From a bacterium (GTDB lineage Bacteria; Lernaellota; Lernaellaia; Lernaellales; Lernaellaceae): DNA of 40,172 bases. A program made the translations under genes and the position numbers. The notes beneath the pieces were generated by a model. That model was not told the origin of the DNA and did no database searches. It was given only the letters and a program-made list of their open reading frames with translations. The DNA lies in contig DAIMDW010000038.1 of assembly GCA_036725605.1 (NCBI GenBank), positions 1-40,172 on the forward strand. Direction: 5' to 3'. Positions 1-40,172 of this stretch are shown here, one piece after another (within the stretch, counting starts at the first letter, position 1; the number at the start of each line of letters is the position of its first letter).

Positions 1-2
1 CG

Positions 3-614
3 GGCTCGCCCGGCGGATACAAGGTCATCAACGTGACCGCCAACGCCTTGTTGCCGATCACCGACGTGGGTCTGGGCGAACGGGGCGAAGTCGTGTTGTA
101 TACGCACGGATCGGTGGCGGGCACCAATTTCGACGAAGTGGGCTTCCCGCCGGCGCGGGGGGCGGAACAACGGACGCTTTTCCGCACGCAGGCTCATCCC
201 ACCAACACGCCGCCGACGGCCTCCTTCATCACTTATCAAAACGCCGACGGTTCGTGGCAATTCGACGCGACGGCGTCTTTCGATGCCGAAGGCGAAGCGT
301 TGCGCTATTTCTGGGATTTCGGCGACGGCCTTACGGCGACGAATGCGGAAACGTCACACACCTATCAGATCGGCGGCGACCTTTCCGTCGTGTTGACCGT
401 CCTGGACGTCAACGGCGGCAAGGCAACGGCCCAGACGATTTTGTCGATTGACGATTGCTGTCCGGATCGGGATCATGACAACGACGACGATGATACTTAC
501 TGCAACAACAGTTGCGCGGCCGGCGCCGGCGGCAGTGCCGATGCCCTACCCTGGCTGATGTTGTTCGGCCTCGTCCTGGCGCTGAAACTCGGATCCCGCA
601 AGAGGAGTCTGTGA
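3..614 (+). CDS. PKD-domain surface protein (5' partial) with a Cys/Gly-rich C-terminal hydrophobic anchor and basic tail (MYXO-CTERM-like sorting signal)
   Basis: The ORF is open from the window edge. It has the PKD signature WDFGDG...TYQ...VLTVLD. Its C-terminus is CCPD...CNNSCAAGAGGS then a hydrophobic stretch then KLGSRKRSL. Confidence 0.6.
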   Translation, partial: GSPGGYKVINVTANALLPITDVGLGERGEVVLYTHGSVAGTNFDEVGFPPARGAEQRTLFRTQAHPTNTPPTASFITYQNADGSWQFDATASFDAEGEALRYFWDFGDGLTATNAETSHTYQIGGDLSVVLTVLDVNGGKATAQTILSIDDCCPDRDHDNDDDDTYCNNSCAAGAGGSADALPWLMLFGLVLALKLGSRKRSL

Positions 615-2305
615 TGAAACGGCGGTTGATTTTCCTCCTGGCGATTCTCCTGGCGGCCGCATCGCCGGCCCTGGCCATCGATGCGCAAAACGTCGTTCCG
701 GCCATGGGCCCGCAAAATCTGCTCACCTTGTACACGAGCGATCCGCTGGCGATGGGCCAGTTCGCCGTCGGCGTGTTCGGCAACTACGCCGCCGACCCGG
801 TGCGCTTCGAATATGAGAACGGCGACGAATTCGACGTCGTCGAGCAGATGGTCAGCGGGCAAGGTTACCTGGCGGTCGGCTTGTTCGACCGAATCGATCT
901 GATGGCCGGCGGCAGCTACAACATGGTCGTCGGCGACGATCTGAACGACTTCATCATCCCCGATTTCGGCGAGCCGGAAGACGAGATGGTCGCGCGCATC
1001 GGCGATGCGATCGTCGGCGCCAAACTGCGCATATTGCGAAATGAGCCGGGCCTGTTCGGTCTGGCCGTCGGCGGTTTCGTTACCGCGCCTACGGGCGGCG
1101 ACGATTATTACGTCGGCGCGGGCGCGACCTCTTTCGGCGGACATCTGATCGTCGACAAGCGCCTGGCGATGGTCAATCTGGCGGCCAACGTGGGCTACAA
1201 ATACCTCAGCGACGTGGACGACCTGTCGCCGGAAGGGCAAATCTACGGCGGCTTCGGCCTGGACGTGGCGCTCGATCAGTGGATCGGGCTGACCGGCGAG
1301 CTGATCGGGCGGACGGTCGATTACGGCGTGGACGAAATCGACGCGACCGTGCCGATGGAAGCGTTGGTCGGCGTGCGCATGTACACGCCGATCGGTGTGA
1401 ACTTCACCCTCGCCGGCGGCTTCGGCCTGACCGACGGCATCGGCAGTCCGTTGTACCGCGGGCTGGCCGGCATTTCCTTCTCGTATCCGAAATTGGTTTA
1501 CGGCGAACAAGCCGGAGCGATCATGCCGGCGTCCGATCCGTACAAGACCGACACCGACCGCGACGGACTGACGGACTACATGGAAGAGAAGGTCTACAAA
1601 ACCGATCCGAACAATCCGGACACTGACGGCGACAGCCTGCGCGATAACGAGGAAGTGCAACAGTACAACACCGATCCGAACAAGGCCGACAGCGACGGCG
1701 ACGGATTGACCGACGGCGCGGAAGCGCGGTTGTACGGCACCGACCCGCTCAAGGCCGACACCGACGGCGACACGATCAGCGACGGTCAGGAAGTCAACGA
1801 GCTGCGCACCAATCCGCTCAATCCCGACAGCGACGGCGACAACGTCGCCGACAACATCGACGGCGCGCCGCTGGAACCGGAAACGGTCAACGGCTTCATG
1901 GACGAGGACGGCGTGCCCGAGGTGGTCGTGGCCAAAAAGCCCAGCGGCGTGATGATGCTGGAAAACCAGATCGTCCTGCCGACCGCGTTGGTCTTCAACG
2001 ATCCCAACGGCGCGACGTTGACCAAAACCGACAAGATGCTGCTCAACGACGTGGCGGTGATTCTGCAGGAATACCCGCGCGTGAACATCAGCATCGAAGG
2101 ACACGTGGCGGCCGGCACGCCCAACGCCGAGAAACTGACCGGGCAACGGGCGACGGCGGTGATGAACTATCTGAATCGGCGCGGCATCGCCGCTTCGCGC
2201 ATGACGGCTGAAGGCATGGGCGACCAGGTGCCCATCGCCGACAACGAGACCGAAGCCGGACGCGCGGCGAACACGCGCATCGACTTCATCATCACCTCGC
2301 GCTGA
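614..2305 (+). CDS. OmpA-family outer membrane protein with thrombospondin type-3 (Ca-binding DxDxDG) repeats and a C-terminal OmpA peptidoglycan-binding domain
   Basis: Signal peptide MKRRLIFLLAILLAAASPALA. Predicted beta-barrel N-domain. Four DPNxxDTDGDxxxD repeats. C-terminal OmpA_C motif (NISIEGHVAAGT...LTGQRATAV..YL...GI...R). The start ATG overlaps the upstream stop (tgATG). Confidence 0.85.
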   Translation: MKRRLIFLLAILLAAASPALAIDAQNVVPAMGPQNLLTLYTSDPLAMGQFAVGVFGNYAADPVRFEYENGDEFDVVEQMVSGQGYLAVGLFDRIDLMAGGSYNMVVGDDLNDFIIPDFGEPEDEMVARIGDAIVGAKLRILRNEPGLFGLAVGGFVTAPTGGDDYYVGAGATSFGGHLIVDKRLAMVNLAANVGYKYLSDVDDLSPEGQIYGGFGLDVALDQWIGLTGELIGRTVDYGVDEIDATVPMEALVGVRMYTPIGVNFTLAGGFGLTDGIGSPLYRGLAGISFSYPKLVYGEQAGAIMPASDPYKTDTDRDGLTDYMEEKVYKTDPNNPDTDGDSLRDNEEVQQYNTDPNKADSDGDGLTDGAEARLYGTDPLKADTDGDTISDGQEVNELRTNPLNPDSDGDNVADNIDGAPLEPETVNGFMDEDGVPEVVVAKKPSGVMMLENQIVLPTALVFNDPNGATLTKTDKMLLNDVAVILQEYPRVNISIEGHVAAGTPNAEKLTGQRATAVMNYLNRRGIAASRMTAEGMGDQVPIADNETEAGRAANTRIDFIITSR

Positions 2306-2321
2306 CGATCATCCGCTCAAT

Positions 2322-2357
2322 AAAAAAGCCCGGGATCCGCTCCCGGGCTTTTCTTTT
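2322..2357. terminator. Bidirectional rho-independent terminator between convergent genes
   Basis: A6-GCCCGGGA-tccgc-TCCCGGGC-T4CT4. This is an 8-bp perfect stem flanked by an A-tract and a T-tract. Confidence 0.75.
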
Positions 2358-2369
2358 CGGCTGAACGCT

Positions 2370-3215
2370 TCAGGAGCGAATCGCTTCCAGAAACAGCTCG
2401 TACAATTTTTGCGTAACCGGTCCGGGTCGGCCGCTGCCGATTTGGCGATCGTCGATGCGCAGTACGGGCGTCACCTCGGTGGTCGTTCCCGAAAGAATCA
2501 CCTCGTCGGCCGCATAAAGGCCCTCGCGCGTCACCCATTCCTCGCGTACGGCGATGCCGGCCTTTTCGGCCAGACCGATCAGGAAACGGCGGGTGATGCC
2601 CGGCAGAATCTTGTGGTTGGTCGGATGCGTAAACAGCGTATCGTTTTTAACGACGAAGATATTGCTGGAGGTGCCTTCAAGGACGCGCTCGTCCGCGCCG
2701 ATGAAAATCGCCTCGTAACAGCCCGCTTCCACCGCCTGCTGCTTGGCGAGCACGTTGGGCAGCAGGTTGGTCGTTTTGATGTCGACGCGGGCCCAGCGGA
2801 TATCCGGCACGGTGATGCAACCGACGCCGCGCGCGGCCAGTTCGGCTTCCTTGTGGGGAAACTCGCGCACGGTGATGATCACCGTCGGCTCCGGCCGTTC
2901 GGCGGGAAACGCATGCGAACGCGGGGCAACGCCGCGGCTGATTTGCAGGTAAACCATCGCCTTGGGCATCAAGGCGCTTTCGTAGGTTTTTTGTATCTGC
3001 TCGCCGACATCGGCGACGTCGATATATTCCAGGCGAATCTCGTTCAGGCTGCGCCGCAGTCGTTCAAGATGAGCATCGAACAAAAACAGTCGCCCGTTGT
3101 AGGCGGTGATCACCTCATACACCGCGTCGCCGAAACAAAAGCCTCGATCGTTGATGGAGACCGTCGCCTCGGCGAAAGGTAAAATGCGTCCATTGACATA
3201 GGCAATTTCCGGCAT
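2370..3215 (-). CDS. dat: Class IV (fold type IV PLP) aminotransferase, most similar to D-amino-acid aminotransferase (branched-chain aminotransferase not excluded)
   Basis: Length 281 aa. Motifs RGVAPR, DIRW.R.DIK..NLLPNVLAKQ.A.EAG..EAI, EGTSSN, THP.N.ILPGITR and GSGRPGPVT match the Dat/IlvE family. Confidence 0.8.
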   Translation of the reverse strand: MPEIAYVNGRILPFAEATVSINDRGFCFGDAVYEVITAYNGRLFLFDAHLERLRRSLNEIRLEYIDVADVGEQIQKTYESALMPKAMVYLQISRGVAPRSHAFPAERPEPTVIITVREFPHKEAELAARGVGCITVPDIRWARVDIKTTNLLPNVLAKQQAVEAGCYEAIFIGADERVLEGTSSNIFVVKNDTLFTHPTNHKILPGITRRFLIGLAEKAGIAVREEWVTREGLYAADEVILSGTTTEVTPVLRIDDRQIGSGRPGPVTQKLYELFLEAIRS

Positions 3216-3240
3216 CGAACGATTCCCTTTCTCACGGAAG

Positions 3241-3249
3241 TGTGGATAA
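3241..3249 (-). promoter_or_regulatory. Perfect DnaA box (TTATCCACA on the minus strand)
   Basis: Exact 9-mer match. Confidence 0.6.
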
Positions 3250-3394
3250 ATAAATTATATTGCGCAATTGTTTACCAACTATAATAAACCACATTAACTA
3301 TTAATCGTAACCTATTGTATTATAAAAACTATCTATGTCGATATAAAAGCTTAAATCGCACATTACGGCCATTTTCACAAAATCCTATGCTTTT

Positions 3395-3414
3395 TTATCC
3401 ACAGTTTATCCACA
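3395..3414 (+). promoter_or_regulatory. Two tandem perfect DnaA boxes (TTATCCACA gt TTATCCACA)
   Basis: Exact 9-mer matches at 3395-3403 and 3406-3414, 2 bp apart, in the same orientation. Confidence 0.6.
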
Positions 3415-3649
3415 AAAGGAAACACTGAAAAATCCATTTACCGTAAGTGCAAGAAAATTTCCAGTATTTAGACGATGGCCAAGCGGTTTTTGTTGCGAGA
3501 TTTTTTAATTCGGGGAGTTTATCTTCCTCGTGATTTAAATTAGACTACTTTGGTTATTGTTGTGGTGTTCATTAAAAAATCGATTCCCGCCGCGCCAATG
3601 ATCGGTTGGGCGTCGAACAAGAATTCGAGAAGGAAGGAGGTGAATGTAG

Positions 3650-4444
3650 GTGCGCTTCAAACTATTTTGGATCCTCATCCTTATCAGTCTGATGACGTTA
3701 AGCGTGTTCATGGCATGCGACGACGACGATGACGACGATAACGATGACAACGACGACGACGACAACGACGACGGCGACGATGATGACGACGACGATGATG
3801 ACGATGACACCGGTGACGATGATACCGGTGATGACGACACCGGCGATGACGACACCGGTGATGACGATACCGGCGACGACGATACCGGCGACGACGATAC
3901 CGGTGACGACGACACCGGTGACGACGACACCGGCGACGACGACACCGGCGACGACGACACCGGCGACGACGATACGGTAGAGATCGGCACGAACGTCGGG
4001 CAAAAAATGGCCGACTTCAACGTAACGCTCAGCGACGGATCCACCTTCAATCTTTACGAGCATGAGGGCACAGTCATCTTATTTGACACAGCCGGCATGT
4101 ACTGAGGCAGCTGTGCCTCTGACTCTCCCGGGTTGGAGAGTATATATCAGGATTACAAAGACGAAGGTTTCCTCGTTGTGCAGTTGATCGGCGCGGACTT
4201 CAACGGAAATTATCCGCAGTTGGATGATCTGATTGCCTGGATCGCTTACATCAAGTCGCAGTACGGGGCCACGATCACGTACAATGTCGCGGCCGATCCA
4301 TATTTCAATATCGGCAGCATGTACAACAAAACCGGATACATTCCGTATTACTGGCTGGTGGACCAGGATCTGGTGATCAACTACAAAGCCAGTTACCTGA
4401 ATCCGTTCCGCTCGAGAATCGAGACTTTACTGGGTCTTGAGTAG
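3650..4444 (+). CDS. Putative selenoprotein: lipoprotein with a poly-Asp/(TGDDD)11 acidic linker and a TlpA/redoxin-family thioredoxin-fold domain with a UxxC active site (in-frame TGA at 4103-4105 read as Sec)
   Basis: GTG start 9 nt after AGGAAGGAGG. Signal peptide plus a lipobox-like ...LSVFMAC. ORFs 3650-4105 and 4133-4444 are in the same frame, separated only by TGA. Read-through gives FDTAGMY-U-GSCASDSPGLESIYQDYKDEGF. This aligns with TlpA [28 protein letters not shown]. The rest of the fold (..APDF.L.D.dG....L.d..GK.V.L: KMADFNVTLSDGSTFNLYEHEGTVILF) and the YIPYYWLVDQDLVI (cis-Pro region) are intact. Hairpins lie immediately 3' of the TGA at 4104-4119 and 4122-4141. Confidence 0.55.
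3809..3973 (+). repeat. 11 tandem copies of a 15-bp coding repeat (ACCGGYGAYGAYGAY) encoding (TGDDD)11, preceded by a D/N-rich run
   Basis: Direct reading of the sequence. Copies differ only at synonymous third positions. The repeat keeps the frame. Confidence 0.9.
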
Positions 4445-4461
4445 CGGGAAACTCACGGAAA

Positions 4462-4497
4462 GGGCGATGAACCAAACGGTTTGTCGCCCTTTTTTTT
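4462..4497 (+). terminator. Rho-independent terminator
   Basis: GGGCGA-tgaaccaaacggtttg-TCGCCC followed by T8. Confidence 0.75.
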
Positions 4498-6346
4498 AAT
4501 GGCCACGCAAACGACCGAGGGCATTGAGCAAGCGCCAGCCGCGGCTTTGGCGAATGGCCTCCAGTTCGGCTTCCTGCGCCGCCACCTTCTTTTGCGCCGC
4601 CATCAGCTCGCGATGCTTGCGGGCCAGTTGCCGCGCCATTTCCGGATTGCGCTTTTCCACGACAAAGGGGCCCAAAGCCAGCGCGTCCATTTCCGATTTA
4701 AGAAAACAGTCAATGGCGTCGGCGGGCGTTTCCACGATCGGATCGCCCGCCAAGTTGAAACTGGTGTTGAGCAGCACCGGCACGCCGGTTTCGCGTTCGA
4801 ACGCCGCCAGCAATTCGTGCAGCAGGCGGTTGGTTTCGGCGGTCACCGTCTGCAGGCGCGCGGTGCCGTCGACGTGCGTGACGGCCGGCACCAGCTCCGG
4901 CTTGCTGACGGACACGACGCGCAGCATGAACGGGCTGGCGCCGCTCAGCGCGAAATACTCGGCCGCCTTCTCCAACGGCGCGACGGGCGCGAAGGGACGG
5001 AACGCCTCGCGGTACTTGACCTTCTCGTTAAGCAGATCCTTGTTCGCGGCGCGGCGCGGATCGCAAAAGATCGAGCGGTTGCCCAGCGCGCGTGGACCGA
5101 TCTCCGCCCCGCCCTGGTGCCAGCCGACCACCGCGCCGGCGGCTAGACGTTTGGCGACTTCACCGGACACGTTGTCGGCGTAGTCGTACCATTTGAGCAC
5201 CGCGTCGTGCTCGGCGAGCGCTGTTTCGTATTCCTCGCGCGAATAGGTGCGGCCCAGGTACGGATGCGCCATCGACCAGACCTTCTCGTTGCCGGCCTCG
5301 TACCACGGCCACAAGGCCGCGCCCAGCGCCGTGCCGTCGTCGGCGGCGCAAGGCACGATGAACACGTTGTCGAAACCGGCGCGCTCGACGATCTTCTGGT
5401 TGGCGACCGAGTTGAGCGCCACGCCGCCGGCCAGCACGAGGTTGGCGCTGCCGGTTTCCTTTTGTAGATCGCCCGTCAGCGTCACCAGGGTTTCTTCCAA
5501 CGTCTGTTGCACGGCGAAGGCCATGTCCATGTCGAGCGGGCGCAGTTCCTCGCTGTGATGACGCGGCTGCCCGAAGAGTTTAACGAAATCGGCCGGCACC
5601 TTGCGACCGCGAATGTCGAAGGTCTGGTAGGTGGGATCGATCTCGTAGGCCAGCGGCGCCGGATGGCCCACCGCCGCGCGCCATTGCTCGGCCAGCAGCG
5701 GCGTGCCGTAGGGCGCCAGGCCCATGGTCTTTCCTTCCTGAAAATCGCCGAAGCCGGCAAAACTCGTCGCGAGCTGGTACATCGCGCCCAGGCTGTTCAT
5801 CGCGCGTTTGCGGCTGCACACCTTGTGCAGTTCGCGCAGGTCGTGGCCCTTGGCGTGATAAAACGTGGTGTGCTCGACCTTGGGAATCACCCGCCGGCCG
5901 GGACGATGTTCGATAACGTTGCCCGCGCCGTCGACGACCAGGATCGCCGCTTCGGTGAACGGCGACGCGGCATAGGCGCCCAGCGCGTGCGCGAAGTGAT
6001 GGTTGAGCACGACGATCTTTTGCGGATCGAGCACGTCGGGCAGTTGGGCGGCGACATCGGCGACGGTCAGGTTGCGTAGCGGCTTTTGCGGATGATAGAC
6101 CACCGAGCCGACCGCGACGATCGCCGCGCAATCCAGCAGCACGGCGCCTGCCCGATCGAGCACGTAGTCGATCGCCTTGTGCGGCAACGTGCACAGATAG
6201 GATCCGTCGGGCGTGACGGCCACCGAATGCTTTTTACGGTCGAGACGCTCCTCGGCGATGCCGCACAGCACCTGCCCGTCGCGCACGAGCACGGCACTGC
6301 GATCATGGCTGACGTTGATGCCCAGAACGAGACCGGAACCGCTCAT
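4496..6346 (-). CDS. Carbamoyltransferase (NodU/CmcH/HypF-like O-carbamoyltransferase family)
   Basis: 615 aa. Kae1/YgjD-like ASKH N-domain (LGINVSHDRSAVLV...HHFAHALGAY) and C-terminal carbamoyltransferase domain (VGWHQGGAEIGPRALGNRSI, NTSFN). Confidence 0.85.
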   Translation of the reverse strand: MSGSGLVLGINVSHDRSAVLVRDGQVLCGIAEERLDRKKHSVAVTPDGSYLCTLPHKAIDYVLDRAGAVLLDCAAIVAVGSVVYHPQKPLRNLTVADVAAQLPDVLDPQKIVVLNHHFAHALGAYAASPFTEAAILVVDGAGNVIEHRPGRRVIPKVEHTTFYHAKGHDLRELHKVCSRKRAMNSLGAMYQLATSFAGFGDFQEGKTMGLAPYGTPLLAEQWRAAVGHPAPLAYEIDPTYQTFDIRGRKVPADFVKLFGQPRHHSEELRPLDMDMAFAVQQTLEETLVTLTGDLQKETGSANLVLAGGVALNSVANQKIVERAGFDNVFIVPCAADDGTALGAALWPWYEAGNEKVWSMAHPYLGRTYSREEYETALAEHDAVLKWYDYADNVSGEVAKRLAAGAVVGWHQGGAEIGPRALGNRSIFCDPRRAANKDLLNEKVKYREAFRPFAPVAPLEKAAEYFALSGASPFMLRVVSVSKPELVPAVTHVDGTARLQTVTAETNRLLHELLAAFERETGVPVLLNTSFNLAGDPIVETPADAIDCFLKSEMDALALGPFVVEKRNPEMARQLARKHRELMAAQKKVAAQEAELEAIRQSRGWRLLNALGRLRGH

Positions 6347-6738
6347 TTGGCTTTGGCTTTGGCTTTGGCTTTAACTTTGACGTTGGCGTTCTGCCCGACT
6401 CCCGCCACGCGCATGCCGGAGCGAACTCCGGTTTTCACCGATTGGCGGAAGGACAACAACAGCGCCGCTTCGGCCGCCAACCCCACGAGGTAATAGACCG
6501 AGGTCGTCATCGGCGTGTAGAGGTAGGCATCGATCACCTGCGCTCCGAAAAACGGCACGCCCTTGTCGATGAGCACGGCGATGTTGAGCAAGGCGATCAT
6601 GCCGCCGGCGATGTACCACAGGCGTTTTTGCGCTTTGGCGCGCCAGAACAGACCGGCGAAAAAGCCGATCACCACCGGCGCCGCGAAAATCAGCAGCAGC
6701 AGTTGCAGAATGCCGCCCAGGTAGTACTTCAAAAACAT
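6343..6738 (-). CDS. Small integral membrane protein with a C-terminal (KA)n tail
   Basis: About 3 predicted TM segments. C-terminus KVKAKAKAKAK is encoded by the (GGCTTT)5 hexamer repeat. ATGA overlap with the downstream carbamoyltransferase. Confidence 0.5.
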   Translation of the reverse strand: MFLKYYLGGILQLLLLIFAAPVVIGFFAGLFWRAKAQKRLWYIAGGMIALLNIAVLIDKGVPFFGAQVIDAYLYTPMTTSVYYLVGLAAEAALLLSFRQSVKTGVRSGMRVAGVGQNANVKVKAKAKAKAK

Positions 6739-6748
6739 GCCGTGCGCC

Positions 6749-7426
6749 TCATCGCAGCAGGATATCGTCCTCGACGGACACTTCGTCCAAACGAAGCTCG
6801 AACACCTCGCCGAAAGCGGTGATAAACCGCCAAAACACGTCGAAGAAGGAATATTTGAGTCCGGTGATCAACTCCATCGAGGTGATCTTCCGGTTCATCT
6901 TGCCGCAGGGAACGATATAGGTGAACGGTTGGACATCCTTGCCCACGTTGAGCGAGAAGCCGTGCGTGGTAATGCCCTTCTGAATGTTGAAGCCCAGGAA
7001 CGCGAGCTTGCCCTTTTCGGTTTCGACGCCGGGGTCCTGCTCGTTGTAGTGCGCCTCGATGCCGTAGGAATCCAGCACCATGACCAGCACCTGCGCCACG
7101 CCTTCGATGAACTGGCGCGGTTTGAGCTTGAGCCGGTTGAGATCGAAAATAAAATAGCCGACCAGTTGATCGGGACCGTGGAAGGTGGTCTTGCCGCCCC
7201 GGTCGACGTCGATGATCTTGATGCCCTCGGCGGCGAAGCGTTCGCGACTTTCCAGCAGGCCGGAATCGCCGCGCTCCGAGTAGCCGCGCGTAACGACCGA
7301 CGGATGCTGCAAGAGCAGCAGGTAGTCGGATTCGCCGCCGGCGGCGACCTGCTCGCGCAACTCACGCTGCAGGATCAGCGCCTTTTCGTATTCGGTCAGC
7401 CCGAGGTAGCTCCACTTGATCGTCAT
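6749..7426 (-). CDS. lipB: Lipoyl(octanoyl) transferase
   Basis: 225 aa. LipB-family motifs (LQHPSVVTRG, GGKTTFHGPDQLVGY, conserved catalytic Cys in VPCG..N). Confidence 0.85.
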   Translation of the reverse strand: MTIKWSYLGLTEYEKALILQRELREQVAAGGESDYLLLLQHPSVVTRGYSERGDSGLLESRERFAAEGIKIIDVDRGGKTTFHGPDQLVGYFIFDLNRLKLKPRQFIEGVAQVLVMVLDSYGIEAHYNEQDPGVETEKGKLAFLGFNIQKGITTHGFSLNVGKDVQPFTYIVPCGKMNRKITSMELITGLKYSFFDVFWRFITAFGEVFELRLDEVSVEDDILLR

Positions 7427-8172
7427 GGCAATGGCTTACGATACAACCCGCGTAAAGCGTTTAAACGGATTTGCAAAAGTTCGAGAAACATCCGGCTCGC
7501 GTCGCTGATCGGGTTGACCCGACTGGCCGGCGAGTTGATCCACTGCACCGGCGCCTCGGCGATCGACAGGCCGTACAATCGCGCAATATACAATAGTTCG
7601 ACGTCAAAACCAAAACGATTCAACCGCTGCCGACGGAAAATGATTTCGGCCGCCTCGGCGGTGAAGGCTTTGAAGCCGCATTGCGTATCGGTGAAGCCGC
7701 GCAAGGCCAGCAGGCGCACCATCAGGTTGAACGTGCGGCCCATCGTTTCGCGATACCACGGCTGATGCACGACGATGTCGGCCGCCGGATGCGCCCGCGA
7801 GCCGATGCACACGGCCGCGCCTTGCTCGAACAAGGGCCAGAATTTTTCGACCTGGTCGATCGGCGTGGAGCCGTCGGCGTCGAAAAACAGCCGCACCTGA
7901 CCGGTTGCATTGAGCATCCCGTTGCGCACCGCGTAGCCTTTGCCGCGATTGCCCGGATTCGCCAACAGGCTGATGCGCGACGACGCGGCGGCTTTTTCCC
8001 GCACGATGCCGGCGGTGCCGTCGGCGCTGCCGTCGTCGACCACGATGATTTCCGCGGCGTACCCCGCGCCGGCAAGGTACGCTTCGAGCTTGTCCAAGGA
8101 CTCGCCGATGCGCTTTTCCTCGTTGTAGGCGGGAATAATCACGCTCAACCGGGGTATTGTTTTTTCGCTCAT
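7423..8172 (-). CDS. GT2-family glycosyltransferase (DPM1/GtrB-like polyprenol-phosphate sugar transferase)
   Basis: SVIIPAYNEE...VVDDGS.DGT...DAD motifs. ATGA overlap with lipB. Start MSEK (an alternative start is 9 nt upstream at 8181). Confidence 0.8.
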   Translation of the reverse strand: MSEKTIPRLSVIIPAYNEEKRIGESLDKLEAYLAGAGYAAEIIVVDDGSADGTAGIVREKAAASSRISLLANPGNRGKGYAVRNGMLNATGQVRLFFDADGSTPIDQVEKFWPLFEQGAAVCIGSRAHPAADIVVHQPWYRETMGRTFNLMVRLLALRGFTDTQCGFKAFTAEAAEIIFRRQRLNRFGFDVELLYIARLYGLSIAEAPVQWINSPASRVNPISDASRMFLELLQIRLNALRGLYRKPLP

Positions 8173-8214
8173 ACAGCCCACTGTCGCTCAGCGAGAAGGC
8201 GGATCACCCGCGCC

Positions 8215-9210
8215 CTACAGCTCGGCGAGGATCTGCTTACGCTTGGCTTCGTACTCGTCCTGGGAAATCAAACCTTTGTCGAACAGGCTCTTCAGCTTGG
8301 CCAGCCGGTCTTCCGGCGAAGGCTGCGCGGGAGCCGCCGCGGCCGCGGGAGCCTGTGCCTGCTGCCCCTGGGCGGCCTGCGCCATGCCCTGCGCCATCGC
8401 CATGCCAAGTCCCGCTCCCAGACCGGCGCCCATCGCGCCGCCCATGTCGCCGGGATTTTTCGCGGCGTCGCCGATGGCCTTGGCGGTCTTGTACTGGGTG
8501 AACTTGGCCATATCGCCGATCGCGCCCATGCTCGAACGCTCGTTGATCGCCTGTTGCACCTCTTCGGGCGGCGTGATCGCCTGCACGTAGAAGTCGATCA
8601 GCTCGATGCCGTACTTGGCGAAATCGTCGATCACGCGCATCTTCGCGGCCACGGCCAGCTCGTCGTACAAGGCGGCGAGCTCGAAGATCGTCTTGAGCGT
8701 TTCGCCCAGCACGTCGTTGAGCCGGCTGACGATCACGTCGCGCAGGAAATTGGCGATGTCGTCGGTCGCGTAACGCCCGCGGCCGGCGACCAGCGTGTTG
8801 ACGAACAACAACGGATCCTTGACGCGGATCGTGTAGTTGCCGAAGGCGCGCAACTGCACGTACCCCAGCTCGGAGTCCTTGAACGGCACCGCTTCCTTGG
8901 TGCCCCACTTCATGTCGTTGAAGACCTTCTGGCTGACGAAAATCACCTCGGTGCGGAACGGCGATTTGCTGCCGTCGAACAGCTTGCCGATCAACCGCGC
9001 CAGCACGGGGATGTTCTGCGTGGTCAGCGTGTGGCGGCCGGGACCGAACACGTCGAGCCCTTTGCCGTCGCGGAAGAAGACCGCCTGCTGGTATTCGCGC
9101 ACGACTAACTGGCTGCCGAGCCGCGTTTCGGCGCTACCGAACTCCGGTATCTTGTGGCACATCTCGTTGCCGGAAACGTCGTGGTATTCGATCACTTCCA
9201 AAATGGCCAT
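8215..9210 (-). CDS. SPFH/Band-7-family protein (Band_7_1 / virion-core-like) with a C-terminal SHOCT domain
   Basis: SPFH-like core. Gly/Ala/Met/Gln-rich linker. Terminal ...LAKLKSLFDKGLISQDEYEAKRKQILAEL, a typical SHOCT motif. Confidence 0.75.
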   Translation of the reverse strand: MAILEVIEYHDVSGNEMCHKIPEFGSAETRLGSQLVVREYQQAVFFRDGKGLDVFGPGRHTLTTQNIPVLARLIGKLFDGSKSPFRTEVIFVSQKVFNDMKWGTKEAVPFKDSELGYVQLRAFGNYTIRVKDPLLFVNTLVAGRGRYATDDIANFLRDVIVSRLNDVLGETLKTIFELAALYDELAVAAKMRVIDDFAKYGIELIDFYVQAITPPEEVQQAINERSSMGAIGDMAKFTQYKTAKAIGDAAKNPGDMGGAMGAGLGAGLGMAMAQGMAQAAQGQQAQAPAAAAAPAQPSPEDRLAKLKSLFDKGLISQDEYEAKRKQILAEL

Positions 9211-9221
9211 GGTCGCCCTCC

Positions 9222-9755
9222 TTACCGCACCAGATTGTTGAGCGCTTCACCGCGATTGTCGATCAATTCGGTCAGCGCGGCAATTTCCACCTGCAACGAA
9301 TCCATCGCCGCCTTCAGCGACTGGTCGTCGGTTTTCTCCTGGCCGAGCTTGGCGCAGGTCTCTTTGAACATCTCCACTTTGTCCAGAATCATCAGGTCGT
9401 AATCATAGAGCTTCTGCAACTCGGGTTCGAGGATTTTGTTGGCGTCGAACGCACCCGAATAGCCGTAGGCGTCGAAGCGATGCTTGTCGCGCAGGCGGTC
9501 GATTTTCGATGTCATCCGATCGACGTCGTCGAGCCAGGAAATTTTCATATCGTCCAGCAGCGCTTTTTTCAGGTTATCCAGACCGGTCTTGGCCGCATCG
9601 AGCTGCTTGGCGGAGTATTCGCGCAACAATTTATCGTTCTCGCGCAGTTTTTCCCGGTTCATGAAATCTTCCAAACCCGGAATTTTCGCCACCAGGTTTT
9701 TCATTCTGGTCAGAAAGTCGGGTTTCACATTTCCGTCGGCATCGCGATTGGTCAT
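9222..9755 (-). CDS. Hypothetical coiled-coil protein, co-operonic with the SPFH/SHOCT protein
   Basis: 177-aa ORF 11 bp upstream of the SPFH gene. Coding-like composition. I recognise no family. Confidence 0.45.
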   Translation of the reverse strand: MTNRDADGNVKPDFLTRMKNLVAKIPGLEDFMNREKLRENDKLLREYSAKQLDAAKTGLDNLKKALLDDMKISWLDDVDRMTSKIDRLRDKHRFDAYGYSGAFDANKILEPELQKLYDYDLMILDKVEMFKETCAKLGQEKTDDQSLKAAMDSLQVEIAALTELIDNRGEALNNLVR

Positions 9756-9904
9756 GATTGTCCTCCAAGGATAGAACTCTGCTAACCTCGTATCATATCA
9801 CCAAAGAGTCGGTCAATCCGAACACCTTGGAAATTCGCTGTCTTTCGCGGATCGTTTCGCCCATGAACCGTTGTACGGGAAGGCGTTGTTCCAATAATTT
9901 TTTA

Positions 9905-9948
9905 CCATTGTTTCCCCATTGACACAATGCATCATACAGAGTATATAT
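9905..9948 (+). promoter_or_regulatory. Sigma-70-type promoter (TTGACA-17 bp-TATATA) with an overlapping palindrome CATTGT-N10-ACAATG (candidate MarR operator)
   Basis: TTGACA at 9919-9924, TATATA at 9942-9947. Inverted repeat CATTGT/ACAATG and direct CCATTG repeats span the -35. Confidence 0.55.
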
Positions 9949-9981
9949 TTCACACTTCGAACTATTCAATGGACGAACAAA

Positions 9982-10410
9982 ATGAACGAAACGTTGATTG
10001 TTCGCTTCCACGCAAGCCTGTTGGACATCCTCAACGGCGTGCTGGAGATGCGCGCGAAGGACAAAACATTCGAGTTGCTGGCCCCGAGCGAAACGTTGGC
10101 GCTGGAGATCATCGGCAAGCACAAGTCGCTGGCGATGAGCGAGTTGGCCCGGCTGGCGGGCACGGCGGCCAACACGATGACCGGCATCGTCGACCGGCTC
10201 GTGCGCCGGCACATCGCGCGCCGCACGACCTCGTCCGCCGATCGGCGGGTGGTGCTGGTCGAGCTGACCGACAACGGGCTCAAGCTGTTCGGGCAGCATC
10301 AACAGTTCACCAAACGCATCATCGCCGGGTTGTTGAAAACGCTCAATCCGGAAGAACAGCAGTCCTTCGTGGAGATGTTCGAACGCATTACCGCTCCCCT
10401 TAAATCATAG
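9982..10410 (+). CDS. MarR-family transcriptional regulator
   Basis: Winged-HTH MarR pattern (LAPSETLALEIIGKHKSLAMSELARLAG...TMTGIVDRLVRRHIARRTTSSADRRVVLVELTDNG). Start MNETL (the ORF track begins upstream at 9919). Confidence 0.8.
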   Translation: MNETLIVRFHASLLDILNGVLEMRAKDKTFELLAPSETLALEIIGKHKSLAMSELARLAGTAANTMTGIVDRLVRRHIARRTTSSADRRVVLVELTDNGLKLFGQHQQFTKRIIAGLLKTLNPEEQQSFVEMFERITAPLKS

Positions 10411-10422
10411 TCAGGAGATTTT

Positions 10423-13098
10423 ATGCGCGCTTTGACACGACTCATGATCCGCTGGCCCTGGATCACGGTTGCCGTCATTCTCGGCATCACGGCTTTTTTT
10501 GCCTATCAACTTAAGTATGTGCGCATTGACAACGGCATTAAAAACTTCCTGCCGGAAATGCAGCAGGACAAACAGCAGTATTACCGCAGCGAGGAAATTT
10601 TCGGCAGCGAATCGGTCGCGGTGGTCGGTATCACCGCCGAGGACAAGGGCCCCTATCGCGACATATTCAATCCGGCCGCGCTGAAGATCGTCCAGGATCT
10701 GCACGACTGGTTCGAGGGGCTGGAGATCGAAGCGCCGGTGGAAAAAGCGTTGTGGATAAAGCCGGAGCGATTGGGTGAGGCAAGAAAGATCTTCGGCAAT
10801 CCGGACGGCCTTTGCTCCGAGGAGCAACTGGCCGCGCTCGAGAAGTTCGAGGAACCCGAGGATATCGAAGGTCACATTAAAATCACCGCCTGCAAGCACG
10901 TCGAAAGCACGATGATCGAAGACGTGACGAGCCTGGTGAGCATCAAGGACATCTACGACACCGAGGTGCCCTCCGCCGAAGTGGAAGGCGAGATGGAGCA
11001 CCAATTGATGATCGAGGACATGTGGGAGGACGTGCCGCAGACGCAGGAGGAAGCCGACCGCGTGCGCGAGCGCGTCAAGTCGTGGGATCTGTACGAGGAC
11101 AACATCGTCAGCCCGGATTTGAAGTCGACGGCGATTTACGTGTTCATCGACAGCCAGGTATCGATCGAGTACACGGAAAAACTGCAATCAATGATCGAAG
11201 AGAAAATCAACGAATTCGACAAGCCCGACGACGGACTGTTTTTCCAGACGGGCGGTACGCCGCTGTTGTTCGTCTGGCTGGGCATTTATCTGATGAACGA
11301 TTTGCTGACGCTCATTCCGTTCGTTTTCTTCGTGATCATCCTGGTGCTGTTCGCCAGCTTCCGCAATCCGACCGGCGTGCTGATGCCGGTGCTCACCGTC
11401 GCCTGCGGCTGTATCTGGTCGGTCGGCCTGACCGCCCTGATGAACAAGCCGCTGACGCTGCTGACCAGTTCGCTGCCCACCCTGATCGTCGCCGTGGGCA
11501 GCGCGTACACGATTCACATCATCCACAACTATTTCGCGCAACGGCAAGCCGGCCGCGACCGGCACGAGGCGATCATCGAGGCGATGGCCAAGGTCGGCAT
11601 GGCGGTGGTCATGGCCGGTCTGACAACCGTCGGCGGCTTCCTCTCGCTGGCCAGCAGCAGCGTGGTGCCGATCCGCGACCTGGGTCTTTTCGCCAGTTTC
11701 GGCGCGTTCGCCTCGTTGGTGATCAGTTGTTCGCTGGTGCCCGCCCTGCTGCAGATCACGGGCAAAAAGGGCGTCAAAGAAGTCGAGATAGACGCGGAGA
11801 ACGAAGCGGAACACGTGGCGCAGAATCCGGGCATGCTGGGCAAGCTTCTGGATTGGCTGGCGCGGTTCGTGGTCGAGCACAAGTGGTTGGTCTTCGGCGT
11901 CGGCGTGGTGCTGGTGGGCGTGGGCATCCTGCTGACCATGCAGGTGCGCGTAACCTCCGACCTGCTCAAGTACTTCAAGGAGGACAGCCCCATCCGGCAG
12001 ATGGACACGTACCTCAGCGAAAAATTCGGCGGGACGGACATGTTCTCGGTGGCCTTCGACGGCGGCGAGGAAAACTACTGGAAGGATCCCGCGCCGCTGC
12101 GCAAGATGGAAGCGCTGATCAACCACATCGACGAGCAGTTTCCGGTCATGCGCAAGAGCATGTCGATGGTCGATTACGTCAAGAAGATGAACATGGCGCT
12201 GCACTTCAACGATCCGCAGGAATTCCGCATTCCCGACACGGCGCAGGCGGTGGCCGACAGCCTGTTCCTCTTCCAGCAAAAAAGCGACTCGATGGAATCG
12301 ATGATCGATTTCGAATACCGTAAGGCGCGCGTCACCTTCAAGGTGACCGACGGCCAGACGGCGACCATGCGTAAAATCAAAAAGGCGATCGACCAGTGGC
12401 TGGCCGACAACTGGCCGGAGATGGCCGGCAAGCCGGCCCCGCGCATGAGCTTATGGCAGCACACGATGGAAATGGCCGGTTTCGTCGAGGAATCGCCGGC
12501 GTTCGTCGAGCAGCGCTACAGTTACTCGGGCGGCTCCTATCTACGTTACGTCGCCGACCGGTTGATCGTCATCGGGCAGATGCGCTCGATCTTCCTGTCG
12601 ATTCTCACCGTGTTCGTTCTGGCGATGCTCATCTTCCGCAGCATGGTGGGCGGCCTGCTGGCGATCGTACCCACGACGATGGCGGTGTTGGGCAACTTCG
12701 CCACAATGGCGGTCTTTGATCTGCCGCTGGACGTGGGCACGGCGCTGGTGTCGGCGGCCGCGGTGGGCATCGGCATCGACTACGCCATCCACTACATCAA
12801 CCGCTACCGCCTGGAGCGCATCGCCGGGGCCAAGGCGCCCTTGGCCGTGCGCTACACGCACCTGACCAGCGGCAAGGCGATCGTGTTCAACGCGACCGCG
12901 GTGGCCCTGGGCTTCTTCGTGCTGCTGTTCAGCAACTTCAATCCGGTCATGCGCATGGGGCTGCTGACGGGCATCACCATGTTCACGGCCAGCTTTATCT
13001 CATTGACGGCCCTACCGGTTTTGCTGGTATTGTTACGTCCGAAGTTCATCAGCAAAAACGCACCCAACAATAATTCGAGCAAGGGAGGCAATAAATGA
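10423..13098 (+). CDS. MMPL/RND-superfamily exporter (two 6-TM bundles with SSD-like regions)
   Basis: 891 aa. Duplicated TM blocks with large periplasmic loops. MMPL-type motifs (GxxxD..IHY, GLL.AI.PT). Confidence 0.85.
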   Translation: MRALTRLMIRWPWITVAVILGITAFFAYQLKYVRIDNGIKNFLPEMQQDKQQYYRSEEIFGSESVAVVGITAEDKGPYRDIFNPAALKIVQDLHDWFEGLEIEAPVEKALWIKPERLGEARKIFGNPDGLCSEEQLAALEKFEEPEDIEGHIKITACKHVESTMIEDVTSLVSIKDIYDTEVPSAEVEGEMEHQLMIEDMWEDVPQTQEEADRVRERVKSWDLYEDNIVSPDLKSTAIYVFIDSQVSIEYTEKLQSMIEEKINEFDKPDDGLFFQTGGTPLLFVWLGIYLMNDLLTLIPFVFFVIILVLFASFRNPTGVLMPVLTVACGCIWSVGLTALMNKPLTLLTSSLPTLIVAVGSAYTIHIIHNYFAQRQAGRDRHEAIIEAMAKVGMAVVMAGLTTVGGFLSLASSSVVPIRDLGLFASFGAFASLVISCSLVPALLQITGKKGVKEVEIDAENEAEHVAQNPGMLGKLLDWLARFVVEHKWLVFGVGVVLVGVGILLTMQVRVTSDLLKYFKEDSPIRQMDTYLSEKFGGTDMFSVAFDGGEENYWKDPAPLRKMEALINHIDEQFPVMRKSMSMVDYVKKMNMALHFNDPQEFRIPDTAQAVADSLFLFQQKSDSMESMIDFEYRKARVTFKVTDGQTATMRKIKKAIDQWLADNWPEMAGKPAPRMSLWQHTMEMAGFVEESPAFVEQRYSYSGGSYLRYVADRLIVIGQMRSIFLSILTVFVLAMLIFRSMVGGLLAIVPTTMAVLGNFATMAVFDLPLDVGTALVSAAAVGIGIDYAIHYINRYRLERIAGAKAPLAVRYTHLTSGKAIVFNATAVALGFFVLLFSNFNPVMRMGLLTGITMFTASFISLTALPVLLVLLRPKFISKNAPNNNSSKGGNK

Positions 13099-13871
13099 AA
13101 TCGCGCATTCTGTTGCTAATCGCGATTGTGACGATCCTGGCGTTCGCCGCCATGGCCTGGGCGGAGCTTTCCGCTTTCGATATCGCCAAAAAGAGCCTGG
13201 AACTGGACAAGGCCGCGACCAAGACCACGCTGTACCAGATGACGGTCATCAACAAGCGCGGCAAAACCAAGGTCTACAAATTCAAGGTTTGGGAGAAGGA
13301 TTATCCCGACGGCGCGAAAAAGCTCGTGCGCTTCCTGGAGCCCTCCGACGCCAACGGCACCGGCCTGCTGAACTTCGAGAAGATCGGCGCGGACGACCTG
13401 CAGTGGCTCTTTTTGCCCTCGTTGCGCAAAAGCCGCCGCCTGGCCGCCGGCGACAAAGACGGCGAGTTCATGGGCAGCGACCTGTTCTATCAGGACATGG
13501 AAACCATGACGGCCGAAGACTACACACACGAACTGTTGAGCCAGGCGATGCTCGACGGCAAGCAGTGCTACATCGTGCAGTCCAAGCCGAAGCCGGGCAT
13601 CAGCAGCGCCTACAGCTTCACCAAGTCGTGGATCGAAACCGGCACGTTCATCGGCCGGAAAATCGAGATGTACGATAAAAACGGCAAGCTGCTCAAAACT
13701 ATGAAGGCCAAGAAGGTCGAGCAGATCACCGGCATCTGGACGATCACGTCCGCCGAAATCGTCACCGAGGGCAAAGGCAAGGCCAAGACAAAGCTGGACA
13801 TGGTCGAACGGCAATACAACAGCGAAGTCCCCGACAACTACTTCACCACCCAGTTCCTGGAACGCTTCTAA
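13095..13871 (+). CDS. Outer-membrane lipoprotein-sorting (LolA-like) protein commonly partnered with MMPL exporters
   Basis: Signal peptide. LolA-like fold family resemblance (about 250 aa, WxxxxxDxxG...). ATGA overlap with the MMPL gene. Confidence 0.65.
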   Translation: MKSRILLLIAIVTILAFAAMAWAELSAFDIAKKSLELDKAATKTTLYQMTVINKRGKTKVYKFKVWEKDYPDGAKKLVRFLEPSDANGTGLLNFEKIGADDLQWLFLPSLRKSRRLAAGDKDGEFMGSDLFYQDMETMTAEDYTHELLSQAMLDGKQCYIVQSKPKPGISSAYSFTKSWIETGTFIGRKIEMYDKNGKLLKTMKAKKVEQITGIWTITSAEIVTEGKGKAKTKLDMVERQYNSEVPDNYFTTQFLERF

Positions 13872-13928
13872 ACGCACTTACTCCGCCTGGGGGGACCGAC
13901 GGGTCCTCCCCGGCGGCGGGAGACACCG

Positions 13929-15299
13929 ATGCGAATCGCGCGCCCCCTCGTTTGTTTGCTGCTGTTGATCGTGTTGTCGGCCTCGGCGGCGCACGCCGAA
14001 ATCAAGCTCAACGGTACGGTATCCAACCAGATGCGCCTGCGCCTTCTGCAAAACGACATGCCCGAGGACTACGATTGGGATTTCACGATGCTGCTGTCCA
14101 AAATCGACGTCATTCTGCGGGCGCAGGACGATGAACGCACGGCGCGGCTGTTCGCCAACATCGACTTCCGGCACGATCCCACCGGCGTGTTCGAAAACGA
14201 CTTCGAATGGCGGCTGCGCGAGGTGTACGCCGGGTATTATCAGCCCTATTACAGCGTCGAGATCGGCAAGCGCATCTACGCGTGGGGTCTGGCCGACGAG
14301 TTCAACCCGACCGACTTGCTCAACCCGGAGGATTACCGCTGGTTCATTTCGGTGGACAAAACCGACCGCAAGATCGGCGTGTATTCGGCCAACCTGGCGC
14401 TCAACTACGAGAACTTCAACCTGCAGGGCGTGGTGATTCCGGTGTTCGAGCCGGTGCTGCTCCCCGAGCAGGACAGCGATTGGCGCCCGTGGCAATTGGT
14501 CACCCTCGACTCGCTGGTCGGCGCGTTCCCCGATTATGTCGATCTGCAGGAGGATACGCGTCCCGAAATGACGGCGAACAATGCCGAAGTCGCCGCCAAG
14601 CTGGCCGGAACGGTCGCCACGGTCGACTTCCAGTTGGTCTATTTCAACGGTTTCGACGACCAACCGACCTTCGACATCAACATCATTCCCGATCCCAACG
14701 TGGTGATGGAAGGCGGCAAGCCGCTGGTGCTGCGCGAAGAGTACCAACGCTATGCGGCCTACGGCGGCAGCTTCGCCTTTACCGTCGACAAGTTCAGCCT
14801 GCGCGGCGAAGGCGCTTACTACACGCCGCGCTATTACATGTACGAGTTCGACGATTCGCTGATGCAGGTGGGCAACCTGTTTGCCGCCTTCGATCTGATG
14901 ACCGGCCTGGCCGATCACACTTGGCGCGTGCGCAAGCCCAGTTGGTCGGCCGTCGGCGGCGTCGATTACCGCAGCGGTTCGGAATTGTACGTCAACATGC
15001 AGTACGTGCACACGCAGATTCTCGATTACGAAGAGGACCTGCTGTACGAGGAAAACGAGGGAATGGTGACCCTCAAGGTGCAAAGCCTGCTGCTGGACGA
15101 GGACCTGGATCTGAGCTTCCAGGGTGCGGCCAACGTCTGGCACGGCGACTGGTACATCAAGCCGTACGTACGCTACAAGCTCACGGTGGACCTGGCCGCC
15201 GAAGTGGGCATCCAGTTGTACGGCGGCGACGAAAAGACCACCTTCGGCGACATGGACGACAACGACTTCGTCTACACGCTGGTCGAGTACGCTTTTTAG
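13929..15299 (+). CDS. Putative outer-membrane beta-barrel protein (DUF1302-like) of the exporter operon
   Basis: Signal peptide MRIARPLVCLLLLIVLSASAAHA. Alternating amphipathic beta-strand pattern. C-terminal ...VEYAF (aromatic terminal residue typical of OMPs). Confidence 0.55.
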   Translation: MRIARPLVCLLLLIVLSASAAHAEIKLNGTVSNQMRLRLLQNDMPEDYDWDFTMLLSKIDVILRAQDDERTARLFANIDFRHDPTGVFENDFEWRLREVYAGYYQPYYSVEIGKRIYAWGLADEFNPTDLLNPEDYRWFISVDKTDRKIGVYSANLALNYENFNLQGVVIPVFEPVLLPEQDSDWRPWQLVTLDSLVGAFPDYVDLQEDTRPEMTANNAEVAAKLAGTVATVDFQLVYFNGFDDQPTFDINIIPDPNVVMEGGKPLVLREEYQRYAAYGGSFAFTVDKFSLRGEGAYYTPRYYMYEFDDSLMQVGNLFAAFDLMTGLADHTWRVRKPSWSAVGGVDYRSGSELYVNMQYVHTQILDYEEDLLYEENEGMVTLKVQSLLLDEDLDLSFQGAANVWHGDWYIKPYVRYKLTVDLAAEVGIQLYGGDEKTTFGDMDDNDFVYTLVEYAF

Positions 15300-15325
15300 T
15301 CGCACCGCATTGCCGCGATCGCCCC

Positions 15326-15390
15326 GGGCCGCCCGCCAGTCGCGCGGCCCGACGTTTTTAAAAAGAAAACGGGCGACCGAAGCCGCCCGT
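15326..15390. terminator. Pair of back-to-back rho-independent terminators sharing an A/T tract (one for each convergent gene)
   Basis: GGGCCGC-ccgccagtc-GCGGCCC then T5 for the plus strand. ACGGGCG-accgaagc-CGCCCGT preceded by T4AAAAAGAAAA (a T-tract on the minus strand). Confidence 0.6.
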
Positions 15391-15413
15391 AATCATTGTC
15401 GCACGAACCGAAA

Positions 15414-15860
15414 TTATTCGGCCAGGTAGCTCTGAGCGTTAGCCGTCGCGGTCTGCGCATCGGCCATTTTCTCCGGAGCCACATCTTCCACGAAATACAG
15501 GAAGTCCGGATCGCTGACGATCTGCGCCACCTGGTCGGCGTTGAGTTCGATTTCCGCCCGGCCGCCGCCCGCACATTCGATTTCGACGCTGGTCGGATAG
15601 TAAACCAAACCGACGAACGCGCCGATCAGGCCGTTGACGAAGGTGATTTCTTCGTGAATGGTCGCGTTGCCGGAGGGGCAAAGCTTTTTCACGTTGACGT
15701 TTTCGTCGCCGATGATGCCGAACAGCCAGTGGCTATGCCATTTCTCATAAACCATTTTGCCGCCGTCGCCGCCCTTGCCCACGGTGAAGGTGTGCTTGAA
15801 GCAGCCCGTCACCACGAACAGCATCGCCAGGGCCAGAACCAGAATCATCACTTTTTTCAT
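15414..15860 (-). CDS. Bor/Iss-family lipoprotein (lambda Bor-like), with a C-terminal extension
   Basis: Lipobox LVVTGC. Core ...HTFTV....HWLFGIIG...KKLCPSG...I.EEITFVNGLIGAFVGLVYYPTSVEIECA parallels lambda Bor (QQTFTV...HHFFVSGIGQ...ICGG...TFVNGLLGFITLGIYTP...VYC). Confidence 0.55.
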   Translation of the reverse strand: MKKVMILVLALAMLFVVTGCFKHTFTVGKGGDGGKMVYEKWHSHWLFGIIGDENVNVKKLCPSGNATIHEEITFVNGLIGAFVGLVYYPTSVEIECAGGGRAEIELNADQVAQIVSDPDFLYFVEDVAPEKMADAQTATANAQSYLAE

Positions 15861-15925
15861 TCGTTGTACCCTTTCCTTGTTAAATCACGTGTCGCGCAAA
15901 GCCCGATTCCATCGGGCGAATACAC

Positions 15926-17092
15926 TTACTTGTAAATCGGATCGAGTCCCAACTGTCGAGCGATGACCAGCTTCTGGATCTCCGAGGTGCCCTCGCCGAT
16001 TTCCAGCAGGCGCTGGTCGCGATAGAACCGCTCGACCGCATATTCCTTCATCAAGCCGTAGCCGCCGTGGATCTGCACCGCGTCGTATACGACGTCGCGC
16101 GCCACGGCCGAGCAATAGTACTTGGCCATCGCCGCCAGCTTGGTGAACGGTTGGCCATTTTCGCGCAACCAGGCCGCCTTGTACAGCAATAAACGCGCGG
16201 CTTCGATTTTGGTCGCCGCCTCGGCCAGCTTGAACGAATTTGCCTGGAAATTGCCGATCGGCCGGCCGAATTGTTCGCGTTCCTTGCTGTATTTCAAGGC
16301 CGCTTCGAAGGCGCCCTGCGCGCAGCCGAGGCCCATCGCGCCGATCGACAACCGGCCGTTGTCGAGGGTCATCATCATTTGTTTGAAGCCCTCGCCGCGC
16401 GACCCGAGCAGGTTCTCATAGGGGACGCGGCAATCCTCGAAGTACAGCTCGCCGGTGTTCGAGGCGCGCCACATCATTTTCTTTTTCATCGGCACGGCTT
16501 TGAAACCGGGCGTGCCGTTGGGCACGAGAATGCAACTGACTTCCTGCTTGCCGTCGCTACGCTTGCCCGTCATCGCCTGCACGATGCACACGCCGCTGAT
16601 TTCCGAAGCGCTGTTGGTGATGAAAATCTTCGATCCGTTGATCACCCACTGGTCGCCGTCGAGCACCGCGTTGGTTTTGCTGGCCTGGGAATCCGAACCC
16701 GCGTTGGGTTCGGTGAGGCCGAAGCTGGCCAGCATTTCGCCGGTCGCCAGTCTGGGCAGCCATTCGCGTTTTTGCTCCTCGTTGCCGAAATACATGATCG
16801 GCCCGATGCCCAACGATGCGCCGGCGGCGATCGTCGCGGCGTGGCTGCCGTCGACGCGGGCGACTTCCTCGACGGCGATCACGTAGGCCAAATATCCGAG
16901 ATTCGACCCGCCGTATTCTTCGGGCACGGTTGCGCCCAGCAGTCCCATGTCGCCCATCTTCCGCGTCATTTCGATGGAAAACTCTTCGTTTTCGTCGAGT
17001 TCTTCCGCCCGGGGGGCAATTTCGCTTTCCGCGAAATTGCGTACTTGCTCGCGTAGAATGCGATGCTCCGCCGGTAACTCAAAATTCAGCAT
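15926..17092 (-). CDS. Acyl-CoA dehydrogenase (short/medium-chain type)
   Basis: ACAD N/M/C domains (FGLTEPNAGSD, catalytic Glu in YEIGEGTSEIQ region). Confidence 0.9.
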   Translation of the reverse strand: MLNFELPAEHRILREQVRNFAESEIAPRAEELDENEEFSIEMTRKMGDMGLLGATVPEEYGGSNLGYLAYVIAVEEVARVDGSHAATIAAGASLGIGPIMYFGNEEQKREWLPRLATGEMLASFGLTEPNAGSDSQASKTNAVLDGDQWVINGSKIFITNSASEISGVCIVQAMTGKRSDGKQEVSCILVPNGTPGFKAVPMKKKMMWRASNTGELYFEDCRVPYENLLGSRGEGFKQMMMTLDNGRLSIGAMGLGCAQGAFEAALKYSKEREQFGRPIGNFQANSFKLAEAATKIEAARLLLYKAAWLRENGQPFTKLAAMAKYYCSAVARDVVYDAVQIHGGYGLMKEYAVERFYRDQRLLEIGEGTSEIQKLVIARQLGLDPIYK

Positions 17093-17204
17093 AGCAATCT
17101 CCAATCCGTCGATTTTTGGTCACTTGAGGTTGGTGGTGGCGCAAATTGTATTTCGCTTCCCATCGCCAGACAAGGGGCCAGGAGAGTTTCTTCATCGGGA
17201 ACGA

Positions 17205-18155
17205 TCATCGGGGGTCCATGGACAGTACGCGTTCGCACACGCGCGGGTACTCCTCAACGAAACGCCGCACCAGATCCAGCACCGGCGGACGGTCGTGCAC
17301 GAGACCGGCCACCTGCCCGCATTGCATCGAACCCCAGTCGACATCGTCGTCCAGCGTCGCCGCGCGCGCCCGGCCCGCACCGACAAAGGCGAGGATTTCC
17401 TCGGACGATTTGCCGGCGCGTTCCATCTCGCGAATGGCGGCGGTCAGTTCGTTGGCGATGCCGCGCACCGCGCCGAAGGCGCGCCCGGTGACCTCGGTGC
17501 CGGTTTCGTCGATGGTCAGCAGCCGCTGAATGTATTCCTCCGAACCGTCCGCTTCGGCGCTGGCGATAAAGCGCGTGCCGACCTGCACGGCGTCGGCGCC
17601 CAGGGCGAAGGCGGCGACCATGGCGCGCGCGTCGGCGATGCCGCCGGCGGCAATGACCGGAATGTCCACCGCGTCGGCGACCGCCGGCCACAGAACCATG
17701 CTGGCCACTTCGTCGGGCGACAGGTGCCCGCCGCCCTCGCAGCCTTCGGCGACCAGGGCGTCCACGCCGGCCGCCGCGCATTTGACGGCCAGTTTGGTCG
17801 AGGGAACGACGTGCACCACGACGCAGCCGTGTTCGTGCAGGTAGTCGGTGAATTTTTTCGGGCTGCCCGCGCTGGTGAAAAAGATACGCACTCCCTTTTC
17901 CACCGCCGTTTCGATCAGCTGCTGGGCGTGCGAATACAGCAGCGGGATGTTCACGCCGAACACGCCGTCGGTGGCGGCGCGCACCTGGTCGATGGCCTCG
18001 GCCAGTTGCTCGGGCGTATGACTGCCGCCGGCGAGCAGACCCAGGCAGCCGGTGTCGGCGATCGCCGCGCACAGGCGGGCGTTCGACCACCAAACCATAC
18101 CCGCGCCGATGATCGGATAGCGGATGCCCAACAGTTCACAAATGCGGTTTTTCAT
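17205..18155 (-). CDS. Nitronate monooxygenase / 2-nitropropane dioxygenase family (FabK-like FMN TIM-barrel)
   Basis: 316 aa from MKNRICELLGIRYPIIGAGM... The long upstream extension in the ORF track (to 19301) is antisense to the next gene and is not coding. Confidence 0.8.
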   Translation of the reverse strand: MKNRICELLGIRYPIIGAGMVWWSNARLCAAIADTGCLGLLAGGSHTPEQLAEAIDQVRAATDGVFGVNIPLLYSHAQQLIETAVEKGVRIFFTSAGSPKKFTDYLHEHGCVVVHVVPSTKLAVKCAAAGVDALVAEGCEGGGHLSPDEVASMVLWPAVADAVDIPVIAAGGIADARAMVAAFALGADAVQVGTRFIASAEADGSEEYIQRLLTIDETGTEVTGRAFGAVRGIANELTAAIREMERAGKSSEEILAFVGAGRARAATLDDDVDWGSMQCGQVAGLVHDRPPVLDLVRRFVEEYPRVCERVLSMDPR

Positions 18156-18329
18156 CGCCAGGTCGTCCTTTGTTGAAGGTCGGTTCCACTTAATAGCAGA
18201 GATCGCCCCGGGATGGCGAGCGTCCCCCGGGTGAAAATGGGGTTGCTTTACAAGCGCGCCAATCCGGTTTAAACAGGCAAAATATTGTGAAGTGCGACTC
18301 GCGCCAGCTTTGACAAAGGAGTCAACCGG

Positions 18330-19250
18330 ATGAATCGACGCGATTTTCTCAAAGCCTCCCTGGGCGCCGCGGGCCTGACGGCGCTGCCGCTGCAACTGAC
18401 CGGCTGCGCCGGAACGCAGATCGTCCGCGAAGGAACGCCGCCCATCGACCAACTGCTGGAAGAAGGCGCGCGGGTTATGTGGGTGGCCGCGCATCCCGAC
18501 GACGAGTCGATGGTCGGGCCGCTGTTGGTCAAAGCGGGCGTCAAGCTGGGCAATCCGCTGTTGATGCACGTGTTGACCCACGGCGACGGCGGCGAGTGCT
18601 GCCTGCCCGAAGGGTGTCATCCGGATTTGAAAACGGTGCGCGGCGAGGAAATGAAAAAGGTCGTCGCGTTGTATCACGCCGAGTTGGTGCATGACTATTA
18701 CTGGAACGCGCCGCTGCCGGTCGAAAAATTTCCGCCGCGTCATGAGATCGCGCGCAAGTGGGTTGCGGAAAACGGCGACCCTTCGATCAAGATCGCGCAG
18801 ACGATCCGCGACTTCCAGCCCGACATCCTGCTGACCTTCGCGCCGGTGCACGGCTTCACCGGGCATCCCGAACATCAGATCACTTCGCGTTTCGCCACCG
18901 CCGCCGTGCGCCTGGCCGCCGACGCCGACGCCGACGCGAAACTCGACAAACAGCCGCATCGCGTGGGCCACACCTACTTCGGGTTGAATTACTATTGGAT
19001 CACGCGGCTGATCGGCTCGTACGACACGATGGACGGCTATACCGAGCGGTTCGACATCCGTCAGAAATGCCGCAACGACATGACGCTGGCGGACATGGCC
19101 GGCGAATTCACCCGGCCGCACCGCACGCAGGACGCGGACATGAGCAGCGTGCGCAAGCTCTATAAAATGTTGCAGTACCTGTATCTGTACCAGACCGATC
19201 CCTGGAGCGAAATCTGGGATCCTTTCGAACCGGAAAAAGTCGAATCCTAA
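18330..19250 (+). CDS. PIG-L/LmbE-family deacetylase with a Tat signal (MNRRDFLKASLGAAGL) and a lipobox-like LTGC
   Basis: AHPDDE motif and His-rich metal site (HVLTHGDGGE, HPEH). Confidence 0.8.
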   Translation: MNRRDFLKASLGAAGLTALPLQLTGCAGTQIVREGTPPIDQLLEEGARVMWVAAHPDDESMVGPLLVKAGVKLGNPLLMHVLTHGDGGECCLPEGCHPDLKTVRGEEMKKVVALYHAELVHDYYWNAPLPVEKFPPRHEIARKWVAENGDPSIKIAQTIRDFQPDILLTFAPVHGFTGHPEHQITSRFATAAVRLAADADADAKLDKQPHRVGHTYFGLNYYWITRLIGSYDTMDGYTERFDIRQKCRNDMTLADMAGEFTRPHRTQDADMSSVRKLYKMLQYLYLYQTDPWSEIWDPFEPEKVES

Positions 19251-19328
19251 ACAAGTCGATTTCGGGAACCGCTTGCCGAGTCCGATACTATCCAGCTCCA
19301 CATCATGCGGCGGGTGGTTCCCTTTTTT

Positions 19329-20240
19329 TCAATCGCGCGGCGTGAAGATGTAAGGCACCTGCACCGACGCGGCGGACGGCAACGGTTGCGCCGTGCGCGT
19401 CTGGCGCAAGGCCTGCGCAACGCAGGAGCCGACGCCGGCATCGACGGTATTCTCCACGATCGACGCGCCGGTAACCGACCCGTCAGCGGCGAACAACACC
19501 TGCACGCTGATTTTCCCGGCCAACGATGGATTGAGCTTGAGCGCCCGCTCGTAACAGTGTTTCACCGCGCCCAGTCGATCGTGCAGCGCCTGGCGCATCA
19601 GGCGATTGGCGCCCGCATCGGTCGAGGTGAAGATCGGCCGCGCGCGCTTAATCTGTGCCTGCACCTGCCGGGTGGCGCGTTTGGCGATGTCCACCGTGCC
19701 GCTTTCGCCGAATTCGGTGAGATTCACCGCGATCGGCGCGCCGTTGCCGACATCGTCGGTCGAGCCGGGTTGATCGTACCGCCGCGCGATCCGAACGCCG
19801 GCATGGATGCTGGGCATTTTATCCGATAGAGCCGACAAGCCGCGAATATCGGCGCCGGTGTCGCTCTCCCTGACGATCAGGGCAAGCAACGCGGGGTTTT
19901 TCTGCAAGACGTGCAACAGGCCGTCTTGCGGTCCGCCCGGCCCGCCGTTGCCCGATCCCGCCGGCGCATTGCCGACCGAGGTCTTGCTCGTTTTCACCGG
20001 CTGCGGCGTCAGCGGTTCGTCGGGCGGAATCTCGTAGGCCACCGGCGGCGCCACGGGTATCTCCCACGTTTGCAGACGCAGCGGCGTCTGGGGAATCGGC
20101 AGCGATTGGATGTAGGTCATCAACGAGTAATGGAAGAGAAACGAGCAAACCGCGGCGATCAACAGGGAGCGATCAAAGCCGTCAAACCATTTCTTACGGG
20201 GAATCTCGCGAGACAATTCGGCCAAGGTGGGCGTGGACAT
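19329..20240 (-). CDS. TonB-like membrane protein with an AgmX/PglI-type C-terminal domain
   Basis: N-terminal TM, Pro-rich linker (LPIPQTPL...PVAPPVAYEIPPDEPLTPQP), and C-terminal ..RLGAVKHCYERALKLNPSLAGKISVQVLFAADGSV..SCVAQAL.. pattern. Confidence 0.5.
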   Translation of the reverse strand: MSTPTLAELSREIPRKKWFDGFDRSLLIAAVCSFLFHYSLMTYIQSLPIPQTPLRLQTWEIPVAPPVAYEIPPDEPLTPQPVKTSKTSVGNAPAGSGNGGPGGPQDGLLHVLQKNPALLALIVRESDTGADIRGLSALSDKMPSIHAGVRIARRYDQPGSTDDVGNGAPIAVNLTEFGESGTVDIAKRATRQVQAQIKRARPIFTSTDAGANRLMRQALHDRLGAVKHCYERALKLNPSLAGKISVQVLFAADGSVTGASIVENTVDAGVGSCVAQALRQTRTAQPLPSAASVQVPYIFTPRD

Positions 20241-20288
20241 GGACCTCTCCTTTCCGGCTCGGACAGTCGGGCGGTGTCGAGCGACGGA

Positions 20289-20984
20289 TCAGGATTCCAT
20301 CATCCGGAGAGCGCTAAGCACGGCCGCGGCAATCTCGCGTTCACGATTTTCAAGCCGCCCGGGCGAGGCAACGGGATTGTACGGCCATGTGCCGAACATC
20401 GGGCTGCGGGCCATGCGCTCGATCACCTCTTGGTTGGACAAGGCGTCGGGCGTTTCGGTTCCCACAAAATTATTTAAGATGATTCCCATCGGCCGGGCGC
20501 CGGAGGTCAGGCAGGCGCGTTCGGTCAACAAGGCGTGGTTGATGCATCCGAGACGGTTGCCGGCGACGATCAGCACCGGCAGGTCGGCGGCGACGACCAG
20601 GTCGAGATAGGTCATGTGTTCGGTAAACGGCACCAGAATGCCGCCCGCTCCTTCCACCAGGAGAATTTCGAAGGCTTTTTTCAGCGATTTGAGTTCGCCG
20701 TAGATTTTCGGGAAGTCGATGGTCACCCCTTCCCGCTCGGCCGCGACGGCCGGGGCCAAGGGATCGCGCAACCGATAGGGGCACACTTCCGCCAGCGTCT
20801 GACCGGATTTCGCCGCCGCCAGCAGCGCCAGAGCGTCAGCCGGTTTGTCGCTTTCGCAGCCGGTTTCCGCCGGCTTGAAAACACCCACTTTGACGCCCAT
20901 CGCATGCCAATGGGTGGCCAAACGGGAAGCGATATACGTTTTCCCCACGCCGGTATCGGTGCCGGTGACAAATAGTGCGTACAG
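20289..20984 (-). CDS. bioD: Dethiobiotin synthetase
   Basis: Strong BioD similarity. The P-loop FVTGTDTGVGKT lies upstream of the first in-frame ATG/GTG (20948). The only plausible start is CTG at 20984-20982, with GGGAG 6 nt upstream. Confidence 0.8.
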   Translation of the reverse strand: MYALFVTGTDTGVGKTYIASRLATHWHAMGVKVGVFKPAETGCESDKPADALALLAAAKSGQTLAEVCPYRLRDPLAPAVAAEREGVTIDFPKIYGELKSLKKAFEILLVEGAGGILVPFTEHMTYLDLVVAADLPVLIVAGNRLGCINHALLTERACLTSGARPMGIILNNFVGTETPDALSNQEVIERMARSPMFGTWPYNPVASPGRLENREREIAAAVLSALRMMES

Positions 20985-21050
20985 ATTAAACTCCCATGGC
21001 TTTGGTTAGTGTATCGTCATTTTCCGCATAGGGATAAACAAAATTTTTCA

Positions 21051-22793
21051 TTACTTATCAAACAGTTGTTCCAATATCGCCCGAATGCGCGCGGGATCGA
21101 TTTTCGGATTTCGCGCAAAATCGGTCAGGCCGTTGCGCTCCTGTTGCACGTCGAAAAGCTGGGTATAGCACAATCCCTGCAGATGCTTGTGTTCGGCAAT
21201 CAACGAGAGCACCTGCCGCACGCTTTCCTCCAACGTCATCCCCTTGCCGCCGTAGGGACCGAAGCCGTGCCCGCCGCATTCGCTGATGATCACCGGCTGG
21301 TTGCTGTAATGGCCGGTGGGCGCCAGCGGGCTTTTGTAAATTTTATTGGGCCTGACCATATACGCGTTGCGCCAGGCCTCGTATTTGATCTGCGCCGGAT
21401 CGCCCAACTGTCGGTAATAGGCGCGCACGCGCTCGGGATCGCCCAGGTAATGGTGAATGTCGAGGATGTCGGTGTCCAAGTGATCGTAGCCGGAATTGTC
21501 GATCACCGGCCGGGTGGGATCCAACTCGCGGCAAAGGCGGACCATGCCGCGCACCCACTGCCGCGTATTTTCGTTCCAGATGATATCGAGGATGCCCCAG
21601 GTTTCGTTGAACAGCACCCAGGAAACGACGCACGGATGCCCGCGATCACGCGCGACGGCCTCGCGCAGCATGCGCTCGAAGGCGATGCGGTCGACGCGCG
21701 AAAAAACGAACGGGCTGGGCATTTCATCCCACACGACCAGGCCGAGGCGATCGCACCAATACAGCAGGCGCGGATCGGCGAGCGTCTGGTGGATGCGCAG
21801 ACCGTTGAAACCGAAGGATTTGATCAGTTCCACATCGCGGCGGAACATGTCGGGATCGGTCGGTCCCGCCCACCCTTCGGGATAGTAGGCCTGATAGAGC
21901 ACCAGCTTCTGCCACAGCGGTTCGCCGTTGAGCAGCACCTTGCCGTCGCAGGCGACGATGGTGCGCAGGCCGGCATAGCCGGTCGCCTCGTCGACGATCC
22001 GCCGATTGCGTTTGATGCGATAGGTCACGCCGTACAGGTGCGGCGTTTGCGGGCTCCAGTGCGCCAAACGCCGGGGCGTCACGCGGACGATCATCGACGA
22101 CGCGTCGATCTTTTGCCGCACGACGGCGTCGGCTTTGCCGTCGGGATGCGTCAGGGCGATTTCCAACTCGCCGGCCGGTTCGCCGTCGAAGCGCACGTGA
22201 AATTCAAAAGCCTCGCCGGTCGCGACCGTCAGCGGATGCGCCTGCGCGAGGTGCGTCGCGCCGCATGCCTCCAGCCACACCGGCTGCCAGACGCCCGAAT
22301 AGGGTTGATAAAAAATGGTGTAGCGAAACGGCAAGTGCGTTTGTTTGCCGCGCGGCAACTTGCCTTCGCGCACTTCTTTGACGTGCAGGCAGATCGTATT
22401 TTCGCCGGGACGCACATGCGGATCGATGCGCCAGCGAATCGGCGTGTAGCCGCCTTCGTGCGAGCCGACGTGCTGCCCGTTGACGTATCCCTCGCAGATG
22501 TAATCGGCCGCGCCGATGTGCAGATAAATCGTTTTGCCCTGCCAATCGGCGGGAATCTCCACCCGGCGCAGATACCACAGGTGATCGGGCCCGATTTTCT
22601 TACCGACGCCGCTGGCGGGCGATTCCACGCAAAACGGCACTTCGATCGTGTCCGGCAGACGGTCGCGGGTCCACCAGGTTTCGGTCAGACCCTCGCCGCG
22701 CGGATCGTGAGCGAATTGCCAGCGACCGTTTAAATTCAGCCATAATTCACGTTGCAGTGGAGGATATGGATGATCGGATTCCAGTGACTTCAT
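21051..22793 (-). CDS. Glycoside hydrolase family 2 (beta-galactosidase/glucuronidase/mannosidase-like)
   Basis: GH2 sugar-binding, Ig-like and TIM-barrel blocks (acid/base NE in WVLFNETWG, nucleophile region ISECGG). Start taken at MKSLESD (the ORF track extends to 22892). Confidence 0.75.
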   Translation of the reverse strand: MKSLESDHPYPPLQRELWLNLNGRWQFAHDPRGEGLTETWWTRDRLPDTIEVPFCVESPASGVGKKIGPDHLWYLRRVEIPADWQGKTIYLHIGAADYICEGYVNGQHVGSHEGGYTPIRWRIDPHVRPGENTICLHVKEVREGKLPRGKQTHLPFRYTIFYQPYSGVWQPVWLEACGATHLAQAHPLTVATGEAFEFHVRFDGEPAGELEIALTHPDGKADAVVRQKIDASSMIVRVTPRRLAHWSPQTPHLYGVTYRIKRNRRIVDEATGYAGLRTIVACDGKVLLNGEPLWQKLVLYQAYYPEGWAGPTDPDMFRRDVELIKSFGFNGLRIHQTLADPRLLYWCDRLGLVVWDEMPSPFVFSRVDRIAFERMLREAVARDRGHPCVVSWVLFNETWGILDIIWNENTRQWVRGMVRLCRELDPTRPVIDNSGYDHLDTDILDIHHYLGDPERVRAYYRQLGDPAQIKYEAWRNAYMVRPNKIYKSPLAPTGHYSNQPVIISECGGHGFGPYGGKGMTLEESVRQVLSLIAEHKHLQGLCYTQLFDVQQERNGLTDFARNPKIDPARIRAILEQLFDK

Positions 22794-22889
22794 GCTTTCC
22801 CCCTCGTAGGCGAACCATCTTAGCAGAAACCGGTTGCGCGGCAAAAACCTTTTGTTTTTATAAACAATAATTATGTGCTGAATTTTCAG

Positions 22890-22909
22890 CACCGGTCGGA
22901 AAACCGGTG
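22890..22909. promoter_or_regulatory. Perfect 7-bp inverted repeat CACCGGT-N6-ACCGGTG in the divergent GH2/histidine-kinase promoter region
   Basis: Direct reading of the sequence. Lies 15-35 bp upstream of the kinase start. Confidence 0.35.
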
Positions 22910-22924
22910 TACAATACGCGCGAC

Positions 22925-24787
22925 ATGAGCCGCATTTTATTCGAACCGAAACGTCGACTGTTGGCGCGCACGACCTTGGCGTTCGCCCTCGTGCTGGCGC
23001 TTCAGGCCGGATTGTCCGCGTATTTGATCCTCAACGTGATGGAACGCACACTGCAATCGCGGCTGGACAATCAGTTGATCCGCGTCGGCTTCATCATCAC
23101 CGGCAACCAGCAATTGATGGACGCGCTGACGGTTTCGGCGAACAATCCGGAAGCGTTCAAGATCCTGGCGCGCATGAGCCATTCGCTGGGCGAAACGGTC
23201 AACCTGACGGGCATTCGACGCTCGTATCTGGCGCGCATCGAACACAAGCACTTCGTCTACCTCGGCGGCACCAGCACCACCGGCAAAGCGCTGCCCAATC
23301 CGAACATCACCACCCGCACGCAATGGGCCAACCTGCTGGAAGGCAAGGCGATCACCACGCCGCCCTTCCGCGCCGAAGACGGCAGCCTGGTCAAAGCGGC
23401 GTACATTCCGGTGATGAAAGGCCAGCGTCTGCTGGGCATTGTCGCGGTGGAGGACGACGCGACCGACCTGGAGGCGATGACGCTGCTCAAGCGCAAGTTG
23501 TACGTGGTGTCGATCGTCGGCTTTTTGTTCGTCGTGTTCGTTTCCTTCACCATCGCGCGCACGATCATCACGCCGGTGCGGCGGCTGGTCGACGCGGCCG
23601 AGGAACTGGGCGCGGGCAAATTCAACGCGCGTTTCAAGGTTACCGGCGCCGACGAGATCAACTTCCTGGGCCAGACCTTTAACGACATGGCCGAGGACAT
23701 TCAAGCGCGCGACAAGCAGATCCGTCAGATGAACGAGGCCGCGCTGGCCGACGCGCGCCAGCTTTACGAACACGTGTTGCGGGCGATGGAATCGGCGCTG
23801 CTTACCGTCGATCTGGACGGCAACCTGACCAGCGAAAATCCGGCGGTGCACCGCTTGCTCGGCGGACCGCATTTGATGCCCCGGCACATCGAGGAGCGTC
23901 TGGCGTTTTACGAGTCGCTGCTGGAAATCTGGCGGCGGCGCGATTCGCTGACCAACCGCGAGGTCGTGCTGCACACGCCGGCGGGCGAACGGTTCATCGA
24001 AGTCACGCTGCAGCCGCTGTCGGACCACCGCAACGAGCAAATCGGCTACAGCCTGTTGTTGACCGATCGCACCGAGGAAAAACGGCTGCAAAGCGAATTG
24101 GACATGCGCAAACGTTTGGCCGCGTTGGGCGAACTGGCCGCGGGCATCGCGCACGAAATCCGCAATCCGCTCAACGGCATCGAGCTGATGCTCGGCCTCG
24201 TGCAGGAGGACTTGCAACAGAAAGGCTTTGCCGACGACCGCTTCACCAGCATCCACGACGAGGTGGCGCGGCTGAACGTGGTCGTCAACGACTTCCTTCT
24301 GTTCGCCCGACCCAAGCCGCTGGAAAAGGAGCCGTTCCAGCTCGTCGAATTGATGGAAGACGCGCTGATGTTCACCCTGGGGCACCTCGAGGAAAAGAGC
24401 ATCGAGGTGGTGCGCGATTTCGCCGACGACCTGCCGCCGGCCCTGCTGGATCCGGCGGCGATGCGGCGCGCCTTCGTCAACCTGATTCAGAACGCCTGTC
24501 AGGCGATGGAACCCGGCGGGTGCCTGACGCTGGCGATCCATTTGGTTATCTCTCCGATCAATAAGTATTTTCTGGTGCGGATTATCGACAACGGCCCCGG
24601 CATTCCGTTGGAGGTGATCGACAAGATTTTCCACCCGTTCGTCACCAGCAAAGCCGACGGCACCGGCCTGGGTCTTTCCATCGTGCACAAGACGATAGTC
24701 AATCACAACGGTTCGATCCGGTGTTACAATCGCGAAGAGGGGGGAGCCTGCTTCGACATCGAAATACCTTACGTGGAGGGAATCTGA
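22925..24787 (+). CDS. Sensor histidine kinase (2 TM, HAMP, PAS, HisKA, HATPase_c)
   Basis: H-box LAAGIAHEIRNPLNGI. N/G boxes (NLIQNA, IIDNGPGI, GTGLGLSIV). Stop overlaps the regulator start (tgATG). Confidence 0.85.
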   Translation: MSRILFEPKRRLLARTTLAFALVLALQAGLSAYLILNVMERTLQSRLDNQLIRVGFIITGNQQLMDALTVSANNPEAFKILARMSHSLGETVNLTGIRRSYLARIEHKHFVYLGGTSTTGKALPNPNITTRTQWANLLEGKAITTPPFRAEDGSLVKAAYIPVMKGQRLLGIVAVEDDATDLEAMTLLKRKLYVVSIVGFLFVVFVSFTIARTIITPVRRLVDAAEELGAGKFNARFKVTGADEINFLGQTFNDMAEDIQARDKQIRQMNEAALADARQLYEHVLRAMESALLTVDLDGNLTSENPAVHRLLGGPHLMPRHIEERLAFYESLLEIWRRRDSLTNREVVLHTPAGERFIEVTLQPLSDHRNEQIGYSLLLTDRTEEKRLQSELDMRKRLAALGELAAGIAHEIRNPLNGIELMLGLVQEDLQQKGFADDRFTSIHDEVARLNVVVNDFLLFARPKPLEKEPFQLVELMEDALMFTLGHLEEKSIEVVRDFADDLPPALLDPAAMRRAFVNLIQNACQAMEPGGCLTLAIHLVISPINKYFLVRIIDNGPGIPLEVIDKIFHPFVTSKADGTGLGLSIVHKTIVNHNGSIRCYNREEGGACFDIEIPYVEGI

Positions 24788-26175
24788 TGTCACGCGTACT
24801 GATTGTCGACGACCACAAGTCCACTGCCGACAGCCTGGCGCAAATCGCTTCGCGCCTGGGTCAGGACGTGAAGGTGCTCTATGAGGGCAACGAAGCGCTG
24901 GCGGAAATCGACGCCAATCCACCCGAGTTGATCGTCACCGACCTGCGTCTGCCCGGCGCTTCGGGGATCGACATTCTGACCCACGCCATGGCCTCGCACC
25001 CGGACATGGTGGTCATGGTGATCACGGCCTACGGTTCGATCGAAAGCGCGGTCGACGCGATGCGCAAGGGCGCGTTCGACTTCATCACCAAGCCGTTCAC
25101 CTACCCCGAAATGAAGGTCAAGCTGGAAAAGGCGCTCGAGCACGTGGCCGTCAAACAGGAGATGGCCCGCATGCGCGCCAGTCTGGACGCCTTCGCCGAA
25201 GACGAAACGCGGCGCTACAACTTCAACGAAATCATCGGCCGCAGCGCGGCGATGCAGCGCGTGTTCGACACGATCCGCAAGGTCGCCACCTCCGACGCGT
25301 CGGTGCTGATCCTCGGCGAAAGCGGCACCGGCAAGGAGTTGGTCGCGCGCGCGATTCACTACAACAGCCCGCGCAAGAACAAACCATTCATCCGCGCCCA
25401 CTGCGCCGCCTATGCCGAAGGCGTGCTCGAATCCGAATTGTTCGGCCACGAAAAGGGCTCCTTCACCGGCGCGGTGGCCCGCAAGATCGGCCGCTTCGAA
25501 CAGGCCGACGGCGGCACGCTGTTCCTCGACGAAATCGGCGACATCAACCACAATGTGCAGATCAAGCTGCTGCGCTTTTTGCAAGAAAAAGAATTCGAAC
25601 GCGTCGGCGGCAACCAAACTTTATCGGTCGACGTACGCATCCTCTCGGCGACCAACCAGGACCTCAAAGAAGGCATCGCGCGCAAGACGTTCCGCGAAGA
25701 CCTCTACTATCGCCTGAACGTCATCTCGATCGTCATGCCCTCGTTACGCGACCGCCTGGAGGACATCCCGCTGCTGGTCGAGCATTTCCTGCGGCTGTAT
25801 TCGGGGCGCGGTCCGGCCAAAACGATCACGCCCGAGGCGATGGTGCTGCTGACCAAATATCATTGGCCCGGCAACATCCGCGAGTTGCAGAACGTCATCG
25901 AGCGCGCCTGCGTGCTGGCGATGGGCGAAGCGATCACGGTCGAGCATCTGCCCAACGACATCACCGGCACGGGCGAAGCGACGCCGCGGCTGTCGGGCCC
26001 GGTGGACTTCGATTCCGAGGTGGAGAAGTTCGAAAAGACGCTGATCACCGGCGCGCTGACCGAAGTGGAATACGTGAAATCGCGCGCGGCGACGCTGCTG
26101 GGCATCGATCGCAACCGGTTGCGCTATAAGATGGAAAAATACGGCATCGAGGATTTAGGCACGTCGAATCAATAA
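24787..26175 (+). CDS. Sigma-54-dependent response regulator (NtrC family: REC, AAA+ sigma54-activation domain, Fis-type HTH)
   Basis: REC Asp in LIVTDLRLPG. Walker A GESGTGKE. GAFTGA motif (GSFTGA). C-terminal HTH. Confidence 0.9.
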   Translation: MSRVLIVDDHKSTADSLAQIASRLGQDVKVLYEGNEALAEIDANPPELIVTDLRLPGASGIDILTHAMASHPDMVVMVITAYGSIESAVDAMRKGAFDFITKPFTYPEMKVKLEKALEHVAVKQEMARMRASLDAFAEDETRRYNFNEIIGRSAAMQRVFDTIRKVATSDASVLILGESGTGKELVARAIHYNSPRKNKPFIRAHCAAYAEGVLESELFGHEKGSFTGAVARKIGRFEQADGGTLFLDEIGDINHNVQIKLLRFLQEKEFERVGGNQTLSVDVRILSATNQDLKEGIARKTFREDLYYRLNVISIVMPSLRDRLEDIPLLVEHFLRLYSGRGPAKTITPEAMVLLTKYHWPGNIRELQNVIERACVLAMGEAITVEHLPNDITGTGEATPRLSGPVDFDSEVEKFEKTLITGALTEVEYVKSRAATLLGIDRNRLRYKMEKYGIEDLGTSNQ

Positions 26176-26235
26176 GCCGTTCCGTTCGAAAAATCGTGGT
26201 TATATTTAGTCATCCATTTTATTGGGAGGGAATGG

Positions 26236-27447
26236 ATGCCGGAGAAAATTACGATTCGCGACGGGAATCTGTCGGTTCCCGACAATCCGATTATCTGCTT
26301 GCTCAAGGGTGACGGCACCGGTCCGGAGATCGTCGACACGGCCGTGTCGGTCATCGACCGCGCGGTCGCCAAAGCCTATGACGGCCGGCGCAAACTGCAT
26401 TGGTTGGAGTTGCCGGCGGGACTCAACTCGTTGGAGGCCGGCGGCGAACTGTTGCCCGCCGCGACGCTCGCCGCCATTCGCGACCACGTCATCGCGCTCA
26501 AAGGACCGATGACCACGCCGGTCGGGGAAGGCTTCCGCTCGGTGAACGTCACCTTGCGTCAGCAACTCGACCTGTACGCCTGCGTGCGGCCGGTGAAGCA
26601 TTTCGACAGTGTGCCCAGCCCGATCTGCGCGCCGCAAAAACTGGACATCGTCATCTTCCGCGAGAACACCGAAGACGTGTACACGGGCATCGAGTACGCC
26701 GCCGACAGCAAGGAAGCCGAATCGCTGATGCACTGCCTGCACGACCTGGGCGCCGACGTGCGCATCGACAGCGCGGTGGGCATCAAGCCGATCAGTCGGT
26801 TCGGCAGCAAGCGACTCATTCGCCGGGCGGTGGAATACGCCCTCGCCCACGGCCGGCGGCGCATCACCTTCATGCACAAGGGCAACATCATGAAGTTCAC
26901 CGAGGGCGCGTTCCGCAATTGGGGGTACGAGGTGGCGCGCGAAATGCTCGGCGAACGGATGGTCACGCTCGACGAGGTCGGCGACGAGCGCGAACCGCCG
27001 GCGGGCAAGATTCTGGTGCAGGACAAAATCGCCGACGCCATGTTTCAGGATCTGCTGTTGCGCCCGCATTGGCACGAGGTCATCGCGACGACCAACCTCA
27101 ACGGCGACTATCTGTCCGATGCCGCCGCGGCGCAGGTTGGCGGGCTGGGCATGGCGCCGGGGGCGAACATCGGCGACGACGCGGCCGTCTTCGAGGCGAC
27201 GCACGGCAGCGCGCCGCATTACGCGGGACAGGACAAGGTCAATCCGTCCAGCGTCATTCTCTCCGGCGTGCTGATGCTCGAACACCTCGGTTGGAAGGAA
27301 GCCGGCGCACTGATCATGCAGGCCATCCAGGAAACCATTCAAAACGAAACGGTCACCTACGATCTGGCGCGGCAGATCACCGGCGCGACGACCGTGCGCT
27401 GCAGCGAATTCGGCAAGCTCATCGAAGAGGCGATCGCGCGCGGCTAA
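26236..27447 (+). CDS. icd: NADP-dependent isocitrate dehydrogenase
   Basis: 403 aa. Isocitrate/isopropylmalate dehydrogenase family signatures ([27 protein letters not shown]). Confidence 0.9.
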
Positions 27448-29045
27448 GGCTGCTTGAGGCGGAAGATCCAGTCGGTCGGCGGCACGACTTCCACGCGCGG
27501 CGCGACGTATGTATCCCACTGTTGTTTGTATTCGGCCTGGAAATTGTGCAAATGCAGCACGTAGCTCACCTCGTGCTCCGCGAGGTAAGCGCCGATGTCG
27601 CCCGAGCGCATCGCCCGCAACGCCTCGAAGTTCAGAATCCCGTCAAGGTTCACCACGGTGTATTCCGGTAGATAATAACCGAATACGCCGCAGTCGGTGT
27701 AGCCGATTCGCGCCCCGCGCGGCACGGTCCGCTCGATCGTGCTTACCAATTCACGGGCGTGCGTCGGCGAGGCGTTTTTCAGCCAATGGCCGATGCCCGG
27801 CAAGGCCAACAGCAGGGCGACAACCACGAGCGCAACCGTCCGACTCGCCTTCGCGCGCAGCCATTTCGTTTCGGCCAGTCCGGAGAAAAACGCGCCCCAC
27901 ACCATCAGCAGGCCGACGCTGAACGGGAAAAAATGGCGCATTGAATAGTTGAGCATGTACAGCGGATAAAACAGCGCCGCGCCAGCCAAGGCAATCAGCA
28001 CGAAACCCAACGGCCGCAAGCGCGCCATGCGACGCAGGCCGGCTTTGCCGGCGGCAATCAAGGCGACGGCGAGGCCCGCGACGATCAGCAACAACAGGAC
28101 CGCCGCGCCGGGGCGCGTTTTGAACAATTGCGCGAGAAAACCGGTCTGCAGGCGCTCGACGCCCAACAGCCAGCGCGCGAGCAGGCGCATCAACCCCTCG
28201 TAGCCGGTCAGCGGCTCCAGCGGCAGCTTGATGCCGAGGCTGACCAGTTTGACGACGGCGAATTTGACCATGCCGCCCAGCGATTCCGGAATGTCCTGCC
28301 GGACCAGACCGCGCCAATGGTGAAACGCCCCGCTGGATTGGAAAAACGAGCCGGTCGCCGCTTTGCTCCAGACGAACCACGGCGTCAGCAACGCCAACGC
28401 GGGGAGGAAGATCGTCAATCCGCCGCGCATCATCCGCAGCGGTTCGCGCCGGTGACGCCACAGCCAATCGAGTCCGACGGCGAAAAAGAGAAAGACCGCA
28501 TCGAAGCGCGCGTAGGCGGTCAAGGCGAGCAAAACGCTCATAAGCAGCAGTCGGCGCGGCGTTTCGTCATCGCGCAGGCGCAGGTAAAACGCGATCGTCC
28601 CCCAGAACAACAACGCATGCAGCGGCGTTTCCAGCCCACTCATCGAATGGACGATCAGGTTGGCGTTGCCCACGTACAGGCAGCCGGCGACGACAGCGGC
28701 GCGCTCGTCGACCAGGCGCGCGGTCAGACGGTAGACGAGCGCCAGCAGGCCGGCCGAGGCGCAGGCCATCAGCAACAGCGCCAGGCGCAAACACAGATCC
28801 GGGTGCGCGCCGAACACGGCCATGACCGGCGTCATCAGAAAACCGTACAGCGGCTGAAAACCGTTGGTGGCGTAACCGCCGTAGGTGATGCCCTCGCCGC
28901 CGGCGACGTGGCGGGCGATGGTCAGCGTGTAGTAGGCGTCGTCGAGCAGATGAACATGCGGATTGCCCAACGCCAGCGCGCCGGTCAGGAGCAGATGGGC
29001 GACGATCAGCCACAGAAGAATTTTGCGCCCGCCGGATTCGCTCAC
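27444..29045 (-). CDS. GT-C fold glycosyltransferase (ArnT/PMT-like polyprenol-phosphate sugar transferase, multi-TM)
   Basis: 533 aa with more than 10 TM segments. N-terminal loop with DD/DE-containing motif (HLLDDAYY). Architecture is ArnT/GT39-like. Confidence 0.55.
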
Positions 29046-30280
29046 GACAACACCCCTTCCAGCAGGCGCTCCAGGCGTTGGATGTGCAACGTCGGATCGT
29101 GTTCGCGGGCGATCATCTCGCGTCCGGCGCGCCCGAGGCGCTCGGCCAAGCCGGGTTCGTCCAATCGCTGCAACGCGGCAAGCAGACCACCCGCATCGCC
29201 CAGCGCAAACAGCAAACCGGTGACGCCGTCGCGTACCTGCTCGGGCAGACTGCCGTGATCACTAGCCACCACCGGTCGGCTGTGCGCCAGCGCTTCAAGT
29301 ACGGTGTGCGGCGAATTTTCCCACCACAACGAAGGTACGACGACCGCACGGGCCCGCGCGTACAGACGCGATAAATCTTCGCCGCGCACGAAACCGGCGA
29401 ACTCTATGTTATCGATATGCTCGCGGCTCGCCCACTCACGCAGTTCGCGTCCGTCGGGCGTATCCACATCGCCGGCGATGACCAAACGATGATTCGTGCC
29501 GCGCACCGCTTCGATCGCCAGCCGCGCGCCCTTGGCCGGGAACAGCCCGCCGACAAACAACAGTGGACCGTCATCCGGCGGCGGCCCCGGATCGGGCGAC
29601 AGCGTTAGCGGCGTGGGCAGATGCCACAAGCGTCCCGCCGCGAAACCGCCCTCTTTCATTTTCTCGATCAGAAAACGGCTCGGCGCGATAAAGCCTGCAA
29701 CCTTGGCGCTCGCACCGCGCAGATCGGCATAGGTCATCGCGGCCACGCGCGCGGCGGTGACGGCCAGCGAATTTTTCAGGCAGCGGTGCACCAGCGCGGG
29801 CATCTTGCTCGTACGGCACAGGAAACACGGCTTGCCGTCGCGCAGGCAGTTGTAGGCCGGGCAGATCATCTGGAAATCGGAAAGGCGCATCACCACCGGG
29901 ACGCCGGCTTCGTGCGCGGCGAGGATCAACTCGGGGTACAGGTAATGCGCGATCTGCAGCGCAAGCACGACCTCGATTTTCTTTTCGCGCAGCACACGCA
30001 AGGCGGCCCGGCGCACGTCGTCGTTGCGCACAACCTTGAGCGCAAGGCGGGCGCGCTCAACCGGCGACAACGGACGATCGCCGTGCAGCACAAAATTTTC
30101 ATCGAGCGGCGGCGGCGGAAAATAATCGGCGTCGGCGCACGGTTCATTACGCGCGTACCGCAACGCGAAGGGCGTCACCTCGTGTCCGCGTTCGGTCAAC
30201 AGCCGCTGAACGGCGAACAGATAACGCTCCGGTCCGCCGGATAAAAAGAAGCGATTCGAGGCGAGCAGGATGCGGATAAT
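29042..30280 (-). CDS. GT4-family glycosyltransferase (GT-B fold)
   Basis: C-terminal EX7E-type motif (PSLWWENSPHTVLEALAHSRPVVAS). The conserved N-terminus (M/I)RILLASNRFFLSGGPERYLFAVQRLLTERGHEV lies upstream of the first ATG/GTG/TTG. The only candidates are ATT (30280) or ATC (30277), 3-6 nt after GGGGAGG. Confidence 0.7.
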   Translation of the reverse strand: MIRILLASNRFFLSGGPERYLFAVQRLLTERGHEVTPFALRYARNEPCADADYFPPPPLDENFVLHGDRPLSPVERARLALKVVRNDDVRRAALRVLREKKIEVVLALQIAHYLYPELILAAHEAGVPVVMRLSDFQMICPAYNCLRDGKPCFLCRTSKMPALVHRCLKNSLAVTAARVAAMTYADLRGASAKVAGFIAPSRFLIEKMKEGGFAAGRLWHLPTPLTLSPDPGPPPDDGPLLFVGGLFPAKGARLAIEAVRGTNHRLVIAGDVDTPDGRELREWASREHIDNIEFAGFVRGEDLSRLYARARAVVVPSLWWENSPHTVLEALAHSRPVVASDHGSLPEQVRDGVTGLLFALGDAGGLLAALQRLDEPGLAERLGRAGREMIAREHDPTLHIQRLERLLEGVLS

Positions 30281-30352
30281 CGACCTCCCCGGGAAAACGC
30301 GCGTCCTGGTATCCGTTGCAATTATGCGCGACTGTGATAATGGTTTTTACCG

Positions 30353-31075
30353 ATGAAACAGCCGTCACGCAAGTTAATCCGCTCGATCGCGAAGACCGTT
30401 GCCGTGATCGGCGTGCTGACCATTCTGGGCGTTTTCGCCTATCGATACAACTACGAACTCGAGACGGTCAAAGCGTATCTGTACACGTTCAACACGCTGA
30501 CGGCGGCGGTGATCTACGCCCTGCTCTACTTCGTCGTTTCGGTCGTACCGGCACCGGGCGCGCGTGATACGTTCAAGCTGGTCGGGCCGATGCGCTTCGG
30601 TTTTCTCGGTTCGGTGCTCTTGGTGTGGATCGGCGAGATGCTCGCGGCGGCGATCAGCTTTCCCATCGGGCGCTGGGCCGGTCGCGACCTGCTGGAGCAG
30701 CTTTTCGGCGCACGGATGGTCCGTCTCAACGAGCGGCTGAAGGGCGCGAGCTGGAAGTCGATCGCGTTCCTGCGCATCCTGCCGGTCATCCCCTATCGCC
30801 ACTTCAACTTCTCGGCGGGGCTGGTCGACGTGCGTTTCGGCGCGTACCTGCTGGGCAGCGCGGTGGGCATTTTGGGGCGCACCGCATTTTTCCAATTCCT
30901 GTTCGCCATCGCCATGGATTTCCTGATCGCGCGCGGCGTGACCATTCTGCAGCTTTATGTCGTTTCGGTCTTCCTCGTGCCGATTATGCTTGGTATCTTT
31001 TTCCTGTTCGGCCGTAAACGGAAGAAAAACAAAGCCGCTCACCAAGAGCGGGAAACGAGTTCGTCAGCATCATGA
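30353..31075 (+). CDS. DedA/TVP38/TMEM64-family membrane protein
   Basis: Multi-TM. Signature LRILPVIPYRHFNFSAGL. Confidence 0.8.
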   Translation: MKQPSRKLIRSIAKTVAVIGVLTILGVFAYRYNYELETVKAYLYTFNTLTAAVIYALLYFVVSVVPAPGARDTFKLVGPMRFGFLGSVLLVWIGEMLAAAISFPIGRWAGRDLLEQLFGARMVRLNERLKGASWKSIAFLRILPVIPYRHFNFSAGLVDVRFGAYLLGSAVGILGRTAFFQFLFAIAMDFLIARGVTILQLYVVSVFLVPIMLGIFFLFGRKRKKNKAAHQERETSSSAS

Positions 31076-31572
31076 AAATCGGCAACCGCCATCGCCAACG
31101 CAACATCGCGATCGGAGCGATCACCCTGTTGATCGTCTGCGGCCTGTTGATCGTCGGCGTCGCCAACAAGCGAAGGCAGGCGGCGGAAGAACGGCAGTTG
31201 CTGCACCGGGCCGATCTGCTGACCGTCAAGGCGCTGGCCGGGCAATGCGCGCTGTATGCGCAGGCCGAAGCGCTTTACAAACAGGCCATGCGTTTTCACC
31301 TGCAAGATCGCGATCTGGTGGGCCGCGCCAGTCTATGCGCCACGTTGAGCGGTTACTGCGGACAGGATGTGCGCCCGTTGCTTATCACGCGGCTGCATCT
31401 GCTGACGACCGGCAACGCGCAACCCGACGACATCAAGGCGGTGCTCGAGTTACAGTTGGCCGCGGGCGATCGGCAAAGCGCGCTGACGACCACGGCGCGT
31501 TATGCGGATGATCCGTACAGCCAATGGCTGGGGGAATGGTTGCGGGAACTGCCCGCGCCCGGCGAGGAGTGA
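31072..31572 (+). CDS. Hypothetical membrane-anchored protein
   Basis: Single N-terminal TM. ATGA overlap with dedA. No recognisable family. Confidence 0.4.
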   Translation: MKIGNRHRQRNIAIGAITLLIVCGLLIVGVANKRRQAAEERQLLHRADLLTVKALAGQCALYAQAEALYKQAMRFHLQDRDLVGRASLCATLSGYCGQDVRPLLITRLHLLTTGNAQPDDIKAVLELQLAAGDRQSALTTTARYADDPYSQWLGEWLRELPAPGEE

Positions 31573-31576
31573 GGGA

Positions 31577-32584
31577 ATGGAACTTTCACCCAACGAGCGC
31601 GACAACCTGTTGCAATGGAACGGCCGGCGGCGCGGCTTTTACGAAGTCTACTATTTGAAGTGGAACGACCCGGCCAGCCGCACGGCCTGCTGGATCCGCT
31701 ACACGCTCACCAGCCCGTTGCCGCGCGTGGGCGCGCCGTATTGCGAGCTGTGGGGAATTTTCTTCGACATCGATCATCCGGAAAAAAATTTCGCGGTGAA
31801 AAACCGTTTTCCCATCGAGCAGCTTTCCTGGGACGCCGACCGGTTCCGCGTGGGCATCGCGAAGGGCGAACTCACGCACAACGCCTGCCGGGCGCGGATC
31901 GAACACGAGGGACACGAGTTGGCGTGGGATTTGACCTTCGCTTCGACGCTGCCGACCTATCGCTATTTCCCCTACGAGTCGTTTTATCGCGGCGCGTTTC
32001 CCAGGACCAAAGGCGTTTCGCCGCACGTCGATGCGCGCTTCGACGGCACGATCGAGGCCGACGGGCGGACCATTCGCCTGCACGATGCGCCGGGGCAGCA
32101 AACGCATTTGTGGGGCACACAGCACGGACAACGGTGGGCGTGGGGGCACTGCAACACGTTCCGCGAGGACCCGACCGCGCTATGGGAAGGCCTGGACGCA
32201 CAAATCAAAGTCGGGCCGGTCCTCAGTCCGCATTTTAAACTGTTTTACGTGCGCTGGCTGGGCCGCGATCATTTCTTCAACGACCTGTCCGCGTGGCTGA
32301 GCAACGAAAGCGACTGGCAGGTCGGACGTTGGACGTTCGCGCTGAAGAACGAGGAGCTGCGCATCGAAGGCGCGGCGGTGTGTCGCTTCGACGAACTGGT
32401 GGCGGTCACCTACATGGATCCCAACGGCAATTCGCTGTGGTGCAACAACAGCAAGATCGCCTCGCTGCGTTTGTCGATTTACGATCGCGGCGGCGCGCAT
32501 CTGGCCGAGTTGACCAGCGAACACGGCGCGGCGGCGGAGTTCGTCGATCGGGTGACGCATCCGCAGGTGCCGGTGCGCATCTAA
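31577..32584 (+). CDS. Conserved hypothetical protein (family not recognised)
   Basis: 335-aa ORF with coding composition and a plausible start (MELSPNER) just after the previous gene. Confidence 0.45.
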   Translation: MELSPNERDNLLQWNGRRRGFYEVYYLKWNDPASRTACWIRYTLTSPLPRVGAPYCELWGIFFDIDHPEKNFAVKNRFPIEQLSWDADRFRVGIAKGELTHNACRARIEHEGHELAWDLTFASTLPTYRYFPYESFYRGAFPRTKGVSPHVDARFDGTIEADGRTIRLHDAPGQQTHLWGTQHGQRWAWGHCNTFREDPTALWEGLDAQIKVGPVLSPHFKLFYVRWLGRDHFFNDLSAWLSNESDWQVGRWTFALKNEELRIEGAAVCRFDELVAVTYMDPNGNSLWCNNSKIASLRLSIYDRGGAHLAELTSEHGAAAEFVDRVTHPQVPVRI

Positions 32585-32644
32585 CTTGAATTCGACTGTC
32601 ATCTGTGATGTATTCCCGAATAAATTTTTCGGAGAGCAAATTAA

Positions 32645-34942
32645 ATGGCCGAAAATGCAGCAACGCCCAATCTGAGAAAAACGCTCTTGATTGTCTTCGT
32701 GCTTTCGTCCTGCACGTTGATGTTCGAGTTGATCATCTCGCGCATGTCGGTTTTTTATCTGAACTACGCCAACAGCTTCATCGCCATTCCGCTGACCCTC
32801 TTCGGGCTGGCGGTGGGCAGTTTGCGCGTGCACCTGGGCAAACGGAAGATCGAAGATTACAGCATTTCGCGCAACTTGGTTTTTTTGACGATCTTCTCGT
32901 TCATCGCTTTTGCCGTCGTGTTTTTGATCTTCAGCCAGCTCTTTCACATCACGCATCGCTCGCGCCCGTCGAGCACGGAGATGATCCTCAAGACGCTGGC
33001 GTTCGTCGTCGCGTTCCTGCCGCCGTTCTATTTCGTCGGCAAGATTCTCACCGCGCTGTACGCGCTCAACCGCAAGATCATCGGCAAGATCTACAGCCTG
33101 GATCTGTTCGGCGCGGCGCTGGCGTGTTTCGTGACGCCGCTGCTGTTTCACTTCATCGATCTGCCGTACCTGATTTTCATCTGCCTGCTGGCGATCATCA
33201 CGGTGACGACGCTGTCGTTCGGCAAGCCCAATTGGAAGGTGGTGGCCGCATTCGTCGTGGTCAATCTGCTCGTGCTGCCGACCCTGATTTTCCTGGAAGG
33301 ACGCTACGATCTGCGCAAGACCGTGTCGCACAACAAGAGCTGGAAGGTCGAGGAAATCGCCCACAAGTGGAACGAATTCAGCCGCGTGTCGCTGTTGCGC
33401 GTCAAGCAGCCGAACGGCAACATTTGGTACAAGATCATCCACGACAACGCGGAAAGCAACGTCGCGGTGATTCCCTATCGGCCGGGGGAAGAGCCGAAGG
33501 TTCCGCTCGCCAAGGACGTGCGTATTCCCTTTTTACTGGAACGCAATACGGATGATATCCTGGTCATGTTCGCCGGCAGCGGCCGCGACATGATCGAGCT
33601 CGAATCGTTGGGCGGCGGCAAACGCATCCTCACCGGCGTGGAACTCAATCCGCTGTGCATCGATTTCGCGGTCGACACGCCCGAAATCGCCGACATGCGC
33701 ATCAAAGAATTTTACGATCTGCCCAACGTGAACATGGTGGTGATGGAGGGCCGGCGCTTTTTGGATTCGGACCGCTCGCTGTACGACCTGGTGTACATCG
33801 GTTCGGCGGCGGCGACCTCGCAATACAAATCGGGGCACAGCCGCAAGTACCTGGACACCAAGGAGGCGATGGCCGCGTACTACGACCATCTGCGCGACGA
33901 CGGCATGATGCTCTTCCACTGCCAGCCGGCGGTGCACTTCGTCGAGTCGCTCAAGGCGCTGCACGCCGAGCGCGGCCTGCCGGGTTTTGATCAACGCATC
34001 ATGCTGATGACCGAAAAGAACAAGCGGTTGGATCGCTGCGACACGACGGTTTATTCCAAGAAACCGTTCACGCCCGCAGAGGTGACGGCGGTGACGCAAC
34101 GGTACGGCAACCGCGTGCATTACGCGCCCGGGTACAAGCGCAACCGCAAGTTCGCCGCGCAGATGGTCACCGGCAAGCCGCTGGACGAACTGGCGCTGGT
34201 CACCGACAACCGGCCGTTCGTGCGCATGCTCGACTTCGAAAACTTTCGTCTCTTCCCGTCGAAAAAGTGGATCAAGTCGATCAGCTATTACCGCAGTTGG
34301 ATCAAGATCGCGACCCTGCTGTTCATCGGCGCGGTGCTGGTGGTCATCCTCGCCTTCCTGTACGTCAAACGGGCGAAGATGCCGCCGGCGAACATGATGC
34401 TTTATCTATTGATAACCGGCTTCGCCTACATGCTCGTCGAGATCACCTACATCGCCAAGCTCGAACTGTTTTTGGAAAATCCGCTGTACAGCATGGCGCT
34501 GCTGCTGTCGATTTTCCTCACGACCAACGCGGTGGGCAGCGCGCTGTACAACCGCTATCACGCCAAAATGCCGATGACGGTGATGCCGCTGCTGGTCGGC
34601 GCGCTGGTGCTGGTCACGCTGTGGGCGATGGATTTCGTCATCGCGCACCGGCTGGGCATGGGCCTGTGGCTCAAGGTGCCGTTGACGGTGCTGCTGACCG
34701 CGCCGGTGGGCGTGTGCCTCGGCCTGTTTTATCCCTACGTGGTCACCTGGCTGACCGAGCACGACCGCGCCGACGCGGTGCCGATCACCTACGGCATCTC
34801 GACGCTCTCGTCGGTCGCCGGCGCGACCTACGCCATGACGATGATCATCAACCTGGGCTTCACCAACATCATCCACCAGGCGGCCGTCGGCTACGCCGCG
34901 CTGACGCTATTGTTGGGCGCGATGCGGTTGGTGCGGCGCTAG
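32645..34942 (+). CDS. Fused polytopic membrane / spermidine-synthase-like (aminopropyltransferase fold) protein
   Basis: About 7 N-terminal TM segments. Central Rossmann-fold methyltransferase/SpeE-like block (VLVMFAGSGRDMIELESLGGGKRILTGVELNP). C-terminal TM bundle. Confidence 0.6.
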   Translation: MAENAATPNLRKTLLIVFVLSSCTLMFELIISRMSVFYLNYANSFIAIPLTLFGLAVGSLRVHLGKRKIEDYSISRNLVFLTIFSFIAFAVVFLIFSQLFHITHRSRPSSTEMILKTLAFVVAFLPPFYFVGKILTALYALNRKIIGKIYSLDLFGAALACFVTPLLFHFIDLPYLIFICLLAIITVTTLSFGKPNWKVVAAFVVVNLLVLPTLIFLEGRYDLRKTVSHNKSWKVEEIAHKWNEFSRVSLLRVKQPNGNIWYKIIHDNAESNVAVIPYRPGEEPKVPLAKDVRIPFLLERNTDDILVMFAGSGRDMIELESLGGGKRILTGVELNPLCIDFAVDTPEIADMRIKEFYDLPNVNMVVMEGRRFLDSDRSLYDLVYIGSAAATSQYKSGHSRKYLDTKEAMAAYYDHLRDDGMMLFHCQPAVHFVESLKALHAERGLPGFDQRIMLMTEKNKRLDRCDTTVYSKKPFTPAEVTAVTQRYGNRVHYAPGYKRNRKFAAQMVTGKPLDELALVTDNRPFVRMLDFENFRLFPSKKWIKSISYYRSWIKIATLLFIGAVLVVILAFLYVKRAKMPPANMMLYLLITGFAYMLVEITYIAKLELFLENPLYSMALLLSIFLTTNAVGSALYNRYHAKMPMTVMPLLVGALVLVTLWAMDFVIAHRLGMGLWLKVPLTVLLTAPVGVCLGLFYPYVVTWLTEHDRADAVPITYGISTLSSVAGATYAMTMIINLGFTNIIHQAAVGYAALTLLLGAMRLVRR

Positions 34943-34946
34943 GCGC

Positions 34947-36158
34947 TCAATCCCCCGCCGCCGCCAACCAGAAGCGGCGAAAGCCCATGCTGTAATAGGT
35001 GCCGTCGAACCAGGAATCGGACAGACTCGAGACGATCCAACCGCCGCGCCCGTCGTCGTTGAGGAATTTGGTGGGAATGACCGCCGGATACCCCGCGTGA
35101 AACAGCGGCGTCCACCCGCCGGTCCAGGATTGCACCGCCACTTTCGTCCACGGCCCCCAGGGCGTCGGCGCCTCGTGGAAAATCCACTCGTACACCGCGC
35201 GCGTGCTGTACAAATAACGCTTCAATGCGGGGATGTACACGACGCTGCCCTGACCGACGCCGCTGTAGCCGCCGGTGTAAATCGTCTCGTCGACGAGCAC
35301 CGGCGCTTTGTCCATGATTTCGGTAGACCACACGGGACGGCCGTTTTTCATCCCGGCAAAAAACCACCAGGCGGCGCGGTCGAGCACGTCGTCGCGATGC
35401 ACGCGCGCCAGGTACATTTTCGTCTGGTCGAAGTCGTGGGCGAAGCGCCAGTTGTAATCCAGGCCGTACACGTAGACCCAATCGTCGGGCAGGTGCTCTT
35501 GGCAGCGGCCGTAGTCGAGGAAAAATCCGGTGGTGAACACGTAATCGGTGAACATCGGCGCGCGGTGGTCGTAGCTCCAGGTTTGCCCGTGATCGAAGGA
35601 AACGGAAATCGACGCGTGCGGGGCTTCGCCGAACGGTTCGGGCATCAGAAAATTCGCCAGGTTCTGGAAGAAAAGATACAGCGCGCCGTCCAGGCACATC
35701 AGGCCGGTCGGCTTGCGCGAGTACTTCCATTGTTCCGGCCCCCATTTACCGGCGAGGTACGGACCGAAGGCGCGGCGGACAGCCGATCCGGTACAACCCG
35801 GCGGTTCACCGTCCACCACGTTGAGAACGACCTCCGCGAACACGTTGCCGAAGCCGAAGCCGTCTCCGTTGGCCGTGTAGAGGCGATCGTCGTCGCCCCA
35901 GGCGCTCGGCCACAAATCGCCGGTGTAGCCGGGGAACCAGCGGTTGGTCAGCTTGAAGGAAATGTAGTCTTCGACGCGCACGTCGACGATCGGACGCGAG
36001 GCCAGCATCTCGCCGTTCGCCGGAACGTCGATGAATTTTTGCGGCAGATTTTGCGCGGCATCGAACGACGCGGATGAGGGTTCGCCGTCGCCCGCGCCGG
36101 CGCAGGCAAAAACGCATACCGCCAGCAAAACAACGAAAACCGACAGGCGATTGTTCAT
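34947..36158 (-). CDS. Exported hypothetical protein (signal peptide with a possible lipobox, Trp/Tyr/Gly-rich beta-rich domain)
   Basis: Start MNNRLSVFVVLLAVCVFACAG. No confidently recognised family. Confidence 0.5.
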   Translation of the reverse strand: MNNRLSVFVVLLAVCVFACAGAGDGEPSSASFDAAQNLPQKFIDVPANGEMLASRPIVDVRVEDYISFKLTNRWFPGYTGDLWPSAWGDDDRLYTANGDGFGFGNVFAEVVLNVVDGEPPGCTGSAVRRAFGPYLAGKWGPEQWKYSRKPTGLMCLDGALYLFFQNLANFLMPEPFGEAPHASISVSFDHGQTWSYDHRAPMFTDYVFTTGFFLDYGRCQEHLPDDWVYVYGLDYNWRFAHDFDQTKMYLARVHRDDVLDRAAWWFFAGMKNGRPVWSTEIMDKAPVLVDETIYTGGYSGVGQGSVVYIPALKRYLYSTRAVYEWIFHEAPTPWGPWTKVAVQSWTGGWTPLFHAGYPAVIPTKFLNDDGRGGWIVSSLSDSWFDGTYYSMGFRRFWLAAAGD

Positions 36159-36247
36159 CCGCCCTCTCCCGCTTCCATGCATACCACAGTTTATAAATGT
36201 CAGAAAATATTCTTGCGCTTCGCCGAATCGTACTTATCTTGCCAGCA

Positions 36248-38602
36248 ATGCCGTCACTACGAACACGATTTGAACGTTGGCTCAGTCGCGCCCGGGGCGT
36301 GCCGGTCACTTACGACCTCAAGCCCTACGAGCGGCGGCTGGCGAAGATCAACGCGCTCGAAGCGGCGCTGCAAAAGCAAAGCGACGAGCAACTGCGCGCC
36401 TTGGCCGCGTCGTTGCGGGAGCAGGCGTATAACGGCGTTTCGCTCGACAAACTGACCGACGAGGGATTCGCCCTGGTGCGCGAGGCGGCGCGGCGCGTGC
36501 TGACGATGCGTCCTTACGATGTGCAGATGATCGCCGGACTGGCGCTGCACGACGGGCAGGTCATCGAAATGGAAACCGGCGAAGGCAAAACCCTCGCCGC
36601 GGTCGCGCCCGCGTGGCTCAACGCGCTGACCGGCGAAGGCGTGCACGTGCTGACCTTCAACGATTATCTCGCCCGGCGCGACGCGCAGTGGATGGGTCCG
36701 GTATACGAATTTCTCGGCCTGCGTGTCGGTCACGTGCAAGAAGGCATGGGGCTGCGAGAGCGGCAGGCGGCATACGGCGCGGACATCACCTACGGCACCG
36801 CCAAGGAAATCGGCTTCGATTATCTGCACGATCAACTGGCCGCATCAGTCGACGAACTGCGCCAACGTTCTTTCCATTTCGCCATCGTCGACGAGGCCGA
36901 TTCGTTGTTGATCGACGAGGCGCGCATCCCATTGGTGTTGGCCGGCAGCACGGCCGAGCGTCCGCCCGAGCCGGCGCGGCTGGCGGCGACGGTCGCCGAG
37001 TTGCGTCCGGCGATCGACTACGAAACCGACGAACATGCGCGAAATGTCTTTCTAACCGACATCGGCCTGGAGCGCCTGGAGCAACGTCTGGACGTCGCCA
37101 GTCTGCACGACGAGGCCAACCGCGATCTGCTGACGACGATCAACCTGGCGTTGCATGCGCGCGTGCTGCTGCATCGCGACATCGATTACATTGTGCGCGA
37201 AGACCGCGTCGAGTTGGTCGACGAATTCACCGGGCGCGTGGCGGAAAATCGCCGTTGGCCCGACGGCCTGCAGGCGGCATTGGAGGCGAAGGAAAACGTC
37301 GGCCGCCAGGAGGACGGGCGCATTCTCGGTTCGATCACGCTGCAGCATTTCATGCGTCTGTACCCCAAGCTGGCCGGGATGACCGGCACGGCCGCTCCCG
37401 CCGCCGAGGAATTCGCGCAGTTTTACGAACTGGGCGTCGTGGTCGTGCCGCCGAACAAACCGTGCATCCGCCGCGACGAAAGCGATCTGGTGTTTGCGAC
37501 GCAGGCGGCGAAGGAAAAGGCGCTGATCGAGGCTATCCGCCGCATTCACGCGGCCGGGCAACCGGTGCTGGTGGGCACGCGGACGGTCAGCGAATCGGAA
37601 CGCCTGGCCGAGGCGCTGCACCGGGCCGAGATCGAATGCCGCGTGCTGAACGCGAAAAACGACGAGCTGGAAGCGCAAATCATCGCCCAGGCCGGGCACG
37701 CCGGCGCGGTGACGATTTCGACCAACATGGCCGGACGCGGCACGGACATCCGCCTGGGCGCGGACGATTTCGAGCGACGGCGCATCGTGCAACTTGGCGG
37801 GCTGTACGTGATCGGCACGAACCGGCACGAAAGCCGGCGCATCGACGATCAACTGCGCGGGCGGTGCGGCCGGCAAGGCGACCCGGGCGTGTCGCAATTT
37901 TTCGTCAGCCTCGAAGACGAGCTGATCGCCAAATACGGCCTGCGCGAACTGCTGCCGAAAACCGAGGGCGACAGCGCGATCGACGATCCGCGCGCCATGC
38001 GGGAGATCGCCCGCGCGCAACGGATCATCGAGGGCGAAAATCTGTCTATCCGCAAAACGCTGGCCAAATACACGGCGATCGTCGAAGAGCAACGCCGGAT
38101 GATCCGTGATAAGCGCGACGCTGTGTTGCACGACGAATTCGATTCCGTGTTGGCCGGACGCGAGCCGGAATTTTATCGGGAGCTTGTGGGGCGCGTCGGC
38201 GAACGCGGCGTGCGCCTGGCCGAACGGGTGGTGACGCAGCATCATCTCGACCGCGCCTGGTGCGACCACCTGGCCACCGTCGCGGACATCCGCGAGGGCA
38301 TTCACCTGTATTCGATCGGGCAAACGAACATTTACGGCGTTCCCAAGGACCCACTCAACGAGTATCAGATCCGCGTCAGCGAGGCGTTCGGCGAGATGGT
38401 GCAAACGCTGGAAGAGGATATCGTGCAAACGCTGCGCGCGGTGACGATCACGCCTGAGGGCCTCGACGCACGCCGTGAAAAACTGACCGGCCCTTCCTCG
38501 ACCTGGACCTACCTGGTCAACGACATGCCCTACGGTCACGGCTTCGAGCGTTTCTTTAAAGGCATGAAACAGCGCATCCTCAATTCGCCGATGTTTCGCT
38601 GA
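36248..38602 (+). CDS. secA: SecA-family preprotein translocase ATPase lacking the C-terminal linker and zinc-finger domain (SecA2-sized)
   Basis: DEAD motor NBD1/PPXD/NBD2/HSD/HWD are all alignable with E. coli SecA (METGEGKTL, VDEADSILIDEARTPL-like, LAGMTGTA, TNMAGRGTDI, IGTNRHESRRIDDQLRGRCGRQGDPG). It ends about 100 aa short of canonical SecA, with no CxCxSGx8C(H/C) tail. Confidence 0.8.
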   Translation: MPSLRTRFERWLSRARGVPVTYDLKPYERRLAKINALEAALQKQSDEQLRALAASLREQAYNGVSLDKLTDEGFALVREAARRVLTMRPYDVQMIAGLALHDGQVIEMETGEGKTLAAVAPAWLNALTGEGVHVLTFNDYLARRDAQWMGPVYEFLGLRVGHVQEGMGLRERQAAYGADITYGTAKEIGFDYLHDQLAASVDELRQRSFHFAIVDEADSLLIDEARIPLVLAGSTAERPPEPARLAATVAELRPAIDYETDEHARNVFLTDIGLERLEQRLDVASLHDEANRDLLTTINLALHARVLLHRDIDYIVREDRVELVDEFTGRVAENRRWPDGLQAALEAKENVGRQEDGRILGSITLQHFMRLYPKLAGMTGTAAPAAEEFAQFYELGVVVVPPNKPCIRRDESDLVFATQAAKEKALIEAIRRIHAAGQPVLVGTRTVSESERLAEALHRAEIECRVLNAKNDELEAQIIAQAGHAGAVTISTNMAGRGTDIRLGADDFERRRIVQLGGLYVIGTNRHESRRIDDQLRGRCGRQGDPGVSQFFVSLEDELIAKYGLRELLPKTEGDSAIDDPRAMREIARAQRIIEGENLSIRKTLAKYTAIVEEQRRMIRDKRDAVLHDEFDSVLAGREPEFYRELVGRVGERGVRLAERVVTQHHLDRAWCDHLATVADIREGIHLYSIGQTNIYGVPKDPLNEYQIRVSEAFGEMVQTLEEDIVQTLRAVTITPEGLDARREKLTGPSSTWTYLVNDMPYGHGFERFFKGMKQRILNSPMFR

Positions 38603-38793
38603 AGAACCACCCGCGCCGCTGAATTTTGCGCAGTTTTTCGCGCGACGAAATTCGGTCGATTTTCCCAAATAATGAGAATTACACACTATTGGAATAATCA
38701 ATTTTGAGGCATATTTTTTGCATTGACCTTCCGGCGGAGATCAGGGAGGGACGGCCGTTGAATTGCGAGTTCTTTTCTTCTAACCTGCTGGGC

Positions 38794-39339
38794 ATGACGA
38801 TCAACAATCATCACCCGAAGCCGATTCGGAAAAAGCATATCGCCGCGCTTAAACGCAAAGGCGCGGTGGACGTGGTGGAGATCGCCGCCGAAACGATCGA
38901 AGTGGGCGACTGGGTGGCGGAAAAATGCAAATTCGGCTGCCCGGGCTACAACCAATGCCTGACCTGCCCGCCGCACACGCCGACGCCGGCCGACACGCGT
39001 AAAATCCTCGCGGGTTATCGGCGTGCCCTGCTGGTCCACTTTCAACATTCGACGCAATCGGGGAGTCCCTGGCCGTCGCTACGCCGGATTGTCGTCGCTG
39101 CCGAACGCGCCCTCTTCCTCGACGGTTTCGAAAAGGCCTGGGGTTTGGCGGGCGGTCCATGCGAGCTGTGCGACGAATGCACGATGGACGAATGCCGTTA
39201 TCCCGAAATGGCGCGCCCGGCGATGGAAGCCTGCGGGATCGACGTTTTCACCACCGCCCGCGCGGCGAACCTGCCGATCGAAGTGATCACCTCGCGCGAC
39301 CAGACGATGAACCTCTACGGCCTCATCCTGGTCGATTGA
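38794..39339 (+). CDS. Cys-rich predicted metal-binding protein (DUF2284-like)
   Basis: Motifs KCKFGCPGYNQCLTCPPH and GPCELCDECTMDEC. Start uncertain (TTG at 38704 or ATG at 38794). Confidence 0.45.
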   Translation: MTINNHHPKPIRKKHIAALKRKGAVDVVEIAAETIEVGDWVAEKCKFGCPGYNQCLTCPPHTPTPADTRKILAGYRRALLVHFQHSTQSGSPWPSLRRIVVAAERALFLDGFEKAWGLAGGPCELCDECTMDECRYPEMARPAMEACGIDVFTTARAANLPIEVITSRDQTMNLYGLILVD

Positions 39340-39341
39340 CC

Positions 39342-39563
39342 TTATTTCGGCGGAAACAAGAACAACTGACCGTTGACCGGCAGCGCGTCAAGCATCACCC
39401 GAAAGGCGCCATTATCGTTTTTGAAGGCGATGCCGATTTTCGTCCAGTACTTGCTTTCGCCACGCTCCTGCACCGTGGCCACATCCCAGTGCTGCTTGTC
39501 ATCCTTGGGCGCGGCGGGCTTTTGCTTCCGATAGTTGTTGTTACTGTTATAGGTTCGATTCAT
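39342..39563 (-). CDS. Small hypothetical protein (73 aa, basic and Asn-rich N-terminus)
   Basis: ATG preceded by GGAGAA at good spacing. Lies downstream of a terminator hairpin. Confidence 0.35.
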   Translation of the reverse strand: MNRTYNSNNNYRKQKPAAPKDDKQHWDVATVQERGESKYWTKIGIAFKNDNGAFRVMLDALPVNGQLFLFPPK

Positions 39564-39580
39564 GCCCTTTCTCCTTCGGG

Positions 39581-39608
39581 AAAAATTGGAGGGCATCCGA
39601 TGCCCTCA
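39581..39608 (-). terminator. Rho-independent terminator of the yifB-like gene
   Basis: GAGGGCATC-g-GATGCCCTC followed by a T-tract on the minus strand. Confidence 0.6.
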
Positions 39609-39651
39609 TTAGGCCTCCAATGCAAACTCGGGGAGCCCGTCGACCTTTTTC

Positions 39652-40172
39652 CTATACCGACGGACGATCCAAACTCCGATATTGAACCGCTTCGGCGATA
39701 TGCGCGGCCCGTACCCGTTCAGCGCCTTCCAAATCCGCTATCGTGCGGGCCACCTTGAGCACCCGCACCAGTCCGCGCGCCGACAATCCCAATTTGTCGT
39801 GCACCGTTTCCAGCAACCGATGACCGTCGGCCTCGGGTTCGGCGTGGCGCCAGGTCATGCGGTTGGTCATTTGCGCATTGGTGGAAATGCCGTGGCCGAC
39901 AAAGCGTTTCATGGCGTGCAGGCGCGCCTGCTGCACCCGGGCGCGCACCGCGGCCGACGATTCGCCGCCGCCGGTACGCATTTCGCGATAGCGGACGGCC
40001 GGCACTTCGACATGCAGGTCGATACGATCCAGCAGCGGCCCGCTCAGACGGTTGCGGTAGCGTTGAATCGCCTGCGGCGAGCAGGTGCAGTGATGCAGTG
40101 GATCGCCCAGATAGCCACAAGGGCATCCCACCCCTTCACAGGTACAGCAAATTACAAACCAGAACCGCATGT
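39652..40172 (-). CDS. yifB: Mg-chelatase-like AAA+ ATPase YifB/ComM (C-terminal part; continues beyond the window)
   Basis: The C-terminal Cys cluster and the ChlI/YifB C-terminal helical domain (RVLKVARTIADLEG...) are recognisable. Confidence 0.8.
   Translation of the reverse strand, partial: MRFWFVICCTCEGVGCPCGYLGDPLHHCTCSPQAIQRYRNRLSGPLLDRIDLHVEVPAVRYREMRTGGGESSAAVRARVQQARLHAMKRFVGHGISTNAQMTNRMTWRHAEPEADGHRLLETVHDKLGLSARGLVRVLKVARTIADLEGAERVRAAHIAEAVQYRSLDRPSV

What the first reader, a model, noticed from the sequence alone, without database searches (positions are those of the whole stretch)
3216..3649. AT-rich island with three perfect DnaA boxes: candidate oriC or DnaA-binding control region
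In a background of roughly 67% GC this 430-bp spacer is about one third GC. It contains TTATCCACA exactly three times: 3241-3249 on the minus strand, and a tandem pair at 3395-3403 and 3406-3414. Chance occurrence of three exact 9-mers in 430 bp is negligible. Perfect DnaA boxes next to A/T-rich unwinding-type tracts (TTTTTTAATT, ATTAAAAAAT, TATAAAAACTATCTATGTCGATATAAAAGC) are the defining signature of bacterial replication origins and of DnaA-titrating or DnaA-regulated sites. No dnaA/dnaN is in the window, so an origin here would be in a non-canonical gene context. Alternatively, the island may have been imported along with the adjacent low-GC selenoprotein gene.
Basis: seen in the sequence. 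Interest (0 to 1): 0.6.

Follow-up and report, generated by a model that had tools for sequence, protein, structure and literature searches.

The report
Conserved DnaA-box triad, probably not an origin
Three perfect binding sites for the replication initiator DnaA sit between two back-to-back genes and are conserved in related uncultured bacteria; they look like a DnaA-controlled gene switch rather than the chromosome's replication origin.

Summary
TTATCCACA occurs exactly at 3241-3249 (-), 3395-3403 (+) and 3406-3414 (+), in a 434-bp spacer of 36% GC. The window averages 61% GC, not 67%. Chance expects 0.004 boxes in the island (P(>=3) about 1e-8).

The spacer separates divergent genes: a D-amino-acid transaminase (2370-3215, -) and a lipoprotein selenoprotein redoxin (3650-4444, +). 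Two related species keep the same gene order and all 27 box bases. The 145-bp AT-rich core between the boxes drifts at the neutral rate without changing length.

The origin reading is not supported:
- 84.9 kb assembled around the island holds no dnaA, dnaN, gyrB, parAB, gidA or rpmH.
- GC skew shows no origin-type switch; cumulative G-C peaks near the island, within noise.
- Gene strands are about 50/50 on both sides.
- There is no further conserved box and no DnaA-trio beside any box.

Best reading (0.5): a non-origin DnaA-box cluster acting as a DnaA-dependent operator, and incidentally a DnaA sink, for the two promoters. A replication origin keeps about 0.1. This is a new member of a known kind, of modest interest.

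The parts
2370..3215 (-). D-amino-acid transaminase gene (dat), transcribed leftwards away from the island
   Evidence: Pfam Aminotran_4, E 2.7e-52. NCBIfam TIGR01121 D-amino-acid transaminase scores 283 bits against a cut-off of 277.45. NCBI names it D-amino-acid transaminase, HPQ71673.1.
3216..3240 (-). dat leader with a Shine-Dalgarno-like AAGGGA (3229-3224), 8 nt before the ATG
   Evidence: Read from the sequence. Identity among the three species is 88-96%.
3241..3249 (-). DnaA box 1: exact TTATCCACA pointing towards dat, 25 nt upstream of its ATG
   Evidence: Identical in L005 and L006.
3250..3394 (.). AT-rich core (27% GC) between the boxes. Its sequence drifts at the neutral rate but its length is the same in all three species. 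It holds a conserved minus-strand TATAAT (3324-3319) and a conserved 11-mer ATTTTCACAAA (3371-3381).
   Evidence: Identity is 0.61-0.68 (one species pair 0.82) over 3301-3394, against 0.67-0.79 at four-fold sites of the dat gene. Box-to-box start distances are 154 and 165 bp in every species. Promoter-like hits on the minus strand; alignment A1. GC.
3395..3414 (+). DnaA boxes 2 and 3: two exact TTATCCACA head to tail with a 2-bp spacer (11-bp period), pointing towards the selenoprotein gene
   Evidence: (family D4). Both 9-mers are identical in all species; the only change is in the spacer.
3432..3480 (+). Strongly conserved block of unknown role (CATTTACCGTAAGTGCA...TTTCCAGTAnTTAGACGA); candidate operator or upstream promoter
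   Evidence: Identity 0.86-0.92, above the neutral yardstick.
3518..3546 (+). Candidate promoter of the selenoprotein gene: TTTATC, 17 bp, TAGACT. Both hexamers are invariant and the 17-bp spacer varies.
   Evidence: Read from alignment A1. This is an inference; the consensus scan did not report it.
3568..3649 (+). Conserved leader of the selenoprotein mRNA, with a predicted hairpin pairing GUUCAUU with the GGUGAA of the ribosome-binding site
   Evidence: fold_alignment gives -19.0 kcal/mol and 22 pairs, none with a compensatory change. Identity 0.81-0.90.
3650..4444 (+). Lipoprotein-type selenoprotein of the AhpC/TSA-redoxin fold, with an Asp-rich linker, an in-frame TGA at 4103-4105 (U-G-S-C motif) and a hairpin downstream of it
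   Evidence: Translation. Pfam AhpC-TSA and Redoxin. TGA and hairpin are invariant in three species.

Best explanation
The island is a high-affinity DnaA-binding module outside the replication origin. It lies in the shared control region of two divergently transcribed genes: dat, which supplies D-amino acids for the cell wall, and a periplasmic selenocysteine redoxin.

Shown: there are three consensus 9-mers, and selection holds exactly those 27 bases and the distance between them while the DNA in between drifts. Box 1 lies 25 nt upstream of the dat start codon, in its leader or core promoter. The head-to-tail pair with a 2-bp spacer lies upstream of the conserved promoter-like elements of the selenoprotein gene.

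Inferred: DnaA binds box 1 as a monomer and the pair cooperatively. Box 1 then acts as a roadblock or promoter occluder for dat. The pair modulates the rightward promoter. DnaA molecules at the two sites may contact each other and loop out the flexible 145-bp AT-rich core, which carries the conserved leftward TATAAT. Expression of both genes would then follow the level of active DnaA, that is, the replication cycle or growth state. The site would also hold back a few DnaA molecules as a by-product.
For: - The boxes are exact and far beyond chance.
- All three are 100% conserved in two other species, whose dat gene differs at 21-33% of four-fold sites. Conservation stops at the edges of the 9-mers.
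- Box spacing of 154/165 bp is unchanged across species.
- The 2-bp spacing of the pair falls within the at most 3 bp allowed between paired boxes at origins (PMC8287927). That this spacing supports cooperative DnaA-DnaA contacts is my own knowledge.
- The island is a divergent promoter region with conserved -10-like and -35-like hexamers and a conserved leader.
- Precedents exist. DnaA represses or activates genes next to its boxes in E. coli, and B. subtilis has intergenic DnaA-box clusters that regulate their neighbours (PMC2533591; PMC3245932; PMC5742627).
- The origin tests came out negative (see the rival explanations).
Against: - No promoter is mapped, and the promoter assignments rest on sequence alone.
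- DnaA of this organism was not seen, so its box specificity is assumed from the near-universal consensus.
- Only three species are available, all close relatives.
- There is no obvious reason why these two genes should follow DnaA.
- The absence of indels in the core is not statistically compelling. The rest of the island has 2 indels in 235 bp, which predicts about 1.2 in the core and P(0) about 0.3.
- The extreme AT-richness of the core is not explained by a plain operator model.
Confidence: 0.5

Rival explanations
1. The island is a replication-control element like E. coli datA or the B. subtilis and Streptomyces DnaA-box clusters. Its main job would be to bind DnaA, or change its nucleotide state, and so set the timing of initiation. 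Effects on the neighbouring genes would be secondary.
For: - Three highest-affinity boxes lie in non-coding DNA and are conserved with fixed spacing.
- The layout of an adjacent pair, a long AT-rich gap and a third box recalls minimal datA: boxes 7 and 2, an IHF site, then box 3 (PMC5742627).
- B. subtilis clusters both regulate their neighbours and restrain initiation (PMC3245932).
Against: - Three boxes are few. The B. subtilis clusters hold 4-8 boxes within about 50-100 bp (A > 0.3). Here the fourth nearest box is about 800 bp away, giving A of about 0.04.
- The essential datA boxes all point the same way; here box 1 is inverted.
- No IHF-like site is conserved in the gap.
- Whether the locus is near the origin, as such elements usually are, is unknown.
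Confidence: 0.15
2. The island is the chromosomal replication origin (oriC) of this uncultured lineage, in a gene context without dnaA or dnaN.
For: - Three perfect boxes and a 27%-GC stretch sit in a 61%-GC genome.
- A tandem pair plus a distal box 145 bp away, in either orientation, resembles the minimal B. subtilis arrangement of boxes 6/7 plus a distal box (PMC6669920).
- Some origins are not next to dnaA; E. coli's is 42 kb away (PMC3245932).
- 15% of predicted origins lack DnaA-trios (PMC8287927).
Against: - 84.9 kb around the island holds no dnaA, dnaN, gyrB, recF, parAB, gidA, rpmH or rnpA.
- GC skew is +0.004 +/- 0.007 on the left and -0.009 +/- 0.006 on the right. Cumulative G-C has its maximum, not its minimum, near the island.
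- With the coding-strand effect cancelled, the third-position skew is +0.013 on the left and 0.000 on the right.
- Gene strands are 6+/7- on the left and 15+/16- on the right.
- No run of three NTN or NAN triplets lies within 16 nt on the 3' side of any box in any species, apart from runs made of the neighbouring box's own bases and one marginal three-triplet NAN run in L006 alone, not conserved in the other two species.
- There are only three boxes.
- Both box sets point away from the AT-rich core. This orientation argument rests on my recollection of the E. coli and B. subtilis origin sequences.
- Box 1 abuts a ribosome-binding site.
- The region 3' of the pair is a conserved promoter and leader rather than free AT-rich DNA.
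Confidence: 0.1
3. The 9-mers are operators for a different DNA-binding regulator, for instance a response regulator that reads 11-bp direct repeats. Their identity with the DnaA consensus is coincidental.
For: Direct repeats with an 11-bp period are typical of OmpR/PhoB-type operators (my own knowledge). The organism has many two-component systems.
Against: - All three copies match the DnaA consensus at 9 of 9 positions.
- Conservation is confined to the asymmetric 9-mer, and the tenth base varies in L006.
- The third copy is a lone inverted 9-mer 145 bp away, which fits a protein that reads a single asymmetric site.
- No regulator gene adjoins the island; the nearest, a MarR, is 6 kb away.
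- DnaA would bind such sites anyway.
Confidence: 0.1
4. The island is a remnant of foreign or mobile DNA, such as a plasmid or phage origin imported with the low-GC selenoprotein gene, and has no present function.
For: The island and the first half of the selenoprotein gene have low GC.
Against: - The same gene order occurs in three species.
- Selection is visible on the boxes against a neutral background.
- There are no iterons, no rep gene, no integrase and no flanking repeats.
- blastn finds no match in 72,556 plasmids or 50,697 phages.
- The low GC of the gene comes largely from its Asp-codon repeats.
Confidence: 0.03

Closest known systems
DnaA-box clusters outside oriC in Bacillus subtilis (sda, ywlC, yydA, ywcI-vpr, gcp-ydiF, thdF-jag)
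   Same: Both are intergenic clusters of consensus DnaA boxes conserved among related species. They sit next to genes whose expression DnaA controls, and they can also restrain initiation (PMC2533591; PMC3245932).
   Different: The Bacillus clusters have 4-8 boxes packed within about 50-100 bp, most of them imperfect. This island has only three boxes, all perfect, split as 2 + 1 across 145 bp. The neighbouring genes are unrelated to the Bacillus ones. Binding has not been tested here.
DnaA-regulated promoters of E. coli (dnaA, mioC, nrdAB, rpoH, uvrB, proS, polA)
   Same: One to three DnaA boxes lie in or beside a promoter or leader, and DnaA acts as repressor or activator (list in PMC2533591).
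   Different: The regulated genes differ: dat and a selenoprotein redoxin. The promoter positions here are only inferred. A box trio of fixed spacing bridging a divergent promoter pair is not a described arrangement, as far as I know.
E. coli datA (DnaA-ATP hydrolysis locus)
   Same: Both are non-coding and a few hundred bp long, with an adjacent box pair, a long gap and a further box (PMC5742627).
   Different: The essential datA boxes share one direction and need an IHF site in the gap. Here box 1 is inverted and no IHF-like site is conserved.
Bacterial oriC with the basal unwinding system (B. subtilis incC type)
   Same: Both have a tandem pair of boxes no more than 3 bp apart, a distal box at 130-460 bp in either orientation, and AT-rich DNA nearby (PMC6669920; PMC8287927).
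   Different: The island has no DnaA-trios, no origin gene context, no skew switch and too few boxes. The DNA 3' of the pair is a conserved promoter and leader.
E. coli DARS1/DARS2
   Same: Three DnaA boxes form the core element (PMC5742627).
   Different: DARS depends on head-to-head boxes I and II lying close together. Here the adjacent pair is head to tail, and the inverted box is 145 bp away.

Membership tests
Chromosomal replication origin (oriC) | Cluster of DnaA boxes | tested here: met
   Three exact boxes lie within 174 bp. There are only three, and no further conserved box with up to 2 mismatches.
Chromosomal replication origin (oriC) | DnaA-trio array (at least 3 triplets within 0-16 nt of a box) leading into an AT-rich unwinding element | tested here: not met
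   Rules taken from PMC8287927. In the canonical configuration (NTN triplets 3' of the box, on the box strand) there is no run in any species. In the other configurations the only runs are made of a neighbouring box's own bases, or are single three-triplet runs too short to count. About 15% of predicted origins also lack trios.
Chromosomal replication origin (oriC) | GC-skew sign switch (cumulative minimum) at the site | tested here: not met
   Over 84.9 kb the skew is +0.004 on the left and -0.009 on the right, and cumulative G-C has a maximum near the island. The strand-corrected third-position skew gives the same picture. The amplitude is within noise, so a genome with almost no skew cannot be excluded.
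Chromosomal replication origin (oriC) | Adjacent origin-linked genes (dnaA, dnaN, gyrB, parAB, gidA, rpmH and the like) | tested here: not met
   None is found from window -35.5 kb to +49.3 kb. PriA lies 11-14 kb to the left but is not an origin marker.
Chromosomal replication origin (oriC) | Genes diverging from the site, co-oriented with replication | tested here: not met
   6+/7- on the left and 15+/16- on the right.
Chromosomal replication origin (oriC) | Read-depth peak, autonomous replication, or DnaA-dependent unwinding | not testable with these tools
   This needs read mapping on the full MAG or wet-lab assays.
DnaA-box cluster outside oriC (Bacillus type) | Intergenic cluster of boxes conserved among relatives | tested here: met
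DnaA-box cluster outside oriC (Bacillus type) | At least four successive boxes at high density (A > 0.3, Ishikawa 2007) | tested here: not met
   Only three boxes are present. The next box with up to 1 mismatch is at 4210, giving A of about 0.04 (criterion).
DnaA-box cluster outside oriC (Bacillus type) | DnaA occupancy in vivo and an effect on neighbouring genes or on initiation | not testable with these tools
   The organism is uncultured and no ChIP or expression data are available.
DnaA-regulated promoter | Consensus box overlapping or next to promoter or leader elements of the regulated gene | tested here: inconclusive
   Box 1 is 25 nt upstream of the dat ATG. The pair is about 105 bp upstream of a conserved TTTATC-17-TAGACT. 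A conserved TATAAT lies at 3324-3319. No transcription start is mapped.
E. coli datA | Essential boxes in one direction with an IHF site between them | tested here: not met
   Box 1 is inverted. No conserved WATCAANNNNTTR site lies in the core.
E. coli DARS | Closely spaced head-to-head boxes I and II plus box III | tested here: not met
   The adjacent pair is head to tail.

The most novel reading that the evidence does not exclude
The island is the true chromosomal origin of an unclassified, uncultured bacterial lineage. It would be a minimal origin with three perfect boxes, no DnaA-trios, no dnaA or dnaN nearby and almost no GC skew. It would be embedded in the promoter region of a cell-wall D-amino-acid gene and a selenoprotein gene.
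Probability: 0.1. Interest if true: 0.6.

Novelty: new member of a known kind. Interest (0 to 1): 0.3.

Why it matters
DnaA acts both as replication initiator and as a transcription factor. Conserved DnaA-box clusters away from origins are documented mainly in a few model organisms.

This is a clean, selection-backed example from an unclassified uncultured lineage. It suggests that DnaA level may be coupled to the supply of D-amino acids for peptidoglycan and to a periplasmic selenocysteine redoxin.

It also cautions origin-finding pipelines that rely on boxes plus AT-richness: three perfect boxes in the window's longest AT-rich spacer need not be an origin. If the island did prove to be the origin, it would be an unusually minimal one in a non-canonical context.

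Tried and rejected
- **DnaA-trio search.** I searched on both sides and both strands of each box in three species. Nothing convincing came up: the only runs were neighbouring-box bases or isolated three-triplet runs.
- **Extra weak boxes (up to 2 mismatches).** The few found are not conserved.
- **IHF-like site in the core.** None apart from overlaps with the boxes themselves.
- **Repeats, iterons and 13-mer-like repeats.** The only notable items are the box pair and a non-conserved 11-nt inverted repeat at 3499-3509 / 3571-3581.
- **Known RNA families.** None in the island at gathering or E <= 1 thresholds. The hits inside the Asp-codon repeat are spurious.
- **Conserved small ORFs in the island.** None; the ATG at 3475 is lost in L005.
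- **Plasmid and phage similarity.** None.
- **Broader comparison.** The genome and metagenome scans found only two other species with the island. Homologues at 49% identity or less have no boxes upstream.
- **The MAG's own 680,862-bp contig next to the window.** Its proteins are in the protein collection but the contig is not on record for look-ups. I walked through other assemblies instead, to -35.5 kb and +49.3 kb.
- **Finding this lineage's dnaA.** Not feasible with these tools, because collection-wide searches cannot be restricted to one genome.
- **Sigma-54 promoter.** I read the island by eye for a GG-N10-GC motif and the spacing does not fit.

Full report
**Observation**

The window reads TGTGGATAA at 3241-3249, which is TTATCCACA on the minus strand. 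It reads TTATCCACAGTTTATCCACA at 3395-3414.

Dinucleotide-preserving shuffles of the whole window expect 0.05 exact boxes, and 4 are present. The fourth lies inside a gene at 10751. A first-order Markov model built from the island's own AT-rich composition expects 0.004 boxes, giving P(>=3) about 1e-8.

The island has 36% GC, and its core at 3250-3394 has 27%. The island is the longest and, apart from one 60-bp spacer at 0.35, the most AT-rich intergenic spacer in the window; the others range from 0.35 to 0.75.

**Context**

The island is a divergent spacer between two genes.

- On the left is a class-IV aminotransferase gene (2370-3215, minus strand). It passes the NCBIfam equivalog cut-off for D-amino-acid transaminase.
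- On the right is a gene (3650-4444, plus strand) for a lipoprotein-type protein. It has a long Asp-rich linker and an AhpC/TSA-redoxin domain, with an in-frame TGA in a U-G-S-C motif.

The rest of the window encodes ordinary chromosomal functions: carbamoyltransferase, lipoate ligase, an MMPL transporter, acyl-CoA dehydrogenase, isocitrate dehydrogenase, a histidine kinase with a sigma-54 activator, SecA2 and glycosyltransferases. It holds no tRNA, rRNA or known RNA family.

The window is a complete 40,172-bp contig of an NCBI third-party MAG labelled only '[bacterium]'. The same DNA occurs in several anaerobic-digester-type metagenome assemblies.

**Comparative evidence**

Scans of 185,579 species genomes and of the metagenome collection found only two other species that carry the locus. 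Their transaminases are 92% (L005) and 85% (L006) identical to the window's protein. L071 is a near-identical contig of the same species as L006. The next homologues are 49% identical or less and have no boxes upstream.

Gene order is the same in all three species: PKD protein, OmpA-like protein, dat, island, selenoprotein, carbamoyltransferase.

In the three-way alignment I used four-fold degenerate sites of dat as a neutral yardstick, at 67-79% identity. Against that yardstick:

- The three 9-mers are 100% identical.
- The one difference inside 3395-3414 falls in the 2-bp spacer.
- Conservation stops at the edges of the boxes.
- The core at 3301-3394 is at the neutral level (61-68%; one species pair 82%).
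- 3432-3480 (86-92%) and 3581-3649 (81-90%) are constrained.

The start-to-start distances between box 1 and the pair are 154 and 165 bp in every species. The core has therefore taken many substitutions but no net length change. This is suggestive only: the indel rate in the rest of the island predicts about one event in the core.

**Is it an origin?**

I extended the sequence through other assemblies of the same organism, to 35.5 kb left and 9.2 kb right of the window, 84.9 kb in all. The tests gave these results.

- **Gene content.** No dnaA, dnaN, recF, gyrB, parAB, gidA, rpmH or rnpA is present. The left flank carries priA, def, fmt, rsmB and rpe along with signalling and envelope genes.
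- **GC skew.** It is +0.004 +/- 0.007 on the left and -0.009 +/- 0.006 on the right. Cumulative G-C reaches its maximum, not a minimum, about 3 kb from the island.
- **Strand-corrected skew.** Averaging the third-position skew of plus-strand and minus-strand genes cancels the coding-strand effect. The result is +0.013 on the left and 0.000 on the right. An origin with a typical skew of 0.02 or more would be 3-4 standard deviations away on each side. A genome with almost no skew cannot be excluded.
- **Gene strands.** They are 6+/7- on the left and 15+/16- on the right.
- **DnaA-trios.** The published search rule for the basal unwinding system asks for a box, a spacer of 0-16 nt and at least three triplets with a fixed middle base (PMC8287927). 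No such run lies 3' of any box in any species in the canonical NTN configuration. Hits in the other configurations consist of the neighbouring box itself or are single three-triplet runs; one of these, a NAN run 3' of the second box, occurs in L006 only and is not conserved. By the same paper, 85% of predicted origins have this module.
- **Further boxes.** No additional box with up to 2 mismatches is conserved.
- **Box orientation.** Both box sets point away from the AT-rich core, towards the two genes. In E. coli (DUE then R1) and B. subtilis (boxes 6/7, then trios, then the AT-rich element), the unwinding element lies on the 3' side of TTATCCACA. That orientation rests on my recollection of those sequences.
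- **DNA flanking the boxes.** On the 3' side of box 1 is the ribosome-binding site of dat, 25 nt from the ATG. On the 3' side of the pair is a conserved promoter and leader region.

One resemblance to an origin remains. A tandem pair plus a distal box 130-460 bp away, in either orientation, is the minimal functional layout of B. subtilis incC (PMC6669920). Some origins also lie far from dnaA. I keep the origin reading at about 0.1.

**What it most likely is**

The three units are asymmetric 9-mers identical to the highest-affinity DnaA site. One of them is alone and inverted. This fits a protein that reads single 9-bp sites, which is DnaA, and not a dimeric regulator. The 2-bp spacer of the pair falls within the at most 3 bp allowed between paired boxes at origins; that this spacing supports cooperative head-to-tail DnaA contacts is my own knowledge.

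The positions fit an operator role.

- Box 1 lies in the dat leader or core promoter.
- A TATAAT conserved in all three species (3324-3319, minus strand) would put box 1 about 65 nt into the transcript, where it could act as a roadblock.
- The pair lies upstream of two conserved modules: 3432-3480, and TTTATC-17-TAGACT at 3518-3546. In the second, both hexamers are invariant while the spacer varies.
- These are followed by a conserved leader that can fold so as to cover the ribosome-binding site (no covariation).

I therefore read the island as a non-origin DnaA-box cluster that ties expression of dat, the selenoprotein gene, or both, to the level of active DnaA. A DnaA-DnaA bridge across the fixed-length, flexible AT-rich core is possible. 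Holding back a few DnaA molecules would be a side effect.

The steps shown are the boxes, their selective conservation, their spacing and their position relative to the genes. DnaA binding, the direction of regulation and looping are inferred.

**Comparison with known systems**

- **B. subtilis intergenic DnaA-box clusters.** These are the closest match. They regulate their neighbours (sda, ywlC, yydA) and restrain initiation (PMC2533591; PMC3245932). By the published density criterion (four successive boxes, A > 0.3) this island does not qualify, at about 0.04. It works like them but is smaller.
- **E. coli DnaA-regulated promoters.** Also close, as listed.
- **datA.** Its layout is similar, but it needs same-direction boxes and an IHF site, and neither is found here.
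- **DARS.** It needs head-to-head adjacent boxes, which are absent here.

**Other readings**

- A plasmid or phage origin or other foreign remnant is unlikely. There are no iterons, no rep gene and no database match, and gene order is conserved.
- A different regulator that shares the motif cannot be excluded. It would require a 9/9 coincidence three times over.

**Verdict**

This is a new member of a known kind, of modest interest at 0.3. The decisive tests are simple once the full MAG is in hand: locate dnaA, compute skew on the 680-kb neighbouring contig, and look for a read-depth peak.

Noticed in passing
window 3650-4444 (TGA at 4103-4105; hairpin 4122-4141): The gene right of the island looks like a genuine selenoprotein. 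An in-frame TGA sits in a U-G-S-C redox motif of an AhpC/TSA-redoxin domain. It is followed by a hairpin, CUCUCC-CGGGUU-GGAGAG, 17 nt downstream. The TGA and the hairpin are invariant in all three species. The protein has a lipoprotein-type signal peptide.
   Followed up: partly
window 3718-3972: An Asp-rich linker is encoded by tandem 15-nt repeats (GACGACGACACCGGC, giving DDDTG, about 11.5 copies) after a run of Asp/Asn codons. The repeat region differs between species, and gene calls differ between assemblies (137 versus 151 aa), which suggests copy-number variation. It also produces spurious microRNA-like Rfam hits.
   Followed up: partly
window 10751-10759 (-): A fourth exact TTATCCACA lies about 330 nt into the MMPL transporter gene, downstream of a MarR gene. 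Chance expects 0.05 exact boxes in the whole window, so even this one is mildly unexpected. Its conservation in other species could not be checked because their contigs are too short.
   Followed up: no
window 3568-3646: The leader of the selenoprotein mRNA can form a hairpin in which the conserved GUUCAUU pairs with the GGUGAA of the ribosome-binding site, enclosing a second GC-rich stem. It is conserved in three species but has no compensatory changes. It may be a translational control element.
   Followed up: partly
window 3371-3381, 3468-3474 and 3540-3546: Three short elements are conserved and unexplained: an 11-mer ATTTTCACAAA 13 bp upstream of the box pair, and two TTAGAC(G/T) modules 72 bp apart.
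   Followed up: no
window left end (1-614) and right end (39652-40170); L158 10949-13229: Several independent assemblies break at the same two places. One is inside the PKD-metallophosphatase gene at the left end. The other is at a truncated ComM/Mg-chelatase-like gene (172 aa) at the right end. Beyond the right end, one assembly carries a 1-kb gap in gene calls and then a D12-class (Dam-like) adenine methyltransferase. This suggests strain-variable or inserted DNA at a ComM site.
   Followed up: partly
L151 2877-5411 (about 11-14 kb left of the island): The priA gene (replication-restart helicase) lies near the island, next to def, fmt, rsmB and rpe. I take this as a coincidental housekeeping cluster. 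It is not an origin marker.
   Followed up: partly
window 9756-9926: A second AT-richer divergent spacer (46% GC) separates a LIMLP_15305-family gene from a MarR-type regulator gene. A one-mismatch box, TTATCCAGA, lies just inside the neighbouring gene at 9574.
   Followed up: no

Follow-up and report, generated by a model that had tools for sequence, protein, structure and literature searches.

A TGA-interrupted TlpA-like lipoprotein gene from a Lernaellota-related bacterium is very probably a single gene for a UxxC selenoprotein

In a 40,172-nucleotide stretch of bacterial DNA (NCBI GenBank assembly GCA_036725605.1, the whole of contig DAIMDW010000038.1; hereafter the window), two open reading frames (3650-4105 and 4133-4444) share one frame of the + strand with a single TGA between them (4103-4105), which raises the question of whether this codon ends translation, results from an error or is read as an amino acid. 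The NCBI, JGI, ENA and Logan gene calls all split the gene at the TGA into two unnamed fragments. A first-pass annotation of this DNA had read the arrangement differently, as a UxxC selenoprotein of the TlpA/redoxin fold, a predicted lipoprotein with a SECIS element 3' of the UGA. The same-frame arrangement was confirmed from the sequence, and every test that we ran agrees with the core of that claim. From sequence comparison we infer that 3650-4444 is very probably a single selenoprotein gene, in which selenocysteine (Sec) would be inserted at the TGA.

Reading across the TGA gives ...TVILFDTAGMY-*-GSCASDSPGLESIYQDYKDEGF... or, in a longer version, ...EGTVILFDTAGMY-*-GSCASDSPGLESIYQDYKDEGFLVV..., and the gene and its surroundings can be laid out as follows.

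3216-3649, + strand: AT-rich intergenic region (35.9% G+C) from the divergent aminotransferase-IV gene (minus strand) to the redoxin gene; presumed promoter region, from composition.
3635-3640, + strand: Shine-Dalgarno sequence AGGAGG, 9 nt 5' of the GTG start, read from the sequence.
3650-4444, + strand: complete CDS of the predicted selenoprotein, 264 residues, with a GTG start, Sec as residue 152 and a TAG stop at 4442-4444.
3650-3718, + strand: predicted signal peptide (residues 1-22, ending ...VFMA), then the putative lipobox Cys23 (3716-3718), read from the sequence.
3719-3976, + strand: poly-Asp linker, 86 residues.
3800-3972, + strand: 15-nt tandem unit in 11.5 copies, encoding (DDDTG)n, inside the poly-Asp linker.
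3977-4441, + strand: ResA/TlpA-type thioredoxin-fold (redoxin) domain, 155 residues, from Pfam, PDB sequence matches, alignment A2 and the model of homologue P0018.
4103-4105, + strand: in-frame UGA, predicted Sec codon (U152), replacing the N-terminal nucleophilic Cys of CxxC, from homologue alignment.
4112-4114, + strand: TGT, the resolving Cys (Cys155) of U-G-S-C, invariant column C46 of alignment A2.
4122-4141, + strand: SECIS-like hairpin with a 7-bp stem (ACUCUCC/GGAGAGU) and the loop CGGGUU (4129-4134), from folding and covariation.
4343-4345, + strand: CCG, the conserved cis-Pro in YIPYYW, invariant column P123 of alignment A2.
4457-4497, + strand: intrinsic terminator made of a long hairpin and a U8 tract, before the convergent carbamoyltransferase gene (-25.3 kcal/mol, z -5.0).

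The promoter of the redoxin gene presumably lies within 3216-3649, a region where a promoter scan gave weak sigma-70-like matches, no commoner than in shuffled sequences. At the N terminus of the product, ...LSVFMA-C23 is followed by the Asp run; FMAC, as read from the sequence, is at best a loose lipobox, and a Cys placed after a hydrophobic segment and before an Asp run is common to all full-length relatives.

The joined frame encodes a complete domain. When the read-through protein was run against Pfam with U written as C, PF00578 (AhpC-TSA) aligned to residues 116-245 with positions 1-123 of its 124-position profile (domain E-value 1e-9; 36.4-38.6 bits against a cut-off of 26), and PF08534 (Redoxin) matched with E 3e-7 (28.4-30.6 bits against a cut-off of 26.6), again across the TGA. 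The redoxin profiles thus match end to end through the codon, in keeping with the earlier observation that the thioredoxin-fold elements are intact on both sides of it, and neither half-ORF alone makes a complete thioredoxin fold. Sequence matches in the PDB are ResA, DsbE-like and GPx-like thioredoxin-fold proteins. The structure was considered through the AlphaFold model of the Cys homologue P0018, which is 35% identical, has the same architecture and stands in for the window protein: its domain is modelled at a pLDDT of about 97, preceded by an N-terminal helix and a disordered acidic linker (pLDDT about 54), and its CVPC motif (residues 149-152) sits at the start of a predicted helix (150-169). 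Foldseek places this model closest to ResA (4nmu, 1su9 and 1st9, TM 0.82-0.88), with 3gl3 and 4hqz also among the top entries; besides ResA, the proteins matched are DsbE, Etrx lipoproteins and CcmG, with TM values of 0.77-0.88 overall.

As for named families, NCBIfam returned weak ResA, TlpA and peroxiredoxin matches only, all far under their cut-offs. The candidates that we rejected are ResA proper (NF002854, 34.4 bits against a cut-off of 170), rhizobial TlpA (NF047696, 15.9 against 230), the ResA-like WAxxUGC selenoprotein (NF041054, 15 against 300; the window motif reads TAGMYUGSC) and the UGSC family (seleno)protein (NF041046, no match at E <= 0.1). The peroxiredoxin pattern PxxxT/SxxC(U) was also set aside: in LFDTAGMYUGSC there is a Thr at -5 and no Pro at -7, and a CxxC-type partner follows. 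In profile searches the subfamily is nevertheless discrete, its Cys-containing forms scoring at least 190 bits and generic TlpA/ResA proteins from about 90 bits. In Ca. Lernaella stagnicola, and in MAGs of Deltaproteobacteria or Myxococcales, these Cys forms carry the label TlpA family; no member of the subfamily carries a selenoprotein label in any of the source databases.

A word-indexed protein search returned split halves only, among them P0005, which ends exactly at ...TAGMY, and the same TGA is found in the contigs that encode it (L001-L007) and in two GTDB species representatives (L008, L009); L006, with a DNA identity of only 78%, keeps the TGA and reads GMY*PGCASDSPVLES. When the 112 residues that follow the TGA served as query in an exhaustive HMMER search, 63 matches were obtained, which include two classes: 33 full-length proteins with a putative lipoprotein signal, a poly-Asp linker and a redoxin domain bearing a [WY]CxxC motif, and about a dozen fragments of some 100 residues that begin just past the active site. 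In all five C-terminal fragments checked at the DNA level (L016, L017, L019, L021 and L022) the position of the first Cys is taken by an in-frame TGA, and L019 has it in each of three tandem paralogues. A metagenome scan with a five-sequence alignment added L024 and L025, which are 45-47% identical over the matched region, and a distant marine clade (L026-L033, 27-34% identity) whose linker is TSP3-like and whose motifs include AEW*GAC and FW*GGC; the TGA is kept in both groups. Altogether, the codon is retained in all relatives whose DNA was examined, namely in the marine clade and in 14 of 14 distinct close sequences whose redoxin domains are 38-90% identical to that of the window.

The position of the codon within the domain is equally constant. 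Alignment A2 combines 16 Sec-form and Cys-form sequences; in it, the TGA column (C43) is matched by an invariant Cys, and Cys46, Pro51, Leu53 and the cis-Pro P123 are invariant as well. The TGA likewise lines up with the leading Cys of CxxC in the 33 full-length homologues and in a Bacteroidota TlpA-like protein (L010). The claim that the TGA occupies the position of the nucleophilic Cys in CxxC and that the resolving Cys is kept is therefore upheld, as U-G-S-C, by alignment A2. Around it the motif varies among orthologues (UPGC, UGGC, UPSC, UPYC), with the general form [AG]-[MLG]-[YW]-U-[GP]-x-C. Two of the checks that had been proposed for this locus, alignment with Cys homologues and a search for a Cys codon in orthologues of relatives, were both rewarded, the first with a Sec/Cys pair and the 33 full-length CxxC proteins, the second with a syntenic Cys form in Ca. 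Lernaella stagnicola (L035).

Two SECIS hairpins had been claimed directly 3' of the TGA, and both exist in the fold of the 68 nt that follow it (-21.2 kcal/mol, z -1.97), but one of them alone behaves as a conserved element. The hairpin at 4104-4119 is lineage-specific, with a different hairpin in L001 and L009 and none in most relatives, and was rejected as part of the SECIS. The hairpin at 4122-4141 (stem 4122-4128/4135-4141, -10.5 kcal/mol) is conserved and covaries: the arrangement TGA-N19-CTCCCGKGYTGGAG is seen a single time in the window and never in 100 shuffles, and recurs at the equivalent place in 14 of 14 distinct close relatives. Covariation of the 7-bp stem was evaluated in alignment A4, made of 14 distinct Sec-form sequences, where (i), the stem is paired in 90.8% of cells, against 38-53% only in slid controls, (ii), three of the seven pairs show compensatory changes (UA/AU/GU; CG/GC/UA; AU/GC), (iii), the observed covariation score is reached by none of 500 shuffles and, (iv), RNAalifold independently predicts the same helix. 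The four pairs that do not vary fall within codons for the conserved peptide (T/S)P-x-LE, and their conservation may be partly protein-driven. Three Cys-form genes (L035-L037) encode the same T-P-x-L-E/Q peptide with ACG CCG where Sec forms use ACU/UCU/GCU CCC, and their local fold is -1.3 to -3.9 kcal/mol vs -5.4 to -11.3 kcal/mol in close Sec forms. All Sec forms have the hairpin and the three Cys forms checked lack it, in a sample of 14 vs 3. In the marine clade, L026 and L029-L033 have a hairpin of other sequence (e.g. GCCGCC-GGUU-CGGCGG) at about the same distance, and that of L028 is weak (-3.5 kcal/mol).

The conserved hairpin also fits what is published on bacterial SECIS (bSECIS) elements, as the proposed folding and model comparison bore out. 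According to a 2026 review, these have a loop of 3-9 nt, an upper stem of 4-16 bp, a UGA-to-loop distance of 16-37 nt and an MFE of -7.5 kcal/mol or below, and one of the two opening positions of the loop is a G, most often with G or U after it (PMC13188914). The window hairpin agrees with all of these rules (loop of 6 nt, stem of 7 bp, UGA-to-loop distance of 23 nt, -10.5 kcal/mol): its loop has a G at position 2, then G or U, although the commonest sub-pattern, N1-G-[G/U]-N-N2, is fitted loosely only. No Rfam SECIS family was found, either at gathering scores in the whole window or at E <= 10 around the TGA, where the matches returned were chance ones far under threshold.

Granted that the codon is translated, it could in principle be decoded as Cys, Trp or Gly, whether through near-cognate read-through, a suppressor or unusual tRNA, or a Sec machinery loaded with Cys, the hairpin then acting as a stimulator. 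The comparative data show translation of the codon and a role for the hairpin and are silent on the amino acid, and Sec machinery is absent from the window and from the fetched loci: ARAGORN found no tRNA-Sec in the 40-kb window, which contains no tRNA of any kind, nor in 23 fetched loci, and Pfam found no SelA, SelB or SelD among the products of 30 genes in the window and of 10 in L026. We nevertheless consider decoding as another amino acid unlikely: the UGA stands exactly on the nucleophilic Cys, as it does in the UxxC thioredoxin-fold selenoproteins of PMC13188914, and the hairpin satisfies the rules for SelB-type SECIS elements in position, loop and stem. TGA is, moreover, an ordinary stop in this DNA, where 16 of the 30 greedy ORF calls outside the gene end in it, which argues against a non-Sec reading of the codon and led us to reject a genetic-code reassignment of TGA. 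A crude GC3-based scan of the window revealed no other convincing TGA-interrupted gene.

If the UGA were a true stop, the locus would be either a decaying pseudogene or a pair of genes, encoding an N-terminal acidic lipoprotein and a 103-residue C-terminal product initiated at the TTG at 4133. All public gene callers do annotate two ORFs, and a TTG or GTG is present in the hairpin loop region of all relatives. However, the same TGA persists, without any other lesion, at 38-90% identity, and the sequence on both sides of it is under purifying selection: a comparison of five lineages from the clade of the window gave dN/dS values of 0.16-0.25 for the part after the TGA, with dS as high as 1.0, and mostly of 0.13-0.35 for the part before it (0 in one near-identical pair), hence close to 0.2 on either side. 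That the fold elements flanking the TGA are intact is also, as had been pointed out from the window sequence alone, not what would be expected of a random pseudogene. A separate C-terminal product fares no better, given that the nine codons separating the TGA from the earliest possible restart include those for two invariant residues, the resolving Cys and Pro51, that each half would be an incomplete thioredoxin fold, that the three tandem paralogues of L019 share the arrangement and that a simple terminator scan of the plus strand gave no candidate site within the gene, including between the half-ORFs. With the TGA conserved and the downstream part under purifying selection, the pseudogene and split-gene readings are very unlikely. 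A sequencing or assembly error in a TGC or TGT codon, a general possibility in any metagenome-assembled contig and nothing more, is refuted by the occurrence of the same TGA in independent NCBI, JGI, ENA and Logan assemblies and has a negligible probability.

The selenoprotein reading suggests the following course of events. Translation would start at the GTG at 3650 and, at the UGA at 4103, the hairpin at 4122-4141 would recruit SelB with Sec-tRNA(Sec), so that Sec is inserted in place of termination. The product would be exported, lipidated at Cys23 and tethered to the membrane by its long disordered poly-Asp linker. Sec152 would be the exposed nucleophile of U-G-S-C, and Cys155 would resolve the mixed intermediate as a selenenylsulfide; the chemistry proposed for this pair is the established chemistry of thioredoxin-fold proteins. 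The protein could then work outside the cytoplasm as a thiol-disulfide reductase or isomerase, with a CcdA/DsbD-type protein as a possible electron donor by analogy. Lipidation, localisation and the reductase role are thus predictions made from features of the gene and from its homologues.

The locus itself has an informative history. In the window, the genes around the Sec form stand in the order TSP3/OmpA, aminotransferase IV, the redoxin itself, carbamoyltransferase, a 131-aa ORF and LplA, and L024, also a Sec form, has the same gene order with flanks that are 53-66% identical. A Cys form occupies the corresponding place in L035 (Ca. Lernaella stagnicola, GCA_030765525.1, phylum Lernaellota), with OmpA, aminotransferase IV, redoxin, ..., LplA and flanks 43-64% identical, and in L036, another Cys form, the redoxin gene adjoins a carbamoyltransferase gene 66% identical to that of the window. 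Because gene order is shared with both Sec and Cys relatives, the redoxin gene is, on this comparative evidence, ancestral at the locus and not a recent import. The lower G+C content of the gene and its AT-rich neighbour, noticed in the first-pass annotation, are real, if modest for the gene (0.535 for the gene vs 0.606 for the window), but the horizontal acquisition that had been deduced from them is not retained: with gene order conserved and flanks 43-66% identical, the low G+C comes from the 434-nt upstream stretch (G+C 0.359), which is the intergenic region between two divergent genes, and from a somewhat lower GC3 in the redoxin domain (0.69, with 0.71 for the gene). In a crude neighbour-joining tree without support values, Sec and Cys forms are interleaved: the Sec form L022 is closest to the Cys form P0014 (55%), and the Sec paralogues of L019 are closest to the Cys forms P0013 and P0007 (58-59%). 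Since the two forms are interleaved, the tree suggests that more than one exchange between Cys and Sec has taken place.

How does the predicted protein relate to known selenoproteins? That UxxC thioredoxin-like selenoproteins form an established class, as the first-pass annotation had stated, is clear from PMC13188914, where thioredoxin-fold UxxC selenoproteins are catalogued as 'Prx-like thiol:disulfide oxidoreductase' (PF00578, UxxC/UxxU) and 'Redoxin family protein' (PF08534, UxxC), together with 'thiol-disulfide isomerase-like' and 'UGC-containing TlpA family' (cd02966) proteins. The window protein resembles the PF00578 and PF08534 selenoproteins (exemplars WP_010940744.1 and HEU0032618.1, compared by description only) in its Pfam matches, in a predicted Sec at the first position of UxxC and in a bSECIS directly downstream; its subfamily differs from them by a putative lipoprotein signal and a long poly-Asp linker. 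With the WAxxUGC ResA-like selenoprotein (NF041054) it shares the TlpA/ResA fold and a predicted Sec in the active site, but the motif of the subfamily is [AG]-[MLG]-[YW]-U-[GP]-x-C and not WAxxUGC. The U-G-S-C tetrapeptide that it has in common with the UGSC family (NF041046) is incidental; it is no family feature because the orthologues read otherwise (UPGC, UGGC, UPSC, UPYC). As for Cys-containing proteins, Bacillus ResA, TlpA, CcmG/DsbE and Etrx are alike in fold (judged from the P0018 model), in the position of CxxC, in the cis-Pro and in extracytoplasmic membrane tethering, which is predicted here, whereas the window protein has a predicted Sec for the nucleophilic Cys and a predicted lipid and acidic linker in place of a transmembrane helix. 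No link to cytochrome c maturation or to copper-centre assembly was seen among the neighbouring genes of the window. There is thus a high probability, from sequence comparison, that the gene is a previously unannotated addition to the known thioredoxin-fold UxxC selenoproteins. As TlpA/redoxin-type UxxC proteins are already catalogued, the classes and mechanism of selenoproteins as understood are unchanged by it.

A wider proposal can be made more tentatively. The Sec forms may constitute a distinct, unannotated subfamily of periplasmic TlpA-like lipoproteins with poly-Asp tethers in Lernaellota-related bacteria, in which the SECIS would have arisen from pre-existing (T/S)P-x-LE-(S/T) codons and Cys and Sec would interconvert repeatedly at a syntenic locus; we regard this as a possible rather than a favoured interpretation. 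If true, Sec decoding would be indicated for the first time in the candidate phylum Lernaellota. Literature searches, on MAG accessions and on Lernaellota with selenoproteins, returned nothing relevant, and the paper describing the phylum leaves selenocysteine unmentioned and reports a periplasmic FdhAB (PMC9324843). The present data suggest that Lernaellota-related bacteria use selenocysteine. Every public annotation of the gene would then be wrong, making the family invisible to selenoproteome surveys. The locus also offers a clean pair of Sec and Cys orthologues in a conserved setting, and a SECIS that overlaps a conserved peptide motif could be a convenient natural system in which to study the origin of Cys-to-Sec switches. 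For the product itself, the predicted Sec-spanning peptide reads ...TAGMY-U-GSCASDSPGLESIYQDYK.

In a 132-kb JGI metagenome contig (JGI 3300045017, contig Ga0438303_0000033; our locus L019), homologues of the window's predicted redoxin lipoprotein are present as three tandem paralogues (L019 1896-4309), each of which carries a lipoprotein signal and a poly-Asp linker. All three have an in-frame TGA at the position of the first Cys (L019 2259, 3237 and 3974), and the hairpin downstream is the same in each of them as in the window gene.

The TGA at the first Cys is also found in a distant marine clade (L026 and L027, both at 10001-10402; L029, L030, L031, L032 and L033), with the motifs AEW*GAC and FW*GGC, at an identity of 27-34% and a G+C content of about 72% in L026. 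Here the poly-Asp linker is replaced by a TSP3-like DTDGDG linker, and the hairpin is unlike that of the window in sequence, though its spacing to the UGA is about the same.

The TGA divides window 3650-4444 and all orthologous loci into two ORFs, both unnamed, in every public gene call (NCBI, JGI, ENA and Logan), and none of these sources gives a selenoprotein annotation for them. One family member, P0041 (JGI, 77-kb contig), reads ...SSAMWRRYCRYETPLLE..., so that the position aligned with the first Cys is occupied by neither Cys nor a stop codon; a frameshift, or an artefact of gene calling near a TGA, may account for this.

The other window features considered are:

512-2305, TSP3-repeat/OmpA protein, upstream of the redoxin gene
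2370-3215, class-IV aminotransferase, upstream of the redoxin gene
3800-3972, tandem repeat of a 15-nt unit coding DDDTG, 11.5 copies
4457-4497, hairpin followed by U8
36197-38602, SecA homologue, named "accessory Sec system translocase SecA2" by NCBI

Even among relatives that share about 90% identity in the redoxin domain, both the copy number of the linker repeat and the signal peptide vary, so the length of the acidic tether evolves quickly. The start codon of the SecA homologue is uncertain because its longest ORF encodes 801 aa vs 784 aa for the deposited protein.

The TSP3-repeat/OmpA and aminotransferase genes keep their position upstream of the redoxin gene in relatives with TGA and in relatives with a Cys codon at the first-Cys position, including Ca. 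Lernaella stagnicola. On the other side, where the redoxin and carbamoyltransferase genes converge, the two are separated by the very stable hairpin with U8 at 4457-4497 (-25.3 kcal/mol, z -5.0), which looks like a bidirectional terminator. This element extends into the minus-strand gene's stop codon (4496-4498).
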